Shown: positions 1 through 64,000 of the stretch, in pieces
Layout of the letters: each line of letters starts with the position of its first letter
Position numbering within the stretch: the first letter of the stretch is position 1
From: Polyangia bacterium
GTDB lineage: Bacteria > Myxococcota_A > Polyangia > Palsa-1104 > JAEUJZ01
NCBI GenBank assembly: GCA_044222245.1
Contig: JBGANQ010000054.1
Coordinates: forward strand, 813-64,812
Reading direction: 5' to 3'
DNA length: 64,000 nucleotides
Translations under genes and position numbers: made by a program
Notes under the pieces: model-generated
What the model was told of the DNA's origin: nothing
The model's database searches: none
The model's input: only the letters and a program-made list of their open reading frames with translations

Positions 1-357
1 CCGTCGTCCGGCAGGCGGTCGATGGTGTAGGCGGCGCTGCGCTCCTCCCCGGTGTGGTGGAGGTGGAAGCGGATGGTCTGGCCGTCGTGGTCGAAGGTGA
101 ATAGCTCGAACTGACCGGCGAACAGGGTGCGGTCCTGGTAGACCCCGCCGCCCATCGACGGCACGAAGCGGAACACATGCAGGCGGTCGTGCGCCGACTC
201 GGGCACCCGATCCAGCCAGTTGCGATCGAGCAGCAGCCGGCTCGCCTCCGCGGTCGGCAGCGTCGCAGCGGGCGGCTTGCTGCGGCAGCCGGCGGTGAGC
301 GCCGCCAGACAGAGCAGGGAGCCGGTGACGGCGGCAGATACAGACTTCATCTTCATG
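1..357 (-). pseudogene. Lipoprotein gene (3' end off-window) with an apparent 1-nt frameshift inside the signal peptide
   Basis: The ATG at 355-357 gives MKMKSVSAAVTGSLLCLAA. After the GGCGGCGG run (~292-300) the convincing, GC3-rich frame is shifted by one base (LTAGCRSKPPAATLPTAEASRLLLDRNWLDRVPES...FELFTFDHDGQTIRFHLHH). The lipobox L-T-A-G-C only follows the signal peptide if the two frames are joined. Confidence 0.45.
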
Positions 358-423
358 GGAGCTCTTTCCTCCTGCGCGACCCGCGCCGTTTGGGCACCGG
401 TCGGCTGACCTTGAGCTGGCGGC

Positions 424-789
424 TCAGTTGAGATATTTGGCGGACGCGGCCGCTGCCTCCGGCTGGCCCAGGCTGGCCTCCAGGGCCTGATCGCCCTCCT
501 CAAGACCCTGGCGGGTCAGAAGGAAGCTCACCCGGCCCTCGCCAAGCTCGGTGCTCAGCTCGGCCTCGAACGCCGGGCCGGTGACGCTGCCCAGGGCCAG
601 ATCCTTGTGCAGGCGGACCACCTTGCCGGTGATGAGGTCGCCCTGGATGCGCTCGATGTTGTCGCGGGTGTGGTAGAGGCGGTAGGCCGCCTGATAAAGT
701 CGCAGCGAGACCTCCGGGCGCAGCGGGAAGTTGCTCGACAGCACCGCAATGAGCAGCCAGTAGGGTGGTGCCGGATCCGGAGTAGCCAT
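424..789 (-). CDS. Hypothetical protein (121 aa)
   Basis: ORF with balanced composition (MATPDPAPPYWLLIAVLSSNFPLRPEVSLRLYQAAYRLYHTRDNIERIQGDLITGK...). No family recognised. Confidence 0.6.
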   Translation of the reverse strand: MATPDPAPPYWLLIAVLSSNFPLRPEVSLRLYQAAYRLYHTRDNIERIQGDLITGKVVRLHKDLALGSVTGPAFEAELSTELGEGRVSFLLTRQGLEEGDQALEASLGQPEAAAASAKYLN

Positions 790-928
790 AGGTGCAGAGT
801 AGCCGATTCGCCGCCCCGGTGAAATAGAAGGACCGGGCCGGGGTATAGTGCCGGCCCCTGCGCATCCGCGAACATCTATAAGCGCTCAGATATAAGCGCT
901 CCGAGCCAAAGGACCCCAACGAGGAACC

Positions 929-2077
929 ATGGAACGCATCTCGCTGTCCCGTCCGAGCATCACCGACGAAGAGGTCGCCGCCGCCGAGAGCACGCTGCGC
1001 TCGCGCTGGCTGGTCTACGGGCCGCAGAACCGCGCCTTCGAGGACGAGCTCGGCGCCGCTTGCGGTCGCCGTCACGCCATCGCCGTCAGCTCGGGCACCG
1101 CGGCGCTGCACCTCCTGATGCTGGCCGTCTACGGGCCGACCGGACCGGCGGCGGGGTCGCGGCTGCTGGCGCCGGCGTTTACCTTCCCGGCGAGCGTCAA
1201 CGTCCTCCGCTTCCTGCCCGGGCCGCCGGTCACCGTCCACCTGGCCGACGTCGATCCGCAGACCTTCTGCCTGCCGGCGGCGACGCTGCAGGCCTGGCAG
1301 GCCAGCGGGCCGGCGCTGACCATGGTGGTGCACCAGTTCGGCTACCCCTCGCCGCTGCCGCCGCTGTCGGCGGAGGCGGAGCGGCTGGTCATCTCGGACG
1401 CCGCCTGCGCCATCGGGGCAGCGGCGGCGCTGCGCGGCCGCGCCGCCTGCCTGTCGTTCCATCCCCGCAAGCTGCTCACCACCGGCGAGGGCGGGGCGAT
1501 CCTCACCGACGATGACGCGCTGGCGGCCGAGCTGCGGCAGCTGCGCGCCCATGGCCTGGTCGCGGTGACCGGCGAGGAGGTGCAGACCCTGCCGGCGCCC
1601 GGCCTGAACTATCGCCTGCCCGAGCTCGGGGCCGCCATCGGCCGCGTCCAGCTGCGGCGCCTGCCGACGCTGCTGGCGCTGCACCGCGAGCGCGCCGAGC
1701 GCTACCGGGCGCGCCTTGGAGCCGCCGGGCTGCCGCTGCAGGCCGACACGCCCGAGCGGGTGTGGCAGACCCTTTCGGTGATCCTCCCCGACCGGGTGGA
1801 CCGCCAGCAGCTGCGCGCCGAGCTGCTCGCCGCCGGCATCGAGACCCAGATTGCTTCCTACGGTCTGCACCGCCTGGCGGCGTATAAAGACGCGCCGGTC
1901 TTTGCCCCAGGTGGCGCTGCGTCCGCGCAGTCGACCGGCGCCAGCGCGCTGCCGGTGACCGAGCGCCTGCACCAAAAAGGGCTGGCCTTGCCGCTGCACA
2001 GCGAGCTGTCGCTCGCCGACGTCGATCGGGTGTGCGACGCGCTGCTGAGTCGCCTTGGGCCGCGGGCGGGAGCTTAG
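929..2077 (+). CDS. DegT/DnrJ/EryC1/StrS-family PLP-dependent (sugar) aminotransferase
   Basis: N-terminal SRPSITDEEV...AIAVSSGTAALHL and the PLP-lysine block SFHPRKLLTTGEGGAILTDD are typical of the family. Confidence 0.9.
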   Translation: MERISLSRPSITDEEVAAAESTLRSRWLVYGPQNRAFEDELGAACGRRHAIAVSSGTAALHLLMLAVYGPTGPAAGSRLLAPAFTFPASVNVLRFLPGPPVTVHLADVDPQTFCLPAATLQAWQASGPALTMVVHQFGYPSPLPPLSAEAERLVISDAACAIGAAAALRGRAACLSFHPRKLLTTGEGGAILTDDDALAAELRQLRAHGLVAVTGEEVQTLPAPGLNYRLPELGAAIGRVQLRRLPTLLALHRERAERYRARLGAAGLPLQADTPERVWQTLSVILPDRVDRQQLRAELLAAGIETQIASYGLHRLAAYKDAPVFAPGGAASAQSTGASALPVTERLHQKGLALPLHSELSLADVDRVCDALLSRLGPRAGA

Positions 2078-3292
2078 ATGCGGATGGCAAGTCGCCGACC
2101 GGACCGGGGATCGCGCCTGCGTCAGGCCCGCCTGCGGCGCGCGGGCGGAGCCAGTCCGTCCTGCGCGGGGGAGACGCGGCCGACTCGACCCCTACCACAG
2201 CCTGGCCGCGCGGCCGCGCTGGTCGCGCTGGTCGCGCTGGTCGCGCTCGGGCGGTCGGCAGCTGCGGCGGCGCCGGCACCCGGGCCCCCCGCACAGCTGG
2301 AGGGGGCGGCGCTGTACGCCAAGTACTGCGCTCTGTGTCACGGGGCGCGCGGGCAGGGCTACGCCGCCGATCACGCCAACGCCCTCGCCAACCAGCAGTT
2401 CCTTATCGCCGCCAGCGATCCGTTTCTCGGCTGGGCGATCGCCTACGGGCGACCGGGGACGCCGATGGCGGCTTTTGGCAAGGATCGCGGCGGGCCGCTC
2501 GATCACGGCCAGGTGAGCAAGATCATCCACTTTATCCGCTCGTGGCAGCAGTCGCCGCCGATCGCCCTCAAAGAGGGGCTCATCCCCGGCCAGCCGGCGC
2601 GCGGCGAGAAGATCTTTGCCGCGCAGTGCGCCGTCTGCCACGGGCCGCGTGGCAAGGGCAAGACCGCGCCCAGCCTCAATAACCCCGTGATGCTCGCCAC
2701 CGCCTCGGACAGCTACCTCCGCTACGCCATCGCCGAGGGCCGGGCGGGCACGCCGATGCCGGCCTTCAAGGGCAAGCTCAGCGCCGACAAGCTCGATGAC
2801 GTCACCGCCTACCTGCGCAGCCTCTACCGCAAGCTGGAGTGGAAGACGGTCCCCGAGACGCCGCCGCCGATCACCCAGATCATCATCAACCCCAAGGGCC
2901 CGCCGCCGAGCTTCCCGCCGCTGCGCGAGGGCCTCTATGTCGGGGTGGACAAGGTCCAGGCCGAGCTCCGGCGCGGCGCCCGGCTGGTGCTGCTCGATGC
3001 GCGGCCGACCTCGGACTGGATGCTCGCCCACATCCCGGGGGCGCTGCCGGTGCCCTACTATGATGTAGACAAGATGGTCTCATCGCTGCCGCGCGATGAC
3101 ACCTTCATCGTCGCCTACTGCAGCTGCCCGCACGCCGCCTCGGGCCAAGTGGTCAGCGAGCTGCGCAGCCGCGGCTTCAAGAACACCGCAGTATTGGACG
3201 AGGGGATCTTTGTCTGGATGGAGCGCGGCTACCCGGTGACCACCGGCACCGGGGATTCCCCACCTGCTCCCACCCCCGCGCCCGATCGCTGA
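2078..3292 (+). CDS. Dihaem cytochrome c fused to a C-terminal rhodanese-like domain
   Basis: Two CxxCH motifs (CALCHGARG, CAVCHGPRG). The C-terminus reads VLLDARPTSDWMLAHIPGALPVPYY...IVAYCSCPHAASG...GFKNTAVLDEGIFVWMERGYPV, which is rhodanese-like. The ATG directly abuts the upstream stop. Confidence 0.8.
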   Translation: MRMASRRPDRGSRLRQARLRRAGGASPSCAGETRPTRPLPQPGRAAALVALVALVALGRSAAAAAPAPGPPAQLEGAALYAKYCALCHGARGQGYAADHANALANQQFLIAASDPFLGWAIAYGRPGTPMAAFGKDRGGPLDHGQVSKIIHFIRSWQQSPPIALKEGLIPGQPARGEKIFAAQCAVCHGPRGKGKTAPSLNNPVMLATASDSYLRYAIAEGRAGTPMPAFKGKLSADKLDDVTAYLRSLYRKLEWKTVPETPPPITQIIINPKGPPPSFPPLREGLYVGVDKVQAELRRGARLVLLDARPTSDWMLAHIPGALPVPYYDVDKMVSSLPRDDTFIVAYCSCPHAASGQVVSELRSRGFKNTAVLDEGIFVWMERGYPVTTGTGDSPPAPTPAPDR

Positions 3293-3369
3293 GCGTCCCG
3301 CCCCCGACTTTCTCTTTCCATAGATCTCCGGCGCCGCTGTCGCGTTTAGCAGGGGCAAGGAGAGAGACA

Positions 3370-4383
3370 ATGAAGACCCTACTGGCGACGGCCTTGCTGA
3401 CCTTGGCGCTTCCTGCTCTGCCGGTCCTGCCAATCCTTGGTGAGGGGCAGGCGGACGCCGCCCCGCTGCGCAGCCAGAACGGCACCTACGAGCTGCAGGT
3501 CCTTACAAACGGCGCCCCGGCCCAGACCTACTGGCACAGCGGCGAGAGCTACGTGCTCGGCTATAGTGGTGAGCGCTACACCCTGCGCATCGTCAACAAC
3601 AGCGGCCAGCGCATCGAGGCGGTGGTCTCGGTCGACGGGCGCGACGTGGTCGATGGCAAGGCGGCCGACTATCGCACAAAGCGCGGCTACCTGGTGCCGG
3701 CGTACGGCTCGGTCGAGGTCGATGGCTGGCGGCTGTCGCGCGGGCAGGCGGCGGCGTTCCGCTTCTCTTCGGTGGGCGAGTCCTACGCGGCGCGCACCGG
3801 CTCGGCCCGCGAGGTCGGGGTGATCGGGGTCGCGGTCTTCCCCGAGCGCTATAACCCGCCGCCGCGGCCGCTGTACGTGCCGCGCTACGACTACCGCCGC
3901 GGGGACGACTACTATGGCCCGCTCGGCGGGGCGGCCGACAAGGCCAAGGACGAGGCGGAGTACAGCGGCGGGGCCGCGGGGCCGCCGCCGCCGGCTGATT
4001 CGGCCCCTCGCTCGGCAGCGCCTTCCCCGCCCGCCGGCGAGAGCGTGGCGCAGTCCAAGAAGGCCGCCCGCGGCGACAGCGCCCTGGCCGAGCCCGACTA
4101 CTCCCAGCGGTCCAGCCGCCGCCCCGGCCTCGGCACGGCTTTCGGCGAGCGCGTCAACTCGCCGATCCAGGAGGTCTCGTTCGTGCGCGCCAGTGCCACC
4201 TCGCCCGCCGCGGTGCTCGGGGTGCGCTACAACGACCGCGACGGCCTGCTCGCCATGGGCGTCAACGTCGATGGCGACGGCTCGTCGGTCGACGACTCGT
4301 ACGCCCGGCGCACCGCCCAGCCGTTCCCGGTCCCCGAGCGGCGCTACGCCACCCCCCCGCCGGGCTGGGACTATCGCTACTAG
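3370..4383 (+). CDS. Secreted hypothetical protein
   Basis: Signal peptide MKTLLATALLTLALPALPVLP, a globular N-domain and a low-complexity Pro/Ala C-terminal half. Confidence 0.7.
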   Translation: MKTLLATALLTLALPALPVLPILGEGQADAAPLRSQNGTYELQVLTNGAPAQTYWHSGESYVLGYSGERYTLRIVNNSGQRIEAVVSVDGRDVVDGKAADYRTKRGYLVPAYGSVEVDGWRLSRGQAAAFRFSSVGESYAARTGSAREVGVIGVAVFPERYNPPPRPLYVPRYDYRRGDDYYGPLGGAADKAKDEAEYSGGAAGPPPPADSAPRSAAPSPPAGESVAQSKKAARGDSALAEPDYSQRSSRRPGLGTAFGERVNSPIQEVSFVRASATSPAAVLGVRYNDRDGLLAMGVNVDGDGSSVDDSYARRTAQPFPVPERRYATPPPGWDYRY

Positions 4384-5522
4384 ACCGCGCCGCGACCAGC
4401 TGCCGGCGCCGGCTTGACCGGGGCGCGGCTCTGCCCCCGACTCTTTGCCAGACCATACTGCAGCGTCGACTGGATGATCCGCGTTCCCAGCCGCTGGCCG
4501 ATCTCGTCGGCGCCCGGCAGCCGCTCGCGCACCGCCTGCTGCGCCTGCCCGAGCGCCCGCCACAGCGCCGGCGCCGCCCGCCACAGCGGCGCCCGCGGCA
4601 CCCCCATCGCATCGGCCAGCCTCTCCCCGAGCAGCACCCGGCAGACCGCGTACAGCACCCCCATCGGCAGAAACAGCGGCGGCTGCCACGCCATCTCGGC
4701 AAACAGCGCGGTGAGCAGGGCATGGCTGTCGGCGTCCGGCCGGTGCTGGCGGCGGCTGAGCACCGCGTACAGCGCCTCCTCCGCGGCGCACGACTCGGTA
4801 AGCAGGCGCTCGTCGATGCCCAGCACGTAGCCGCCGTAGCGCCAGGCGTGGTGGATCGAGTCCCGCTCCGCCGGCGTCAGCGCCACCCCGAGCCGCTGCA
4901 GGCTGCGCGCATACACCAGGCTGAACATGACCAGCGTGCTGCCGTTGTCCTCCTGGTTCACCGGCACCCCCCAGCGCGGGTCCCAGTCGCTGCGCCGCTG
5001 CACCATCCGGCGGACGCGGGCGTGCATGAGCCGCAGGTTCAGCAGCACCCGGTGGGCGTGGGTGCCCGGCCGCGGGCCGCCGGAGCTCGCCAGCACATAA
5101 AGAAAGTCCGCCGTCTCGTAGATGCGGCGGCGGGTCGAGCGCTGCAGATCGCCGCTGCGCACCAGCACCTTGGCCGCCAGCGCCGCTGAGTACGACTCGG
5201 CGAGGCTGCCGCACAGAAGGGCCAGGCCGCCGGCCACCGGGTGGCTGAGCCCGATGCGATAGCCGGCGAGCATGCGCGGAAACGACACCCAGGCCGGCAC
5301 CGCATACGCCTGGCCGATGAGCTCGCGACAGGCCCCGGCCGTCGCCGCCGCCCGCCGGCTCACCGCGGCCACCAGATCGCCTCCCATATCTGGGCGAGCT
5401 GAACTATCGGGGCCCGCCGTCTGCGCCAGCTCGAGCAGCGCGGCGTCGGCCAGCGGGTCGCCGACCAGCCGCAGCTGGTCGAGCAGCGAGTCCGGCCAGC
5501 GCGCAGAGTCCTTGTTCTCCAT
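4380..5522 (-). CDS. DUF2236/MpaB-like oxygenase-family protein (tentative)
   Basis: 380-aa ORF of normal composition. Blocks such as LNLRLMHARVRRMV and WGVPVNQED resemble DUF2236 from memory. Confidence 0.55.
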   Translation of the reverse strand: MENKDSARWPDSLLDQLRLVGDPLADAALLELAQTAGPDSSARPDMGGDLVAAVSRRAAATAGACRELIGQAYAVPAWVSFPRMLAGYRIGLSHPVAGGLALLCGSLAESYSAALAAKVLVRSGDLQRSTRRRIYETADFLYVLASSGGPRPGTHAHRVLLNLRLMHARVRRMVQRRSDWDPRWGVPVNQEDNGSTLVMFSLVYARSLQRLGVALTPAERDSIHHAWRYGGYVLGIDERLLTESCAAEEALYAVLSRRQHRPDADSHALLTALFAEMAWQPPLFLPMGVLYAVCRVLLGERLADAMGVPRAPLWRAAPALWRALGQAQQAVRERLPGADEIGQRLGTRIIQSTLQYGLAKSRGQSRAPVKPAPAAGRGAV

Positions 5523-5576
5523 GCCTTGGATGCTAGACGCGTAGCCGGCCGCCCGCCAAGGGCCACCGCAGCGCGG

Positions 5577-6575
5577 TCAGAAAGCGCCCAGGCCGTCCAG
5601 CTGACCGTCCAGGCGATCGGCCAGCTCTTCCAGCGCCGCGCGCTCGAACACCGGGCGGAACAGGTAGGGCAGGTGCAGCTGCGGCTCGGGCAGCTCGGCG
5701 CGCAGGCGGGCGACGTGCGAGTCGTTGAGCTGGGCGCGCTGCCGCTGCAGCCGCGCCGCCGCCAGCACCGGACCGAGCACCGCGTCGCCGCTGGCCGCCG
5801 GCGAGGCCGACAGCTCATCCAGGGCGATCGCCGACATGCCGGTGCCAAAGCGCGGCGGGTAGAGCCGGTTGACCGCCACCGGACCGACCGCGATGCCAAG
5901 CTCGCGCAGCCCGTGGGCGAGCTGCAGCGTCTCGGTCACCGGCAGGTCCTCGGCCAGGGTGACCAGCACCGCGCGGCAGCGCAGCGGATCGGTGAGCAGC
6001 TGCCGGCAGTCGCGCGCCGGCCCGGTGAGCGGCCCCTCGGGCACCGTGTCGAGGATGACCTTGGGCACGCGCAAGAGCGTCAGCGCGTGGCCGGTCGCCG
6101 GGCCGTCCAGGATGACCAGATCGAAGCGCGGCCGCCCGCCGTGCTGCTCGGTCGTGTGGTACCAAGCCTTGCCGAGCATCGAGTAGTCAAGCAGCCCCGG
6201 CACCGCGCGCAGGAACGCCCGCACCACGTCGCGCTCAAAGACCTGCTTATAAAGAAAGGCCGAGCGCAGCACCATGATGCCGTACTCGCGCAGGGCGGCC
6301 TCGGGGGTCATGTTGACCGCCCACAGGTTGTCGCTGACCGGCTGAATCTCGGCGAAGCTCTTGCGCGCCCCGAGCACCCCGGCCAGCCGATCCTTGCTCT
6401 TGGTCTGCGCCAGCAGCACCCGCTTGCCGCGCCGCGCCGCCAGCACCGCCAGGGCCGCGGCGACCGTGGTCCGCCCGACGCCGCCCTTGCCAGAGATGAC
6501 AAGCAGCCGCCGGTCAAGGAGGCCCCGGGGCTCGCCGCGGACCCAGAGCCCGCTCTGCCCAGGCTGGCTCACCAA
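5577..6575 (-). CDS. ArsA/Get3-type P-loop ATPase
   Basis: Deviant Walker A ISGKGGVGRTTVAAALA, and DGPATGHALTLL resembling the ArsA signature block. Confidence 0.8.
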   Translation of the reverse strand: MVSQPGQSGLWVRGEPRGLLDRRLLVISGKGGVGRTTVAAALAVLAARRGKRVLLAQTKSKDRLAGVLGARKSFAEIQPVSDNLWAVNMTPEAALREYGIMVLRSAFLYKQVFERDVVRAFLRAVPGLLDYSMLGKAWYHTTEQHGGRPRFDLVILDGPATGHALTLLRVPKVILDTVPEGPLTGPARDCRQLLTDPLRCRAVLVTLAEDLPVTETLQLAHGLRELGIAVGPVAVNRLYPPRFGTGMSAIALDELSASPAASGDAVLGPVLAAARLQRQRAQLNDSHVARLRAELPEPQLHLPYLFRPVFERAALEELADRLDGQLDGLGAF

Positions 6576-6921
6576 AGCTCCAAGGTTGTCCGCAGGCTCA
6601 CGGAAGCAAGGTACGTATGCCCTGTCTCGCTGTCAACGAAGCGGCCACCAGGCCGCCCCCCGCGAAAAAGAGCAGCGACGGCAACCAAGCGTGCGCGGGC
6701 CCGGGTCGCCAGGCCGCGCGCCTCCTGCCGCCGCCTATCTTGGCCGCTGGCCTGCGATTTTACCGCTTGCGGGCTAGGTAAGCTGGGTAGTAGGTGGTAA
6801 GATCGTCGCCCACGCTCACTGCCTGGCTTGTTAACGTGCAGCTCACGTTGGGCACCATTTCCCCAGCCCAGAGCCGGGAGCCGAGAGGCGAAGTGGCCCG
6901 ATTCAGCAAGGAGACCTGGGT

Positions 6922-8457
<1,536 letters not shown>

Positions 8458-8473
8458 GCCGCGCCGCGCCCGC

Positions 8474-9424
8474 CTACGAGCTCGCCGGCGTCGCGAGCCG
8501 CACCGTCACCTGATCCGGGTGGGCGCGGTTGTCCAGGAACAGCACCGCCGGCTTCTGCCCGGCGCTGCCGAGCGCCTTCCACACCGCATCAAAACGCAGC
8601 AGCCGCGCGTCGAGCTCGGCGGCGCTGCCAAGGCCCAGCCGCAGCGCGGTGCCGCTGTCCGTGTAAAGCGTCACGCCGATGAAGTGGTCGACGTGCGCCT
8701 CGCCGATCGGCGGTCGCCGCCCGCCCTGCTGGTAGCGCGACAGGGCCGTGAGCGCGGTGCGGATCTGGTCACGCGTCAGCTCGGGCTCGATGAGGTAGGC
8801 GGCGCGGCCAAAGCCGGTGATCACCGGCAGGTGGGAGTACTCCCCGGGGGCGGCGCGCTTGAAGACCTCGCCGTCCTTTCCGACCAGGTACAAAGAGTCC
8901 AGGCAGATGAGCGCCACCGGCTCGTGCTCGCCAAGCTCGATGCGCAGGGTCGCCGGCAGCTCGCGGCGCAGGGTGATGCTGCGCAGCCACGGCTCGCCGG
9001 CGAGGTTCTTTTTCACCGCCCCGAGGTCGATCTGGAACAGGTTGATCTCGGCGGGCAGGGCGGCGCGCTTGCGCAGCGACTCGGTGGTGACGTGGTGGGT
9101 GGGCGAGATGTAGACGGTGCGCAAGGCGAAGTGCGGGCTGTGCAGGACGAAGTAAAAGACGCCGTAGCCGGCGGCAGCGAGCAGCGCCGCGGCGACCAGC
9201 GCCCCGAGCACCCGCAAGATCGCCAGGCCGAGCGCCGAGGCCGCGGCGTGCTTGGCGGCCCCGCCCGCTCGCTTGCTCTGGGCAGCGGGCGCGGGGCGGG
9301 AGTAGTGGGCAGCGAGGCGACGGTTGCCGCGCCGCCAGAACAGGAGCTGGGCGAGCAGCGGCGGCCGTCTGCCCCCGCCCCGACCTCTTGAAAGAGGGCG
9401 GGTGCGGCGTCCGACAGGCGTCAT
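8474..9424 (-). CDS. ftsQ: FtsQ/DivIB-type POTRA cell-division protein
   Basis: Only the last 316 codons of the 903-aa track ORF look real. They comprise an Arg-rich N-terminus, a TM helix, POTRA (FALRTVYISPTHHVTTESL...PWLRSITLRRELPATLRIELGEHEPVAL) and an FtsQ C-domain. The ATG is at 9422-9424. Confidence 0.75.
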   Translation of the reverse strand: MTPVGRRTRPLSRGRGGGRRPPLLAQLLFWRRGNRRLAAHYSRPAPAAQSKRAGGAAKHAAASALGLAILRVLGALVAAALLAAAGYGVFYFVLHSPHFALRTVYISPTHHVTTESLRKRAALPAEINLFQIDLGAVKKNLAGEPWLRSITLRRELPATLRIELGEHEPVALICLDSLYLVGKDGEVFKRAAPGEYSHLPVITGFGRAAYLIEPELTRDQIRTALTALSRYQQGGRRPPIGEAHVDHFIGVTLYTDSGTALRLGLGSAAELDARLLRFDAVWKALGSAGQKPAVLFLDNRAHPDQVTVRLATPASS

Positions 9425-9649
9425 GAGCGCGAGTCTAGGCAGCCCCCTTTCGGCTGTCCATTTTCGCGCTCCCGCAGGTCTTATCCCCTCCTGGCGCCTC
9501 TTATTGCAGGTCCCCCGGTTGAAGGTCCCCGGGCGCGGGCGGGGCGGCTTTTTTCGCAGACAAATCCCTGGGCTGGCGGCAAAATCAGCTGCTGTGCTCG
9601 CGGTAACCCTGAAGACCCGGGGGACCGCGGGCGGAGGGGACCCGGCACT

Positions 9650-10729
9650 GTGGAGGATGGCTTGAGACCGATGACGAGCGAGACCCGCGCGCCAAGGGGA
9701 AGCGGCGCCGCCAGCCGGCTCGGCCTGGTGCTGGTGGCCCTGGCGCTGCCCGCTGCCGCCTGCCAGAGCACCCCCGCCCCCGTCCCGCCCGTCGCCGTGG
9801 CGCCTCCGCCCGCCACCGCTGCCCCGGCTGATTCCGCGGCCGCTGCCCCCGCCGCTGCGGAGGACCCCGCCGTCCTCGCCAACCGCCAGCGCCACCACGC
9901 CTTTACCGAGAAGATCCTGACCCTGGAGAAAGAGCAGGTAAACGACTTCTGGCACTGCCTGTTTGGCGAAGAGGGCAGCGGCTTCCGGTTCGACAGCCAG
10001 GAGGCCCTCAAGGCGGCGCTCGGGGCCCAGCTGGAAACCGAGCCCAAGGCCTTCCTCGCCCGCGCCGGCAGCGAGTGCGTCGCCGCCGCGCAGAAGGCGG
10101 CGGCCGCCGTGAAGCAGCTGACGGCGCCCGCGGAGTACCAGGAGACGCTGCAGCGCTACGAGAAGAGCTGCACCGCGCTCGCCGCCGGCCTGACCCAGTG
10201 GACCGCCGGCGCGACCCGGGGGCTCGCGCTGCGCGAGCAGCAGCAGCGGGTGCTGGCCGCCGGGGACAAGTGGAGCGCCGCCAGCGGCACCGGCCCGCTC
10301 GATCCCCAGGCCTTCCACTACCATCAGTTCCTGCACTGCGCGGTGCCCGACCTCGACAAGCTGGCCGACGGTCAGGCGCTGGCGGACCTTTTGACCAGCC
10401 GCTGCCCTGCCGGTGCCGGCGCCGGGCCCGAGCCGGGCTTTGTTGGCCGGCTGCGCGACACCTGCCTGCCCGCGACGCCGGCGCCGCCGGCCAAGGCGAC
10501 CGCGGCGTACAAGCACACGCTGACCCGGTTTGTCGCCCAGCGGGATCGCCTCAAGGCCGGCTGGGACGGGTGCTTCCGCCGGCTGAACCAGGAGCAGCTG
10601 GGCAGCGACTTCGCGCCGCTTGGCCAGGCGTGGGCGGACTGGCTGGCCGCCAGCACGCGCATGTACGAGCTCATCAAGAAAGCCTTCTGCGATGGCGGGG
10701 AGAAGAAGTTCTGCGAGCCGGCCCGGTGA
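9650..10729 (+). CDS. Lipoprotein, function unknown
   Basis: Signal peptide plus lipobox LALPAAAC, and a helical Cys-containing mature part. An alternative start is at 9671. Confidence 0.7.
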   Translation: MEDGLRPMTSETRAPRGSGAASRLGLVLVALALPAAACQSTPAPVPPVAVAPPPATAAPADSAAAAPAAAEDPAVLANRQRHHAFTEKILTLEKEQVNDFWHCLFGEEGSGFRFDSQEALKAALGAQLETEPKAFLARAGSECVAAAQKAAAAVKQLTAPAEYQETLQRYEKSCTALAAGLTQWTAGATRGLALREQQQRVLAAGDKWSAASGTGPLDPQAFHYHQFLHCAVPDLDKLADGQALADLLTSRCPAGAGAGPEPGFVGRLRDTCLPATPAPPAKATAAYKHTLTRFVAQRDRLKAGWDGCFRRLNQEQLGSDFAPLGQAWADWLAASTRMYELIKKAFCDGGEKKFCEPAR

Positions 10730-10772
10730 CAGCCCCTTGACAGTGCGGCGCGGACCGGGCTTGCTTGCGTCT

Positions 10773-11384
10773 ATGAGAACGACTCTGGTGCTCACCGCGT
10801 CCCTGACCGTCCTTGGCCTCGCTGGGGGCTGCAACCTCGGCGAGTCGGTGGTGCCCGCTGCGGCGGCCAGCCCGGCGGCGCCCGCCCCGGCGGCGGCCGC
10901 AGCTGCCAACCCGACTGCGGCCGGCGTCCCGCGCGCCGCCACCGCCGCCCCGCTGGCGGCAGCGCCGGCAGCGAACAAGCCTGCTGCCGCCCCGACCAAG
11001 TTCGGCGCCCCGCTGTCGGCGGCCCCGGCCCTCACCGCGCAGGCGGTGCTCGCCAACCCCAAGCAGTATGACGACAAGGACATCAAGCTCACCGGCCAGG
11101 TGAGCGGCGTCTGCCAGAACAAGGGCTGCTGGATGACCATCGGCACCGGCGAGCCCGGCGCCGCCTCGATCCGCGTCCGCTTCAAGGACTACGCCTTCTT
11201 CGTCCCCCGGGACTGCCTGGGCAAGACCGCGACCGTCGAGGGCCACTTCAAGCTGACCACTCTCTCGGTCGCCGAGGCGCAGCACTACGCCGATGACGCC
11301 GCCAAGGCCGGCGCCGCGCCCAAAAAGATCACCGCGCCGCAGGCGACCCTCTCGCTCATGGCGACCGGAGTGGAGCTCCTGTGA
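10773..11384 (+). CDS. DUF4920-like lipoprotein
   Basis: MRTTLVLTASLTVLGLAGGC lipobox, an Ala/Pro linker, then KLTGQVSGVCQNKGCWMTIG...VRFKDYAFFVPRD, typical of DUF4920. Confidence 0.7.
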   Translation: MRTTLVLTASLTVLGLAGGCNLGESVVPAAAASPAAPAPAAAAAANPTAAGVPRAATAAPLAAAPAANKPAAAPTKFGAPLSAAPALTAQAVLANPKQYDDKDIKLTGQVSGVCQNKGCWMTIGTGEPGAASIRVRFKDYAFFVPRDCLGKTATVEGHFKLTTLSVAEAQHYADDAAKAGAAPKKITAPQATLSLMATGVELL

Positions 11385-11470
11385 GCCGCCCGGCCGCGCG
11401 CGCCTGTCGCCGGGCAAGCCGACCGGTCGCCGGTGGCGGCGCGGGCGGCTAGCGATGCGGGGCTGAGCCG

Positions 11471-12553
11471 GTGATGGCGGTCTCGACGATCGGCGTGGAT
11501 CTGGGCCTGACCTATGCCCGCGCGGCGTGGGTGCAGGACGGAAAGCCGGTGATCCTCGAGACGCTGTCGGGGCAGCGCGCCCTGCCGGCGGTGGTCGGCA
11601 TCGATCGCAACGGGGCGCTGCACGTCGGCGAGAGCGCGCGCAACCAGCACCTCTTGTGGCCGGAGCGCACCGCGGGCCGGCTGCGACGCCTGCTCGGCAC
11701 CTCGCAGCGGGTGCTGCTTGATGACAAGAGCTTCTCCTGCCACGAGCTGTGCGCGGTGGTCCTGGCCCAGCTCAAGGAGAACGCCGAGCAGCGGCTCGGC
11801 CACCCCATAAGCGGCATCTCGCTGGCGCTGCCGACGCCGTTTACCCAGCTGCAGCGCCACGCTGCGGCCGACGCGGCGGCGCTGGCCGGCTTTCGCACCG
11901 TCAAGCTGGTGCTCGAGCCGCTGGCGATCGCCGCCGCCTACGGGCTGACCCCGCAGGAGCTGACCCCCGAGCAGCCGATCCTCATCTACGACGTCGGCGG
12001 CCGCGGCAGCGAGGTGGCGATCCTGCAGTCCGACGGCGCCGGCGAGTCGGCGGCCTGGGTCATGCGCGCCACCGCCGGCAGCTCGATCGGCGGCGAGGTC
12101 TGCGACCAGCGCATCGCCGCCCACCTCTGCCACCAGTTCGAGCGCGAGAGCGGCATGTCGCCGCTCACCAGCCGCAAGGCGCAGGCCCGGCTGCGCCTGC
12201 TCGCCGAGTGGGCCAAGTGCGAGCTGTCGCGCAGCGAGTCGATCACGGTGCGGCTGCCCGGCCTTATGACCTCGGTGCACGGCCCCGTCGACCTGCACAC
12301 CGAGCTGTCGCGCGAGCAGCTCGAGCTGCTCATCGAAGACGACGTCAAAAAGGGCCTGGACGCGATCGAGATCGCGCTGCGCGATGCGCGCCTGTCGGTC
12401 TCGCAGCTGCACGGGGTGCTCCTGTCGGGCGGTGGGGCGCTGCTGCCGCTGCTCGGTCGCCTGGTCAGCGAGCTCCTGGTCCTGCGACCGCTGCGCGGCC
12501 CGAGCCCCGAGCAGGCCATCGCCATCGGCGCCGCCTTGCTCGCCGCCCGCTGA
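11471..12553 (+). CDS. Hsp70/DnaK-family protein, nucleotide-binding domain only
   Basis: IGVDLGLTYARAAW...PAVVGID, then IYDVGGRGSEVAILQ and LLSGGGALLPLL, which are actin-fold phosphate and adenosine motifs. At 360 aa it has no substrate-binding domain. Confidence 0.8.
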   Translation: MMAVSTIGVDLGLTYARAAWVQDGKPVILETLSGQRALPAVVGIDRNGALHVGESARNQHLLWPERTAGRLRRLLGTSQRVLLDDKSFSCHELCAVVLAQLKENAEQRLGHPISGISLALPTPFTQLQRHAAADAAALAGFRTVKLVLEPLAIAAAYGLTPQELTPEQPILIYDVGGRGSEVAILQSDGAGESAAWVMRATAGSSIGGEVCDQRIAAHLCHQFERESGMSPLTSRKAQARLRLLAEWAKCELSRSESITVRLPGLMTSVHGPVDLHTELSREQLELLIEDDVKKGLDAIEIALRDARLSVSQLHGVLLSGGGALLPLLGRLVSELLVLRPLRGPSPEQAIAIGAALLAAR

Positions 12554-12710
12554 GCCGCGGCCCCTTGCCCGGGCTGCGCCGCCCGCGCGGGCCGCAGACC
12601 GCCAAGCCGGCCGTGGTCCGCGCGCCCCAGCTATTCGGCCCGCAGCGCGGTGATCGCGGCGGGGCGGCGCCTGCCTCAGGAGCGCGGATCGGACGACTGC
12701 AGGTGCGGGC

Positions 12711-13238
12711 TCAAGTGGTGGTGCAGCGAAAGCGGTGATCCGGGCCGCAGGTGCAGCGCTGAGTGCCGCCGTCCACAGCGGTGCCATCGCAGCTGGCGCA
12801 GCACGGGGCGCCGTCGCGCTGCCGCTCGGGCCGACAGTTTTCGTAGCCGTCGAGCGAGTCGCTGCCGCAGCAGACGCCGCTCTGCTCGGGCTGCAGGCAG
12901 TAGCAGCGTATCTGCCACTCCCAGGTGTCGAGGGTGCAGCCGTTGACCCGCTCGGTAGCGCAGCTGAACAGCGGCTCGGGGTATCCGTAGGGAACGAAGT
13001 TGCAGCTGTCACAGAGCCACTGCCCGCTGTTGCAGCTGCACCGGCTGGTCCCATCCGGCGAGGGGTAGCGGCATACAGTGCCGTCCTTTGCCCCAGCGCA
13101 GCTGCTGCGGCTGTCGGGGATCGCCGCCGGACAGCTGGCCGGCTGGGCGCCTCCGTCGCTGCCCGCGTCGCCCGGGTACGGCTTGGTGGCGCACGAAAAG
13201 AGGCCCACGAGAAGACCCAGTAGCACGGCTTTTTTCAT
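12711..13238 (-). CDS. Cysteine-rich lipoprotein
   Basis: MKKAVLLGLLVGLFSC lipobox, and about 20 further Cys in 160 aa. The ATG at 13236-13238 is chosen inside the longer track ORF. Confidence 0.7.
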   Translation of the reverse strand: MKKAVLLGLLVGLFSCATKPYPGDAGSDGGAQPASCPAAIPDSRSSCAGAKDGTVCRYPSPDGTSRCSCNSGQWLCDSCNFVPYGYPEPLFSCATERVNGCTLDTWEWQIRCYCLQPEQSGVCCGSDSLDGYENCRPERQRDGAPCCASCDGTAVDGGTQRCTCGPDHRFRCTTT

Positions 13239-13352
13239 CCTGACCCTCTTTAGCCAAGGTGGGCTTGGTGCAGAATCGACAGACCCTGAGCGCTGGCTCG
13301 GTGCCAGCATCGACCTGAATCATCCCCGGCGCAAGCTCGCGCGAGTCGCTTC

Positions 13353-14510
13353 CTAGAAGCGCCTCTGGTAGCCAATGGACAGCATCGGTCCCGGGATGCC
13401 GTAGGCGATGACCGGGAACAGCAGTCCGAAGCCGAAGTTTAGCGCCTTGTACCCGTGCTCGCTGCTGCCGAGCTGACGCTCGCCGCCAAACAGCAGATAG
13501 GGGCCAAAGAGATAGTAGGAGCCGCCGATGTCCATGTTGAAGCGCCACTTCTCCGCGGTCCTGGAGCTTATGTGAATCAGTCCGCCATAGGGAATCGGGA
13601 ACGTCGCGCTGGTCGAGCTCGGCTTGATGAAGCCCAGGTTCAGGGCGAACTCGACATAGGTGCGATCCAGGCGCCCGGCGCGGAAGAAGATGCCGGTCTG
13701 CGGCACGTAGATCGGGGACTCATTGCGAGAGCCGATGCTGGTCAGCACGCCCGCCCCGCCCGAGACGCCGATGGTGAACCGGCGGCTGCCGTAACCGAGG
13801 CGGACCTGGCCCTGCACGCCGACTAGCGGGAACACCAGCGCCACCGGTGCGAGCTCGGCGCCCAGCAGGAACCCAGACTTGAAGATGTGCTCATAGCCGA
13901 CATCGATGACCGCGCCGCCGGTGATGGTGAACAGGCTCCAGACCGGCCGGGCGTGGAAGTAGAAGCTGCTCTGCCCCTGCCAGACCGGCGGCGCATCGGC
14001 GGCGACGCGGAGCACGGGCCGCGGCGCGGGCGGCGGGACGGGCAGCTCCGGGGCGGGGGCCGGGCCCACGGCTGCAGCGCTGGAGGCGGCGAGCGACTGC
14101 TGGTACTTTCGCATGGCCAGCTCGGCGTAGCCCTGGGCTTCGACCCGCTCGGCCTGCGAGAACACCTCGCCCTGGGTCGCGACGAGCGAGCAGGCAGCCA
14201 GCGCGTCGCGGGGCTCGCCGCACTGGTGGTAGGCGCGGCAGAACCAGAGCACCTCGTGGGCGTGGCGCTGGCTTGGCTCCATGCCAGCCAGGGTCTGCAG
14301 CGCGGCGCCGCACTGGCCGGCGGCAAGTAGCCCCGGAACCACGCTCTCGGGGTCCAGGGCGCTGCCGCTGGTCAGCGGGGCGGCGGGCGGCGGGGTCGGG
14401 GCGGGCTCGTCGGCGCGGGCGGCCAGCGGCAGCAGGCCGACCAGCAGCCCGGCCAGCTTCAGGAACAGGCCACTTGGGCCAGGGACGCGGTGGGACTTAA
14501 GTGAGCTCAT
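13353..14510 (-). CDS. Putative outer-membrane beta-barrel protein
   Basis: Signal peptide (LKLAGLLVGLLPLAARA), alternating beta-strand-like C-terminal half, and a terminal ...YQRRF aromatic residue. Confidence 0.6.
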   Translation of the reverse strand: MSSLKSHRVPGPSGLFLKLAGLLVGLLPLAARADEPAPTPPPAAPLTSGSALDPESVVPGLLAAGQCGAALQTLAGMEPSQRHAHEVLWFCRAYHQCGEPRDALAACSLVATQGEVFSQAERVEAQGYAELAMRKYQQSLAASSAAAVGPAPAPELPVPPPAPRPVLRVAADAPPVWQGQSSFYFHARPVWSLFTITGGAVIDVGYEHIFKSGFLLGAELAPVALVFPLVGVQGQVRLGYGSRRFTIGVSGGAGVLTSIGSRNESPIYVPQTGIFFRAGRLDRTYVEFALNLGFIKPSSTSATFPIPYGGLIHISSRTAEKWRFNMDIGGSYYLFGPYLLFGGERQLGSSEHGYKALNFGFGLLFPVIAYGIPGPMLSIGYQRRF

Positions 14511-14705
14511 GGGCCTACCTACATAAGTTGGAAGTTGCAGGAGGGACCAAGCAACGACCGTGCTCAGCCGGTAAGCCGCAGAAACCTCAAGGCCAGGGCT
14601 CCCGAGCACCGCCGCAGCGACTGGACGATTTCGGCCACGCCCACCGGACCTGGAGCAAATCAGCCAGCGCCAAAGCAGGGCGAGTCTGGCGGGCGCGCCC
14701 GGCGG

Positions 14706-14773
14706 GGATGAGCAGCCAGGGGATGAGCAGCCGGGCAGAGCAGCCGGGCAGAGCAGCCGGGCAGATCAGCCGG
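14706..14773. repeat. Five tandem 13-14 bp units (GCAGAGCAGCCGG and variants)
   Basis: Read directly: ggatgagcagccag / ggatgagcagccgg / gcagagcagccgg / gcagagcagccgg / gcagatcagccgg. The repeats span the stop of the glycosyltransferase gene and the upstream region of the OMP gene. Confidence 0.7.
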
Positions 14774-16025
14774 GCGATGGGTGGTGCGGGCGCGCGGTGG
14801 GGGCGACGGGCGGTGCCGCGCCGCGTGCGGCCGGGGCGACGAGCGGCGGCTCATCGGCGAGCATGCAGCCGCCGCGGCCGATGCGGAAGCGGTGGCCGCG
14901 CCAGCTGATGCGGCGGGTGGTGAGCGCGCGGCCGAGCCCGAGCCACAAAAGGACCTCGGCGCTCAGGGCCTCGGCGGCCGCCGCCAGGGGTCCGCGGCCG
15001 AGCCCCTGAGTGCGCCGCAGCACGACGGTGAGCAGCATCCGCAGGCCCAGCAGCGCCGCGGCATAGAGCCACAAGGTCGACCGCCAGCACAGCGCCGCCG
15101 CGAGCAGCAGGGCGGGAGTGGGGGCCACGAACACCGGATAGGTCAGCAGCAGCAGCGGCCGCTGGCTGCGCACCACGGTCAGCCAGCGCGCCACCCGCGC
15201 CACCACCTCACCCAGCGAGCGGCCGCCATCGCGGCAGCGGGCGGGCTCGCGGCTTATCGCGATCTGGTAGTGGAGCGCGGTGAAGCGGCGCGCCAGCTCG
15301 TAGTCTTCGCCGAGGAAGTTGAGCAGCTCGCCAAAGCCGCCGGCGCGCAGCAGGGCCTGCCGGCGCAGCGCGCACAGCGCCCCGGCCATGCTCGGGACCC
15401 CGCCGAGCAGACCGTAGAGACCGTACAGGGCGAGGAAGTTCTGCGGCGAGCCGCCGACCAGCGCGGCCGAGACCCGATCCCACAGCGTCTGCGGCGCCGT
15501 CTCTACCGGCGAGGCGAAGGCGGCGGCGCGCTGCGGGTCGGCGGCCAGCGCCGCCACCAGCGCCGGCAGGTCGGCGTCGCCAAGCCGCACATCGCTGTCG
15601 ATGATGACCACGACTTCCTCGCTGCAGCCCTTTAGCCCCGCGACCAGCTGGGCGACCTTGCGGTTCTGCCGCGCCGCCGGGGCGGTCAGCACCACCGCAG
15701 CGGCCAGACCCTGGGCCGCTGCGGCCTGGGCGACCGCGGCGGCGACCGCATACGCCGGGTCGGCGCGGTCGGGGACCAGGAACAGCACCCGCCGCGGCCC
15801 GTCATACTGGGCGCGCAGCGAAGACCACAGGTTGAAGCTGAGGTCCGGCTCGGCGCCTTCGCAGGGGCGCAAAAGAGCAATGGGCGGCCACACGGGCGGC
15901 GGTGGCGGCGGCGGCCGACGGCGCAGGCGCCACACGCCGCCGAGCAGCAGCAGCGTAAAGAACAGGGCGGCGCAGACCCAGACGTGGGCCGCGGTCACCA
16001 GCACCTCGCCAAGGCGCGGCGTCAT
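14766..16025 (-). CDS. Membrane family-2 glycosyltransferase (carotenoid-cluster associated)
   Basis: An N-terminal TM helix, then VLFLVPDRADPA...VVVIIDSDVRLG (a D-x-D type motif) and C-terminal TM helices. Its ATG overlaps the crtC stop (ATGA). Confidence 0.75.
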   Translation of the reverse strand: MTPRLGEVLVTAAHVWVCAALFFTLLLLGGVWRLRRRPPPPPPPVWPPIALLRPCEGAEPDLSFNLWSSLRAQYDGPRRVLFLVPDRADPAYAVAAAVAQAAAAQGLAAAVVLTAPAARQNRKVAQLVAGLKGCSEEVVVIIDSDVRLGDADLPALVAALAADPQRAAAFASPVETAPQTLWDRVSAALVGGSPQNFLALYGLYGLLGGVPSMAGALCALRRQALLRAGGFGELLNFLGEDYELARRFTALHYQIAISREPARCRDGGRSLGEVVARVARWLTVVRSQRPLLLLTYPVFVAPTPALLLAAALCWRSTLWLYAAALLGLRMLLTVVLRRTQGLGRGPLAAAAEALSAEVLLWLGLGRALTTRRISWRGHRFRIGRGGCMLADEPPLVAPAARGAAPPVAPTARPHHPSPG

Positions 16026-17155
16026 CTTGCAGCTCCGGGCGCCGGGACCGAATCGAGGCAGCGGGTCTTGTAGCGCAGCAGGTACTGCAGCGAGCGCCGA
16101 CGGAACCGCTCCAGATCCAGGTACTCGCCGACGCCGTGGAAGGCGGTGGCGGGGTCGGCGTTCGGGGCGATGCGCACGGCAAAGCGCGCATAAAAAGGAG
16201 TGTCCTCCAGCGTCCCGCCGAGCAGGCGGCTGCAGGTATAAGGACCGGCGGTGAAGGCGCGGGGCACTGGCAGCCAGAACAGGTCGCGGGCGAGCTCGGT
16301 GAGCGCGCCTTGGGTCGGCGCGAGCTCGGCGCTCAGCACCTCGGGCGGGTGGGCGCTGTCGTGGTAGCGGACCCCCAGCTGGCGGCTGTGCCCGCTGCGG
16401 CGGACGGCGTTGTAGACGATGAGCGCCTCGCCCGCGGCGCCGGCGTCCCCGGCGGCGGGATGCGGCGCCGGGAAGCCGTGGGCCCAGCCCCAGTGGGAGA
16501 AGGTGTCCTCCAGGCGCCCGGAGCCGTAGTTGCGGTCGAGGTAGGCCAGGCCGGTGAACTCGATCGGCCGCTGGCCCAGCCGCAGCTCGACGGTGGCGGC
16601 GGCGCGCGGGGCGAGCGGCTGCCAGTAGTGGGCGGCGCCGTCCGCGCTCTCGCCAAGGCCCAGCGGCGGCGGTGGCGGCGGTGGCGGCGCCACCGTGATC
16701 CGCCCGCGCACGCGGGGGCCGCGGCGGCCGAAAAAGCGCGTGGTGTCTTCGTCCAGCTCGATGACGATCGCGCCCTCGGCGGGCAGGGCGATGGCGGTGT
16801 TGGCGACGCGCACGCCGTCGGCAGCGAGCGCCAGGGCGGCGCGCGGGTACTCGTTCATCACCCAGGCGCGGCGGCGGCTCGCGCCGGCACCGCCGGGGCG
16901 CTCGTAGAGCGAGAAGTTGACCGCCGGCACATCGAGCCCGCACAGCGCCTCGCCCGCCCGCAGCCGCGCCGCATAGCGCGGCGAGAACACCGAGCCGGCG
17001 AACACGATCAGCGTCAGGCCGAAGCGGCCCTTTTCGTCATGCACCTCGAGGTACCACCACGCGTAGCCGCCCACCGCGGCGGCAGCGGCGCGCGCCGCGG
17101 CGCACGGCGCGCCGGCGCGGGCGGGGGCAGGAGGCAGGGCCTGGGCAGGGGGCAA
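16022..17155 (-). CDS. crtC: Carotenoid 1,2-hydratase (hydroxyneurosporene synthase)
   Basis: WWYLEVHDEKGRFGLTLIVFAGSVFSPRY and YLDRNYGSGRLEDTFSHWGWAHG match CrtC blocks as I remember them. Confidence 0.75.
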   Translation of the reverse strand: MPPAQALPPAPARAGAPCAAARAAAAAVGGYAWWYLEVHDEKGRFGLTLIVFAGSVFSPRYAARLRAGEALCGLDVPAVNFSLYERPGGAGASRRRAWVMNEYPRAALALAADGVRVANTAIALPAEGAIVIELDEDTTRFFGRRGPRVRGRITVAPPPPPPPPLGLGESADGAAHYWQPLAPRAAATVELRLGQRPIEFTGLAYLDRNYGSGRLEDTFSHWGWAHGFPAPHPAAGDAGAAGEALIVYNAVRRSGHSRQLGVRYHDSAHPPEVLSAELAPTQGALTELARDLFWLPVPRAFTAGPYTCSRLLGGTLEDTPFYARFAVRIAPNADPATAFHGVGEYLDLERFRRRSLQYLLRYKTRCLDSVPAPGAAR

Positions 17156-17214
17156 AATGACGTCACCTCGAACCGGAGCGGCGCCCGCGAGCTGCAGGCA
17201 CCCGGACCCAGCGG

Positions 17215-19929
17215 CTATAGCGTGGAGACAGGATCGACATCCGCGGTCAGCCGCAGCGCCCGGGGGAGCTTAATCTGGAGCGCCGCCCGCAGCACGGCGC
17301 GCAGGGTGCGGCTCTGCGGGGCGCGGACGATCATCTGCCAGCGTGTGCGCCCCTTGAGCCGCGACAGCGGCGCCTCGGCTGGCCCGAGCAGCGACAGCGC
17401 GCCGGCGCTCCCGTCGCGGGTAAGGCGCTCGATGAGGCCGCGCACCGCCGCCGCCACCTCCTGGGCGGCGTCGCGCACTGCATATGGGTCGACGCCATCG
17501 ACGCGCAGCAGGCCCAGGCGGCAGTGGGGCGGGTAGCCGAGCTGCTCGCGGGCGTACAGCTCGGCCTGGGCGAAGGTCAGGTAGTCGTGCGTCGCCGCGG
17601 CGGTGACCGCCGGGTGGTCGGGGTTGTAGGTCTGGATGAGCACGCGGCCGGCGCGCCCCTGGCGGCCGGCGCGCCCGGCGACCTGGGCCAAGAGCTGGAA
17701 CGTCTTCTCGCTGGCGCGGAAGTCGGGCAGGCCCATGCCGGTGTCGGCCAGCACCACCCCGACCAGGGTGACGCCGGGGAAGTCGTGCCCCTTGGCGAGC
17801 ATCTGGGTGCCGATGAGCAGGTCGATCTCGCGCCGGTGCATCGCCGCCAGCACCTTGTGCAGGCCGCTGTGGCTGGCGGTGTCGCGGTCCAGGCGCGCCA
17901 CCCGCGCGGTGGGGAAGGTGGCGGCGATCTGCTCTTGCAGCTTCTCGGTGCCAAGGCCCAGGCGCTGGATGGACTTCTGCTGGCACAGCGGGCAGGTCTC
18001 GGGCACCGGCTCGTGCTGGCCGCAGTAGTGGCAGCACAGCTCGCCGGTCTCCTTGTGCCAGGTCAGGGTGACCGAGCAGTGCGGGCACTCCAGGCGGTGG
18101 CCGCAGCGCTGGCACAAAAGGAACGTGGCGTAGCCGCGGCGGTTGAGAAACAGGATCGCCTGCTCGCCGGCGGCCAGCGTCTCCTTGAGGGCGGTCTGCA
18201 GCGGCATCGACAGCAGCAGCCGATCCTCGGCGAACACATGCTGCTTCAGATCGATGACGGTGACGCTCGGCATGGGCACGCCGGTGGCGCGCTGCAACAG
18301 CGACAGCCGCTGCAGCTTGCCGCGGCGCACCAGCTCCATCGACTCCAGCGACGGGGTGGCCGAGCCGAGCACCGCCACCGCGCCGGCCTGCTGCGCCCGC
18401 AAAAGCGCCGTGTCGCGGCCGTGGTAGCGCACGCCGTCCTGCTGCTTGAACGAGCTGTCGTGCTCCTCATCGACGATGACCACCCCCAGGCGCGACAGCG
18501 GCGCGAACAGCGCCGAGCGCGGGCCGAGGGCAATGCGCACCTCGCCGTGCAAGAGCCGCCGCCAGGCGTCCGCCCGCTGGCCGGGGGTCAGCGCCGAGTG
18601 CAGCACCGCCACGTCGCGGCCAAAGCGCGCCATGAAGCGCGCCGACAGCTGCGGGGTGAGCGCGATCTCGGGCACCAGCACCAGCGCGGTGCGGCCGGCC
18701 TGCAGCGCAGCATCGATGAGCTGCAGGTACAGCTCGGTCTTGCCCGAGCCGGTGACCCCGTGCAAAAGAAACCCCGAGTAGCCGGTGCTCGGCGCCGCCG
18801 GCGCGGCGTCCAGGCTCTTGCGCAGGCCGCCCAGGAGCGCGGTGAGGGCGCTCTGCTGCTCGGCGGTGAGCACCGGTGGCACGGCGCCGTCCGAGCCCGA
18901 CGGCGAGCCGACAGGCAGCGGCGGCGGCTCGCGCAGCACCGCCTGCTCCGTGCTGTGGCACAGGCCGGCGGCGGCCAGCTTGCGGGTGAGCAGGGTCGCG
19001 CTCGGCCAGCGCTCGCGCAGCTCTGAAAGGGGGGTCGGGCCGTGCTCGACCAGGTGCTGCCACAGCGCCGCCGCGGCCGGCGCCCGCTGCAGCTTCTTTT
19101 TCTGCTCCGCCGTCGCCGGCCCGGCCGTCGGGGTGATCCAGGTGGCGGTGCGCGGCGCGCTGCCCGAGCGGACCTCGCTGCGCAGCTCGACCAGGCCGGC
19201 GGCGGCCAGCCGGTGCAGCGCGGTCGCCGCCTCGCTGCGCGCCCGCCCGGGCGGGACGGTCGCGGCCCCCGCGGCCAGGACCTTGACCACCTGCTCGACC
19301 TTGGCGGCCCCGCCGCGGCCGGCACTGGCTACCTGGCGAAGGGCCCGCAGCGTCGCCAGCTCTTTGGTGGAGAGCTCTGCCGCCGCCGCCGGCAGCAGCG
19401 CCCCATCGAGCTCGGCGGCGAGAGCCTGGCCGGCGGCGGTGAGCCGGGCATGCTCGGCGACCTCGGCCTGCTCGCTGGCCGGCAGCAGCAGCCGCAGCGC
19501 CTCGCCGATCGGTGCCAGGTAGTAGTCGGCGATGAAGCGGATGAGCCCGAGCAGATCCGCCGGCACCGGCGGCCCCTGCACGACCTCGCCGACCTCTTTG
19601 AGGGCCCTCGGGGTTCCCGTCGCCCCGAGCTCACCCTGCGCCGCCGCCGCCGACAGCAGGCGCAGCACCACGCCCTCGATGTGGCGCTGCCCGCCAAAGG
19701 GCACCATCACCCGCGTGCCGACGCCGACCTGGGCCACCAGCGCCCGGGGCACGGCGTAGTGATAGGGACCGGGCGCCGGCGTCATCACCGCGACCTCGGC
19801 GACCTCGGCGACCGGGTCGAGCTCGGTCGCGGCGGGCCGGCGCTGCGCCTGGAGGTCGCGCCCGCTCGCCGCGGGACGGTCGCCGTCGCGGAAGCCAGGG
19901 AGCGTGGGCAGCGGAGCTTCGCTGTGCAT
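17215..19929 (-). CDS. priA: Primosomal protein N' (replication-restart helicase)
   Basis: Walker A GVTGSGKTELY, VIVDEEHDSSFKQ, and the Cys4 zinc module CQRCGHRLECPHCSVTLTWHKETGELCCHYCG. Confidence 0.95.
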   Translation of the reverse strand: MHSEAPLPTLPGFRDGDRPAASGRDLQAQRRPAATELDPVAEVAEVAVMTPAPGPYHYAVPRALVAQVGVGTRVMVPFGGQRHIEGVVLRLLSAAAAQGELGATGTPRALKEVGEVVQGPPVPADLLGLIRFIADYYLAPIGEALRLLLPASEQAEVAEHARLTAAGQALAAELDGALLPAAAAELSTKELATLRALRQVASAGRGGAAKVEQVVKVLAAGAATVPPGRARSEAATALHRLAAAGLVELRSEVRSGSAPRTATWITPTAGPATAEQKKKLQRAPAAAALWQHLVEHGPTPLSELRERWPSATLLTRKLAAAGLCHSTEQAVLREPPPLPVGSPSGSDGAVPPVLTAEQQSALTALLGGLRKSLDAAPAAPSTGYSGFLLHGVTGSGKTELYLQLIDAALQAGRTALVLVPEIALTPQLSARFMARFGRDVAVLHSALTPGQRADAWRRLLHGEVRIALGPRSALFAPLSRLGVVIVDEEHDSSFKQQDGVRYHGRDTALLRAQQAGAVAVLGSATPSLESMELVRRGKLQRLSLLQRATGVPMPSVTVIDLKQHVFAEDRLLLSMPLQTALKETLAAGEQAILFLNRRGYATFLLCQRCGHRLECPHCSVTLTWHKETGELCCHYCGQHEPVPETCPLCQQKSIQRLGLGTEKLQEQIAATFPTARVARLDRDTASHSGLHKVLAAMHRREIDLLIGTQMLAKGHDFPGVTLVGVVLADTGMGLPDFRASEKTFQLLAQVAGRAGRQGRAGRVLIQTYNPDHPAVTAAATHDYLTFAQAELYAREQLGYPPHCRLGLLRVDGVDPYAVRDAAQEVAAAVRGLIERLTRDGSAGALSLLGPAEAPLSRLKGRTRWQMIVRAPQSRTLRAVLRAALQIKLPRALRLTADVDPVSTL

Positions 19930-19939
19930 GCAGGTCGCC

Positions 19940-20977
19940 TCAGACGTAGTCGAGGACCATGTGCTCGTAGTGGCGGTAGATGCGCCAGCCGATCACCATC
20001 GCCAGCGCGGTGGGCAGCACCATCCCCGCCCAGCCGAGCGCGCTCGGCACCTCGCCGTGCATGATCGCCCGCCGCAGCGCGTTGAGGATCCCCGCCACCG
20101 GGTTTGCCTGCAGCAGCATGCGGTAGGGCTCGGGGATGACGTCCAGCGGGTAGACCAGCGGCGTCAGCCAGTACAAGATGAGCAGCGCGGTATTTACCAG
20201 GTACGACACGTCGCGATAGATGACGTTGAGCACCGAGGTCGCAAGGCCAATGCTCGCCATCAGCAAAAGCGCCAGCCCGAGGTACACCGGGATGAGCAAG
20301 AGCGCCCAGCTCAGGCAAAAGGCGCCCGGGAAGATCGGGATGAAGGCGAGCAGCACCAGCGACTCGAGGCAGAAGTTGATGCCGTAGGAGAGCACGGTGG
20401 ACACCGGCAATAGCGCCCGGGCAAACACGGTGCGCTTGATGATGTCGGCGTTGGCGACGAACACCCCGGTGGCGGTGGTGACCGCCGAGGTGAACCACTG
20501 CCAGACCAAAAGCCCGATGAGCAGGAAGATCGGAAAGTGCTTCTCGGCCGAGCGGAACACCTGGGTAAAGATGACGCTGATGATCGCCATCATCACCAGC
20601 GGGTTGAGGATCGACCAGATGATGCCCAGCGCCTGGGCGCGGTAGCGGGCGCGGAACTCGGTGCGGGTAAGGACCCACAGCACCTGCAGCGGGTGCTGGC
20701 GGTGGCTGGCCAGCGGCGCCGCGGTCTCGCGCTCGCTGAGGCGCGGCTCGGCGGCCGGCGGCGCGGCCAGCGCGGCCGTCGCAGTGGCGGCCTCCAGCGG
20801 GCCCTTGAAGACGCGGTGGGCGGTGCGGTGGGTCCACAGGGCGGGCAGCTTGCGGATCTCACGCGGGCGCTGGCGCCCGGCCGGCACCGACGGTCCAGAC
20901 GCCGCCAGGCCCTCTCCGGTTGTGGTCAGACCAGTTCCGGTCGCGGGGGCAGCAGCGGACGAAGCGAGGCTCGACAC
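19940..20977 (-). CDS. ABC-2 type exporter permease (TagG/KpsM-like)
   Basis: LTRTEFRARYRAQALGIIWSILNPLVMMAI followed by 6 TM segments. The start is placed at GTG 20975-20977, preceded by GAAGGAAGGAG. The longer track ORF would overlap the upstream gene. Confidence 0.7.
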   Translation of the reverse strand: MSSLASSAAAPATGTGLTTTGEGLAASGPSVPAGRQRPREIRKLPALWTHRTAHRVFKGPLEAATATAALAAPPAAEPRLSERETAAPLASHRQHPLQVLWVLTRTEFRARYRAQALGIIWSILNPLVMMAIISVIFTQVFRSAEKHFPIFLLIGLLVWQWFTSAVTTATGVFVANADIIKRTVFARALLPVSTVLSYGINFCLESLVLLAFIPIFPGAFCLSWALLLIPVYLGLALLLMASIGLATSVLNVIYRDVSYLVNTALLILYWLTPLVYPLDVIPEPYRMLLQANPVAGILNALRRAIMHGEVPSALGWAGMVLPTALAMVIGWRIYRHYEHMVLDYV

Positions 20978-21065
20978 AGGGACTCCTTCCTTCAGGCTGG
21001 ACTCGGCGCAGCCAGCAGGCAGGCTATTTAGCACGGGCGCGTCCCTGCGGCCCAGAAACAAACGG

Positions 21066-22676
21066 TCAGTCGCTGAGGGCGGCGGTGAACTCGGCGGCGC
21101 TGTGCGGCCAGCACTGCGCCGGGCGGTCGGCATCGCTCAGATCTTCTAGGAGCGGGGTCGCCAGGGGCGGCACGGCGGCCTGGGCGGCGTCGTCCTCGCC
21201 GCCGTAGAAGACGCACCACTTGCGCCACGGCGGCATCGCCGGTGGATCCGCCGGCGGCTTGGTCGCGGCGGCGAAGGCGCGGAAGACCTCGCGGAAGCGG
21301 CGCTGGCGGCAGCTGTGCGACTGGCCGGTGGGCAGGTGCTCCTTGACCGTGCGACCGACCTGGCGGCCGGTGCCCTCGACGGCGCCGACAAGGCCGGTCG
21401 CGAGCGGGCGGGTGTGCACGCCCTGGGCGTCGCAGGTCACGTCGCGGATGAAGATCCCGGTCACCCGCTCGGGGGTCACCAGCCTGTCGGCAAGGAGGTT
21501 GGTGTAGACCTCGGGATCGCGCTCGCCAGAGTCGCCGACCAGGACGAAGCGGCGGTGCGGGTAGCTGGCCAGCAGCGGCGCGATCTGGCGCCGCTTGGTG
21601 ATGAGCGGGCTTGTGGACAAAAGCTCGATGGTGGCCCCCTCGCGCAGGCGGAACCACTTCAGGTGATAGGTGGCCAGCGGGAAGGGGTGGCGGGTCATCA
21701 GCTCTTCGCGCAGCGGCTTGTACAGCGGCAGGGGGCTGGAGGAGATGAAGTGCAGCGCCAGGCCGGGGCTGTGCTGCTGCCAGCGGGAGTACAGCTGGGC
21801 CAGGCCCGGGGTGGCGCGGAACGGCTCGAAGAAGGTCCCCTGCAGGAGCGCCGGCTTGAAGCCGACGTGCGAGATGCGGACCGTGTCGTCGATGTCGCTG
21901 ATGATCGACACCTCGGTGGCGACATCGCGCAGGAGGAACGCCTCGGCGCTGTCGCGCACCGGGGGACTGCCGGCGGGGGCGGCGCCGAGCAGCTCGGCCT
22001 CTAGCCGCAGCGGCTGCCCCTGCGGGCTGAGCAGCTGCACCTGCTCGTCGCTGAGCGTCACCTTGCCGCAGAACAGGCCGCCCGGGTTGGTCACCGGGGA
22101 CAGCCGCGGCAGCGGCGTCTCGTCGGGAAACAGCAGGAGCGTCTGGCAGAACGGATCATCGGCGGCGGGCTGCAGGGGCTGCGGCTCGCTGATCACCCCG
22201 GCGAGGTCGCCGACCCGCAGCGCGATGCGCTGGTTGCACAGGTTGTCGACGAAAAAGCGCCCGAGCCGGCCCGGCGGCAGCGCGAGCGGGCCAGCGGCGC
22301 CGGTGGCCGGCGCGGGAGCACTCGGCTGCCGGAGCAGCACGCTCAGCGCTTCGCGGGAGAGGGTGGCGAGCGTCCCCGAGCACTCGCTGCGCGTGGGCGA
22401 GATCGGCGCGTAGACCCAGCCGAGCACCGGGATCGTCCAGGTGCCCCGCCCCGTCGCGTCCACGCCGCGGCGCGCCGGCGCGGGCAGCAGCAGGAGCTGC
22501 CGCGGCGAGTCGGCGGTCGTCGCCGAGCTGCAGACGCTGGCGTCGATGCAGGTGCTGCGCGGCGGCGCCGCCGTGGCCTCTGCCGCCCCCAGAACAAGGG
22601 AGCCCAGCGTCAGGCACAGAGCCTTCAGGGTCAGGGTCGGGGAGTCTTTCTGCCGGGCGCTGCCAGGAGCGTTCAT
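21066..22676 (-). CDS. Secreted App1/DUF2183-like phosphatase
   Basis: Signal peptide, then the IISDIDDTVRISH...FVLVGDSGERDPEVY pattern (HAD-like DxDxT / GDS..D) typical of DUF2183. Confidence 0.65.
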   Translation of the reverse strand: MNAPGSARQKDSPTLTLKALCLTLGSLVLGAAEATAAPPRSTCIDASVCSSATTADSPRQLLLLPAPARRGVDATGRGTWTIPVLGWVYAPISPTRSECSGTLATLSREALSVLLRQPSAPAPATGAAGPLALPPGRLGRFFVDNLCNQRIALRVGDLAGVISEPQPLQPAADDPFCQTLLLFPDETPLPRLSPVTNPGGLFCGKVTLSDEQVQLLSPQGQPLRLEAELLGAAPAGSPPVRDSAEAFLLRDVATEVSIISDIDDTVRISHVGFKPALLQGTFFEPFRATPGLAQLYSRWQQHSPGLALHFISSSPLPLYKPLREELMTRHPFPLATYHLKWFRLREGATIELLSTSPLITKRRQIAPLLASYPHRRFVLVGDSGERDPEVYTNLLADRLVTPERVTGIFIRDVTCDAQGVHTRPLATGLVGAVEGTGRQVGRTVKEHLPTGQSHSCRQRRFREVFRAFAAATKPPADPPAMPPWRKWCVFYGGEDDAAQAAVPPLATPLLEDLSDADRPAQCWPHSAAEFTAALSD

Positions 22677-22928
22677 CGGACCTCACAAAGAGCGAAGTTG
22701 CGGCCGCGGCTCGGCCGGCCGGTCAAGACCGAGCTGCTGCGCCATTGTATCGGCGGTCGGCGGCCGGGCGCAGGCCGTATTGGCGAGCCGTCGGCCGGCG
22801 GCGGCTCACTTTGCCCTTTCGGCGCCCCCGGCGAAGAAGGTACGATAACCGCAGGCGTACTGTCGTCGCTGCGCGCGTCCTGGGCCAAGGGGCCTGGGCG
22901 GCGCCAGAGCCCAGGCGCCGCCGCGCCC

Positions 22929-25328
22929 ATGAGCCGCCAGGGATTCCTGATTCAGGCCAGCGTTCGACCGCGCTCCCGGGCCGCCGGCCCGCCGGTGCTG
23001 CAGCTCTATGGCCGCCTCGCCGAGGGCCAGACTTTCCTCGTCTGCGAGGATCGCGAGTCGCCGTACTTCTTCATTCGCACCGCGGACGCCGAGCGGGCCG
23101 GGGCGCTGTTGCGGCAGGCCGGGGCCGCGCTGGCGCCGACGACCCGGCAGACGCTGCAGGGCGAGGCGGTGACCCGGGTCGAGCTGGCGGTGCCGGCCGC
23201 CCTGCAGGCCCTGAGCCGCCACCTCGGCGAGGCCGGCGTGGCGACCTACGAGGCGGATCTCAACCCGGTGGCGCGCTACCTGATCGATCGCGGCGTGCGC
23301 GGCAGCCTGGAGATCCATGGTCCGGCGCGGCCCGGTCGCCCCGAGGAGGGGGCAGAGCTGGTCTTCCACAACCCCGAGGTCTCCCCGGGCTCGGGCATCC
23401 CGCGGCTGGTCGTGCTGGCGCTGCGCGTCGCCACCGGCGCCGATGGCGCGCTGCAGGCGGTCGCCCTGCACGGGGCGGCCGGCGGCGAGCTTCTGCAGCG
23501 GCGCGCGCCCGCGGACCCGGCAGCCGACCCGGCGAGCTTTGCCGACGAGCGGGCGCTGCTCCTGGCGCTGGTGCGGCGGGTGCGCGCCTGCGATCCCGAT
23601 GTGCTCGTCGGCTGGGAGGTGGTGGCGGGGGAGCTGGCGCCGCTGCTCCTGGCGGCGCAGCGGGCGCGGGTGCCGCTTTCGCTGGGCCGCCGGCCGGGGA
23701 CCATCCAGCTCTCGCCCGGCGCCGCCCGCGGCCGCGGTGGGCCGCCGCGCGCGGTGGTCAGCGGCCGCATGGTGATAGACGCCGCGGCGCTGGTGCAGAC
23801 GGTCGCCCCGCAGGCGAGCGATGAGGCCCTGGAGGTCGTGGCCCGGCGCATCCTTTCTGAGAGAGCGCTGGCCGCCGCGGCGCCCCCGGCCAGCGGCGGC
23901 GCGGCGTCGCTGCTCGCCGAGGCGCGCGCGGTCTACGAGCTCACCGCCAAGCTGCAGCTCATCGAGCTGACCGCGCAGCGCAGCCGGCTGTGCGGGCTGC
24001 CGCTCGATCGCATCCATGCCAGCGTCGCCGCCTTCGACTACCTGTACCTGCTCGAGCTCGGCCGCCGGGGCTTTGTCGCCCCGACCTTCCAAAGGCCGCG
24101 CGAGCCGGGCGAGGCGGTGGTCGGCGGCCACATCATCGCGCCCTTGCCCGGGGTGTACCGCGGGGTGGTGGTGCTCGACTTTCGCAGCCTGTACCCGAGC
24201 CTCATCCGCACCTTTCAGATCGATCCGCTGGGCCTGCTGCCCGCCGAGGCCGCCGTCCCCGCCGAGCAGACGATCGTCGCCCCGACCGGCGTCCGCTTCC
24301 GGCGCCAGCTCGGCGTGCTCACCGTCATCCTCGATCAGATCTTTCCGCTGCGCGCCGCCGCCAAGGCCGAGGGGGACGCCGCCGCCAGCCAGGCCATCAA
24401 GCTGCTTATGAACTCGCTCTACGGGGTGCTCGGCAGCCCCGGCTGCCGCTTCCACCGCCCCGAGCTCGCCAACGCAGTGACCAGCTTCGGCCGCGAGCTG
24501 CTCAAGTGGTCGCGCGCCCGCGTCGAGTCGTACGGCCACCGCGTGGTCTACGGCGACACCGACAGCCTGTTCATCGAGTCCGGGTGCAGCGGCGACTCCC
24601 CAGCCGCGGTCGCCGAGCTGCGCGCGATGGGTGAGGAGCTGGCAGCGCGGCTGACCCGCGACCTGGGCGACCACATCCGCCGCACCTGGGGGGTGGAGAG
24701 TCGGCTGACCCTGCAGCTGCAGACGGTCTACCTGCGGCTCCTGCTGACCCGGCTGCGGCGCGCCGGCCGGCGGGCGGCCGGCGGCGACCTGCAGCGCGAC
24801 GGGGTGGCCAGCGCGCTCGGCGCCGCCAAGCGCTACGCCGGCCTGTGCCCCGAGGGCCTGCGCGGCGAGCGGCGGCGCGTCGTGTTCGTCGGCATGGAGG
24901 CCGTGCGCCGCGACGCCACCGACCTGTGCAAAGAGGCCCAGCGGGCGGTGCACGAGCTCTTGTTCGCCGACCGCCCAGCGGCCGAGCTCATCAACTACCT
25001 GCACCGCCTGATCAGCGACCTGCGGCGCGGCCACTACGACGGCCAGCTCGTCTACCGCAAGACCCTGCGCCGCGACCCGGACAGCTACCACCACGGCCTG
25101 CCGCCCCACGTCGCGGTGGCCCGGCGCCTCGGCCTGCCGGTCGGCCGCCTGGTGCGCTACGTGATGACCACCGCCGGGCCCGAGCCCGCCGCCGCCCGCA
25201 CCCATCCCCTGGACTACGACCACTACCTCGACAAGCAGCTGCGCCCGGCGACCGAGCCAGTGCTGGCCCTTTACGGCCTGGACTTCGCGCAGCTTGACGG
25301 CCGCGACCGCCAGCTCAAGCTGTTCTGA
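22929..25328 (+). CDS. polB: Family-B DNA polymerase (Pol II)
   Basis: Motif A (VVLDFRSLYPSLI), motif C (VVYGDTDSLF) and KLLMNSLYG. At 799 aa from ATG 22929 it is similar in size to E. coli Pol II. Confidence 0.9.
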   Translation: MSRQGFLIQASVRPRSRAAGPPVLQLYGRLAEGQTFLVCEDRESPYFFIRTADAERAGALLRQAGAALAPTTRQTLQGEAVTRVELAVPAALQALSRHLGEAGVATYEADLNPVARYLIDRGVRGSLEIHGPARPGRPEEGAELVFHNPEVSPGSGIPRLVVLALRVATGADGALQAVALHGAAGGELLQRRAPADPAADPASFADERALLLALVRRVRACDPDVLVGWEVVAGELAPLLLAAQRARVPLSLGRRPGTIQLSPGAARGRGGPPRAVVSGRMVIDAAALVQTVAPQASDEALEVVARRILSERALAAAAPPASGGAASLLAEARAVYELTAKLQLIELTAQRSRLCGLPLDRIHASVAAFDYLYLLELGRRGFVAPTFQRPREPGEAVVGGHIIAPLPGVYRGVVVLDFRSLYPSLIRTFQIDPLGLLPAEAAVPAEQTIVAPTGVRFRRQLGVLTVILDQIFPLRAAAKAEGDAAASQAIKLLMNSLYGVLGSPGCRFHRPELANAVTSFGRELLKWSRARVESYGHRVVYGDTDSLFIESGCSGDSPAAVAELRAMGEELAARLTRDLGDHIRRTWGVESRLTLQLQTVYLRLLLTRLRRAGRRAAGGDLQRDGVASALGAAKRYAGLCPEGLRGERRRVVFVGMEAVRRDATDLCKEAQRAVHELLFADRPAAELINYLHRLISDLRRGHYDGQLVYRKTLRRDPDSYHHGLPPHVAVARRLGLPVGRLVRYVMTTAGPEPAAARTHPLDYDHYLDKQLRPATEPVLALYGLDFAQLDGRDRQLKLF

Positions 25329-25338
25329 GCGGCGGACG

Positions 25339-26160
25339 CTACTTGCCCTGGAAGCGCGCCGGCCGCTTCTGCACGTAGGCGCTGATGCCCTCCTTGGCGT
25401 CGGCGGACTGGAACAGCTGCTGCTGCAGCTCGCGCTCCAGGGCGAGGCCGGCGGAAAGCGGCAGCTCGGCGCCGGTCTGCACTGCGCGCTTGATGCGGCC
25501 GACCGCCATGGCGGCGCGCTCGGGCGGGCAGAAGCCGCGGGCATACTCGACGGCGGCGGCGAGGAAGCTTGTGCCCGCCGGCGGGGTCAAAAGGTCGGTC
25601 AAAAGGCCCAGGCCGTGGGCGCCCTCGACGCTCATGTTCTGGCCCTTGACCATCAGGGCGAGCGCCCGGGCGCTGCCGAGTAGCCGCGGCAGCCGCTGCG
25701 TCCCGCCGGTGCCCGGCAGCACCCCGAGCCCGACCTCGGGCAGCCCGAGCTTGAACGTGGCGCCGGCGGGAGCGACGCGCAGATCGGCGGCCAGCGCCAC
25801 CTCCAGACCGCCGCCGACGCAGTGGCCGTTGATGGCGGCGACCACCAGCTTGGGCGTCTGCTCCAGGCGCAGCAGCGTCTCGTTGGCGTGCAGGCAGAAC
25901 GAGTACTTGAAGGCCGGCGTCACGCGGTCGAGCATGGCGATGTCCGCCCCGGCGCAGAAGAACTTTTCGCCGGCCCCGGTGAGGACGATGACGTGCACCT
26001 CTTCGTCCATGCGGGCGCGCAGGATCGCCGCGTCGAGCGCCTGCATCATCTCGTAGGAGTAGGTGTTGGCGGGCGGGTTGTGCAGGGTCAGGATTGCCAC
26101 GCCGCCCTCGACGTGGTAGCGGCACAGCTCGGGCTGCGCGGCCGAGTTTTGTGTGATCAT
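25339..26160 (-). CDS. Enoyl-CoA hydratase/isomerase (crotonase)
   Basis: VIVLTGAGEKFFCAGADI...AAINGHCVGGGLEVALAADLRVA. Confidence 0.9.
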   Translation of the reverse strand: MITQNSAAQPELCRYHVEGGVAILTLHNPPANTYSYEMMQALDAAILRARMDEEVHVIVLTGAGEKFFCAGADIAMLDRVTPAFKYSFCLHANETLLRLEQTPKLVVAAINGHCVGGGLEVALAADLRVAPAGATFKLGLPEVGLGVLPGTGGTQRLPRLLGSARALALMVKGQNMSVEGAHGLGLLTDLLTPPAGTSFLAAAVEYARGFCPPERAAMAVGRIKRAVQTGAELPLSAGLALERELQQQLFQSADAKEGISAYVQKRPARFQGK

Positions 26161-26211
26161 GGTGGCGGCAGTCTAGCGCAGACTTCGCGGTCGGGGTATG
26201 CGGCTGCGCGG

Positions 26212-27801
26212 TCAGCGGGCCGGCACCGGATCGATCGGCGTGCGCGGGAAGTCGGCGGCGCCCTGGACGCGCGCTTCGATGGCCGCCATCACTGCCAGCG
26301 CCACGTCCTCGCGGTAGGGGCGGGCGGCGACCTGGACGCCCACCGGCAGGCCGGCGGCGCCGCGCATCACCTGGGCGCAGCGGCGAGACAGCGAGTCCAG
26401 GGGGCGCGGACCGTCCCAGCTCGTCTCGGCCGCCTGCACCCGGGTGACCGGCACGATGCCGGCGGGGAAGTTGAGCATGACGTAGCGGAACATGTAGCTC
26501 AGCGTCAGCGTCAGATCGCCCGAGGTCCCAAGCTGCATCGCCGGCAGGACGTGCGGCGGCAGCACCACCGCGTCGAGCTCCTGGGTGTTCCAGGCGTCCA
26601 GCTCGAGGTGACAGAGCTCGGTGCGGCGGGCGGTGAGCCGCCACAGCTCGGCCACCGGCTTGCTCCCCAGGGTGGCCAAGAGCTCGGCCAGGCGGTGCTC
26701 GCCGCGATAGGTGAGCAGGCGCCCGAGCGCGGTGCGCGCCGGCGCCGGGAGCAGCGCCCCATACAGGGCCGGGCGCAGCTGCGCGCACACCGGGTCCTGC
26801 GCCAGCTGGGCGCGCAGGGTGGCGCCGCCATCGCTGGAGATCGCCGACAGCCACAGGTAGATAAGCTCGGCGGCCGCGGGCGGCTGATAGGGGAGCACCG
26901 TCGCCCCGGCGTCGCGCAGCGCCTGCGCTGCGGTGCGCACCGCGCGCTGGATGGTCGGCGCCGGGGTCAAAAACCCGTCGTCTTCGCAGACGCCGATGCG
27001 CAGCCCGGACAGCGGCACCGCCGCCGGGTCGCCCACGGGCAGCGGCACCACCACTGGATCGCGGCGGCTCTGCCGGCGAGGATCCAGGGCGGCCATCACC
27101 AGCCCGAGGTCGCGCACGCTGCGCGCGAGCGGTCCCATCTGCGGCTTGACCACCTCCTGCCCGGGGATGCCGCCGCGCATGCCGCGCGCCGACCAGCGAT
27201 TCAGCGTCGGCTTGAGCCCGCACACGCCGCAGAAGTGGGCCGGGATGCGGATCGAGCCGCCGATGTCAGTGCCGATCCCAAGCGGCGTCTGCCCCGACGC
27301 CAGCGCCGCGCCCTCGCCGCCGCTGGAGCCGCCCGGGCTGCGCCCGCCGTCAAAGGGGTTGCGGGTGACGCCATAGACGGCGTTATCCGACTCCTGCACG
27401 AGTAGCAGCTGCGGCACGTTGGTCTTGCCAAGGACGATGGCGCCGGCGGCGCGCAGCTCGGCGACCACCAGTGCATCGGCCGCGGCGGGACGGTAGAGCC
27501 GACTGCGCAGCCCGAGGGTGGTGTCGGTGCCGCGGACGTCGATGTTGTCCTTGATGGTCAGCGGCAGCCCGTGCAGCGGCCCGAGCTCACCTGCGGCCGA
27601 CCGCCGCCGCGCCGCATCGGCGGCCTGCGCCTCGGCGCGCGCCTGAGCGTCCAGGCGCACGGTGAAGGCACCGAGCTGCCCGTCGACACGCTGGCGGCGG
27701 GCGATCAGCGCCTCGACAATCTCGACCGACGAGACCTCGCGGCGAGCGAGCGCGGCAAGCAGCGCGGTCGCGTCCAGCTCGTGCAGCGGCGCAGATATCA
27801 T
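26212..27801 (-). CDS. Amidase-signature amidase
   Basis: GGSSGGEGAALA and GTDIGGSIRIPA signature. Confidence 0.9.
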   Translation of the reverse strand: MISAPLHELDATALLAALARREVSSVEIVEALIARRQRVDGQLGAFTVRLDAQARAEAQAADAARRRSAAGELGPLHGLPLTIKDNIDVRGTDTTLGLRSRLYRPAAADALVVAELRAAGAIVLGKTNVPQLLLVQESDNAVYGVTRNPFDGGRSPGGSSGGEGAALASGQTPLGIGTDIGGSIRIPAHFCGVCGLKPTLNRWSARGMRGGIPGQEVVKPQMGPLARSVRDLGLVMAALDPRRQSRRDPVVVPLPVGDPAAVPLSGLRIGVCEDDGFLTPAPTIQRAVRTAAQALRDAGATVLPYQPPAAAELIYLWLSAISSDGGATLRAQLAQDPVCAQLRPALYGALLPAPARTALGRLLTYRGEHRLAELLATLGSKPVAELWRLTARRTELCHLELDAWNTQELDAVVLPPHVLPAMQLGTSGDLTLTLSYMFRYVMLNFPAGIVPVTRVQAAETSWDGPRPLDSLSRRCAQVMRGAAGLPVGVQVAARPYREDVALAVMAAIEARVQGAADFPRTPIDPVPAR

Positions 27802-27890
27802 GGCCGCAGCTTACCAGCCCGCGGCGGCCCTGCCTTCCCATTAATATTATATAGACATTACGCCAGCCTGGCCCCCTCCGGGTTCTCCGC

Positions 27891-27919
27891 TTGACGCCGC
27901 TGGTCTTTGCTATGATTAT
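27891..27919 (+). promoter_or_regulatory. Sigma70-like promoter for ncRNA unit 1
   Basis: TTGACG (27891-96), a 17-nt spacer, then GATTAT (27914-19). G27927, the first base of the RNA closing helix, lies 7 nt downstream. Confidence 0.5.
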
Positions 27920-27926
27920 ATTTTTC

Positions 27927-28054
27927 GTGTCCGGCCGCGCAGGCCCTACAAGCTATCTGGTTCAACTCCAGAATGTTCGCACTTGCGAATATCGCCGTGG
28001 TGGCAAAATCGATTCACTCGATCAAATGGCTTGCGCACTCGGACACAGATTTTG
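27927..28054 (+). ncRNA. Structured RNA unit 1: Y-RNA/YrlA-like candidate with a tRNA-like T-arm
   Basis: - Closing helices: 27927-33 pairs with 28040-46 (7 bp), then a GCC/ACT internal loop, then 27937-45 pairs with 28028-36 (9 bp including one G-U).
- Internal hairpins: TCTGG-TTCAACT-CCAGA (27956-72, a T-loop-like UUCRANY), an 8-bp hairpin at 27973-92, GCC-GTGGT-GGC, and ATCGA-TTCAC-TCGAT.
- A short U tract follows at 28050-53. Confidence 0.65.
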
Positions 28055-28149
28055 AAATAACCGACGAAGGCGCGGTGCTCACCGCCGCTCGCAGCCACCC
28101 TCCGGGAGGCGCCCTTCGCCGGACTCGGTGACGAGCGTAGATTCGTTTT

Positions 28150-28245
28150 GCGCCCGGCCGAAGAGGCCCTACAAGCGTGCCCTAACGGGTACACCGATTT
28201 TTGGTAAATCGACAATGGCTTCTTCACTCGGGCGCAATTTTTTTT
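28150..28245 (+). ncRNA. Structured RNA unit 2: smaller paralogue of unit 1 (YrlB-like candidate)
   Basis: It has the same architecture as unit 1. 28150-56 pairs with 28229-35, there is a GCC/ACT loop, and 28160-68 pairs with 28217-25 with the G-U at the same place. There are two 6-bp hairpins (28177-92 and 28195-211), and the RNA ends in AAT8. Five base pairs differ from unit 1 by compensatory changes. Confidence 0.65.
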
Positions 28246-28296
28246 GAGCACAAGTCGTCCAGCTAATTAGCAATTTATTTCAGGTGGTTAGACGAA

Positions 28297-30096
28297 ATGA
28301 CCAGCACCACCACCCGCCCGCTGCCAGAGGCCCAGCTCGGGCCGGCCGAGAAGCTGCTTGATCTGGTCCTCAGCTCCGGGGCCCACCTGTGGCACAACCG
28401 CCTGGGCCAGGAGGTCGCCGACAAGTGGCAGCCGCTGATCCTGCCGCGGGCGCGCCCCGGCCGCCTGCGGTCGATCCCGCGCGGGGCGCTGCCGCCGGGG
28501 CTGTTCGTCAAGGCGGCGGTGGCGCTGTACCGGCGGCTCATCGAGATCTACAAGCTCAACAGCGAGCTGTTCGCCCACTTTGCCAGCTACGCGATCCTGG
28601 AGACCGACTGGCGCGATCTGAAGGTCGCCTGCGCGGCGCTGCTCCTGGTGCAGCCGCGGGCCGGGCTGCCGGTGCGCGGCGAAGGCGGGGCGGTCGAGTT
28701 CCACGATGACGACTACCGCGCCCTGGGCGAGGCGATGCTGCTGTTCCACCAGCAGAAGTCGACCCGCGCGATGTCGCCCAAGGCGGTGCTGCGGGTCGCT
28801 GAGCTCCTGGAGACGGCGGAGATCGCGCAGCTCAACCGCCAGGCCGGCTTTGCCGGGGCGGCCTCGCGCAAGGCGCCGCTTGGCCGCTGGCCGCAGGCGG
28901 CGCGCGCCTGGCTGCGCCTGCGCGAGCGTAACCTGCCGATGCTGCAGGGGCTGGTCAAGGCGGGCTACAAGGAGACGATCAAGAAGCTGGCGCGCAAGTG
29001 CGGCTACAAGCCCGACAGCCAGGTCTTCTTCGAGGTGCTCGGCTGGAAGCAGAAGCAGACGGCGGCCGGCCACCGCGAGGTCGGCCTGAGCGGCCTTTTG
29101 CTGCGCAAGAGCGAGCGCTTCGACGGCTTCAGCGAGCAGGAGGTCTGCGAGTACATCGTCTCGGAGAAGCTGACCTACAAGGAGGTCGTCGGCCGGCTGC
29201 CGCGCGAGCTGGGCCTGACGCCGGCGATCATGGTCGCGCTTTTGCCTTCGCTGTCCGACACCGACCTGCGGCTGCTCACCCCGACCCTGGAGGGGCTCGG
29301 GCTGCTCGCCGACGCCGAGATCCGCCGCCGCTGGGAGCGCGCCATCGCCAGCGCCACTGACCAGCGCAGCCTCAACATCGCCAAGAACGTGCGCAGCCAG
29401 GTGCTGCGCGACAAGCTGGGCGAGGCGGCCGACAACGCCGCCCGCAAGGCGGTGGCGGCGGCGACCGCGGACGCCGACCTGCGGGTGATGTTCCTCATCG
29501 ACAAGTCGGGCTCGATGCAAGGGGCGATCGAGCAGTCTAAAGAGGCGCTGTCGCGCATCCTGGCCGGCTTCCCCGCCGCCAAGCTGCACATCGCCACCTT
29601 CGACACGATGGGCACCGTGCTTGTCCCCAAGGCGGCGAGCCGGGCGGCGGTGCAGCACATGCTGCAAAGCGTCCAGGCCTCGGGCGGGACGATCCACGGC
29701 GCGGCGCTGCGCGCCCTGCACCGCAGCGGCGTACGCATCCCCGACGACGCCCTGCTGGTGGTGATCGTCGTCGGCGATGAGGACGGCGAGGACCCCACCA
29801 AGTTTGCCAGCACGTTCGCCGAGCTCGGGTACAAGCCGGCGGCGCTGGGCCTCATCGTCAGCGTGCGCTCGCGGCGGGGCAGCACCGTCAAGACCGCGGC
29901 CGGCGTGCTGCAGGTGCCGTTCTCCGAGGTGCAGGTCGACCAGTTTGACGACCCCTATCAGGTCCCGCGGGTGCTGCGGGCGATGCTCGATGCCGCCACG
30001 CCCGCGGGCGCCCCGGCGGCCAAGCCGCGCACGAGCTGGGTCGAGAAGGTGATGGCGACGCCGCTATTGCGCAAGCCGGCCGCCGCCCGTCCGTAG
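28297..30096 (+). CDS. Ro60/TROVE-like helical domain plus C-terminal vWA (MIDAS) protein
   Basis: - vWA domain: VMFLIDKSGSM...ATFD...ASGGTIHG...LLVVIVVGDEDGE.
- N-terminal ~390 aa are helical. PLGRWPQAARAWL...LVKAGYKETIKKLARKCGYKPDSQVFFEVLGWK resembles the Ro60 block WGRALRKAIADWY...[21 protein letters not shown]...ITKGW from memory.
- The domain order and length match Rsr/Ro60. Confidence 0.6.
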   Translation: MTSTTTRPLPEAQLGPAEKLLDLVLSSGAHLWHNRLGQEVADKWQPLILPRARPGRLRSIPRGALPPGLFVKAAVALYRRLIEIYKLNSELFAHFASYAILETDWRDLKVACAALLLVQPRAGLPVRGEGGAVEFHDDDYRALGEAMLLFHQQKSTRAMSPKAVLRVAELLETAEIAQLNRQAGFAGAASRKAPLGRWPQAARAWLRLRERNLPMLQGLVKAGYKETIKKLARKCGYKPDSQVFFEVLGWKQKQTAAGHREVGLSGLLLRKSERFDGFSEQEVCEYIVSEKLTYKEVVGRLPRELGLTPAIMVALLPSLSDTDLRLLTPTLEGLGLLADAEIRRRWERAIASATDQRSLNIAKNVRSQVLRDKLGEAADNAARKAVAAATADADLRVMFLIDKSGSMQGAIEQSKEALSRILAGFPAAKLHIATFDTMGTVLVPKAASRAAVQHMLQSVQASGGTIHGAALRALHRSGVRIPDDALLVVIVVGDEDGEDPTKFASTFAELGYKPAALGLIVSVRSRRGSTVKTAAGVLQVPFSEVQVDQFDDPYQVPRVLRAMLDAATPAGAPAAKPRTSWVEKVMATPLLRKPAAARP

Positions 30097-30101
30097 CGCG
30101 C

Positions 30102-31217
30102 ATGGACTTCCGCCGCTTCCTCAACAGCCCCGGGGCCGGCTCGCCCACCACTGCCGACGGCGGCGCGGGGAGCGATGAGCAGGTGCTGCCGTACTTCGGC
30201 GGGCCCTATGTCGACTCGCGCGAGCGGCGGCTGCGGCTGCGCCTGGACGGCGGCGAAAGGCCGCGGCCGGGCTTTTACCGCTTCGCGGTGGGCGGCCGCA
30301 GCGCGACCCTGCGCGGGCCGGCCGAGGCTCCGCCGCTAGAGGACCTCAAGGCGGTGCGCGGCCACCTGCTCGGGGCGCGGCTGGTCCTGCCAAGCGGCGC
30401 CGTCGAGCCGCTGTTCTGCCTGCCCGAGGAGGTCCCGCCGCGCTTCGCCCCGATCCTCGCCCGGCGGTGGCCGACCGGCGAGCTGCTCTACGACCAGCTC
30501 GAGTTCGAAGGGGACGCCGAAGAGGCGGTGCGGCGGGCCTTGCAGGATGAGCAGCCGCTCGCCGCGCTCAAGGCGGTGCCGGCCTCGCTGCGCGCCGCGT
30601 TTGCCTATACCGTGGGCGAGCGCGCGGCGCAGCGCCTGGCGGTGCCGGTGAGTCCGCTGGAGCTATTGCCCGCCATTGCCGCCATCGCCGAGCGCGGCGT
30701 CCCCGCCGCTACCGAGGCGCTGCTGGCCCTTCAGGAGGAGCGCCGCGCCTACGCGCGCAGCCGCGAGCAAGAGCTGCTGGCCGCCACCGCCGCGGCGCAG
30801 GCGGCGGCGCGCGAGCAGCAGCGCGCGCAGGCGGCGGCGGCGCGCCTCCCCGAGCACGGCCGCGCCGCGCGCCCCGGCCGCGTGCCGCCCGACCGCGGTC
30901 GCCCCGCCCCGCTGGCCGCCGAAGAGCGCGCCGAGCACGCCCTGCACGCCGCCGGGGCCACGCTCCTTGATACGCGGTCGCTCGGCCGCGATCAGCTGGA
31001 GGTGATCTATCGGTTCCACGGCCAGCGCTTCATCTCGATCGTCCAGGCCTCGACGCTGCAGGTGATCGACGCCGGGGTCTGCCTGGCCGGCGCCGACAGC
31101 CTGGTCACGCTGGAGAGCCTGCCCTCGGTGCTCAAGGAGGCGATCGAGACCCGGCGCCTGGTCATCACCCGCCGCGCACCCGGCGACGCTGACTACTATG
31201 AGGATTTCGATGACTGA
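30102..31217 (+). CDS. Hypothetical 371-aa protein (possible E2-like C-terminal domain)
   Basis: It starts 5 nt after the upstream stop. It has an N-domain, an Ala/Gln/Arg coiled-coil linker, and a C-domain reading LEVIYRFHGQRFISIVQASTLQVIDAGVCLAGADSLVTLESLPSVLKEAI. Confidence 0.7.
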   Translation: MDFRRFLNSPGAGSPTTADGGAGSDEQVLPYFGGPYVDSRERRLRLRLDGGERPRPGFYRFAVGGRSATLRGPAEAPPLEDLKAVRGHLLGARLVLPSGAVEPLFCLPEEVPPRFAPILARRWPTGELLYDQLEFEGDAEEAVRRALQDEQPLAALKAVPASLRAAFAYTVGERAAQRLAVPVSPLELLPAIAAIAERGVPAATEALLALQEERRAYARSREQELLAATAAAQAAAREQQRAQAAAARLPEHGRAARPGRVPPDRGRPAPLAAEERAEHALHAAGATLLDTRSLGRDQLEVIYRFHGQRFISIVQASTLQVIDAGVCLAGADSLVTLESLPSVLKEAIETRRLVITRRAPGDADYYEDFDD

Positions 31218-31704
31218 GAGAGCCGAGCGACCCGGCGGCGGTGCGCTGCGCGAGGTGTGCCTGCTTATCGGCCGCGGCGACGTCATCCTGTGGTCGGATG
31301 CGTCGGCAAGTCCGGTGTGGCTGCCCGACTCGCGCGCCCGCTGGGAGGCAATCTGGCACCACCGCGCCGAGCTGACCGAGATCGTCCACAGTCACCCGGT
31401 GGGCCCGCTCGCCTTCTCGGCCGAGGATGAGACGACGATGGCGGCGCTAGGCGCGGCGCTCGGCGCCGGCCTGGGGTTTGCGGTGGTCGCCCCCGGCGGC
31501 ATGATCCGGCGCCGCTACCCGCCGCGCGCTGGCGATGGGCTCGCGGCGCCGGCGCTTGACACCCAGCTTTTGCCGGCGGCCGAGCCGTGGTGGGCGGCCC
31601 TTTTGCGCCTGGCCTCGGGCATGCGCCCGGAGCCCGAGCCGCCAGACGCGGACCTTGAAGCTGCCTCAGAGCTGCCTGCTTCGCCCCCAAAGACGGAGGA
31701 CTAG
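31210..31704 (+). CDS. JAMM/MPN+ (JAB) metallopeptidase
   Basis: An upstream Glu (ALREV) plus HSHPVGPLAFSAED fit E...HxHx7Sx2D exactly. The ATG at 31210 overlaps the upstream stop by 8 nt. An alternative ATG is at 31198. Confidence 0.8.
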   Translation: MTERAERPGGGALREVCLLIGRGDVILWSDASASPVWLPDSRARWEAIWHHRAELTEIVHSHPVGPLAFSAEDETTMAALGAALGAGLGFAVVAPGGMIRRRYPPRAGDGLAAPALDTQLLPAAEPWWAALLRLASGMRPEPEPPDADLEAASELPASPPKTED

Positions 31705-31845
31705 ATGGCGACGTTGAACATCACCTACAAGTGCTGGCCGGCCCAGACTGAAGGAAGATCACGCCCTTGCGCCGCGGTGCTGCCCGCGCTCCCGCCCGCG
31801 CCGCGGCGCCGCCGACGGGCCCGGGCCGCGCGGCGGTGGATATAG
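31705..31845 (+). pseudogene. 5' stub of the Ubl-like gene, cut by IE-1
   Basis: The ATG immediately follows the JAB stop (TAGATG). MATLNITYK uses normal codons. After 31730 the reading turns into rare-codon and Arg-rich junk, with a stop at 31843-45. Not in the ORF track because it is under 60 aa. Confidence 0.6.
31714..31730 (+). repeat. Direct repeat (att core) of IE-1, left copy
   Basis: TTGaaCATCACCTACAA here versus TTGtcCATCACCTACAA at 34632-34648, which is 15/17 identity including 12 contiguous bases. Both copies are in the same reading frame (L-x-I-T-Y-K/N). Confidence 0.6.
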
Positions 31846-31891
31846 GGAGGATACGACGGGCGTGTTACGATAGCGGCGGGGGGCTCGGGTC

Positions 31892-33001
31892 ATGGGCGAC
31901 CTGGTACGACGGGGGACGAGCTTTTATGTTCGCTATCGCGACGTCGATGGCGTGCGGCGCATGCGCGCCTCGCACCAGCCGACTCGCGAGCTGGCGCGGC
32001 GCTTCCTGGTCGAGATCGAGGCGCGGATCGCCCGCGGCAAGATCGGCATCCCCGAGCCGGCGGCGCCCGCGCCTACGGTGGCCGAGCTGGTCGGCCGCTT
32101 CCTGGCCGAGTATCGCCAGCCGCGGATCAAGGATCTGCAGAAGTATCGCCGGTTTGCCACCAGCAACCTGCGACGGGCGCTGCCGCTGTTGGGCGCGCTG
32201 CGAGCCGACGCCGTAACCGCCGCCGACCTCGATCGCCTGCGCGACCAGCTGGCGCGCCGCTGCGCCCCCGGCTCGGCCGGGCTGACCTTCACGTTCCTCA
32301 AGACCGCCTTCGCGTGGGCGGCGCGCGGCGGCCTGATCGCCCGCAACCCGCTTTACCGGGTGCCGCTGCCGCCGCCGCGCGAGCCCGACATCGAGTACCT
32401 GAGCGCCGACGAGGTGACGGCGCTGCTCGCCGCCGCCGATCGGCGGGCAGCAGCCGGTGGGGTGGCCGAGCGCCTGCTGCGCGGGGCGGTGTACCTGGCG
32501 CTGCACGCCGGCCTGCGCAAGGGCGAGCTGTTCGGGCTGCGCTGGCGCGACCTCGACCTGGAGTCGCGGCGCCTGACGGTGCGTAGCAGCTTCGCCACCA
32601 CCCCCAAGGGCGGCCGGGCCCGTCACCTGCGCATCCCCGCCGTCGTCGTCCCGGTGCTGCTAGAGCTCTGCGGAAAGTGTCCGCAGACGCCGCAGGGGCT
32701 GGTGTTTCCCCGCCGCCACCGCGGCCAGTGGGGGATGTGCGCGACGACCGGCGCGATGCTCGGGCTGCCGGCGCTGCTCGCCGCCGCCGGCTGCCGGCCC
32801 GTGGGCCGCTGCTGGCACGCGCTGCGCCACACCTTCGCGTCGCACTACATCATGCAGGGCGGGAACATCCTGGCGCTGCAGAAGATCCTCGGGCACAGCG
32901 ATCTCCGCATGACCACCATCTACGCCCACCTCGCCCCGGACTTTCTCGGGGCGGAGATGGATCGCCTCAGGTTTCCGCCGCCGGACAAGCTGCCGATCTA
33001 G
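31892..33001 (+). CDS. Tyrosine recombinase/integrase (IE-1)
   Basis: ALHAGLRKGELFGLRW (catalytic R), WHALRHTFASH (HxxR) and LGHSDLRMTTIYAHL (Y). It is a clear paralogue of the integrase at 42040-43146; both begin MGDLVR. Confidence 0.9.
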   Translation: MGDLVRRGTSFYVRYRDVDGVRRMRASHQPTRELARRFLVEIEARIARGKIGIPEPAAPAPTVAELVGRFLAEYRQPRIKDLQKYRRFATSNLRRALPLLGALRADAVTAADLDRLRDQLARRCAPGSAGLTFTFLKTAFAWAARGGLIARNPLYRVPLPPPREPDIEYLSADEVTALLAAADRRAAAGGVAERLLRGAVYLALHAGLRKGELFGLRWRDLDLESRRLTVRSSFATTPKGGRARHLRIPAVVVPVLLELCGKCPQTPQGLVFPRRHRGQWGMCATTGAMLGLPALLAAAGCRPVGRCWHALRHTFASHYIMQGGNILALQKILGHSDLRMTTIYAHLAPDFLGAEMDRLRFPPPDKLPI

Positions 33002-33019
33002 CCGCCGGCGCGCCCGCCG

Positions 33020-33784
33020 CTAGAACCGCCCGCCGACCAGGACGCCGCTGCCGCCGCTCAGGGTGAGGGGGCTTATCGTCAGGCTGTTCTTGGCGTAGAT
33101 CGCCACCCGGGTGTGGGTGGCGGCGCCGACGATCATGAGCGCCAGCCCGCTGGCCTGGACCAGGCCGTCGATCGCGAGCATGGTGCCGCCGAGCTGGCTG
33201 CCGCTGCCCGACAGGTAGCCGAGCTCGAGCCAGGGCCCGATGAGCGGGATGTACAGCGGCCACAGCGCCGAGGCGGTGCCAAACGACGGCCCCGAAGCGG
33301 TGATCGAGTTGCGGACCGGCATGCCGTTTTTGTAGTACAGCGAGTCGGCATAGCTGGCGGTGAGCAGCGCCGTGAGCGACCACGACAGGCCAAGCACGGC
33401 GGCGCCGGCGATGATAAGCCGAGTGCGCGGCCGGGTGACGTAGCGCACCGCGGCGGGCCGGGCCGGGATGAGCGTCGGCTGCGTCCCGAGGTAGGGCTGC
33501 GCCGGATAGTAGGGCTGCGCCGGATAGTAGGGCTGCGCCGGATAGTAGGGCTGACCCGGGTAGCTCGGGGCCGGGTAGCTCGGGGTCGGGTAGTAGGGCT
33601 GGGCCGACTCGGGCGGCGGTGGGTATGCCGGCCCTGCTGGCGGCTGCGCCGGCTCGGTCGGCGGCGACGGCGCGGACTGGGTTACGTACGTGCCGGAGTC
33701 CTGCTGCGCCTCGGCGGAGCTGCAGAGGCTCACTCCCAATCCGACCAGCGTCAGGCTGACTACGATGGCTTTTCGCGCTTGCAT
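33020..33784 (-). CDS. Secreted/membrane protein with a Pro/Tyr-rich repeat region
   Basis: Signal peptide, (PYYPAQ)x3-4 encoded by an 18-bp tandem repeat (~33492-33550), and hydrophobic C-terminal segments. Confidence 0.65.
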   Translation of the reverse strand: MQARKAIVVSLTLVGLGVSLCSSAEAQQDSGTYVTQSAPSPPTEPAQPPAGPAYPPPPESAQPYYPTPSYPAPSYPGQPYYPAQPYYPAQPYYPAQPYLGTQPTLIPARPAAVRYVTRPRTRLIIAGAAVLGLSWSLTALLTASYADSLYYKNGMPVRNSITASGPSFGTASALWPLYIPLIGPWLELGYLSGSGSQLGGTMLAIDGLVQASGLALMIVGAATHTRVAIYAKNSLTISPLTLSGGSGVLVGGRF

Positions 33785-33957
33785 GGGGGGTCCTTGGTGG
33801 AAGTTTAAGGCGGCGCGCTGCGCAGTTTCAGTTTATTTATCGGCCGGCGCGCGATCCAGTGCTTGCCTTTTGTCCGCAAAGTGCAGATTGCTCCGGTGGC
33901 GGCGCGAGCAAAAACTTATAACCGCTGACAACTCAATCAAGTTATGAGCACTGCACC

Positions 33958-34479
33958 ATGACCTTTACCCTCCATGATACCGCCTACCGCACCGATACCC
34001 GGGAAGCCAAGGAGGCCATGTATGCCGACCTGCGCACGCAGCTGCAGGGCCTGCTGCACGGCGAGAGCGACTGGATCGCCAACACCGCCAACTTCAGCTC
34101 CTTGGTCTTTCACAGCGTCCCCGGGCTGAACTGGGCTGGCTTTTATTTCTTGAAGACCGCGGACGAGCTGGTGCTCGGCCCCTTCCAGGGCAAGCCGGCC
34201 TGCATCCGCATCCAGAAGGGCCGCGGCGTCTGCGGCTCGACCGTGGTAAAGCGAGCGCCGATCGTCGTGCCCGACGTGCACGCCTTCCCCGGTCACATCG
34301 CCTGCGACTCCAGCTCGCGCTCGGAGCTGGTGGTGCCCATATTCGCCCGCGGCGAGGTCGTCGGGGTGTTCGATCTGGACAGCCCGCTGCTGGGGCGGTT
34401 TGATGACACCGACGCGCAGGGGGTCCAGTCGCTCGTGCAGCTGCTGGAGCAGACGCTGACGGCGCCGACCAGCCCGTAG
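33958..34479 (+). CDS. msrC: GAF-domain free methionine-(R)-sulfoxide reductase
   Basis: NWAGFYF...LVLGPFQGKPACIRIQKGRGVCG...VPDVHAFPGHIACDSSSRSELVVPI matches the YebR/fRMsr family pattern. Confidence 0.8.
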   Translation: MTFTLHDTAYRTDTREAKEAMYADLRTQLQGLLHGESDWIANTANFSSLVFHSVPGLNWAGFYFLKTADELVLGPFQGKPACIRIQKGRGVCGSTVVKRAPIVVPDVHAFPGHIACDSSSRSELVVPIFARGEVVGVFDLDSPLLGRFDDTDAQGVQSLVQLLEQTLTAPTSP

Positions 34480-34518
34480 TCCGATGACCGTGAGGCTGCA
34501 TCCAGCAGCTTGGTCTAG

Positions 34519-34585
34519 CGATACTAGGAACGATATTAAGAACGATACTAAGAACGATACTAAGAGGGATACAAGATGGATACGG
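34519..34585. repeat. Five and a half tandem 12-bp AT-rich units (CGATACTAAGAA type)
   Basis: cgatactaggaa / cgatattaagaa / cgatactaagaa / cgatactaagag / ggatacaagatg / gatacgg. They lie 47-113 bp inside the right repeat of IE-1. Confidence 0.85.
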
Positions 34586-34631
34586 CGCGGCCGAGACTCG
34601 CGGCGCAGCGACGCGCTGCGCCGGCCAGCGC

Positions 34632-34648
34632 TTGTCCATCACCTACAA
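34632..34648 (+). repeat. Direct repeat (att core) of IE-1, right copy
   Basis: TTGtcCATCACCTACAA; see 31714-31730. Confidence 0.6.
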
Positions 34649-34913
34649 CGGCACCTCGGCCGACTACCCGCAGCCTATAGATGGCGAGCTCTCGGATCGC
34701 GAGCTGCGTCGCATCGGGGAGGAGCTTGTGCGCTCCGGCGACCTGCCCGGCCTGTGGCTCAAGGATCTGCCGCACCGGGTCTTTGAGCAGTTCGTGGTCG
34801 ATCGCATCCACTCGCCCAAGGGCGGCCTGCGGATCTACCTGCGGCCCAAGGTCCCGTTCGGGAACGGACCCGCGCGAGGGTCGTGGCGAGCGCCGCGGCC
34901 CCAGGGGCGCTAG
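34632..34913 (+). CDS. Small Ubl-like (beta-grasp candidate) protein, 3' part of the gene split by IE-1
   Basis: A TTG-initiated ORF. (L)SITYNGTSADYPQP...GGLRIYLRPKVPFG is followed by a 16-aa Arg/Pro tail. The stop is 3 nt before the E1-like ATG. Confidence 0.6.
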   Translation: MSITYNGTSADYPQPIDGELSDRELRRIGEELVRSGDLPGLWLKDLPHRVFEQFVVDRIHSPKGGLRIYLRPKVPFGNGPARGSWRAPRPQGR

Positions 34914-34916
34914 GCG

Positions 34917-35489
34917 ATGCGGCTCCTGTTCTGCGGGGTGGGGGCGCTCGGCTCGACCGCGGTCGTGTTGTGCCGCAGCCTGGGCGTCGAGCTGGCGCTT
35001 TGCGACTGCGACCGCGTGGAGACCAAGAACCTGCACGCCCAGGCGTTCGTCAAGCAGTCGCTGGGCAAGAACAAGGCCGAGGCGCTGAAGCTGCAGCTCG
35101 GGAACTTCTATGGCCTGAAGTGCGAGGCGTTCGGCGTGCGGCTGACCGCGACCAATGTGGACGCGCTGGCCCAGGGGGCGGACCTGCTCATCGACTGCTT
35201 TGACAACCAGGCGAGCCGCCAGCTGCTGGCCGACTACGCCCGCCGCACCGGCAAGCCGCTAGTGCACGCGGCGATGGCGGCCGATGGGCAGTTTGGCCTG
35301 GTGCGGTGGGACGAGCGCTTTGTCGCCGATGCCGAGGACCACGCCGGTCAGGCCACCTGCGAGGGAGGGGCGCACCTGCCGTTTATCGGGCTGCTCGCCG
35401 CGACCCTGGCGCGCGTCATTCAGGACTTTGTCCTGCACGGCCAGCGGCACGACTGCATGGTCGCGCTGCGCTCGGTGACCAGCCAGTAG
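34917..35489 (+). CDS. Minimal E1/ThiF/MoeB-like adenylation-domain protein (190 aa)
   Basis: LLFCGVGALGSTAVVLCRSLGVE-LALCDCDRVETKNL (Rossmann G-x-G-x-x-G plus D-x-D-x-V-E-x-x-N-L), GKNKAEAL, and LLIDCFDN (Mg-binding Asp). The usual NLxRQ Arg is Ala here (NLHAQ). Confidence 0.75.
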   Translation: MRLLFCGVGALGSTAVVLCRSLGVELALCDCDRVETKNLHAQAFVKQSLGKNKAEALKLQLGNFYGLKCEAFGVRLTATNVDALAQGADLLIDCFDNQASRQLLADYARRTGKPLVHAAMAADGQFGLVRWDERFVADAEDHAGQATCEGGAHLPFIGLLAATLARVIQDFVLHGQRHDCMVALRSVTSQ

Positions 35490-35549
35490 GCGTCGGGCGG
35501 GCGCGGCACCGGGAGCTGCCAGCGGCGGTGCCCGAGGGCTGGCCGGCGC

Positions 35550-36410
35550 TCAGCCGGTGGGCGGCCGGGGCGGCGGCAGGCCGTCGCGCAGCGGCGGCAG
35601 GCGGCGCCAGGGGACGCGGCGCTGCGGGACGACAGCGGCGTCGCGCAGCGGCGGCAGGGCGTCCCAGCCGCCGGGGCGGGCGACCGACGGGCTCTGCGGC
35701 GGCTCACCCGGGCGCAGCGGCGGCAGCGGTCCCACGCCGCGCGCAGGCCCCTGGGGCAGCTCGGCCGCGGCGGCGCGCAGCGGCGGCAGGACCTGCCACG
35801 ACACCGCGGTCAGCGCCGCCTCCGACACCGGGCGCAGCGGCGGCAGCTTCTGCCACGGCGTAAGCGCGCTGGGCGGTAGCAGCGGCGGCAGCGCTGGACC
35901 GCTGGCGGGGGCGGGCGTCGCGGCCAGCGGCGGCGCCGGCGGCGCGACCAGGCGCAGCGGCGGCAGCGACTCCCACTTGACCGGGACCCGCGGCGGCGGC
36001 AGCGGTGGCCCCGGGCGCAGCGGCGGCAGCGCCGTCCACGCGACCAGGGCGCGCGGCGGCGGCGGCGGGCTCAGCTCGTCACGCAGCGGCGGCAGCAGCG
36101 CCCACTCCGGGTGCGAGCGGGGCTGCGCCCGCACCGTGCCGAGCCAGGACAGCCCGCGCAGCCCGGGCTGGCGCGAGCGGGCCATCTCCGGCAGCAGGTC
36201 GAGCACCCCCTGCGCCGGCGGCTGCGCCGACTCCATGCGAAACAGGAAATCATCCAGCGTCTGCACGGAGAAGTGCCAGCGATCCTGCTCGGGGGCCGGC
36301 AGCTCGCCGCGCGCCAGGGTGCGCAGGACCACGGTCTTGTCGTCATGCGGCAGCCCCGCCAGGTTGCGACGAAACTGCGGGCTGTAGCGGAACCACTGCT
36401 CGACGTTGGA
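35550..36410 (-). pseudogene. 3' fragment of the gene split by IE-2 (W-x-LPPLR repeat C-terminal domain)
   Basis: The frame is open from the att core: SNVEQW-FRYSPQFRRNLAGLPHDDKTVVLRTLARGELP...ESAQ. About 9 LPPLR-type repeats follow. There is no ATG upstream, and the track ORF starts at an internal GTG (36332). Confidence 0.75.
36392..36410. repeat. Direct repeat (att core) of IE-2, left copy
   Basis: ACCACTGCTCGACgTTGGA here versus ACCACTGCTCGACaTTGGA at 43294-43312 (18/19). Both encode S-N-V-E-Q-W on the minus strand. Confidence 0.8.
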
Positions 36411-36536
36411 GCGCGCGGGCGCGCGCAGCGACGGCAGCGCGCCGGGCAGGGTGGGGATGGTGGTCCAGCTGAGGTCCGGGATCCTCCAGCTGGCAGCGAA
36501 GGCCCTTGCGCGCGAGCGGCGCGGCCGGGCTGGCCG

Positions 36537-38723
36537 CTACGGCCTGGGCTTGGGCCGGGTGAGCATGGACACCGTCTTGACCAGCTCGCTCACGTCCACC
36601 GGCTTGGCGATGTGCGCCTGGAAGCCCGCCTGCAGCGCCTCCTCGGTATCGGCGGTGCGCGCGAAGGCGGTGAGGGCGATCGCCGGGATGAGCTTCTGCC
36701 CCGGGCTCTTGGCCTCGCGAGCGCGCAGCGCCCGCACAAGCTGGTAGCCGTCGCCCTCGGGCATCGCGATGTCGCTGATGAGCACATCGGGCGTAAGCTG
36801 GCGCAGGATCTCCAGCGCCGACGCCCCCGAGCTCGCCGTGATGACCTCGGCCCCGTGCTGGGTCAGGGTGGGCCCGAGGAAGGCCAGCATGTCCGGCTGA
36901 TCATCGACAAGCAGGATCTGCACCCCGCGCAGCGTCGCCTTGAGCTCCGAGGGGACCGGCGGTCGCTCTTTGGGCGGCGCGGAGCTGCTGGGTGGCGCGC
37001 TGGCCCGCTGGTCGCGCGGCAGGTGCACGACGAAGGTGCTGCCGAGCCCCTCGCCGGGGCTCTGGGCCGACACCGAGCCGCCGTGCATCTGCACCAGGTG
37101 GTGCACGATCGCCAGCCCGAGGCCCAGGCCGCCGTGCCGCCGCGAGGTGGTGCCGTCGGCCTGCCGGAAGCGGTCAAAGACATAGGGCAGAAAGTCCGGC
37201 GCGATGCCCTGGCCGGTGTCGGAGATGGTGAGGACTACATGGTGCTGATCGCCGCCCACCCAGACCTCGATGGCGCCGCCGCGGGGGGTGAACTTGGTGG
37301 CGTTGGTAAGCAGGTTCCAGATGACCTGCTGCAGGCGCCCGGCGTCGCCCAGGACCATCTCGGTGCCGCCGAGGAAGGTGGCGCTCAGCTGCAGCCCCTT
37401 GGCCTCGGCGGCCGGGCGCACCGAGTCGATGGCGACGTTTACCACCGGGACCAGGTTGAGCGGCCGCAGCTCGAGCGTGATCTTGCCCGAGACGATGCGC
37501 GAGATGTCGAGGATCTCGTCGATCAGCTTGGCCTGCACGAGCGAGTTGCGCTCGATGACCTCCACTGCGCGCGGGATGATCTCGGGCTTGGGCGAGTCGC
37601 GTAGGAGCCGCGCCCAGCCGAGCACGGCGCTCAGCGGGGTGCGCAGCTCGTGCGATAGGGTGGCCAGGAAGATGTCCTTGGCCTGGTTGGCCGCCTGCGC
37701 CGCGTCGCGGGCCTGGCGCTCGCGCACTAGCAGCTCGGCCTGGGCGCGCTCGGCGCGCTTGCGGTCCATGATGTCGGTCAGGCTGACCACGCAGCCGATG
37801 ATGCGGTTGTCGGCGGCGCGAATCGGCCCGGCGCTGAGCAGCATGTGCAGGGGGCTGCGGCCGCCGTGCAGCTGGAAGATCACCTCGCGCCCGGTGTACC
37901 TTTTGCCCTGCAGGAAATCCTCTACCGTCAGGCGGCTGCCGGTGGCCGGCTCGCGGTCGGCCAGCGTCGACTCGGCCGGCGCCAGATACAGCTGGAACCG
38001 CTCGTCAAACGCCGAGAGCAGCAGGTTGCCCTCGCACAGCGACTGCGCGCACTGGCTGGCGCGGGTGATAAGTCCCGCCTCATTGCAGACAAAGATCGCC
38101 TCGGCTGCCTGATCGAGGATCGAGATCGCCAGGCGCTGCGACTCAAGGACCGCCTGACTGTGCTTCTGCTCGCGCAGATCGGTGACGATCAAGCACGCGC
38201 AGTCCAGGCCATCGACGTTGAGCGGGCTGAAAGACAGAAAGACCGGCAGCACCATGCCTTCGACGACCAGCTGCACCTCGCCCTTGCTGCCCACGCGCAT
38301 CCCGTGCTCGAGCAGCGCCGCGCACAGGGCGCGATCGGCGGGCTGGACAAAGGCTCGCATCTCCAGCCCGATCACCTGCGCCGCCGGCAGACCCACAAGG
38401 CGGGTGAACGCCGGGTTGGCGTACAGGATTCGTCCCTCCGCGCTCAGCGTCACCGCCCCTTCGCTCATCGCCTCGACCAGGACCGCGTAGGGGTGCTCGG
38501 CGCCACTCAGCATGTGGATGCGCGGACCGTGGCGGCTGCTCACCGCCAGAGCATCGATCTCGCCCTCGCGGATCGCCCGCAACAGATCTTCGGCGTCCTG
38601 GAGCCGCGCCCGCATGGAGAGCACTTCCTGCGCCGACAGGTCGATGGACTCAGCGCTCTCGGCAGGCTCGTGCCCAGCCGAGAGCGCCGCTAGCTCGGCT
38701 TCTGATTTACTGGCGGGAGTCAT
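36537..38723 (-). CDS. PAS-PAS hybrid sensor histidine kinase with a C-terminal receiver
   Basis: H-box LATLSHELRTPLSAVLGW, an N/G-box HATPase (NLLTNATKFT...ISDTGQGI...GGLGLGLAIV), and a REC domain (ILLVDDQPDM...VLISDIAMPEGDGY...ALTA). Confidence 0.9.
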   Translation of the reverse strand: MTPASKSEAELAALSAGHEPAESAESIDLSAQEVLSMRARLQDAEDLLRAIREGEIDALAVSSRHGPRIHMLSGAEHPYAVLVEAMSEGAVTLSAEGRILYANPAFTRLVGLPAAQVIGLEMRAFVQPADRALCAALLEHGMRVGSKGEVQLVVEGMVLPVFLSFSPLNVDGLDCACLIVTDLREQKHSQAVLESQRLAISILDQAAEAIFVCNEAGLITRASQCAQSLCEGNLLLSAFDERFQLYLAPAESTLADREPATGSRLTVEDFLQGKRYTGREVIFQLHGGRSPLHMLLSAGPIRAADNRIIGCVVSLTDIMDRKRAERAQAELLVRERQARDAAQAANQAKDIFLATLSHELRTPLSAVLGWARLLRDSPKPEIIPRAVEVIERNSLVQAKLIDEILDISRIVSGKITLELRPLNLVPVVNVAIDSVRPAAEAKGLQLSATFLGGTEMVLGDAGRLQQVIWNLLTNATKFTPRGGAIEVWVGGDQHHVVLTISDTGQGIAPDFLPYVFDRFRQADGTTSRRHGGLGLGLAIVHHLVQMHGGSVSAQSPGEGLGSTFVVHLPRDQRASAPPSSSAPPKERPPVPSELKATLRGVQILLVDDQPDMLAFLGPTLTQHGAEVITASSGASALEILRQLTPDVLISDIAMPEGDGYQLVRALRAREAKSPGQKLIPAIALTAFARTADTEEALQAGFQAHIAKPVDVSELVKTVSMLTRPKPRP

Positions 38724-38772
38724 GGGTTTTCCCTGTCTCGGACTTCTCTGGGCCCTTAGGAGCTAGGCAGCG

Positions 38773-39255
38773 TTATTTCACCAGATGAACCCCGCAGACA
38801 TCGAGCCCGACCAGCACCCGCTCGGTATTGGACAGATCGCCGATGATCTTCTTGATGGGCGAGGGCAGCTTGCGCACCAGGGTGGGAATCGCCACGATCT
38901 GGTCGGTCGCCGCCAGCTGCGGCTTTTGAATCAGATCGATGATCTCAAGCTCGATGGTGTACTTGGTCGCCAGGTGCTCATCGCAGAGCTTCTTCAGGTT
39001 GGCCAGCGCGGCCAGGCTGCGCGGAGTCTGGCCGGCGATGTACAGGCGCAGGGTGACCGCCTCCTTGGGCGCCGCCGCGGCCCCCGCGGACGGCGCCGCG
39101 GGCCCGTCGTCCACCGGCGGCCGGGGAGGGCTGGACTTGGTCGCCGCGGTGCGGGCGCTGCTCGGCCCCTTGACGGCCGCCATCTTATCCGACTTCTTGG
39201 CTGCAGTCTTATCTGCAGCCTTGTCGTTCTTCTTGTCGGTAGTCAAAGATTTCAT
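38773..39255 (-). CDS. kaiB: KaiB with a ~65-aa Lys/Ala/Pro-rich N-terminal extension
   Basis: The core [27 protein letters not shown]...[47 protein letters not shown] is very close to cyanobacterial KaiB. Its ATG overlaps the kaiC stop (ATGA). Confidence 0.9.
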
Positions 39256-41027
39256 GATGCCCGCCTATTCTTCTTGTTCGGGCCTACAGGCGGGGCCTTG
39301 GGCTCATCCCCGATGCTCTCCCGCAGCCGGGCCATTTGCTGGCGCATGGTCTCCTGGGTCTTCTGCGTCTGCTCCGCCTGGGCGAGGAGCTGGGCGGCGC
39401 GGGCCGCCTCGGCCTCATACTCGGCGCGCAGCAGGTCGATCTGATTTTCCAGCGCCTTGCGCCGCTGGCCGAGCGCCGCCTGCTGCCGCTCGATCTCGTA
39501 CTGCTGGGCAAGCGCCTGCGCCCGCTCCTTGGCCTCCTGGGCGATGCGGGCCGAGCCCATGAGCACTCCCTCGCTGCCCAGGTAGGCGTCGATCAGCTCG
39601 ACCCCGCGCTTGGTGATGCGGAACTCGCGGATCTGGTGACTGTGGTCCATGCCGCGGGATTTCAAGATGTACAGGCCGCGATTGCGCTCGCCGTTGGACT
39701 CCAGGTTGCGCAGCAAGATCCAGGTGTCCATGAGCGATGAGGTGCCGACGTCAGTCGAGGCCTCGGCCTGATCGCCGGAGGTGAGGCTGAGAAACAGACT
39801 GGTGATAAGCTCCCCTTTGAGGAAATCGAGCAGCCGGGTGAGGGCCGCCTTGGTCTCGACCATGCTCCCCACTTCCGAGAGGTTGGTGATCGGATCGACG
39901 ATGACGGCGGTGGGCTTGTAGTCGGTGATCTGCTTGTGGATGAGCGCCAGGTGCATCTCCAGCCCGTACATCGTCGGGCGGCTGGCGACGATGCGCAGCA
40001 GATCCTTATCAATCCACTTCTGCAGATCGAGCCCGATCGAGCGCATGTTGCGCACGATCTGCGCCGGCGACTCCTCAAACGCAAAGTAGATGCAGCGCTC
40101 GCCGCGCTGGCAGCAGGCGTCGGCGAACAGCGCCGCCAGGCTGCTCTTGCCGCTGCCGGCGGTGCCCGAGATCAGCACGCTGCTGCCGCGGTAGAAGCCG
40201 CCCTGTCCGAGCATCGAGTCGAGCCGCGCCACGCCGGTCGCGATCCGCTCGCTCGAGGCCCGGTGGTTCAGCGACATCGAGGTAATGGGAAGCACCGAGA
40301 AGCCGGTGTCGCTGATGAGGAACGGATACTCATTGGTGCCGTGGCGGGTGCCGCGGTACTTGACGACTCGCAGGCGCCGCGTCGAGATCTGATCGACGAT
40401 CCGGTGATCGAGCAGAATCACGCAGTCCGAGACATACTCTTCCAGGCCGTGCCGGGTCAGGCTGCCGGCGCCGCGCTCGGCGGTGATGAGCGCCGTGAGG
40501 TGGCGGCTCTTGAGCCAGCCGAACAGCCGGCGCAGCTCGGCGCGGATGGTCGCCTCTGCGGTCAGGCTGGCAAACAGGACCTCCAGGGTATCCAGGACGA
40601 CGCGCTTGGCGCCGATGCTCGACACCGCCGCGTCCAGGCGGATGAACAGTCCCTCCAGATCGTAGTCGCCGGCCTCCTCAAACTCGTTCGGATCCAGGTG
40701 GATGTATTCGACAACGAGGCGCTTCTGCGCAATCAGCGTATCAAGGTCAAAGCCGAGCGAGGCGGCGTTGGCCTTGAGATCATCGGCGGTCTCTTCAAAG
40801 GCGATGAACACGCCAGGCTCGCCGTATTCCATCGCTCCGCGCACCAGAAACTCCATTGAAAACAGAGTCTTGCCGCAGCCGGCGGAGCCGCACACCAGCG
40901 TCGGACGGCCGGCCGGCAGTCCGCCGCCCGTGATCTCATCGAGGCCAGTTACACCCGTTGCCGCCTTGGGGAGAGGAGGGAGCGAATGCGGTCCTTTAGG
41001 CCGCGCCGAAATAGCGGTTTTTCTCAC
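39252..41027 (-). CDS. kaiC: KaiC (double RecA-like ATPase) with a ~70-aa C-terminal coiled-coil extension
   Basis: [14 protein letters not shown], Walker A in both halves (GSAGCGKT and GTAGSGKS), the phospho-site region [12 protein letters not shown], and the tail [56 protein letters not shown]. Confidence 0.9.
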
Positions 41028-41177
41028 AAATTCTCCTCAAGGTCGTCAGGCCATCCAGCGACGCTGGAGTGTAGGGCAACGTCAGTCGAACACACCTATC
41101 GAACCATAATAGCAACATCTACGGCATAAACAACCTCCGTGAGACGTAAAAAGCAGCCTCGCAGGGCTTTCTGTTCC

Positions 41178-41276
41178 GGTCTGGCCGGTCTGGCCGGTCT
41201 GGCTGGTCTGGCCGGTCTGGCTGGTCTGGCCGGTCTGGCCGGTCTGGCCGGTCTGGCCGGTCTGGCCGGTCTGGCT
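41178..41276. repeat. Eleven tandem 9-bp units (GGTCTGGCC, three GGTCTGGCT variants)
   Basis: Counted directly. The array lies 151-249 bp upstream of the kaiC start codon. Confidence 0.9.
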
Positions 41277-41533
41277 CAACTTGGTTCCTCGGCTCGTAGT
41301 GGCCCTAGGGTAAATACTAGCTCAACTCGCAAAGCTGCTCCCTAAAAGAGGCTCCCGCGGCGCCCGGCATTCCCTGCGGGCGGACTCCCAAGCATCTTGA
41401 GGGCTTGAGTGCTTGGGATGTTCAGAGCTTCAAGCTCTGGGGTCTTTGGGAGCGGCCAGGCGACTCGTTTTTTTCTCGACTGCCCGCCGGCGGCCACACA
41501 AAGCTGCGCGGGAAGATTTGTCTTTCTAGATAG

Positions 41534-41560
41534 TGGAAACCACTTGTATAATCGTCGCGC
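41534..41560 (+). promoter_or_regulatory. Putative promoter/operator of the excisionase-like gene (near-leaderless)
   Basis: TATAAT is at 41547-52 with TG immediately upstream. The ATG at 41561 is only 8 nt downstream. The palindrome GTGGAAACCAC (41534-44) sits in the spacer. Confidence 0.35.
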
Positions 41561-41983
41561 ATGGCTCTAAAAAAAGTCATCTCGGACGACACCAGAGTGA
41601 TCGATCTGACTGTCGGCGAGCTCGTGGCGCTGCTTGCGGCGCGGCTGCCTGCCGAGCCTCCCCCGGGCGCCGCGCCGGCCGACTGTCCCGAGGCGCTGCT
41701 CGACACCTGGCAGACCGCGCGCATGCTCGGCATTCACCCGCGCCGCGAGCTTGGGCCCGAGCCACCCGCGGGCACGGCCGAGCATCGACAGTGGCGGCAG
41801 CAGGAGCAGGCGCTGCGCAACGAGGTGGCCCGCCGGCTACAGAGCTGGATGGAGCGGCATCCCCAGGTCGCGCAGCTGGCGATCCGTATGAAGGGCGAGC
41901 GGCGCCGCTACTTCCGGCGGCAGGACATCGCTGCCTACCTCGACCGCGCGATCGCCACCCCGGCCCGCCGCCGCTTCTGCTGA
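41561..41983 (+). CDS. Excisionase/MerR-type HTH-like protein (tentative)
   Basis: LLDTWQTARMLGIHP...RRYFRRQDIAAYLDR resembles excisionase-family DNA-binding domains. It lies near the integrase inside IE-2. Confidence 0.5.
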   Translation: MALKKVISDDTRVIDLTVGELVALLAARLPAEPPPGAAPADCPEALLDTWQTARMLGIHPRRELGPEPPAGTAEHRQWRQQEQALRNEVARRLQSWMERHPQVAQLAIRMKGERRRYFRRQDIAAYLDRAIATPARRRFC

Positions 41984-42039
41984 CCCCGGGCCGGGACGCC
42001 CTGCCGCCAGCTCGCCGCGGGCCCCGAGGCTGCCCGCGC

Positions 42040-43146
42040 TCAGAGCGACAGCCGGTCCATCTCTTCACCGAGAAAATCCGGTGCCAGGTGGGCATACAGC
42101 AGCGTCATCTTGATGTCGGCGTGGCCGAGGATCTTCTGCAAGGTCAGGATGTTCCCTCCCGCCATGACGAAGTGGGAAGCGAAGGTGTGACGCAGCGCGT
42201 GCCACGGGCGGCGCAGCGTGGAGATTCCGAGCTCCGCCAGCAGCTCGGGAAGGCCGAGCATGTCCACCTTGCGGCCAAGGCGCGGGCCGCCGCGACCGGC
42301 CACCGGGAATACCAGCCCCTCCGGGGTCTTTGGGCACAGCTCGCGCCAGGTCTGCAGCAAGGGACACAGCTGGGAAGGAATCCGCAGGTGGCGGCAGTGT
42401 CCGGACTTGGGAGTGGTCCGGTAGGAGCGCGCTACATCGAGGCGCCGGGTCTGCAGATCCAGATCCTGCCAGCGCAGGCCGAGCAGCTCGCCCTTGCGCA
42501 GTCCGGTGCGCACGGTGGTCGCGATCGCGCCGAAGAGCAGCCAGTCGGCGTGCCGCTGCCGGGTGCGGGCGCGCTCCTCGGCGGCGGCGAGCAGGCAGCG
42601 CAGGTCGTCGCGGCCAAGAAACTCCAGCAGGCTCTCGCGCGCCGGGCGCTCGACGCCCAGGCAGGGGTTGGGGCAGCTGATCAGGCCCTCCCGGCGCGCC
42701 CACGAGTACGCGGTGGACAGCGGGCGCAGCGTCGACATCACCGTGTTGGGCTTATAGGTCTCGGCCAGCCGGTCGCGCAGCCGGCGAACGTCGCTGGCCG
42801 CCACGGCGCTGCACAGCCGCTCGCCGAGCTGCGGCAGGATGCGGCGCAGCGCCGACCGCTGCTCGCTGCGATACCGGCCGAGATCCTTGATGCGCGGCCG
42901 CGAGTAGCCGCTCACATAGAGCTCGCACAGCTGGGCGACCGACAGCTCGCGCGGCGGCGGCGCGGCGGCGGGCAGGCCGCACTGGCCGCGCGCCACCCGC
43001 GCCTCGATGTCGACCAGCAAGCGCCGCGCCAGCGCCTTGGTCGGCTGGTGGCTGGCGCGCTGCTTGCGCCGGCCATCGCTGTCGATGTAGCGGACGTACC
43101 AGCCGACAAACTTGCCGTTTTTCTCCTTGCGGACAAGGTCACCCAT
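42040..43146 (-). CDS. Tyrosine recombinase/integrase (IE-2)
   Basis: MGDLVRKEKNGKFVGWYVRY..., VRTGLRKGELLGLRW, WHALRHTFASH and LGHADIKMTLLYAHL. The ATG at 43144-46 is chosen inside the 466-aa track ORF. Paralogue of 31892-33001. Confidence 0.9.
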   Translation of the reverse strand: MGDLVRKEKNGKFVGWYVRYIDSDGRRKQRASHQPTKALARRLLVDIEARVARGQCGLPAAAPPPRELSVAQLCELYVSGYSRPRIKDLGRYRSEQRSALRRILPQLGERLCSAVAASDVRRLRDRLAETYKPNTVMSTLRPLSTAYSWARREGLISCPNPCLGVERPARESLLEFLGRDDLRCLLAAAEERARTRQRHADWLLFGAIATTVRTGLRKGELLGLRWQDLDLQTRRLDVARSYRTTPKSGHCRHLRIPSQLCPLLQTWRELCPKTPEGLVFPVAGRGGPRLGRKVDMLGLPELLAELGISTLRRPWHALRHTFASHFVMAGGNILTLQKILGHADIKMTLLYAHLAPDFLGEEMDRLSL

Positions 43147-43293
43147 GGGTCTGCGCTGTCCCTTCGCGCGGGGTCCGTCCGTGGTCCATGCGGACCTGGG
43201 TGACCTCGCTGGTTCGGTGTAGATAAGGCCCGCCCGGGCCAGCCGGGGAGGGGAGATCGGTGGGGATCCATCTGCACGGATCTGCCCGGCCGC

Positions 43294-43312
43294 ACCACTG
43301 CTCGACATTGGA
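43294..43312. repeat. Direct repeat (att core) of IE-2, right copy
   Basis: ACCACTGCTCGACaTTGGA; see 36392-36410. Confidence 0.8.
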
Positions 43313-44161
43313 CAGATACAGCGTGCGCACCTGGTGGCCGGTGCGGCGGGCGGCGGCGCCAATGGCGATGAGCGTGGTCTCGCCGTGCAGGTCGCCCACC
43401 CGGGCAAAGACCCGGCGGGCCTGCATGAGGGCGCGCACATGCTTGTACAGCTCGGGGTCGGCGACCCAGGTGACCGGGCGGCCGTGCTGGCGCACCTCGC
43501 GCTCGCCGCGCAGGTGGCTGGCGAGCAGACCGCGGTAGCGCAGGAACGTCGGCCACAGGCGCTTGGCCTCGGCCTCCGGCCAGCGCGCCGCCAGCGCCGC
43601 CTTGATCTGGGCGTCCTTGCCCGCGGCGAGCAGCGCGATGAGGTCGGCCGGCGTCTCGGCCTGCGGGATCAGCGCCGCGTAGATCCGGTGCCACTGCACG
43701 ACATCGCCGTCGATGTCGATGAGCCACAGGAGCTCGGCGCCGGCCACCGCGGCCAGGGTGTAGTTCTGGTCGGCGCCGACCCCGACGTAGCCGCCGCCGA
43801 GGTGGCGCAGCGCCGAGAACAGGACATCGTGCCGGCGCTCGTTCGAGCGCAGGAAGTGGATGCGTACGTTGTAGGGCTTCTCCTCGGGCAGCGACTCGAA
43901 GCCCTGCACCACCTCCTGGCCGAGCGGAGGGAGCGACGCCTGCGCTTCGGCGCGGCGGTCGGCGAGCAGCAGCAAGGCGAGCAGCACCCCGAGCGCCGCC
44001 AGCCGCCCCTTGCCGCGGTGCCTGCCGAGCCCAGGGCAGGCAGGGACCCGCGGCGCCCCCCGGCCCGCGCAGCGCGGCGCGGCTTCCCAGCGGGCCCCGG
44101 GTACACCCGCCGGCGAGCGGCTTCCCGCTGTCCCCGGCGCAGGCTGTGTGGGGAGACCCAT
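43294..44161 (-). pseudogene. 5' fragment of the gene split by IE-2
   Basis: The sequence reads well up to ...HQVRTLYLSNVEQW. Downstream of the repeat the track ORF (to 43139) becomes CGRADPCRWIPTDLPSPAGP..., which is element sequence read in frame. Confidence 0.75.
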
Positions 44162-44289
44162 CTTCGCAATAGGCTGCTCGTTAGTTTGAATAAATTCTGT
44201 ATCTTTAGTTACATATACAGATTAATTGGCCTGTTTACCCGGCCGTGCGGTATAGGCGTGCCGTGGACCCCTCGGCGAGCAAGCTGATC

Positions 44290-45528
44290 ATGACCCGCTC
44301 GGTGGACGCCCGCTACATAGATCCGCTGGACCACATCTGGCTGACCGCGGCCGCCGAGCTCGGGCTGCAGGTGCGGCGCTCGCCGCTCGGCTACGCGACC
44401 ACCGATGGCCGCGGCGGGCTGTCGATCGCCCCCGCGCCCGACCTGGATGCCGACGACTGCCTGGCCCAGATCATCCTGCACGAGATCTGCCACGCGCTCG
44501 TCCAGGGCGAGGACAGCTTCGGCCGGCCCGACTGGGGGCTGGCCAACGATGCGCAGAGCGTGCAGTACCAGGGCGATACGGTGCGCGAGCAGGCCTGCCT
44601 GCGCGTGCAGGCGGCGCTGCTGCGGCGCTACGGGCTGCGCCGGCTGCTCGGGCCGACGACCGATTTTCGCCGGTTCTACGACGCGCTGCCGCGCGATCCG
44701 CTGGCCGCGCTGCCCGCGGCGACGCTCGCCGAGCTGACCGGGGCGGCGCCGCGCAGCGGCGTCCCGGCCGACCCGGCCAGCGCGGCGGCAGCGACCCGAG
44801 CGGCGGCCGCTCCCGACCCGGCGCTCGCCCTGGCCGCTGAGGGGCTTGGCCGCGCCGCCCGGCCGCCGTTTTGCAAGCCGCTGCACCAGGCCCTGCGCGC
44901 CACCGCCGAGGTGCACCGGGCCCTGCCCCGGGAGCCGGCGCCGAGCTACGACGCTACCGCCGCCCTGGCGCCGCCCGACGCCGCATCCCCGCCGCTGCCA
45001 CCGCTGCCCGCGCTGTGGCAGCAGGCCCCGGCTCCCGGCCGTCACAAGAGCGGCCTGCCCATGTCCGATGGCATCTTTGCCGCTCCCCCCGGCGCGACCT
45101 GCCAGAGCTGCGCCTACGCCGCGCCGCCGCGCGGTGGCCGCCGGGCCGGTACCTGGCGCTGTCAGCGCACGGCTTCAGACGATGTAGCGGGGCTGGTCAT
45201 CGATCCGCGAGCGGCCGCCTGCGCGCTGCACCAGCCGAGCCTGGACTGCCAGGACTGCGGCGCCTGCTGCCGCCATGCCTACGACCTTGTGCCCCTGGTC
45301 CGCACCGAGCCGGTGGTGCTGCGCTACCCGGCGCTCATCGACCGCCGCGGCAAGCAGCTGTCGATCCGCCGCGATGTCGAGCAGCGGCGCTGCGCCGCCC
45401 TGGCCGGCCCGCCCCTTGGTCCCTACAGCTGCTCGATCTACGACAGCCGTCCTGCGACCTGCAGAGATTTCGCCGCCGGCAGCGTGAGCTGCCTGGAGGC
45501 CCGCCGGCGCGTCGGCTGGGAAGCCTGA
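44290..45528 (+). CDS. Hypothetical protein with an HExxH motif and a C-terminal YkgJ-type (CxxCxxCC) Zn/Fe-S domain
   Basis: IILHEICHALV, and a C-terminal LDCQDCGACCRHAYD...CSIYDSRPATCRDF. The ATG at 44290 is preferred over the GTG at 44245. Confidence 0.7.
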   Translation: MTRSVDARYIDPLDHIWLTAAAELGLQVRRSPLGYATTDGRGGLSIAPAPDLDADDCLAQIILHEICHALVQGEDSFGRPDWGLANDAQSVQYQGDTVREQACLRVQAALLRRYGLRRLLGPTTDFRRFYDALPRDPLAALPAATLAELTGAAPRSGVPADPASAAAATRAAAAPDPALALAAEGLGRAARPPFCKPLHQALRATAEVHRALPREPAPSYDATAALAPPDAASPPLPPLPALWQQAPAPGRHKSGLPMSDGIFAAPPGATCQSCAYAAPPRGGRRAGTWRCQRTASDDVAGLVIDPRAAACALHQPSLDCQDCGACCRHAYDLVPLVRTEPVVLRYPALIDRRGKQLSIRRDVEQRRCAALAGPPLGPYSCSIYDSRPATCRDFAAGSVSCLEARRRVGWEA

Positions 45529-45589
45529 GCCGCCGGTGCGAGCCGCCGGCGCGGGCGCTGCGGTTGCGCACAGCCGGGAGCGATCGAAT

Positions 45590-46525
45590 ATGGTTGTGAG
45601 CATGCAAGCGGCGAAACCTCTCAAGCCGGTCCGGCTGGCAGTCTGCCTGTGGATGATGCTGAGCGCGGCGGCGATCGCGGCGGCCGAGCCGCGCCCCGCC
45701 GAGACCCTGCTGCCGCTCGGTGCCGCGCAGATAAGTGAGCTCGTCGGCGACGCCACGGCGCTCGGCCCCACGGCGCGCACCCCCTTGCACGTCGGCGACC
45801 GGGTCGGCGATGGCCAGCAAGTGCAGACCGCCGCCGCCGCCCGCCTGGAGCTGCGGTTTGCTGACGGCACCCTCTTGCGTGTCGGACCGGACGCGGCGCT
45901 GACCCTCTTGCCGCAGCTGCGCCGGGTGGCGCTGCACCGCGGCCGGGTGCTGGTGGCTGCCGACCGGATGCTCGGCGGCCTGGCGGTCCTCACCCGCCGG
46001 ACCGCGCTGCTCCCCGAGGGGACGACCTACCTGGCCGCGGTCACTGCTGCCGGCGATGAGCTGACTGTGCTGGAAGGCGCGGTATGCGCCTGCGCCGTGG
46101 CCGCGCCCGAGCCCTCCCCCCGACCGCCGGGTCCCGCCGCCGCGACTGCCACCGCGGCCGCCGCGCGCCCGATCCTGCCGCCGAGCCGCGATCAGATGAT
46201 CCTGCCCGGCGAGGCGCTGCTGCTCCCCAGCCAAGGGCCCGCGCCCGGCCCGCCCAAGCCTGCGGCGACGCCGCGACCGCAGGTGCTGCGGCTCGCCGAG
46301 CTGCTCAAGACCGAGCCCCTGATCAGCGGGTTTACGCGGCCGCTACCGTCGCTGCGGGTGATTAATGATCTGGCTCTGCTGCAGCGCCGCGGGGTGCTGG
46401 CGAGCCGCAACGAGCGTCAGCGCCGCGAGCTGTTCTGGAAGCGGCCGGCGCGGGCGCCGATCAAGCTGCCGCCGCTGTTCAGCGAGCCCGACTCGGTCAT
46501 CATCCGCTACACCTATCCCGAGTAA
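45590..46525 (+). CDS. FecR-domain secreted protein
   Basis: Signal peptide (LAVCLWMMLSAAAIAAA), then VGDRVGDGQQVQTAAAARLELRFADGTLLRVGPDAALTL. Confidence 0.7.
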   Translation: MVVSMQAAKPLKPVRLAVCLWMMLSAAAIAAAEPRPAETLLPLGAAQISELVGDATALGPTARTPLHVGDRVGDGQQVQTAAAARLELRFADGTLLRVGPDAALTLLPQLRRVALHRGRVLVAADRMLGGLAVLTRRTALLPEGTTYLAAVTAAGDELTVLEGAVCACAVAAPEPSPRPPGPAAATATAAAARPILPPSRDQMILPGEALLLPSQGPAPGPPKPAATPRPQVLRLAELLKTEPLISGFTRPLPSLRVINDLALLQRRGVLASRNERQRRELFWKRPARAPIKLPPLFSEPDSVIIRYTYPE

Positions 46526-46725
46526 GCGCCGCGCCGGCCGGGCGCCGAGCGGCAGCGGGTCGCGCCCGACAAAGGGCGGTTGCTTCATCGCCTGGGCGTC
46601 GCTACGATAGATCTTGGCGTAATCTGGCGAGTCAGCGGCGGGTCCCGGGCGGGCTGACCCCCCCACAAGGCCTGTCCCGCCTCCCCGACCGGTCGCCAAG
46701 GGGGCTACTCCTGCGCAGCAACAGG

Positions 46726-49292
46726 GTGGGTGGTGTGAAACAGATCTCGCGGACTGGGCGGTTGCTTGGGACGGTGCTCGCGTCGGCGGGCTTGCTACTG
46801 CACCTTGCGTCCTGCGCGCCCGCGGGGCCGGCGGCGACCGAGCAAGCCGCCGGCGCGCTGCAGCAGGTCCCCGATGGGGATCTGACGGTCACGATGCCGC
46901 AGACGGTGCTCAACCGCTACGGCCGGCTCGGGCTGGCGGCCGGCCGCGGCGACAAGCAGCTCACCCTCGGCTCGGCTTCGGACTTCGCCAGCCTTGGGCT
47001 GCAGCCGGGCGACCTCGTAATGCTGCTGCAGCCGCAGGGCGCTCAGCTGCAGACCGCCGACACCGATCAGTATGGAGCGGTGGCCGCCCTCAACGGCGCC
47101 GGCCTCTTCGAGCTGGTCACGGTCGCGGCGGTGGACGGGACGACCAACCGGATCTTGCTGGATGCGGCGTGCGGCGGGCTGCGCAACGACTACGGCTCGC
47201 GCGCGCAGGTGATCCGGGTGCCGCAGTACCGGAACCTGACCATCAGCGCCGGCGCCTCGGTGGTCGCGCAGCCGTGGGATGGCCAGGTCGGAGGGGTGGT
47301 GGCGGTGCGGGCGCAGCAGGCGCTCACCGTGCGCGGCGAAGTGGATGCCTCGGGCCAGGGCTTCCGCGGCGGCGGCGCGCAGCAGCCCGGGCAGCTGGTG
47401 GCCGACCCGGCGCCCGATGTCGCCGGCTACGTCGCCGCCATGCCCGACGGCGGCGGCGCCAAGGGCGAGAGCATCGCCGGCTTCACCGCCGACTATATGC
47501 TCCCCGGCGGCTATGGCCGCGGTGCCCCGGCCAACGGCGGCGGCGGCGGCAACGCCTTCAAGGCCGGCGGCGGCGGCGGCGCCGGCGCCGGCCTGCTGGC
47601 CAACTGGAGCGGGCAGGGCGCCATGTCATCGGCGGTGACCGGCGCCACCGCGTGGGCCCTGGACCCGGGGTACAAGGCGAATAACAACCAGCTCACCAGC
47701 TCCAGCGGCGGTGGGCGCGGCGGCTATAGCTCCTCCACCACGAACCTCAGCCCGCTCACGATCCCGCCCGGCGATCCGCGCTGGCAGGGCAACCTGCGGC
47801 GCGAGCGCGGCGGCCGCGGCGGCCACCCGCTGACCTTTGATCCGGGGGCGCGGCTGTTCTTTGGCGGCGGCGGCGGCGCCGGCGACCAGAACGGCCCCGG
47901 CGCCCAGCTCACCTCGCGGGTACCCTGCAGGGCGATGGCCGCATCGCCGCCAGCGGCGCGCCCGGCGGCGACACGCAGGCCGGCAGCGGCGCCGCCCAGG
48001 GCGCGGGCGGCGGCGGCGGCGGCGGCGCGGTCATCCTCAACAGCGACTCGGTGCAGGGGACCCTGCGAGTCGAGGCGCTCGGCGGCGATGGCGGTCGCCA
48101 CCAGTCGGCCGGCGCCGGGATCAGCGAGGCCAACGGCCCGGGCGGCGGCGGCGGCGGCGGCTTCATCGCCGTGCCGGCGGCGACGGCCAGCTCGGTGATG
48201 CGGGTGGTGCGCGGCGGCAGCGGCGGCGCGACCAGCTCGGCGGCGATGATTGGCTTTCCCAGCAACGGCGCCACCAGCGGCGGCGTCGGCGTCGAGCAGC
48301 CGCTGAGCGCCGCCGCCGCCGCGCCGCTGTGCCTGCCCGCCGAGCTGAGCGTCGTAGTGCTCGCCGGAACCCCCAAGACGACCGCCGGCAGCAACCTCAC
48401 CTTCACGGTGATCGTTGCCAACCGCGGTCCCTATGACGTCACCGCGGCGCACCTGCAGGCGGCCTTGTCCCCCGCCATGACCAGCGTCGCCTGGAGCTGC
48501 GTCAGCAGCGACCCGAGCCTGGACCCGCAGAACTGCGCCGATCCGGCGATGGCGCGCCGGGGCGACATCAACAAGACGCTGGTCCTGCCGGCGCTCGCCA
48601 CGGTGACCTTTACCGTGTTCATCTTCCTTGACCAGAGCGCTGCCGGGACGCTGACCTACCAGGCGACCGTGACCGCGCCGCCGTCCCTGCAGGACCTCCT
48701 GCCGACCAACAACACCGCGAGCGCCACGACGCTGATCACCGAGCCGGCGGACATCCAGGTGCAGCTGCTCGCCGCCCCCAACCCCTCGCTGTCGGGCGAG
48801 GCGATCACGCTCACCGCCACCGTCCGCAACGTCGGTCCGGCGCCGGCGCGCGGGCTGCAGCTGGCGCTCAAGCTGCCGGCCGGGGCGCAGCTGCACCGCG
48901 CGCCGAGCGGCCCCGGCTGGACCTGCACGGCCGTCGCCGCCGACGGGAGCCTCACCTGCAGCAACCCCTTGCTCGACAGCGGCACGGTGTCGGAGGTCTT
49001 CCTGGCGCTCTTGCCCGACTTCACCGCCCAGACCCTGGCCGCCAGCGCCGCGGCCACCGCCAGCAACGAAGACCCCGACCCAACCAACAACGCGGCGGCG
49101 GTGACCGTGCCGATTGCGTTCAACGGCGCTTCGTATCGCTCCCCGGCCATCGGCGGCGGCGGTTTCGGCTGTCGCTTCAGCAGTGGTACGGCGGCGCCGA
49201 CCCCGGGAGCGGCGAGCCTGCTCGGGCTGCTCATCGGCTGGCCGCTGGCGGCGCGGCGGCGGCGGTCGCTCGCCGGCGGCCGGGGTCGCTAG
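46726..49292 (+). CDS. Large secreted Gly-rich / DUF11-repeat surface protein with a MYXO-CTERM-like tail, interrupted by a 1-nt frameshift near 47911-47915
   Basis: - Lipoprotein-type signal (LLLHLASC).
- Frame 1 reads well to ...GGGGAGDQNGPGAQ. The next frame continues LAGTLQGDGRIAASGAPGGDTQAG...VILNSDSVQGTLRVEALGGDGG.
- The C-terminus has DUF11-like repeats (NLTFTVIVANRGP and ITLTATVRNVGP) and GGGGFGCRFSS...LLGLLIGWPLAARRRR. Confidence 0.7.
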
Positions 49293-49305
49293 CCTGGAGC
49301 CTCGC

Positions 49306-50403
49306 GTGCGGCGCCCGGTCCTGTGCGCGCTCGTTGGCAGCCTGCTGGGGCTCGGCTGCGTCTTGCCGGCGCGAGCCCAGAGCCGCGGCTTCCAGGTGAA
49401 CCGCTACGAGCCGACCGCCGCCGGCGAGTGGTCGCTGGCGGTGGAGCACCCGTGGTACCGGGCGAGCCGGGTGGTGGCCGCCGGGCTCACCCTGAACTAC
49501 GGCCACAACCCGCTGGTCTTTGGCTATCAGTCGCTGGATGGGACCTTCTCGCAGGCGGGCGGGGTGATCGCCGACCAGCTGCTCGCGCACCTTGACGTGG
49601 CCGCTGCGGTGCACGACCGGGTGCTGCTGACCCTGTCGCTGCCGATCACGCTGCTAGAGCGCGGCAGCGAGCAGTACGGCATCGCGCCGCTGCAGGGCGC
49701 GGCGGTGGGCGACCCGCGCCTGGGGTTGCGCGTGCGCGTGCTCGGTCAGCCCTACCGCAGCGCGCTGTCGCTGAGCGCGGGCGCCGACGTGTGGCTCCCG
49801 GTCAACTCGCTTGGGGACGCGCCGCCGTTCGCCGCCCAGGTCGGTGAGAGCGGCGTGCGCGTGCAGCCCAAGCTGCTGCTCGGCGGCCTGGGCGGCGGCG
49901 TCCTGTGGTCGTTCAGCCTGGGCTTCTACTATCGTCCCGAGCAGCTCATCGGCACCCTGCCGGCCGGCTCGGGCAACGCCATGGGCTCCGAGCTGCAGCT
50001 CGGCGCCGCCATCGCCTACTTTCGCCCCGAGCTGCGGCTCGCCATCGGCCCCGAGGCCGTGCTGTCCACCATCGTCAGCGGCCGCCAAGGCTCTGGCTCC
50101 AGCTCCACCAGTCTCGAGCTGCTGCTCGCCGCGCACTACAACGTGCGCCAGCTGGTCCAGCTCGGGCTCGGCGCCGGCGTCGGCGTGCTGCACGAGCCGG
50201 GGACCCCCGATGCCCGGCTGCTCTTGCGGCTGGCCTACGCGCCGTGGCCCACCGCCAAGCCGAGCCGCCGCGACCGCGATCGCATCGACGACCCCGCTGC
50301 CTCCTGCCCCGACGCGCCGGGGAGCACCGCTCCGCTGCCGCCCGGGTGCCCGCCGCGCGGCGGGACCGGCAAGGTCGCAGACTCCATCCGGAGCGGACGG
50401 TAG
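49306..50403 (+). CDS. Putative outer-membrane protein
   Basis: A GTG start gives the signal VRRPVLCALVGSLLGLGCVLPARAQ. An alternating beta-strand pattern follows. Confidence 0.55.
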   Translation: MRRPVLCALVGSLLGLGCVLPARAQSRGFQVNRYEPTAAGEWSLAVEHPWYRASRVVAAGLTLNYGHNPLVFGYQSLDGTFSQAGGVIADQLLAHLDVAAAVHDRVLLTLSLPITLLERGSEQYGIAPLQGAAVGDPRLGLRVRVLGQPYRSALSLSAGADVWLPVNSLGDAPPFAAQVGESGVRVQPKLLLGGLGGGVLWSFSLGFYYRPEQLIGTLPAGSGNAMGSELQLGAAIAYFRPELRLAIGPEAVLSTIVSGRQGSGSSSTSLELLLAAHYNVRQLVQLGLGAGVGVLHEPGTPDARLLLRLAYAPWPTAKPSRRDRDRIDDPAASCPDAPGSTAPLPPGCPPRGGTGKVADSIRSGR

Positions 50404-50463
50404 CGGCGGGGGCGGCCGACAAGAAAATCTCTCTCCGGTTAGGCGCGTGGTTAAGATGCGCCC

Positions 50464-51543
50464 ATGTTCTCGGACCTGCGCATCGAGCCGGAGCTCAGCC
50501 TCGCCAGTACGCTGCCGGCGCGCCTGTATCTTGACCCCGAGGTCCTGGTCGCCGAGCGCGAGCGCATCTTTTATCGCAGCTGGCAGTGGGTCGGGCACCC
50601 CAGCCGGCTCACCCAGGACGGTGACTACGCCACCACCGCGGTGCTGGAGCAGCCGCTTTTGCTGCTGCGCGATGGGGCCGAGCTGCGCGGCTTTTACAAC
50701 GTGTGTCGCCATCGCGGCGGCGCGGTGGCGGTGGGCGAGGGCAACCGCCGCACCCTGCAGTGTCGCTACCACGGCTGGACCTACGGCCTGGACGGCAGCC
50801 TGCGCGGGACCCCGGAGTTTGGCGGAGCGCGCTGCTTCGAGCGCTCCGCCAACGGGCTCGTGCCGGTGCCGGTCGTCGAGGCGGCGGGCCTTCTGTTCAC
50901 CAACCTGGGAGGGCGCGGCGAGCTGGGCCAGGCGGGGCCGGCGGGTCCGCCTCTAACCGAGGTGCTGGGCGAGCTCCTCGGCGAGATCGCCGACCTGCCG
51001 GTGGCACGCATGCGGCCGGTGCGGCGGGTGGACTACGAGGTGCGCTGCAACTGGAAGGTCTACGTCGATAACTACCTGGAGGGCTACCACCTGCCGCTGG
51101 TGCACCCGCGCTTGTTCCGCGCCCTGGACTACGGCGCCTACAAAGTTGAGACGCGGCGCTACCACTCGCGGCAGTACGCGCCGCTGCGCGGCGTGCCGGA
51201 CAGCCAGGCGTTCTACTACTGGGTATTCCCCAACCTGATGCTCAACATCTACCCGGGCAGCGTGCAGCTGAACCTTATCGTGCCCACCGCCGTGGATCGC
51301 ACCACGACGGTCTTTGAGTGGTACCAGCTCGACGGCGCCGACCCTGCGGAGCCGCCCCTGGCGGACGACGCCGCCGGCTCCCTCGCCTTCGCGGACGAGG
51401 TGCAGCGCGAGGACATCGCCATCTGCGAGCAGGTGCAGCGCGGCCTTGCCTCCCACGCCTACGACCGCGGCCGCTTCTGCCCGGCGCGCGAGAACGGCGT
51501 GCACCACTTCCACCAGCTGCTCGCCGAACACCTGAGCGGCTAG
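50464..51543 (+). CDS. Rieske [2Fe-2S] ring-hydroxylating oxygenase, alpha subunit-like
   Basis: Rieske motif CRHRGG...CRYHGWTY, and a catalytic-domain block NYLEGYHLPLVHP. Confidence 0.85.
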   Translation: MFSDLRIEPELSLASTLPARLYLDPEVLVAERERIFYRSWQWVGHPSRLTQDGDYATTAVLEQPLLLLRDGAELRGFYNVCRHRGGAVAVGEGNRRTLQCRYHGWTYGLDGSLRGTPEFGGARCFERSANGLVPVPVVEAAGLLFTNLGGRGELGQAGPAGPPLTEVLGELLGEIADLPVARMRPVRRVDYEVRCNWKVYVDNYLEGYHLPLVHPRLFRALDYGAYKVETRRYHSRQYAPLRGVPDSQAFYYWVFPNLMLNIYPGSVQLNLIVPTAVDRTTTVFEWYQLDGADPAEPPLADDAAGSLAFADEVQREDIAICEQVQRGLASHAYDRGRFCPARENGVHHFHQLLAEHLSG

Positions 51544-51601
51544 CCGCGCGCTCCCGGCGTCAGCGGTCGCCCGACCCCGGCGCGCCGGCTCTTGGCGCCG
51601 G

Positions 51602-52114
51602 TCAGGGCCCGACCCACAGCCCCATGACAAGATCATCCACGTAGGAGTCTGGACCGAGCTTGAGCCGGCGGCGCATCCTGCCTTCCTCGACAAAGCCCAG
51701 CTTCTTGTAAAGCGCGATGGCGATGGTGTTGACCGAGCGCACGCGCAGCTCCATCCGCTCGACCTTTGGGTTGGCGCGCGCCCACTCGATGAGGTGGGAC
51801 AGGAGCTGCTTGCCCAGGCCCCGTCCCTGGAAGCCCGGGTGTACGGCAATGGTCAAGTCGACCACATGAGCCGTCACCGCGAGCTTGAGCGGATCGAGCA
51901 GCGCGTGGCCGGCGACTTCTCCGCCTGTCTCGATGACGATGAACTTGCCGCACTCACTGCCGCTGAGCCGGAGGATCCGCTCGCGGAAGAGCTCATCTTT
52001 CAGCTCACTCGGCACGGAGGCCAGGCGACCCGGAGTGCGAGCGATGACGCGCTGCGCTTCCGCCAGCATGGCTGCGTCTTCGATGCGAGCGTCGCGAATG
52101 TGAGTGTCTATCAC
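51602..52114 (-). CDS. GNAT N-acetyltransferase
   Basis: IAVHPGFQGRGLGKQLL...ALYKKLGF (motif A). The start is placed at GTG 52112-14, preceded by GAGGGAG. Confidence 0.75.
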   Translation of the reverse strand: MIDTHIRDARIEDAAMLAEAQRVIARTPGRLASVPSELKDELFRERILRLSGSECGKFIVIETGGEVAGHALLDPLKLAVTAHVVDLTIAVHPGFQGRGLGKQLLSHLIEWARANPKVERMELRVRSVNTIAIALYKKLGFVEEGRMRRRLKLGPDSYVDDLVMGLWVGP

Positions 52115-52370
52115 TTGGGTCTCCCTCAATTCTCGACGGTAGAGCCGGAGCCTCACGCCGTCAAGCTCCGCCCGCTGCTCGGCCGCGCTCCCGCGATTTC
52201 CCAAGCCAAGGGCGCCGCTCGGTTGCATATCCCCGCCAGTCCCGACCGCTGCCAGCAGCGCGCGCATGACTCCGCAGCCAAGCACGAGGTGACTATAAGC
52301 GTGAGCGTTGCCGCAGCGTGGGAGAGAGAGGTTCTATTGTTTTACAGCGCTGAGAGGACAGACCACCTCC

Positions 52371-52775
52371 TTAGCGGGCACTTGCCGGCCCGCACGACTC
52401 TTTGCAGTGGCACTCCAGGCAGCCGTGCTCCGCGCGGCTCCCGCACGCGGCGGCGACCTGCTGGCGCAGCGCCTCGCGCGCCCGGAACACGCGCACCGCG
52501 GCGTTGCCAGGCGAGACCCCGGCCTCGGCGGCGTAGTCCTTGACGCTCAGCCCGTCCACCTCGATGCGGCGCAGCGCGACCGCGTACTCGGGCTTGAGCG
52601 TATCGGCCAGCCGCGCGACGCAGCGGCACACTGCATCCTGGAGCTCCGGCCCTGGCTCCTCGCTCTGCGAAAGCTCGTGCGCGGCGCGCTCGAGCGCCCG
52701 ACCCTCGGCGCCCTTACGCCGGTCGGCTTCGCTCGTCGCGGGTGGTGTTGCCTGCGGGTGCCCCATGCGGCTCAT
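52371..52775 (-). CDS. Sigma-70 region-4-only protein with a Cys-rich tail (truncated ECF sigma?)
   Basis: KPEYAVALRRIEVDGLSVKDYAAEAGVSPGNAAVRVFRAREAL is a region-4 HTH. No region 2 is present. The C-terminus reads HGCLECHCKESC. Confidence 0.55.
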   Translation of the reverse strand: MSRMGHPQATPPATSEADRRKGAEGRALERAAHELSQSEEPGPELQDAVCRCVARLADTLKPEYAVALRRIEVDGLSVKDYAAEAGVSPGNAAVRVFRAREALRQQVAAACGSRAEHGCLECHCKESCGPASAR

Positions 52776-52879
52776 CCCTTGCTCGGCGGGAAGCTCTGCG
52801 CTGGGTCGATCCCGTCTTTGCGCATGCTCTCCAGCTTGGCCAGCGCCGCCTGCTTGCCGACCGGCGGCTTATTGCGGAG

Positions 52880-53258
52880 AGGTTGCCAAACCGGATGCGG
52901 ACGCGCTCGCCCTTTTTGATCACCAGCGGCTCGGTGCCTGGGAATACGCGTGAGTTGAACGTCAGGACGTTGAAGTCGGTCATCTCGTTCGGATCCGGAC
53001 GGCGCGTGCCGGGACGGAGCTTCCACTCGTGCGTCATGAACACGAAGTCACGATCCACACGCGGGCCGAGCGGTCGCCTGGGATGGACGATGAACATGCC
53101 CATCATCCCAAGCGCCATCTGCGTCATCTCGTCTTAGTGCGGGTGGTACATGAACGTGCCCGGTCGGCTCAGCGTGAACTCGTACACGAACGTCTCGCCA
53201 GGCTGGATCGGCGCCTGGCTGAGGCCCGCGACCCCGTCCATGCTGCTTGGGTCGTACG
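52880..53258 (-). pseudogene. Internal fragment of a multicopper oxidase with an in-frame TAA
   Basis: [43 protein letters not shown](53134-36)-DEMTQMALGMMGMFIVHP...NVLTFNSRVFPGTEPLVIKKGERVRIRFGNLS. Both ends are missing. Confidence 0.7.
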
Positions 53259-54358
53259 CACGGCTGCGCGCAGGCGGGCTTCCGCTGCGCTCTGCCGCGC
53301 CCGCAGCGCGGTCGCTCGGTGGCGCTGGGCCATGACCGTGCCCTGGCCTTGGTTGAAAAGCGGCAGCGACAGCGAGAAGTGGCCGCCCAGCTCCCAGCTC
53401 AAGCCGTCGCGCTCACCGTGAAAGCCGGCCTTGAGGTCAGGGAGCAGCCCCCCGCGCGCGCCAGCTGCGCCCGGCCCATCGCCGCGGTCGCGCCGCTGCG
53501 CAGCGCCGACAGCTCCAGGCTCGCGGCGAGCGCGCGCGTCTCGGCGTCCGCGGCCGCATACGGCGCCGGCGGGGCAAGCCCGTCGAGAGCCAGCTCCCAG
53601 GAGGGGGCCTGTTCCGTCATGCCGAGCGCCGCGTTCAGACGCTCGCGCGCCTGGGCGGCCGCTCGCTCGGCGTCATTGCTGGCGAGGCGGGCCGACTCCC
53701 AGGCCGCGCGCTCCAGGTGCAGCTCGACGGCCGGCACGTTCCCGACGCGAAACAGCTCGGCGCGCGCCGCGTAAGAGGCCTCGGCCACCGCGCTCGCCTG
53801 CCGCCGGACCGCAAGCGCCAGCGTCCGGGCCGCCGCCTCAAAAAAGGCGAGCCGCGCCTGGTACGCGACCGCCAGCACCTCCGCGGCGGCCTGGAAGCGG
53901 GCGACGCCCAGCTCGGCCTGTGCCGCGCTCCGCCGCAGCGGCAAGAGGAGCAGCGACGAAATCTCGAAGTCCACGCCGAGGTCCGCTTGCAGCGGCTGCC
54001 CCGGGTCGGAAGACGAGCGCAGGCTGACCTCGACCTCGGGGTTGGCGGGCAGGCTGGCCTGGAGCCAGAGCGCGCGGGCGGCGTCAGACTCGGCCACCGC
54101 CGCCCGCACGCTGCCGTGCTGCAAGAGCGCGATACGCACCGCGGCCTCCGCCGTAAGCGGACGCTGGAGCAGCTCCGCGAGGGTCCGCGCCTGCCCCCCC
54201 GGCGCGACTGCCGCGGCGGCCGCGCCTTGGTCCCGCTGGCGCAGCAGCGCCGCGATCTCGCGACCCTCACCGGCGGCGGCGAGCCGCGGGGCCGTAACAA
54301 GCGCCAGCAACGCCCAGATTCCTACGCGCTGAACCAGCTTGATCCGTCGAGTTGCCAT
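53259..54358 (-). pseudogene. TolC/CzcC-type outer-membrane efflux protein, frameshifted and 3'-truncated
   Basis: MATRRIKLVQRVGIWALLALV... shows heptad-like OMF repeats. The frame changes at the C6 run 53448-53453 (ARAGG|[36 protein letters not shown]). The reading ends in the fusion with the oxidase fragment near 53258. Confidence 0.65.
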
Positions 54359-54360
54359 GG

Positions 54361-54735
54361 CTACGCCTCGACCATCAGCCGGCCGCGCAGCATGTTCATG
54401 CCGCAGGTGAACTCGTACTGCCCCGGTCGCAGCGCCGGCAGATCGATGGTGACTACCTTCCCGGTGGGCAGGTGGCGCGTGATCCCGAGGTCCGGCAAGA
54501 CGAGCTGCTCGCTGCACGGCGAGCGGTCGGCACGCAGCGCCTGGAGCCGCACTGGCACTGCTGCCTTGACGACGATGCGGTTGGGTCGATACCCGTTGTC
54601 CACGGTCAGCTCGACGGTCTGGAGCCCGTCGGCAGCCGCGGCGCGCGTGCGGCCCCGCGGTCCAAAGAAAAACAAGCTGATGAACACAGCGACCAGCGCC
54701 GCGACGCTGACCACGGCAATTTGGGTGGGGTCCAT
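54361..54735 (-). CDS. Membrane-anchored cupredoxin-like protein
   Basis: The ATG is preceded by AAGGAGG. There is a TM helix, then YRPNRIVVKAAVPVRL...PGQYEFTCGMNMLRGRLMV. Confidence 0.7.
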   Translation of the reverse strand: MDPTQIAVVSVAALVAVFISLFFFGPRGRTRAAAADGLQTVELTVDNGYRPNRIVVKAAVPVRLQALRADRSPCSEQLVLPDLGITRHLPTGKVVTIDLPALRPGQYEFTCGMNMLRGRLMVEA

Positions 54736-54854
54736 AGCTGCCTCCTTGCTAGCGGAGCTAACTTTTCTAGGCGAGCCGGCCGACTGGCGACCGGCTCTCA
54801 CTTGGGCTGACGCAGACCCGCGGCCTGCATTACAGCCCCGGTTTCATCGCGGTT

Positions 54855-57047
54855 TCATCGCGCGATGCGGCGCGGGCGCAGGCTGCTCAGCAGCACCGAC
54901 ACGCTGGACAGCGACATCGCCAGGCCGGCGATCATCGGCGACAGCGACCAGCCGAGCACCCCCGCGGCGAGCGGGATGCCGAGCGCGTTGTACGCGAAGG
55001 CCCACGCCAGGTTCTGCCGGATCACGCGCATCGTCGCCCGCGCCAGACGCAGCGCCGCCGGCAGCGAGCGCAGGTCGGCGCGCAAGAGGGCCAGGTCGGC
55101 CGCCGCCAGCGCGGGCGCATCGTTGACGCCGTCGCCCACCATGGCCACCGCGCGTCCCTCGCGGCGCAGCGAGCGCACGATCTGCGCTTTGGCCGCGGGC
55201 GTCGCTTCGGCGAGCACGCGCTCGATCCCGAGCTGGGCGGCGACCCGCTGCGTCGGCGCGGCCAGATCCCCGCTCAGGATCACCGGCTCTAAGCCGAGCT
55301 GCCGCAGCTCCGCGATGGCCGCCCGCGCCTCCTCGCGCAGCGTGTCGCCAAGACCCACGCTGCCGATGAGCGCACCGTCCGCCGCGATCAGCACCGGCGT
55401 CAGCCCCGCGACTGCCTGCGTCCGCCCAAGCTTTCCCGCATCAAGCCCCAGCTCGGCCGCGAGGAAGGCGGCACTCCCCACCAGGATCGTGCGCCCCTGG
55501 ACCTGCGCAGCGATGCCGCGGCCGGGCGTCGCTCTGAATCCGGTCGCCTGCGGCACCGCGAGATTTCGCCTGTTTGCCTCCGCCACCAGGGCGCGGCCCA
55601 GGGGATGCTCACTGCCGGCTTCGACGGCAGCGGCTAGGGCCAACAGCGAGTCTTCGTCCATCCCAGCGGCCGCGGCGACGGACTCGACGCGCAGCCGCCC
55701 CTGGGTCAACGTGCCGGTCTTATCGAGGACCACGGTGCGGATCCGGCTCGCGCGCTCCAGCGCTGCCGCATCGCGGAACAGCACCCCAAGCTCTGCGCCG
55801 CCCCCGGTTCCGACGAGCAGCGCCGCGGGCGTGGCCAGCCCGAGCGCGCACGGGCAGGCGATGACCAGCACCGCTACCGCATGCACGAGCGCCGCCGCGA
55901 GCCGCGTCGGGACCGGCGCGTACAAGAACCAGCCGACAAAGGTCGCCACGGCCACCAGCAGCACCAGCGGCGTGAACACCGCGCTCACTTGATCCGCCAG
56001 CCGCGCAATCGGGGCCCGCGTTCCCTGCGCTCGCTCGACGGCCGCCGCGAGCTGCGCCAGCGCCGTATCGCGGCCGACCTGCGTCGCCCGGTAAATAAGG
56101 CGTCCCGAGCTGTTCATCGTCCCGGCATAGAGCTGCGCGCCCTTGGCCTTGGCGACCGGCACGCTCTCCCCGGTCAGCATCGACTCGTCCACCGCCGACT
56201 CGCCTGCGGTGACTTCGCCATCGACCGGGATCGCGCTGCCCGGCCGGACGACGATCAGATCGCCGCTGCGGAGGGTCGACAGCGGCACCTCCCGCTCGCG
56301 TCCCGCAAGGAGCACCACCGCCGTCTGCGGCAGCAGCGTCCGCAGCCGTCGCAGCGCCTCGCCAGCGCGGGCACGAGCGCGTGACTCCAGGAGCCGGCCG
56401 AGCAGCACAAAGCCCAGCACCGCGACCGCTGCCTCAAAGTAGATCGTAGGTCCGTGCGCCGCATGACCGCCGTCGCCCGGCGCGCGGAGCAGCATCGCCG
56501 CCGGGTACAAAAAGGCGGCGCCGCTGCCAAGCGCAACCAGCGTGTTCATGTCCGCGGCGCGGTGGCGCAGCGCCGCCCAGGCGGCCCGAAAGATCGGTGC
56601 CCCGCTATAGGCGATCACCGGCAGCGAGAGCGCGAGCTGGACCCAATCGGAGCCCGGAAACCGCAGCGCGCCGTGGGACATGCCGAGGACCACGACCGGC
56701 ACACCCGCCCCCGCGGCCACCAGCAGCCGGCGGCGCAGGTCGCGTTGCTCCGCCGCCTCTTGGTCTCCTTCTGCAAGGGAAGATTCGCTCGAGCTCTCGG
56801 TGGGCGCTGCGCGATAGCCGGCCGAATCGAGCGTGCGGGCGAGCGCGTCCAGCGAGGTCTGCGACGCATCAAACTCGATCGTGGCGGTGCGCGTCGCGAG
56901 GTTCACGTTCGCGGTCGCGACGCCCGGCGCGCCGGTGAGCGTCGTCTCGACGCGGCGCACGCAGCCAGCGCAGGTCATGCCATAGACATGCAGCGCGCCG
57001 CTTGTGCCCGACGGCGGCGCTGGCACGGAAGATAGGGACTGGTTCAT
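54855..57047 (-). CDS. copA: Cu(I)-type heavy-metal P1B ATPase, with an apparent in-frame deletion in the P-domain
   Basis: HMA domain GMTCAGCVRRVE, the CPC motif (IACPCALGLATP), DKTGTLT and GDGVNDAPAL. The ATG at 57045-47 is preceded by AGGAGG. AAAD is followed directly by LALLRADL, so the usual VGIAMG-GTDVA-E-AD block is missing. Confidence 0.8.
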   Translation of the reverse strand: MNQSLSSVPAPPSGTSGALHVYGMTCAGCVRRVETTLTGAPGVATANVNLATRTATIEFDASQTSLDALARTLDSAGYRAAPTESSSESSLAEGDQEAAEQRDLRRRLLVAAGAGVPVVVLGMSHGALRFPGSDWVQLALSLPVIAYSGAPIFRAAWAALRHRAADMNTLVALGSGAAFLYPAAMLLRAPGDGGHAAHGPTIYFEAAVAVLGFVLLGRLLESRARARAGEALRRLRTLLPQTAVVLLAGREREVPLSTLRSGDLIVVRPGSAIPVDGEVTAGESAVDESMLTGESVPVAKAKGAQLYAGTMNSSGRLIYRATQVGRDTALAQLAAAVERAQGTRAPIARLADQVSAVFTPLVLLVAVATFVGWFLYAPVPTRLAAALVHAVAVLVIACPCALGLATPAALLVGTGGGAELGVLFRDAAALERASRIRTVVLDKTGTLTQGRLRVESVAAAAGMDEDSLLALAAAVEAGSEHPLGRALVAEANRRNLAVPQATGFRATPGRGIAAQVQGRTILVGSAAFLAAELGLDAGKLGRTQAVAGLTPVLIAADGALIGSVGLGDTLREEARAAIAELRQLGLEPVILSGDLAAPTQRVAAQLGIERVLAEATPAAKAQIVRSLRREGRAVAMVGDGVNDAPALAAADLALLRADLRSLPAALRLARATMRVIRQNLAWAFAYNALGIPLAAGVLGWSLSPMIAGLAMSLSSVSVLLSSLRPRRIAR

Positions 57048-57346
57048 GGGAAGCCTCCTGCAAAAGCGCGGTAGTAGTCGCTCTGACCCTGCAGACGCAG
57101 GCCCGCGCCGGGCATTACACCGGGCGCGCGGCGACCCGATCAGGATCAGTCGCTCTGCCGAGCACCTGCAGCCCGACCGCGGCGCTATGAGGGCTGGCGG
57201 CCAGCCGGGAAGCCGCGGCTGCCGCTGCTTGAGGACGAGCTCTTGCGGGAAGGTTCCCCTTGGCGCAATCGCCGCCTCATGCACCTCAGGGGGCCGGGAA
57301 CGCGAGGAAAGCCGCAGGGACTGCCCAGTGGGAACGCGACCGCGAC

Positions 57347-58684
57347 CTAGACCACTCGCCAGCGCCCGGCGACGAAGCTGCCGATGAGCAGGAGGAACAG
57401 CACCGAGATCATGCAGACCATCAAGACTGGATACTTATCGAGGATCTTCAGCCAGGTGTTGGTCGCCTGCTTCAGGAGCGTGACCGGACACTCGATCGGA
57501 ATGCGGCCGTCGGCGCGGCGCTCCAGACGCTCGATCATCGCCTGGACCGACGGGTAGCGCTTTGCCGGATCTTTGGCCAGGCCGGCGCGCACAAACCAGG
57601 TAAGGTCCATCGGCGGCGCCGCCTGGTAGGGACTCTTGACCATGGAAGCGAGTGGGGCCTCTTGGCTCGCAACCCCGGCGAGCATCTCTTTGAGCGTCTT
57701 CCGCTCCGCCAGGTAGTGCTTGAGGCAGAGTAGCTCGTGAAACAGCACGCAGAGCGCATAGATATCACTGCGCTCGTCGACCGGCTGACCGCTCGCTTGC
57801 TCTGGCGACATGTAAGCGGGGGTGCCGATGATCGCTCCTTCCTGGGTCGCAAACAGCGGAGCCTGCGGGCTGTCCGGCGCCGGCGTCTCCGGGACCGCGG
57901 GGCTCGGCTGGGCCGTCTCGGGGCCGCGGACCATCTTGGCGATGCCCCAGTCCATGAGCACGACCTCACCGAAGGCCCCGACCATGACATTGGCAGGCTT
58001 GATATCGCGGTGGACGATCCCATTGGCATGGGCGAAGGCGACCGCCTTGAGGATGCCGACAAAGAGCTGGGCGCGCTGCTCGAAGCCGTAGCGCTGGTGG
58101 TAGTCGCGGTCACCGGCAGCGAGCTTCTGGATGATCGATTCCAGGGTCTCACCGTCGATGTACTTCATGACGAAGTAGTATTCGCCCTTGTCGTCGACGC
58201 CGACGTCATGGATGGGAATGATGTTGGGGTGCTCGAGACGGCCGATCGTGCGAATCTCTTCGACAAAGCGGACGAGGTTACTGGTCGACTTGGCGGGAGT
58301 CCGCAGCCGCTTTATCGCCACAGTGCGCCCGATGTCGTTGTCCGCCGCGCTCACGACCTCACCGATACCGCCGGCCCCCAGGCGGCGCAGCTCCTGGTAG
58401 CGGCGCTTGCCTTTTACTACGAGAGTCGGCTCGTTTTCGACAAGCTCCAGCTTAGGGAGGATGGTCGAGCGCACCGCCGCTGCCGCTCCGGTGCCCAGGC
58501 GCAGCGGCGGCGCGGCGTCGGCGTCCACGGTGTCCCCATCGGCCGTGACAGGGGGCTTTTGCGCGTCCCGCTGGTCTGCGCCGCCGGGCTGGAAGTCTAC
58601 GGTATCCAGCGTGTGGTCGTCCGTCCCAGCAGAAGTGGCGGGCACTGCGGCGGGCTTCACCGAGCTGTGCTTGCGATCCCCCAT
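57347..58684 (-). CDS. Hanks-type Ser/Thr protein kinase with a C-terminal TM anchor
   Basis: LGAGGIGEV...VAIKRL, HRDIKPANVMV, DWGIAK and GTPAYMSPEQ. The ATG at 58682-84 is preceded by GGAAGGA. Confidence 0.85.
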   Translation of the reverse strand: MGDRKHSSVKPAAVPATSAGTDDHTLDTVDFQPGGADQRDAQKPPVTADGDTVDADAAPPLRLGTGAAAAVRSTILPKLELVENEPTLVVKGKRRYQELRRLGAGGIGEVVSAADNDIGRTVAIKRLRTPAKSTSNLVRFVEEIRTIGRLEHPNIIPIHDVGVDDKGEYYFVMKYIDGETLESIIQKLAAGDRDYHQRYGFEQRAQLFVGILKAVAFAHANGIVHRDIKPANVMVGAFGEVVLMDWGIAKMVRGPETAQPSPAVPETPAPDSPQAPLFATQEGAIIGTPAYMSPEQASGQPVDERSDIYALCVLFHELLCLKHYLAERKTLKEMLAGVASQEAPLASMVKSPYQAAPPMDLTWFVRAGLAKDPAKRYPSVQAMIERLERRADGRIPIECPVTLLKQATNTWLKILDKYPVLMVCMISVLFLLLIGSFVAGRWRVV

Positions 58685-58809
58685 ATCATTCCTTCCTGGT
58701 GGCCTTCCTGGTGGCAGCGTTGGCGCAGCGGTCGCCTGCGGGCCAGCCACCGGATAAGATCATCACCGAGACTGCCTCCTACGTTAGCACAGACTTTTTG
58801 CGGGGCCGG

Positions 58810-60138
58810 CTACGGGTAGCGCTCGAGCAGCGGCGTCGGGTGGCTGTGGTCGTCCAGCACCTGGGCGAGGGCGCGCCGGAAGTCCAGGCGCGGCCGCAGG
58901 CTCGACAGCACTGCCAGCACGCTCAGCCGCTGCCGCCACAGCAGCAGCGCCGCCGGGGGCAGCTCCAGCTGGTGGCTGTGCACCAGGCGCCAGGTGGTCT
59001 CGCCCAGGAGCTTGACGAAGTCGGCGGTCAGCTCGACCTCGCCGCGGTGCAGAAAGGGCGAGCCGAGCAGGTTCTCCCAGGTCCGGTAGGTGCTGCTGTT
59101 AAACGAGGTCATCGACGGGATGAGGCCCTGCTGATAGGCGGCGTAGCGCATCGCCTCGCCGTCGCGGTGGATCATCGCCAGCCACAGGTCGCGGTCGGCG
59201 GCGCGCAGCGCGGCGGGCAGCTCGGCGGTGCAGCCGAAGTCGACAAAGCCCACCCGCGCCTCGCCGCGCGGACCGGGCGTCGCGTCCAGGATCAGGTAGT
59301 TGCCGGGGTTGGGGTCGGCGTTGACCAGGCCATGTACCAGCGGACTGGCGAAGGCGAAGCGGAAGATCGTGCGCGCGACCGCCGAGCGCGCCGTCAGGTC
59401 GCCCTGGCGGATGAGCTCGGGGAGCGAGCGGCCGCGCAGGCGCTCCATGGTCAGCACGCGCGCGGTGCTGAGCTCTTTTATGACCTTGGGAATGACGATG
59501 GTGTCATCGTCGCTAAAGGCGCTGCCGAAGCGGCGCAGGTGGCTGGCCTCGGCCTCGTAGTCGACCTCGGCTAGAAGGTGGGTGCGCAGGGCGGCGATCG
59601 ACTCTGCCGGCAGCGCTCCGCCCAGATCGCCGCCGACGAGCTGGCGCAGCACCCCGCGCGAGTCCAGGTCATCCTTGAGCGCCGCGGCAACCCCGGGATA
59701 CTGGACCTTGACCGCCAGCTCGCGGCCGCTGCGGTCCACCGCGGCGTGCACCTGACCCAGCGAGGCCGCGGCGAGCGGCGTCGGCGCGAAGCTGGCGAAC
59801 AGCTCCTCGGGCGGTGCCCCCAGCTCCTCGCGCAGGACCTTGGTTATCGCCTGCGGCTCGTCTCCCGGGGCGTGATCCCACAGCTGCGAGAGCAGCAGCT
59901 GCGCCTCGGGTCCAAGGGCCGCCGCGCCCTGCAGGTAGGCGCGCAGCTGGGCGATCTTGGCGACCCCGCCGCGCAGCCCCGCGGCCGAGCGCGACAGCTC
60001 CTCGGCCTCGGCCACCTGCGCCGCCCGCAGGTCGGCCGCATCGTCGAGCTGGGGGTTAAAGACGCGCCGCAGCTCGGTGCCCAGGCGCCGCAGCCGGGCG
60101 GTGGTGAAGGCCCACAGGCGCTGCTGCGCGCGGCTCAT
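58810..60138 (-). CDS. ABC1/UbiB-family atypical kinase
   Basis: [12 protein letters not shown]...[10 protein letters not shown] and [14 protein letters not shown]. Confidence 0.85.
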
Positions 60139-60271
60139 CGGCGGCGCCTCGCGCGGCGGGCGACCGCGGCGGACGGGGCGGGAGCTGGCATCCGTGGGTG
60201 AGGGCTTGTAACTGGCGACAATGCAGACCTCGGGTTGGGCAGGTGGTTTTCGCGCGGCACCAGCGTCCGGG

Positions 60272-61990
60272 CTAGCGGCAGAACGCGCGGCCGTAGTCGG
60301 CCGGAATCTGCAGGGCGCTGTCCTGACTGCAGCTGTCGGCTGGATTGTACGTCACGCCGCGGTAGGCGCGGCAGACCTGGCCTGGCTCGTCGCCGCAGCG
60401 GCACGACCAGACCACCCGGCTCTGCGGGTAGTCGATGGTGGTGAAAAGCCGCGACAGCACCGAGAGGCCGATCACGCCGTCGACCTGCGGACCATCGCTG
60501 CGGATGTCGGCGTTGGCCGACTGCAGCACCCGCGCCGTGTCGGGGACGACCAGGGCGTCGAGCAGGTCGGGGGCGGCAGGCGGCGGCGCCACCGCCTCGT
60601 ACTGCGGGCCGCCGAGCTCGACGACCGCCGCCACCGGCGACTTGTGATCGTCGCAGGCGTACTGCGGATCGGGGCCGCTGTAGCCGCAGCGGCGCGAGGT
60701 CATGTTCGACTCGCGCTGCAGGTTGACAAGGCACGCCTCGCTGCGGCAGTCGGCGTGGGGACCCAGCACCAGGCTGGGCAGCGCCGAGCGCTGGCGGCGC
60801 GAGCGCGCCAGCTCGCCGCACGCCGACAGGTAACGCTGCCGCGCCACCAGGGCCAAGGCGGTGCGGGTAGCGCTGCCGAGCTTGATCGGACAGGCCTGCT
60901 CCGCCTCCTCATCGCGCTGGTGCAGGCCGGGCAGGCGCAGCTTGATCTTGGGCCCGCTGCACTGGCAGCGCGCCGGATCGGCCAGCCGCTCGCAGGCGGT
61001 CTGCGACAGGATGAGATCCGGCAGCGCCGTGCTGACCAGGAACTGCATGTCGACCCCGGAGGGCAAAAAGGGCTCGCGCAGCAGCTTCTGGTTCTCGACT
61101 ACGTTGCCGAGCTCCACCAGGTCGGCGGTGCAGCTCGGCGCGCCGCTTCCCAGCTGGTTCAAGGCGTCCAGCTGCTTCTGGAGCGTCGCCAGATCCTGCG
61201 AGCTCTGGCTGGTGTTGGCCAGCGCCTCCATGAGGCGGGCCTGCGCCGCGGTCACTGCCCCCGGCTCCAGGCAGGTGAGCTCGCCGCCCGGCCGCAGCGG
61301 ATCGGCCAGCGGCTCGACGCAGGCCGCCACCGTGATGCGGGTCGCCGGGTAGGTGAGCACGGCGTCGCCGACCGCCACCGCCAACTGCCCGCCGAGCGGC
61401 CGGAACGGCAGCACCGCGTCATCGAGCTGGCACGAGGTCCCGATATCGCTGCGGGTAAAAGACAGGCTCACCTGGGTCGCCGCCCCGGTGCCGGCGAAGC
61501 GCACCCCCAGCGCGAAGCGCCCGAGCAGGTCACCGCCGATGACGCCGCCGAGCGGTCCGGTGCTGGCGGTGCCGCGGTCGAGGCGGAACTCGCTGGGAAC
61601 AAGGTCGGTGCGGATGAGGTTGGTATCGCACACCAGCACCCGCAGCGCCCCTTCGGTGCCGCTCGCGCTGCGGGTGTACAGGGCGACCTCGCCGTGGCGA
61701 AACGGCAGCGGCGGCACCTGCGCGGCCGGCACGAAAGCCGACAGCGGGGTCGCCGTGTCGACGAGCAGCACCGGCGAGCTCGACCCCGCCGGCGCGCTGT
61801 CATCGGTCGGCAGGCCGCAGCGCGGGCCGCGCGTCGGCTTCATGTCGCCGATCACGGTCACCAGCCGATCCTTGAGCTGTACCGGCAGCGGCAGCAGCAG
61901 GAACGTGTCGTGCCCCTGGCTGCAGCCGGCGGTGAGCGCGACCGCCCCCAGCAGCGCGCCGAGCGCCAGCTGGCCTGACCGCTGCGCCAT
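60272..61990 (-). CDS. Lipoprotein, possibly a degenerate two-lobed pepsin/retropepsin-like fold
   Basis: Lipobox LTAGC. Two G-V-I-G-x-x-x-L-x-R-(F/L) blocks (GGVIGGDLLGRF and DGVIGLSVLSRL), with VDTAT in place of the D-T/S-G motif. Many Cys residues. Confidence 0.6.
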   Translation of the reverse strand: MAQRSGQLALGALLGAVALTAGCSQGHDTFLLLPLPVQLKDRLVTVIGDMKPTRGPRCGLPTDDSAPAGSSSPVLLVDTATPLSAFVPAAQVPPLPFRHGEVALYTRSASGTEGALRVLVCDTNLIRTDLVPSEFRLDRGTASTGPLGGVIGGDLLGRFALGVRFAGTGAATQVSLSFTRSDIGTSCQLDDAVLPFRPLGGQLAVAVGDAVLTYPATRITVAACVEPLADPLRPGGELTCLEPGAVTAAQARLMEALANTSQSSQDLATLQKQLDALNQLGSGAPSCTADLVELGNVVENQKLLREPFLPSGVDMQFLVSTALPDLILSQTACERLADPARCQCSGPKIKLRLPGLHQRDEEAEQACPIKLGSATRTALALVARQRYLSACGELARSRRQRSALPSLVLGPHADCRSEACLVNLQRESNMTSRRCGYSGPDPQYACDDHKSPVAAVVELGGPQYEAVAPPPAAPDLLDALVVPDTARVLQSANADIRSDGPQVDGVIGLSVLSRLFTTIDYPQSRVVWSCRCGDEPGQVCRAYRGVTYNPADSCSQDSALQIPADYGRAFCR

Positions 61991-62171
61991 CCATGTAGAC
62001 CACACCCGCATTGGCTCCCGATGATAGGAGACCCTTGGCGCGCGGTCACAAAGAAGCGTCAGCGCAAAGCTTGCTTCGACGGCATCCGGCTTGCGGGCGA
62101 GTCGCCGCGGACGGCCGCTCGGCCCGGCGCCCCAGCCCAGCGGCCCGCCGGCGCTGCGGTCGCCGCGCCGG

Positions 62172-63257
62172 CTAGTGGTCGCGCAGCCGTACCGCCGGGA
62201 CGAAGTAGCGGCTGGCGGTCAGGCGCGACAGCAGTGGGGCCGGCCGGCTCGGCTGCAGCGGCGGCATGTACTTGTAGCTCTTGCGCCACCAGCGCAGCGG
62301 GCCGTTGTCGCGGCAGCCAAGGCCCCGATCGGTCGGCGAGCAGTAGATGCGCAGGTGCAGGTGATCGTCGTGCGGCAGCGAGTCGCCCGGCTGCTTGAGC
62401 AGCGCCTCGGCGCGGTCGAGCAGCTCCTCGTCTTCCTTGTGGTCGCGCGCATAGTCAAGGAGCAGGCGGCGCAGCCGGTTGTGCACAAACAGGTACTGGA
62501 CCTCGATCTCCGAGTCGAGCAGCAGCGCCCGCACGAGCGCCCAGTTGCGCCGCACGTCAAAGCGCCGCGGCGAGAACGCCCCGAACGTCACGCCCGGGGT
62601 CTCGTGCGGCGGGGTCGCCCACAGCCCCGGGCCGTAGCACGGCATGCTGTCGGCCGGGGCCACGGGCTTGCCGTCCTCGGCCAGGGCGTACCAGATCAGA
62701 TCCGCGTCGTGGCCGTTTTCGTGCGAGCGGTGCAGCTCGCTGTCGCCGCCGCCCTTGCGGGAGATGTCGGCGACCCCGAGGATGCTGCCCGGGTACTCCT
62801 TGGCGACCCGCCGCGCGGCGCGGCGGATGGCGTTTACCATCTCGTCGGTGCCGAAGTTGGCGCCGCGGTCCTGCCACAGCTGCGGGACGACATAGCCGTC
62901 CCCCTGCGCCAGGAGCCGCTTGCCGCGGCGCAGCGAGCCGTGGTTGAAGGTCCCAAGCGCCACCGAGGTGCCATCGGTGAGAAGGCCCGGCCCGAGGCAG
63001 CCGCTCAGCAGGCTGCCCAGAAGTCCGGTGACAAGCCCGGTCGCAAGCCGGGTGGACAGCCCGGTCGCGAGCCGGGTGACAAGCCCGGGCTGGGCCGCGC
63101 TGCGCGTCCGCGCCGCGGCTCCTGGCGAGCGCTCAGTCCCCCCATGAACGTGAACCGCGTGGCGATCGGACACGAAGCTGATTATGCCATAACCGGCCGC
63201 TACTTTTACACCCCCATCATTTCGCGCACTTACCTGCCGCGCGGCCAAAGGGTGCAA
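62172..63257 (-). CDS. mepA: Penicillin-insensitive murein endopeptidase (M74, MepA-like) lipoprotein
   Basis: ISRKGGGDSELHRSHENGHDADL and PHDDHLHLRIYC match MepA metal-binding blocks. The exact start is uncertain. Confidence 0.7.
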   Translation of the reverse strand: MHPLAARQVSARNDGGVKVAAGYGIISFVSDRHAVHVHGGTERSPGAAARTRSAAQPGLVTRLATGLSTRLATGLVTGLLGSLLSGCLGPGLLTDGTSVALGTFNHGSLRRGKRLLAQGDGYVVPQLWQDRGANFGTDEMVNAIRRAARRVAKEYPGSILGVADISRKGGGDSELHRSHENGHDADLIWYALAEDGKPVAPADSMPCYGPGLWATPPHETPGVTFGAFSPRRFDVRRNWALVRALLLDSEIEVQYLFVHNRLRRLLLDYARDHKEDEELLDRAEALLKQPGDSLPHDDHLHLRIYCSPTDRGLGCRDNGPLRWWRKSYKYMPPLQPSRPAPLLSRLTASRYFVPAVRLRDH

Positions 63258-63273
63258 GCTCGCGCCCTAGTCG

Positions 63274-64000
63274 CTAGTAGAACGACACTGTGCGGCGGCT
63301 TCCCGTGTAGTCGATGTAGATGCTCTGCCACTCGGTGAAAAAGTCGAGCGCGGTCGTTCCCTGCTCGCGGCCGCCGACGCCGGTTTCCTTCAGGCCCCCA
63401 AAGGGAACCTGGGCCTCGCCGCCGACCGTGGGCGAGTTTACGTGCAGGATGCCGGTCTCGATCTGATCTATGTAGCGGAACACCCGCCCGACATCGCGCG
63501 TGTAGACCGAGGACGACAGGCCGTAGCGCGAGTCGTTGGCGACCGCGAAGGCTGCCGCCTCGTCCTCGACCGCGAGCACCGACAGGACGGGGCCGAAGAT
63601 CTCCTCCTGGGCCAGCCGGTGGTCGCGGCGCACCTCGCCAAACACCGTGGGGGCGACGAAGTTGCCGCCGGCGAGCTCACCGCCCAGGCGCTCGCCGCCG
63701 CACAGAAGGCGCGCCTCGCCCTTGCCGATCTCGATGTACTTGAGCACCGTGCCCAGCTGCTTTTCGTCGACCAGCGGCCCGACCTGGACGCCCGGGGTCA
63801 GGCCGTCGCCGACCTTGAGCGCCGCCGTCCGCTCCAGCACCTGCGCCGTGAAGCGCGCCGCAACCTCTTTCATCACCACCACGCGCGAGGTCGCGGTGCA
63901 GCGCTGGCCGCTGGAGTAAAACGCCCCCTGCACCGCCGCTGCCGCCGCCAGATCCAGGTCGGCGTCGTCGAGCACGATGAGCGCGTTCTTGCCGCCCATC
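63274..64000 (-). CDS. NAD(P)-dependent aldehyde dehydrogenase, 5' end off-window
   Basis: GGKNALIVLDDADLD...SSGQRCTATSRVVV (catalytic Cys), EEIFGPVLSV and PFGGLKETG. Confidence 0.9.
   Translation of the reverse strand, partial: MGGKNALIVLDDADLDLAAAAAVQGAFYSSGQRCTATSRVVVMKEVAARFTAQVLERTAALKVGDGLTPGVQVGPLVDEKQLGTVLKYIEIGKGEARLLCGGERLGGELAGGNFVAPTVFGEVRRDHRLAQEEIFGPVLSVLAVEDEAAAFAVANDSRYGLSSSVYTRDVGRVFRYIDQIETGILHVNSPTVGGEAQVPFGGLKETGVGGREQGTTALDFFTEWQSIYIDYTGSRRTVSFY

Follow-up and report, generated by a model that had tools for sequence, protein, structure and literature searches.

Several excisable elements are known to interrupt coding genes, among them the skin element of Bacillus subtilis (in sigK), the nifD, fdxN and hupL elements of Anabaena and the comK prophage of Listeria. 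A KaiBC timer has been described in Rhodobacter sphaeroides, where, according to the published model, KaiC autophosphorylates via its coiled-coil tail and KaiB speeds up both the ATPase activity and dephosphorylation (PMC10076222). In Bradyrhizobium, kaiC and kaiB are followed by a kinase gene as the third gene (BRADO1478-1481; PMC3899966). Kai modules have already been found on extrachromosomal or accessory DNA, as PLSDB contains 16 plasmid records with kaiC from Cereibacter, Rhizobium, Sinorhizobium and Falsirhodobacter, whose KaiC proteins are 35-60% identical to the one studied here.

We analyzed a stretch of 64,000 nucleotides from a Polyangia bacterium (henceforth, the window), in which the initial annotation had seen a kaiC-kaiB-histidine kinase module carried as cargo by an integrase element, IE-2, inserted inside a coding gene. 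The att sites and the matches of KaiC, KaiB and the kinase bear this reading out, each of the refuting tests suggested in the annotation turned out in its favor, and the proposed gene order (kinase, kaiB, kaiC, repeat, small ORF, integrase) is also correct. We consider it highly probable (approximately 0.88) that IE-2 is a small, site-specific integrative element with KaiBC cargo, that it is active at present and that it operates as outlined below. The features of the locus are listed in Table 1.

Table 1. Features of IE-2 and of its target gene (window coordinates).
Feature	Coordinates	Strand	Evidence or remarks
Target gene 3′ part	35550..36391	-	Pfam profile positions 183-260, read from 36410
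attR core, 3′ side of target gene	36392..36410	.	Gene orientation TCCAACGTCGAGCAGTGGT; C at position 6, as in attP contig L020
P arm, kinase stop to core	36411..36536	-	Arm alignment, motif search
Hybrid sensor histidine kinase, 728 aa	36537..38723	-	Pfam: PAS/HisKA/HATPase_c/receiver (REC)
kaiB, 160 aa	38773..39255	-	PF07689, 88 bits (cutoff 27)
kaiC, 591 aa, KaiC2/R. sphaeroides type	39252..41027	-	NCBIfam NF006799, 721 bits (cutoff 408)
Divergent intergenic region, 140-aa ORF to kaiC	41028..41560	.	TRF
Conserved 140-aa backbone ORF	41561..41983	+	Adjoins integrase in element types carrying it
Tyrosine integrase, 368 aa	42040..43146	-	PF00589, 79.8 bits (cutoff 27.1)
P′ arm, core to integrase start	43147..43293	-	Alignment of P′ arms from five diverged elements; motif search; junction sequences
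attL core, 5′ side of target gene	43294..43312	.	Gene orientation TCCAATGTCGAGCAGTGGT; T at position 6, as in attB
Target gene 5′ part, codons 1-283, DUF7790 family	43313..44161	-	PF25046 profile positions 2-182, E 1e-47

Target Gene and Insertion Site

The 19-mer ACCACTGCTCGAC(G/A)TTGGA is present in just two copies (18/19 match) in the whole window, one at each end of the insert, and none are expected by chance in shuffled sequence. The repeat is therefore not a common or dispersed one, and it bounds an insert that measures 6,902 bp from repeat to repeat. On the minus strand, the 44161..43313 stretch closes with ...HQVRTLYL and the 36410..35550 stretch opens with SNVEQWFRYSPQFRRNLAGLPHDDKTVVLRTL; since the DUF7790 profile runs through positions 2-182 in the former and 183-260 in the latter, the two pieces are contiguous across the repeat. 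The flanks thus form one interrupted gene, as had been proposed, with 569 codons rather than about 575. Its N-terminus is signal-peptide-like, and its 3′ part encodes the remainder of the DUF7790 domain followed by ca. 10 LPPLR-type repeats. The insert cuts the gene exactly at the invariant YLSNVEQW motif; S-N-x-E-x-W is unvarying in 40 DUF7790 proteins with identities down to 32%. Uninterrupted orthologues were found (P0001 and P0002, 563 and 560 aa; 89% identity and 99% query coverage with the DUF7790 part of the joined protein as the query).

Empty Site and Joined Ends

An uninterrupted gene with a single copy of the 19-mer (attB) was detected in metagenome contig L018. This contig corresponds to window positions 44423..43294 joined to 36410..35527, the overlap being exactly the 19-bp core. 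Its first 1130 positions match the 5′ flank without exception (1130/1130), the 3′ flank matches at 883/884 nucleotides, the sole mismatch being T/C at core position 6, and the encoded protein, P0246, is identical to the in silico join (569/569 aa). L018 is an empty site in the same strain. The syntenic site is also empty in L001, from a sister lineage, and occupied in L002; occupied sites recur in independent assemblies (L002 and L003, L012-L017 and JGI L030-L032).

The joined ends of the element (attP) are present in contig L020, which reads from the kinase gene through the P arm and the core into 17 nt of the P′ arm; the junction that outward PCR would target is already in public data. At 17 nt past the core, this contig could equally represent a free circle or a tandem integrated dimer of the kind seen in L035/L036, and both are integrase products. 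With attB in L018 and attP in L020, all four att forms (attL, attR, attB and attP) exist. Several Logan contigs end at the last shared base of the core or 17 nt past it, which is the pattern expected when attR, attB and attP occur together in one sample and are assembled in a k = 31 graph. Judging from these assembled contigs, IE-2 appears still to integrate and excise. The initial annotation had cautioned that a near copy of the LPPLR-coding repeat just inside the left end made the boundary uncertain. The near copy is there (15-mer 36423-36437, differing at one position from the LPPLR-coding unit of the target); the boundary, however, is fixed at the core by attB and attP.

Recombination Module

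The integrase matches PHROG 1 (“integrase”, E 2e-60), has the P2 and HP1 integrases as its nearest solved structures and retains the HxxR...H...Y residues. Its start codon is separated from the core by 147 nt. The P′ arm contains a conserved arm-type motif, TGGACCAC (43181-43188), after which a second, degenerate copy is found; adjoining the core is an imperfect inverted repeat (ATCNGTG...CCACCGAT). In the P arm, TGGACCAC is located at 36460-36467 with a degenerate copy before it, and the final 67 bp can be aligned with the L002 element. At the same point of the P arm, L002 and L038 carry a 430-aa backbone ORF that the window lacks. The TGGACCAC motif is kept in both arms, which have otherwise diverged.

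The product of the 140-aa ORF is 59-86% identical across element types, was not detected in L004/L005 and has matches in only 19 protein clusters of 5.8 billion. Searches of Pfam, PHROG and NCBIfam place it in no described family. The initial annotation had called this gene excisionase-like; the ORF is present, and the label draws on a sub-threshold HTH_17 match (E 1.5e-3, Pfam) and on a structural model (pLDDT 70) whose best folds, BldC and RacA, are non-significant. The modeled protein looks like a MerR/Xis-type winged helix that is split and has a helical insertion, and we tentatively assign it as a probable recombination directionality (excision) factor or regulator. All IE-2 genes are under purifying selection (dN/dS 0.15-0.24), with values of 0.18 for the integrase (relative to the L002 copy), 0.19 for the 140-aa ORF, 0.15 for kaiC and 0.23 for the hybrid kinase.

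Kai Cargo

KaiC of IE-2 is ca. 65% identical to the R. sphaeroides hourglass KaiC over residues 20-560, which align, including the tail, with PDB entries 8DBA/8FWI (E 3e-201). Both Walker A motifs, both EE pairs, the Ser-Ser phosphosite (GTSSLMD) and the C-terminal coiled-coil extension are kept. The start codon of kaiB overlaps the kaiC stop codon (ATGA). The KaiB domain occupies residues 70-152, after a Lys/Ala/Pro-rich extension of ca. 65 aa; its best PDB match is R. sphaeroides KaiB (8FWJ_M), and its score lies under the NCBIfam equivalog cutoffs. The element carries neither kaiA nor a response regulator gene. A clock or timer function of the module is proposed by homology only.

The repeat between kaiC and the 140-aa ORF, initially described as 11 copies of 9 bp, consists of 11.1 copies of CCGGTCTGG at 41176-41275. 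Copy number differs between strains: the repeat is 45 bp (five units) shorter in JGI strain L030, and it is absent from the L002-type element. The intergenic region matched no Rfam family, and a σ70 scan identified no promoters.

The closest relative of the IE-2 KaiC outside the element (72% identity) is encoded in a chromosomal kaiC-kaiB-kinase operon of Polyangia L011 (GCA_046351595.1), in which the kinase gene is likewise the third. An operon of this type is the likely source of the cargo.

Element Family and Mobility

In related myxobacterial genomes, the same backbone occupies the same site with other cargo, namely a lanthipeptide synthetase, an FG-GAP protein, an 18.8-kb biosynthetic cluster or a caspase/FGE set. 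L006/L007 combine other cargo with a perfect 19-bp repeat, L040/L041 contain a further family member with other cargo, and L035-L037 hold a tandem dimer with an internal attP, all at this site. In L038, which has the lanthipeptide cargo, only the Kai segment is replaced (blastn). The kind of element is already known; its cargo here is unusual.

The initial annotation had regarded IE-2 as a concrete route for the horizontal spread of Kai timers. Half of this claim is shown, namely integration and excision; as to the other half, transfer between cells, Pfam, PHROG and NCBIfam searches found no cell-to-cell transfer, replication or packaging genes in the element. The Kai-bearing version was found in two sister lineages only, and no cross-lineage transfer of it was found. 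Between the window and L002, dS is 0.34-0.49 for the element, no lower than the 0.21-0.37 of the flanks, which fits long residence and not a recent inter-species transfer. Accordingly, the Kai version could have been resident for a long time, flipping in and out, rather than having arrived recently.

In the mechanism that we propose, the P2/HP1-like integrase would recombine attP of the element with attB of the host, strand exchange presumably taking place inside the 12 bp GTCGAGCAGTGG common to all junctions. The DNA encoding the S-N-x-E-x-W motif serves as attB; integration splits the DUF7790 gene and excision restores it exactly. The TGGACCAC repeats of both arms are candidate arm-binding sites of the integrase, and the conserved winged-helix-like 140-aa protein may be the directionality factor. 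The slot for cargo extends from the 140-aa ORF to the attR end of the element and is filled here by a KaiA-independent kaiC-kaiB-hybrid kinase operon, whose most likely origin is capture from a chromosomal Polyangia operon. By homology to R. sphaeroides, the Kai module should be an hourglass timer run by the ATP/ADP ratio, and the PAS hybrid kinase presumably connects it, on the output or input side, to host phosphorelays. The element can integrate and excise autonomously; movement between cells would need transformation, a helper element or some other means.

Alternative Explanations

The assembly behind the window is of metagenome type, and misjoins can arise at short repeats; a foreign Kai fragment joined at a short shared sequence by assembly or binning is nevertheless an extremely improbable explanation, contradicted by the recurrence of the same junctions in independent assemblies from different projects and assemblers (the NCBI contig; JGI 3300045365 and 3300045290; Logan SRR34280931, SRR23702531, SRR14092371 and others) and in diverged relatives. 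It is also very unlikely that IE-2 is an immobile relic, i.e., an old fixed island with a fossil repeat and target halves that are now separate genes or pseudogenes. An element dS as large as flank dS and an insertion shared by two lineages would suit a relic, but the same-strain empty site with 100% identical flanks and the attP junction contig contradict it, and the intact, constrained integrase and 140-aa ORF, together with the empty L001 and the occupied L002, argue against it as well.

A co-resident phage, an ICE or another vehicle that recognizes a site on IE-2 could move it as a satellite or mobilizable island, in which case intercellular spread of Kai genes would be real but helper-dependent. 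The presence of integration functions without transfer, replication or packaging genes is consistent with this, as are the exchange of cargo modules on one backbone and the persistence of this backbone in hosts that share only ca. 54% identity in the N-terminal part of DUF7790, which implies spread or very long co-residence. However, no oriT, relaxase, cos/pac or terS-like gene and no IMG/VR relatives were found, phage-database integrases are distant, and element divergence follows host divergence where measurable; we regard such mobilization as possible, if doubtful. A programmed switch, in which host-regulated excision turns the DUF7790 gene on in certain cells or conditions and the Kai cargo is reciprocally linked to it, would refine our preferred explanation rather than strictly oppose it, and appears unlikely. 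The insertion lies mid-gene and supplies no replacement 3′ end, both gene halves are intact and constrained in lineages diverged to dS of ca. 0.27, which suggests regular restoration of the gene, and occupied and empty forms appear together in several samples. Moreover, the truncated target ORF reads on into the element, ends with a TGA at 43141-43139 and overlaps the start of the co-oriented integrase gene by 8 nt (ATGGGTGA), as also in the gene calls of L002 and L038, which would allow expression of the target gene to drive that of the integrase. Yet L006 and L040/L041 lack this overlap, the gene is uninterrupted in many lineages, the varied cargo looks selfish or accessory rather than host-controlled, and nothing in the data points to excision being tied to development or to any condition.

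Comparison with Known Systems

As an active integrative element, IE-2 resembles the lambda, P2 and HP1 elements in its tyrosine recombinase, in the short identical core of attL, attR, attB and attP, in the repeated motifs of both arms and in the small DNA-binding-like protein gene adjoining the integrase gene. It differs from them in having no phage genes and a total size of 6.9 kb, in an integrase at most 32% identical to those of phage databases, in a small protein outside described families and in a target inside a protein-coding gene that the element does not repair. The mid-gene location and precise excision that recreates the ORF (P0246/L018) are shared with skin, the nifD, fdxN and hupL elements and the comK prophage; unlike these, IE-2 has no known link to differentiation, its family has variable cargo at the same motif in several host lineages, and its recombinase is presumably too distant from theirs for assignment to those systems.

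Like the R. sphaeroides proteins (PMC10076222; PDB 8DBA, 8FWI and 8FWJ), KaiC of IE-2 has both ATPase domains, the Ser-Ser phosphosite and the coiled-coil extension, KaiB is most similar to KaiB-RS, and kaiA is missing; the 65-aa low-complexity N-terminal extension of KaiB and the PAS hybrid kinase in the operon set IE-2 apart. The chromosomal operons of Bradyrhizobium (BRADO1478-1481; PMC3899966) and L011 contain these three genes in this order as well but are surrounded by housekeeping genes, have response-regulator genes close by and lack an integrase gene, and the L011 KaiB (89 aa) lacks the extension of the 160-aa IE-2 protein. The kai genes of C. sphaeroides 2.4.1 reside on a 114-kb plasmid, and the kaiC plasmids of PLSDB are large (114 kb to 1.5 Mb) and mostly typed as non-mobilizable, whereas the kai genes of IE-2 are carried by a small integrative element, a minimal integrase cassette with empty and joined-end forms.

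The element and its interrupted target gene

The initial annotation had described a kaiC-kaiB-kinase module as the cargo of an apparently self-integrating cassette that is flanked by a 19-bp repeat and inserted inside a coding gene. Exact counting returned two copies of the 19-mer in the window, which differ at one base (18/19 match), where none is expected by chance; measured repeat to repeat, the insert (IE-2) is 6,902 bp long. On the minus strand, the right flank reads ...RTLYL into SNVEQW through the repeat, and the left copy encodes SNVEQW again and continues into FRYSPQFRRNL.... The 5′ piece covers positions 2-182 of the Pfam DUF7790 profile and the 3′ piece positions 183-260, with neither gap nor overlap at the join. 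With the DUF7790 portion of the joined sequence as query, full-length uninterrupted homologues of 563, 560 and 516 amino acids (81-89% identity, 98-99% coverage) were retrieved. The truncated protein of the window shares its 90% cluster with an intact 569-aa protein, P0246, which is identical to the in silico join at 569/569 positions. The flanks are thus one interrupted gene, as had been proposed; the contiguous profile, the full-length homologues and intact P0246 rule out two naturally separate genes.

Conservation across the DUF7790 family is highest at the codons of the core: Y282, S284, N285 and E287 are invariant in 40/40 DUF7790 proteins, down to 32% identity, which would make a well-preserved landing site available to the element across many hosts. 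The C-terminal half of the target carries about ten LPPLR-type repeats, and a further near copy of the repeat unit, in frame with the downstream gene half, lies in the P arm (the attR side of the element). This P-arm 15-mer is not conserved in the P arm of the related element at L002, a sister-lineage locus, and its likeness to the LPPLR-coding unit is probably fortuitous. The ThiF-family gene adjoining the target has 95% amino acid identity among the window, L002 and L001 (a second sister-lineage locus, empty); at L038, a locus with a related element, no such gene stands between the target and an asparaginase gene.

The gene list of the insert was borne out: kinase, KaiB, KaiC, a tandem repeat, a 140-aa ORF and an integrase follow one another between the cores. 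G+C content of the insert is somewhat lower (60-72%) than that of most of the surroundings (ca. 72-84%). No tRNA was found in the window and no Rfam family between 31000 and 45000; a σ70 promoter scan gave no match, and terminator matches were at chance level.

Features of IE-2, its target gene and the neighbouring integrase region, in window coordinates
Feature	Position	Remarks
attL core	43294-43312	19 bp
attR core	36392-36410	19 bp
TGGACCAC-type arm motif, P arm	36460-36467	putative arm-type integrase site
TGGACCAC-type arm motif, P′ arm	43181-43188	putative arm-type integrase site
Stop/start overlap ATGGGTGA	43139-43146	truncated 5′ target ORF ends 8 nt inside integrase gene
Tyrosine integrase		ATG 147 nt from core
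140-aa ORF		strand opposite to the other insert genes
Tandem repeat, CCGGTCTGG x 11	41176-41275	9-bp unit, between 140-aa ORF and kaiC
kaiC	start 41027	GTG start, 591 aa
kaiB	38773-39255	ca. 65-aa N-terminal extension
Hybrid PAS/HisKA/HATPase/REC kinase		
Stretch in place of 430-aa ORF	36477-36558	ca. 80 bp
Near copy of GCGCAGCGGCGGCAG, P arm	36423-36437	in frame with downstream gene half
LPPLR-type repeats of target	35550-36100	GCGCAGCGGCGGCAG in 8 exact + 1 near copy
ThiF-family gene	34917-35489	adjoins target
IE-1 region	31705-34913	lower G+C, adjoins ThiF
IE-1 candidate core CATCACCTACAA	31719-31730; 34637-34648	
IE-1 tyrosine integrase (+)	31892-33001	53% identical to IE-2 integrase
18-bp tandem repeat, GGCTGCGCCGGATAGTAG-like	33477-33560	4-5 copies, in 254-aa ORF

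Empty site and joined ends

On L001, the contig encoding one of the uninterrupted homologues (P0002), the gene neighbourhood is that of the window: genes for a CLIPPER-domain protein, FecR, a CxxCxxCC protein, the DUF7790 protein and ThiF. L001 aligns to window positions 44001..43294 and 36410..34865, and these two aligned stretches share exactly the 19-mer, of which L001 has a single copy. An empty site was also found in contig L018 (run SRR22038624), which encodes P0246 and matches window positions 44423..43294 at 1130/1130 nt and positions 36410..35527 at 883/884 nt, the sole mismatch over 884 bp being T/C at core position 6. As the flanks match those of the window, the same strain exists without the element. 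The attB site in L018 reads TCCAATGTCGAGCAGTGGT. A single-core empty site, the check suggested by the initial annotation, is thus at hand both in the same strain and in a sister lineage.

The joined ends of the element were found in a public contig as well. Window positions 41216..36392 are matched at 99.9% identity by contig L020 (run SRR14092371), which past the core reads GCGGCCGGGCAGATCCG, the sequence inside the element beside attL (window 43293..43277), i.e., 17 nt of the P′ (integrase-side) arm. L020 is therefore P arm-core-P′ arm, that is, attP; its source could be a free circle or a tandem dimer. Core position 6 is T in attB and attL and C in attR and attP, and in the L002-type element the last core base is A in attL versus T in attR. 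It follows from the core variants of both types that strand exchange takes place within GTCGAGCAGTGG, and the variants fit a single crossover.

Logan contigs L033 and L012 stop 17 nt past the core, and contigs L021, L034 and L013 stop at the last base common to attR and attP. With Logan assemblies presumably built with k = 31, de Bruijn paths must stop at these ends if occupied, empty and joined forms coexist; the contig ends thus agree with coexistence of the three forms in one sample, as supporting evidence and not as proof. Scans of metagenome_contigs for the attP junction and for the P arm with core returned nothing, and since the attR present in JGI contigs L031/L032 is missing there too, this negative is uninformative for attP.

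Integrase, 140-aa ORF and class of the element

The integrase matches PF00589 (79.8 bits versus a cutoff of 27.1) and PHROG 1, "integrase" (E 2e-60). Its C-terminal catalytic motif, WHALRHTFASHF...LGHADIKMTLLYAH, aligns with that of the P2 (5DOR/5C6K) and HP1 (1AIH) integrases; the first catalytic Arg (TGLRKGE) was read from the sequence alone. An IMG/VR scan with the integrase gave no relatives, and a phage-database search gave only distant P2-like integrases at ≤32% identity, which lends no support to descent from a known myxophage.

The 140-aa ORF is conserved beside the integrase and has matches in 19 protein clusters among 5.8 billion. An HTH_17 hit is sub-threshold (E 1.5e-3, 19 bits versus a cutoff of 27); there is no PHROG or NCBIfam match and no family assignment. 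Its alignment resembles a helix-turn-helix of MerR/Xis type that a helical insertion interrupts, and the structures nearest to its AlphaFold model (pLDDT 70) are BldC and RacA (E 0.6) and the CarA N-domain, all non-significant. A role as directionality factor (excisionase) is plausible but unproven. The arms are otherwise diverged, and a tandem TGGACCAC-type motif is kept in both P and P′ of every element type; these motifs are putative arm-type integrase sites.

The stop/start overlap ATGGGTGA between the truncated target ORF and the integrase gene occurs also at L002 (6235-6242) and L038 (11523-11530) and is absent in the relatives L006 and L040/L041. It suggests that, in the integrated state, the integrase may be read from the transcript of the target gene.

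The scan of all insert ORFs yielded the integrase, the 140-aa ORF, KaiC, KaiB and the kinase only, with no relaxase, coupling protein or type IV secretion genes among them, and no capsid, terminase, replication or packaging genes were found in the 6.9 kb. Readings of IE-2 as a prophage, a PICI-like satellite or an ICE were rejected, the defining genes of each being absent. With attL, attR, attB and attP all seen in sequence, the central claim of a Kai module on a self-integrating cassette holds: IE-2 is a site-specific integrative element, a classical integrase/att island. The accompanying idea of a route for horizontal spread of Kai timers stands in part: integrated and excised forms are visible in sequence, but the ORFs of the insert include no transfer genes.

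Kai cargo

KaiC, 591 amino acids long, contains PF06745 twice (E 7e-110), scores 721 bits with NF006799 (equivalog cutoff 408) and aligns with R. sphaeroides KaiC (8DBA/8FWI) over residues 20-560 at E 3e-201. Opposite its GTSSLMD, KaiC-RS has GLSSLMD (S413/S414), and the stretch also aligns with the EE mutant 8FWI; the 8DBA alignment runs on through residues 503-560, the C-terminal extension. A Ser-Ser phosphorylation pair instead of Ser-Thr marks the KaiC2/R. sphaeroides type, and the R. sphaeroides extension, ca. 50 amino acids long, is a coiled coil that makes KaiA unnecessary in an ATP/ADP-driven hourglass (PMC10076222). Judged by domains, score, Ser-Ser pair and extension, the protein is assignable to this KaiC2/R. 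sphaeroides-type subgroup. No kaiA-like gene is present in the element. JGI calls kaiC (P0249-P0251; contigs L030-L032) as 534 amino acids, from an internal Met past the first Walker A; the KaiC-RS alignment supports the GTG start, which has a GAGGAG ribosome-binding site upstream.

KaiB is above the Pfam threshold (PF07689, 88.1 bits versus 27) and below the NCBIfam equivalog cutoffs (91.9 versus 110 and 86.4 versus 145), and is therefore called a KaiB-domain protein, closest to KaiB-RS. Both versions of the protein (160 and 161 amino acids) carry an unusual low-complexity, Lys/Ala/Pro-rich N-terminal extension.

All KaiC relatives at 86-99% identity are copies of the Kai element. The next one, 72% identical, is encoded at L011, a Polyangia chromosomal locus where the same three-gene operon (kaiC, kaiB, PAS hybrid kinase) is surrounded by housekeeping genes; response regulators are encoded close by, and an integrase is absent. 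KaiB of L011 is 89 amino acids long, in contrast to 160/161 on the element. The same operon type is found in Bradyrhizobium (PMC3899966), and myxobacteria are reported to have several kaiC homologues and rarely kaiB (PMC11832031). In C. sphaeroides and some rhizobia, kaiC is borne on large plasmids.

Copies and history of the element

The same element occupies the same site at L002 and L003, which belong to another lineage (flanks 82.5-84% identical to the window); L012-L017 are more copies of the L002 variant from several runs, and JGI contigs L030-L032 are ca. 99.4% copies of the window arrangement. The copy number of the CCGGTCTGG repeat varies: the 99.4%-identical strain L030 has five units fewer, the L002-type element has no repeat, and many Logan contigs break there.

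Empty L001 and occupied L002 are ca. 90% identical, and each is ca. 83-85% identical to the window. Since L001 is empty though nearest to L002, presence and absence do not follow the tree, and either one gain followed by precise loss or two gains must be assumed. Between the window and L002 versions, purifying selection acts on every element gene, with dN/dS of 0.15 (kaiC), 0.18 (integrase), 0.19 (140-aa ORF), 0.23 (kinase) and 0.24 (kaiB). Synonymous divergence is no smaller in the element genes (dS 0.34-0.49) than in the flanking genes (0.21-0.37), a pattern that favours an old resident subject to loss or excision. A long stay with repeated rounds of excision and re-integration fits these values better than a recent transfer between lineages, and such repeated cycles would keep both halves of the split gene intact.

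Relatives with other cargo

An integrase scan of one genome per species and look-ups of 140-aa ORF homologues retrieved more distant Myxococcales/Polyangia MAGs in which DUF7790 genes hold the same backbone at their SNVEQW codons, with different cargo.

Relatives of IE-2 with other cargo
Loci	Integrase identity	Cargo	Remarks
L006/L007	68%	FG-GAP repeat protein + 730-aa protein	perfect 19-bp repeat; 6,350 bp
L035-L037	70%	18.8-kb biosynthetic-looking cluster	tandem dimer, internal attP
L038	83%	LanM-type lanthipeptide synthetase + 63-aa ORF	7,030 bp
L040/L041	72%	caspase-FGE fusion, SEC-C protein, others	attR not found in these contigs

By blastn, L002 and L038 have homologous backbone on both sides, the sole replacement being L002 7832-12591, which holds kaiC-kaiB-kinase. 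These relatives extend the finding to an active, cargo-swapping family to which IE-2 belongs. A 430-aa backbone ORF adjoins attR at L002 (12548-13840) and L038 (4862-6154) and is missing from the window element; it has no Pfam match and only weak NCBIfam matches (MIDAS adhesin, CglD). The dimer at L035/L036 (JGI 3300060284 Ga0590114_0000304, ca. 116,700-135,800) is perfect, and its gene order differs, with cargo between the integrase and a 142-aa ORF.

A paralogous tyrosine integrase lies in a second region of the window, presumably the IE-1 of the initial annotation. The first copy of its candidate core precedes the integrase start by ca. 160 nt, an arrangement that matches IE-2, and the insert may split a ca. 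93-aa gene (MATLNITY / NGTSADYPQ...) just upstream of ThiF. As cargo, IE-1 has an ORF of 254 aa with internal repeats and another with a GAF domain; no unoccupied site turned up for it. Asparaginase and kinase genes, which follow ThiF in L001 and L002, are absent from the window.

Discussion

Phylogenies have long been read as evidence of horizontal transfer of kaiBC, in a literature that goes back to Dvornyk 2003 (cited in PMC11832031). For IE-2, sequence data show the carrier itself with its attachment sites, together with its empty site and its joined ends, and a timer that is KaiA-independent by homology can be present or absent between otherwise identical strains. Such a natural isogenic pair bears on the role of a KaiBC hourglass in predatory or soil bacteria that do not photosynthesise, and the compact 6.9-kb cassette could be moved experimentally. 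The integrase and 140-aa protein form an apparently undescribed backbone in Myxococcota that inserts where a conserved gene encodes an invariant motif and that swaps its cargo modules.

One can ask whether IE-2 is only a passenger or a reversible genetic switch, with DUF7790-targeting cargo platforms across Polyangia. We consider the switch unlikely, at roughly one chance in eight. On this switch reading, which draws on the conserved ATGGGTGA overlap, transcription of the integrase gene in the integrated state would start at the target promoter, and its translation would be coupled to that of the truncated target ORF. The cell would then alternate between a state with the secreted DUF7790 protein off and the Kai timer present, and a state with DUF7790 on and the element circular or lost. 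Were this so, DUF7790-targeting platforms of Polyangia would distribute plug-in modules within populations (timer, lanthipeptide, biosynthetic cluster and caspase-like set are the modules known from the family), and timekeeping would be an accessory, strain-variable trait.

In the searchable literature, no Kai module was found described as cargo of a small integrase element, and there appears to be no account there of the element family, the intragenic site it targets or the clock genes it carries. Like the developmentally excised skin and nifD elements, IE-2 interrupts a coding gene that excision restores.
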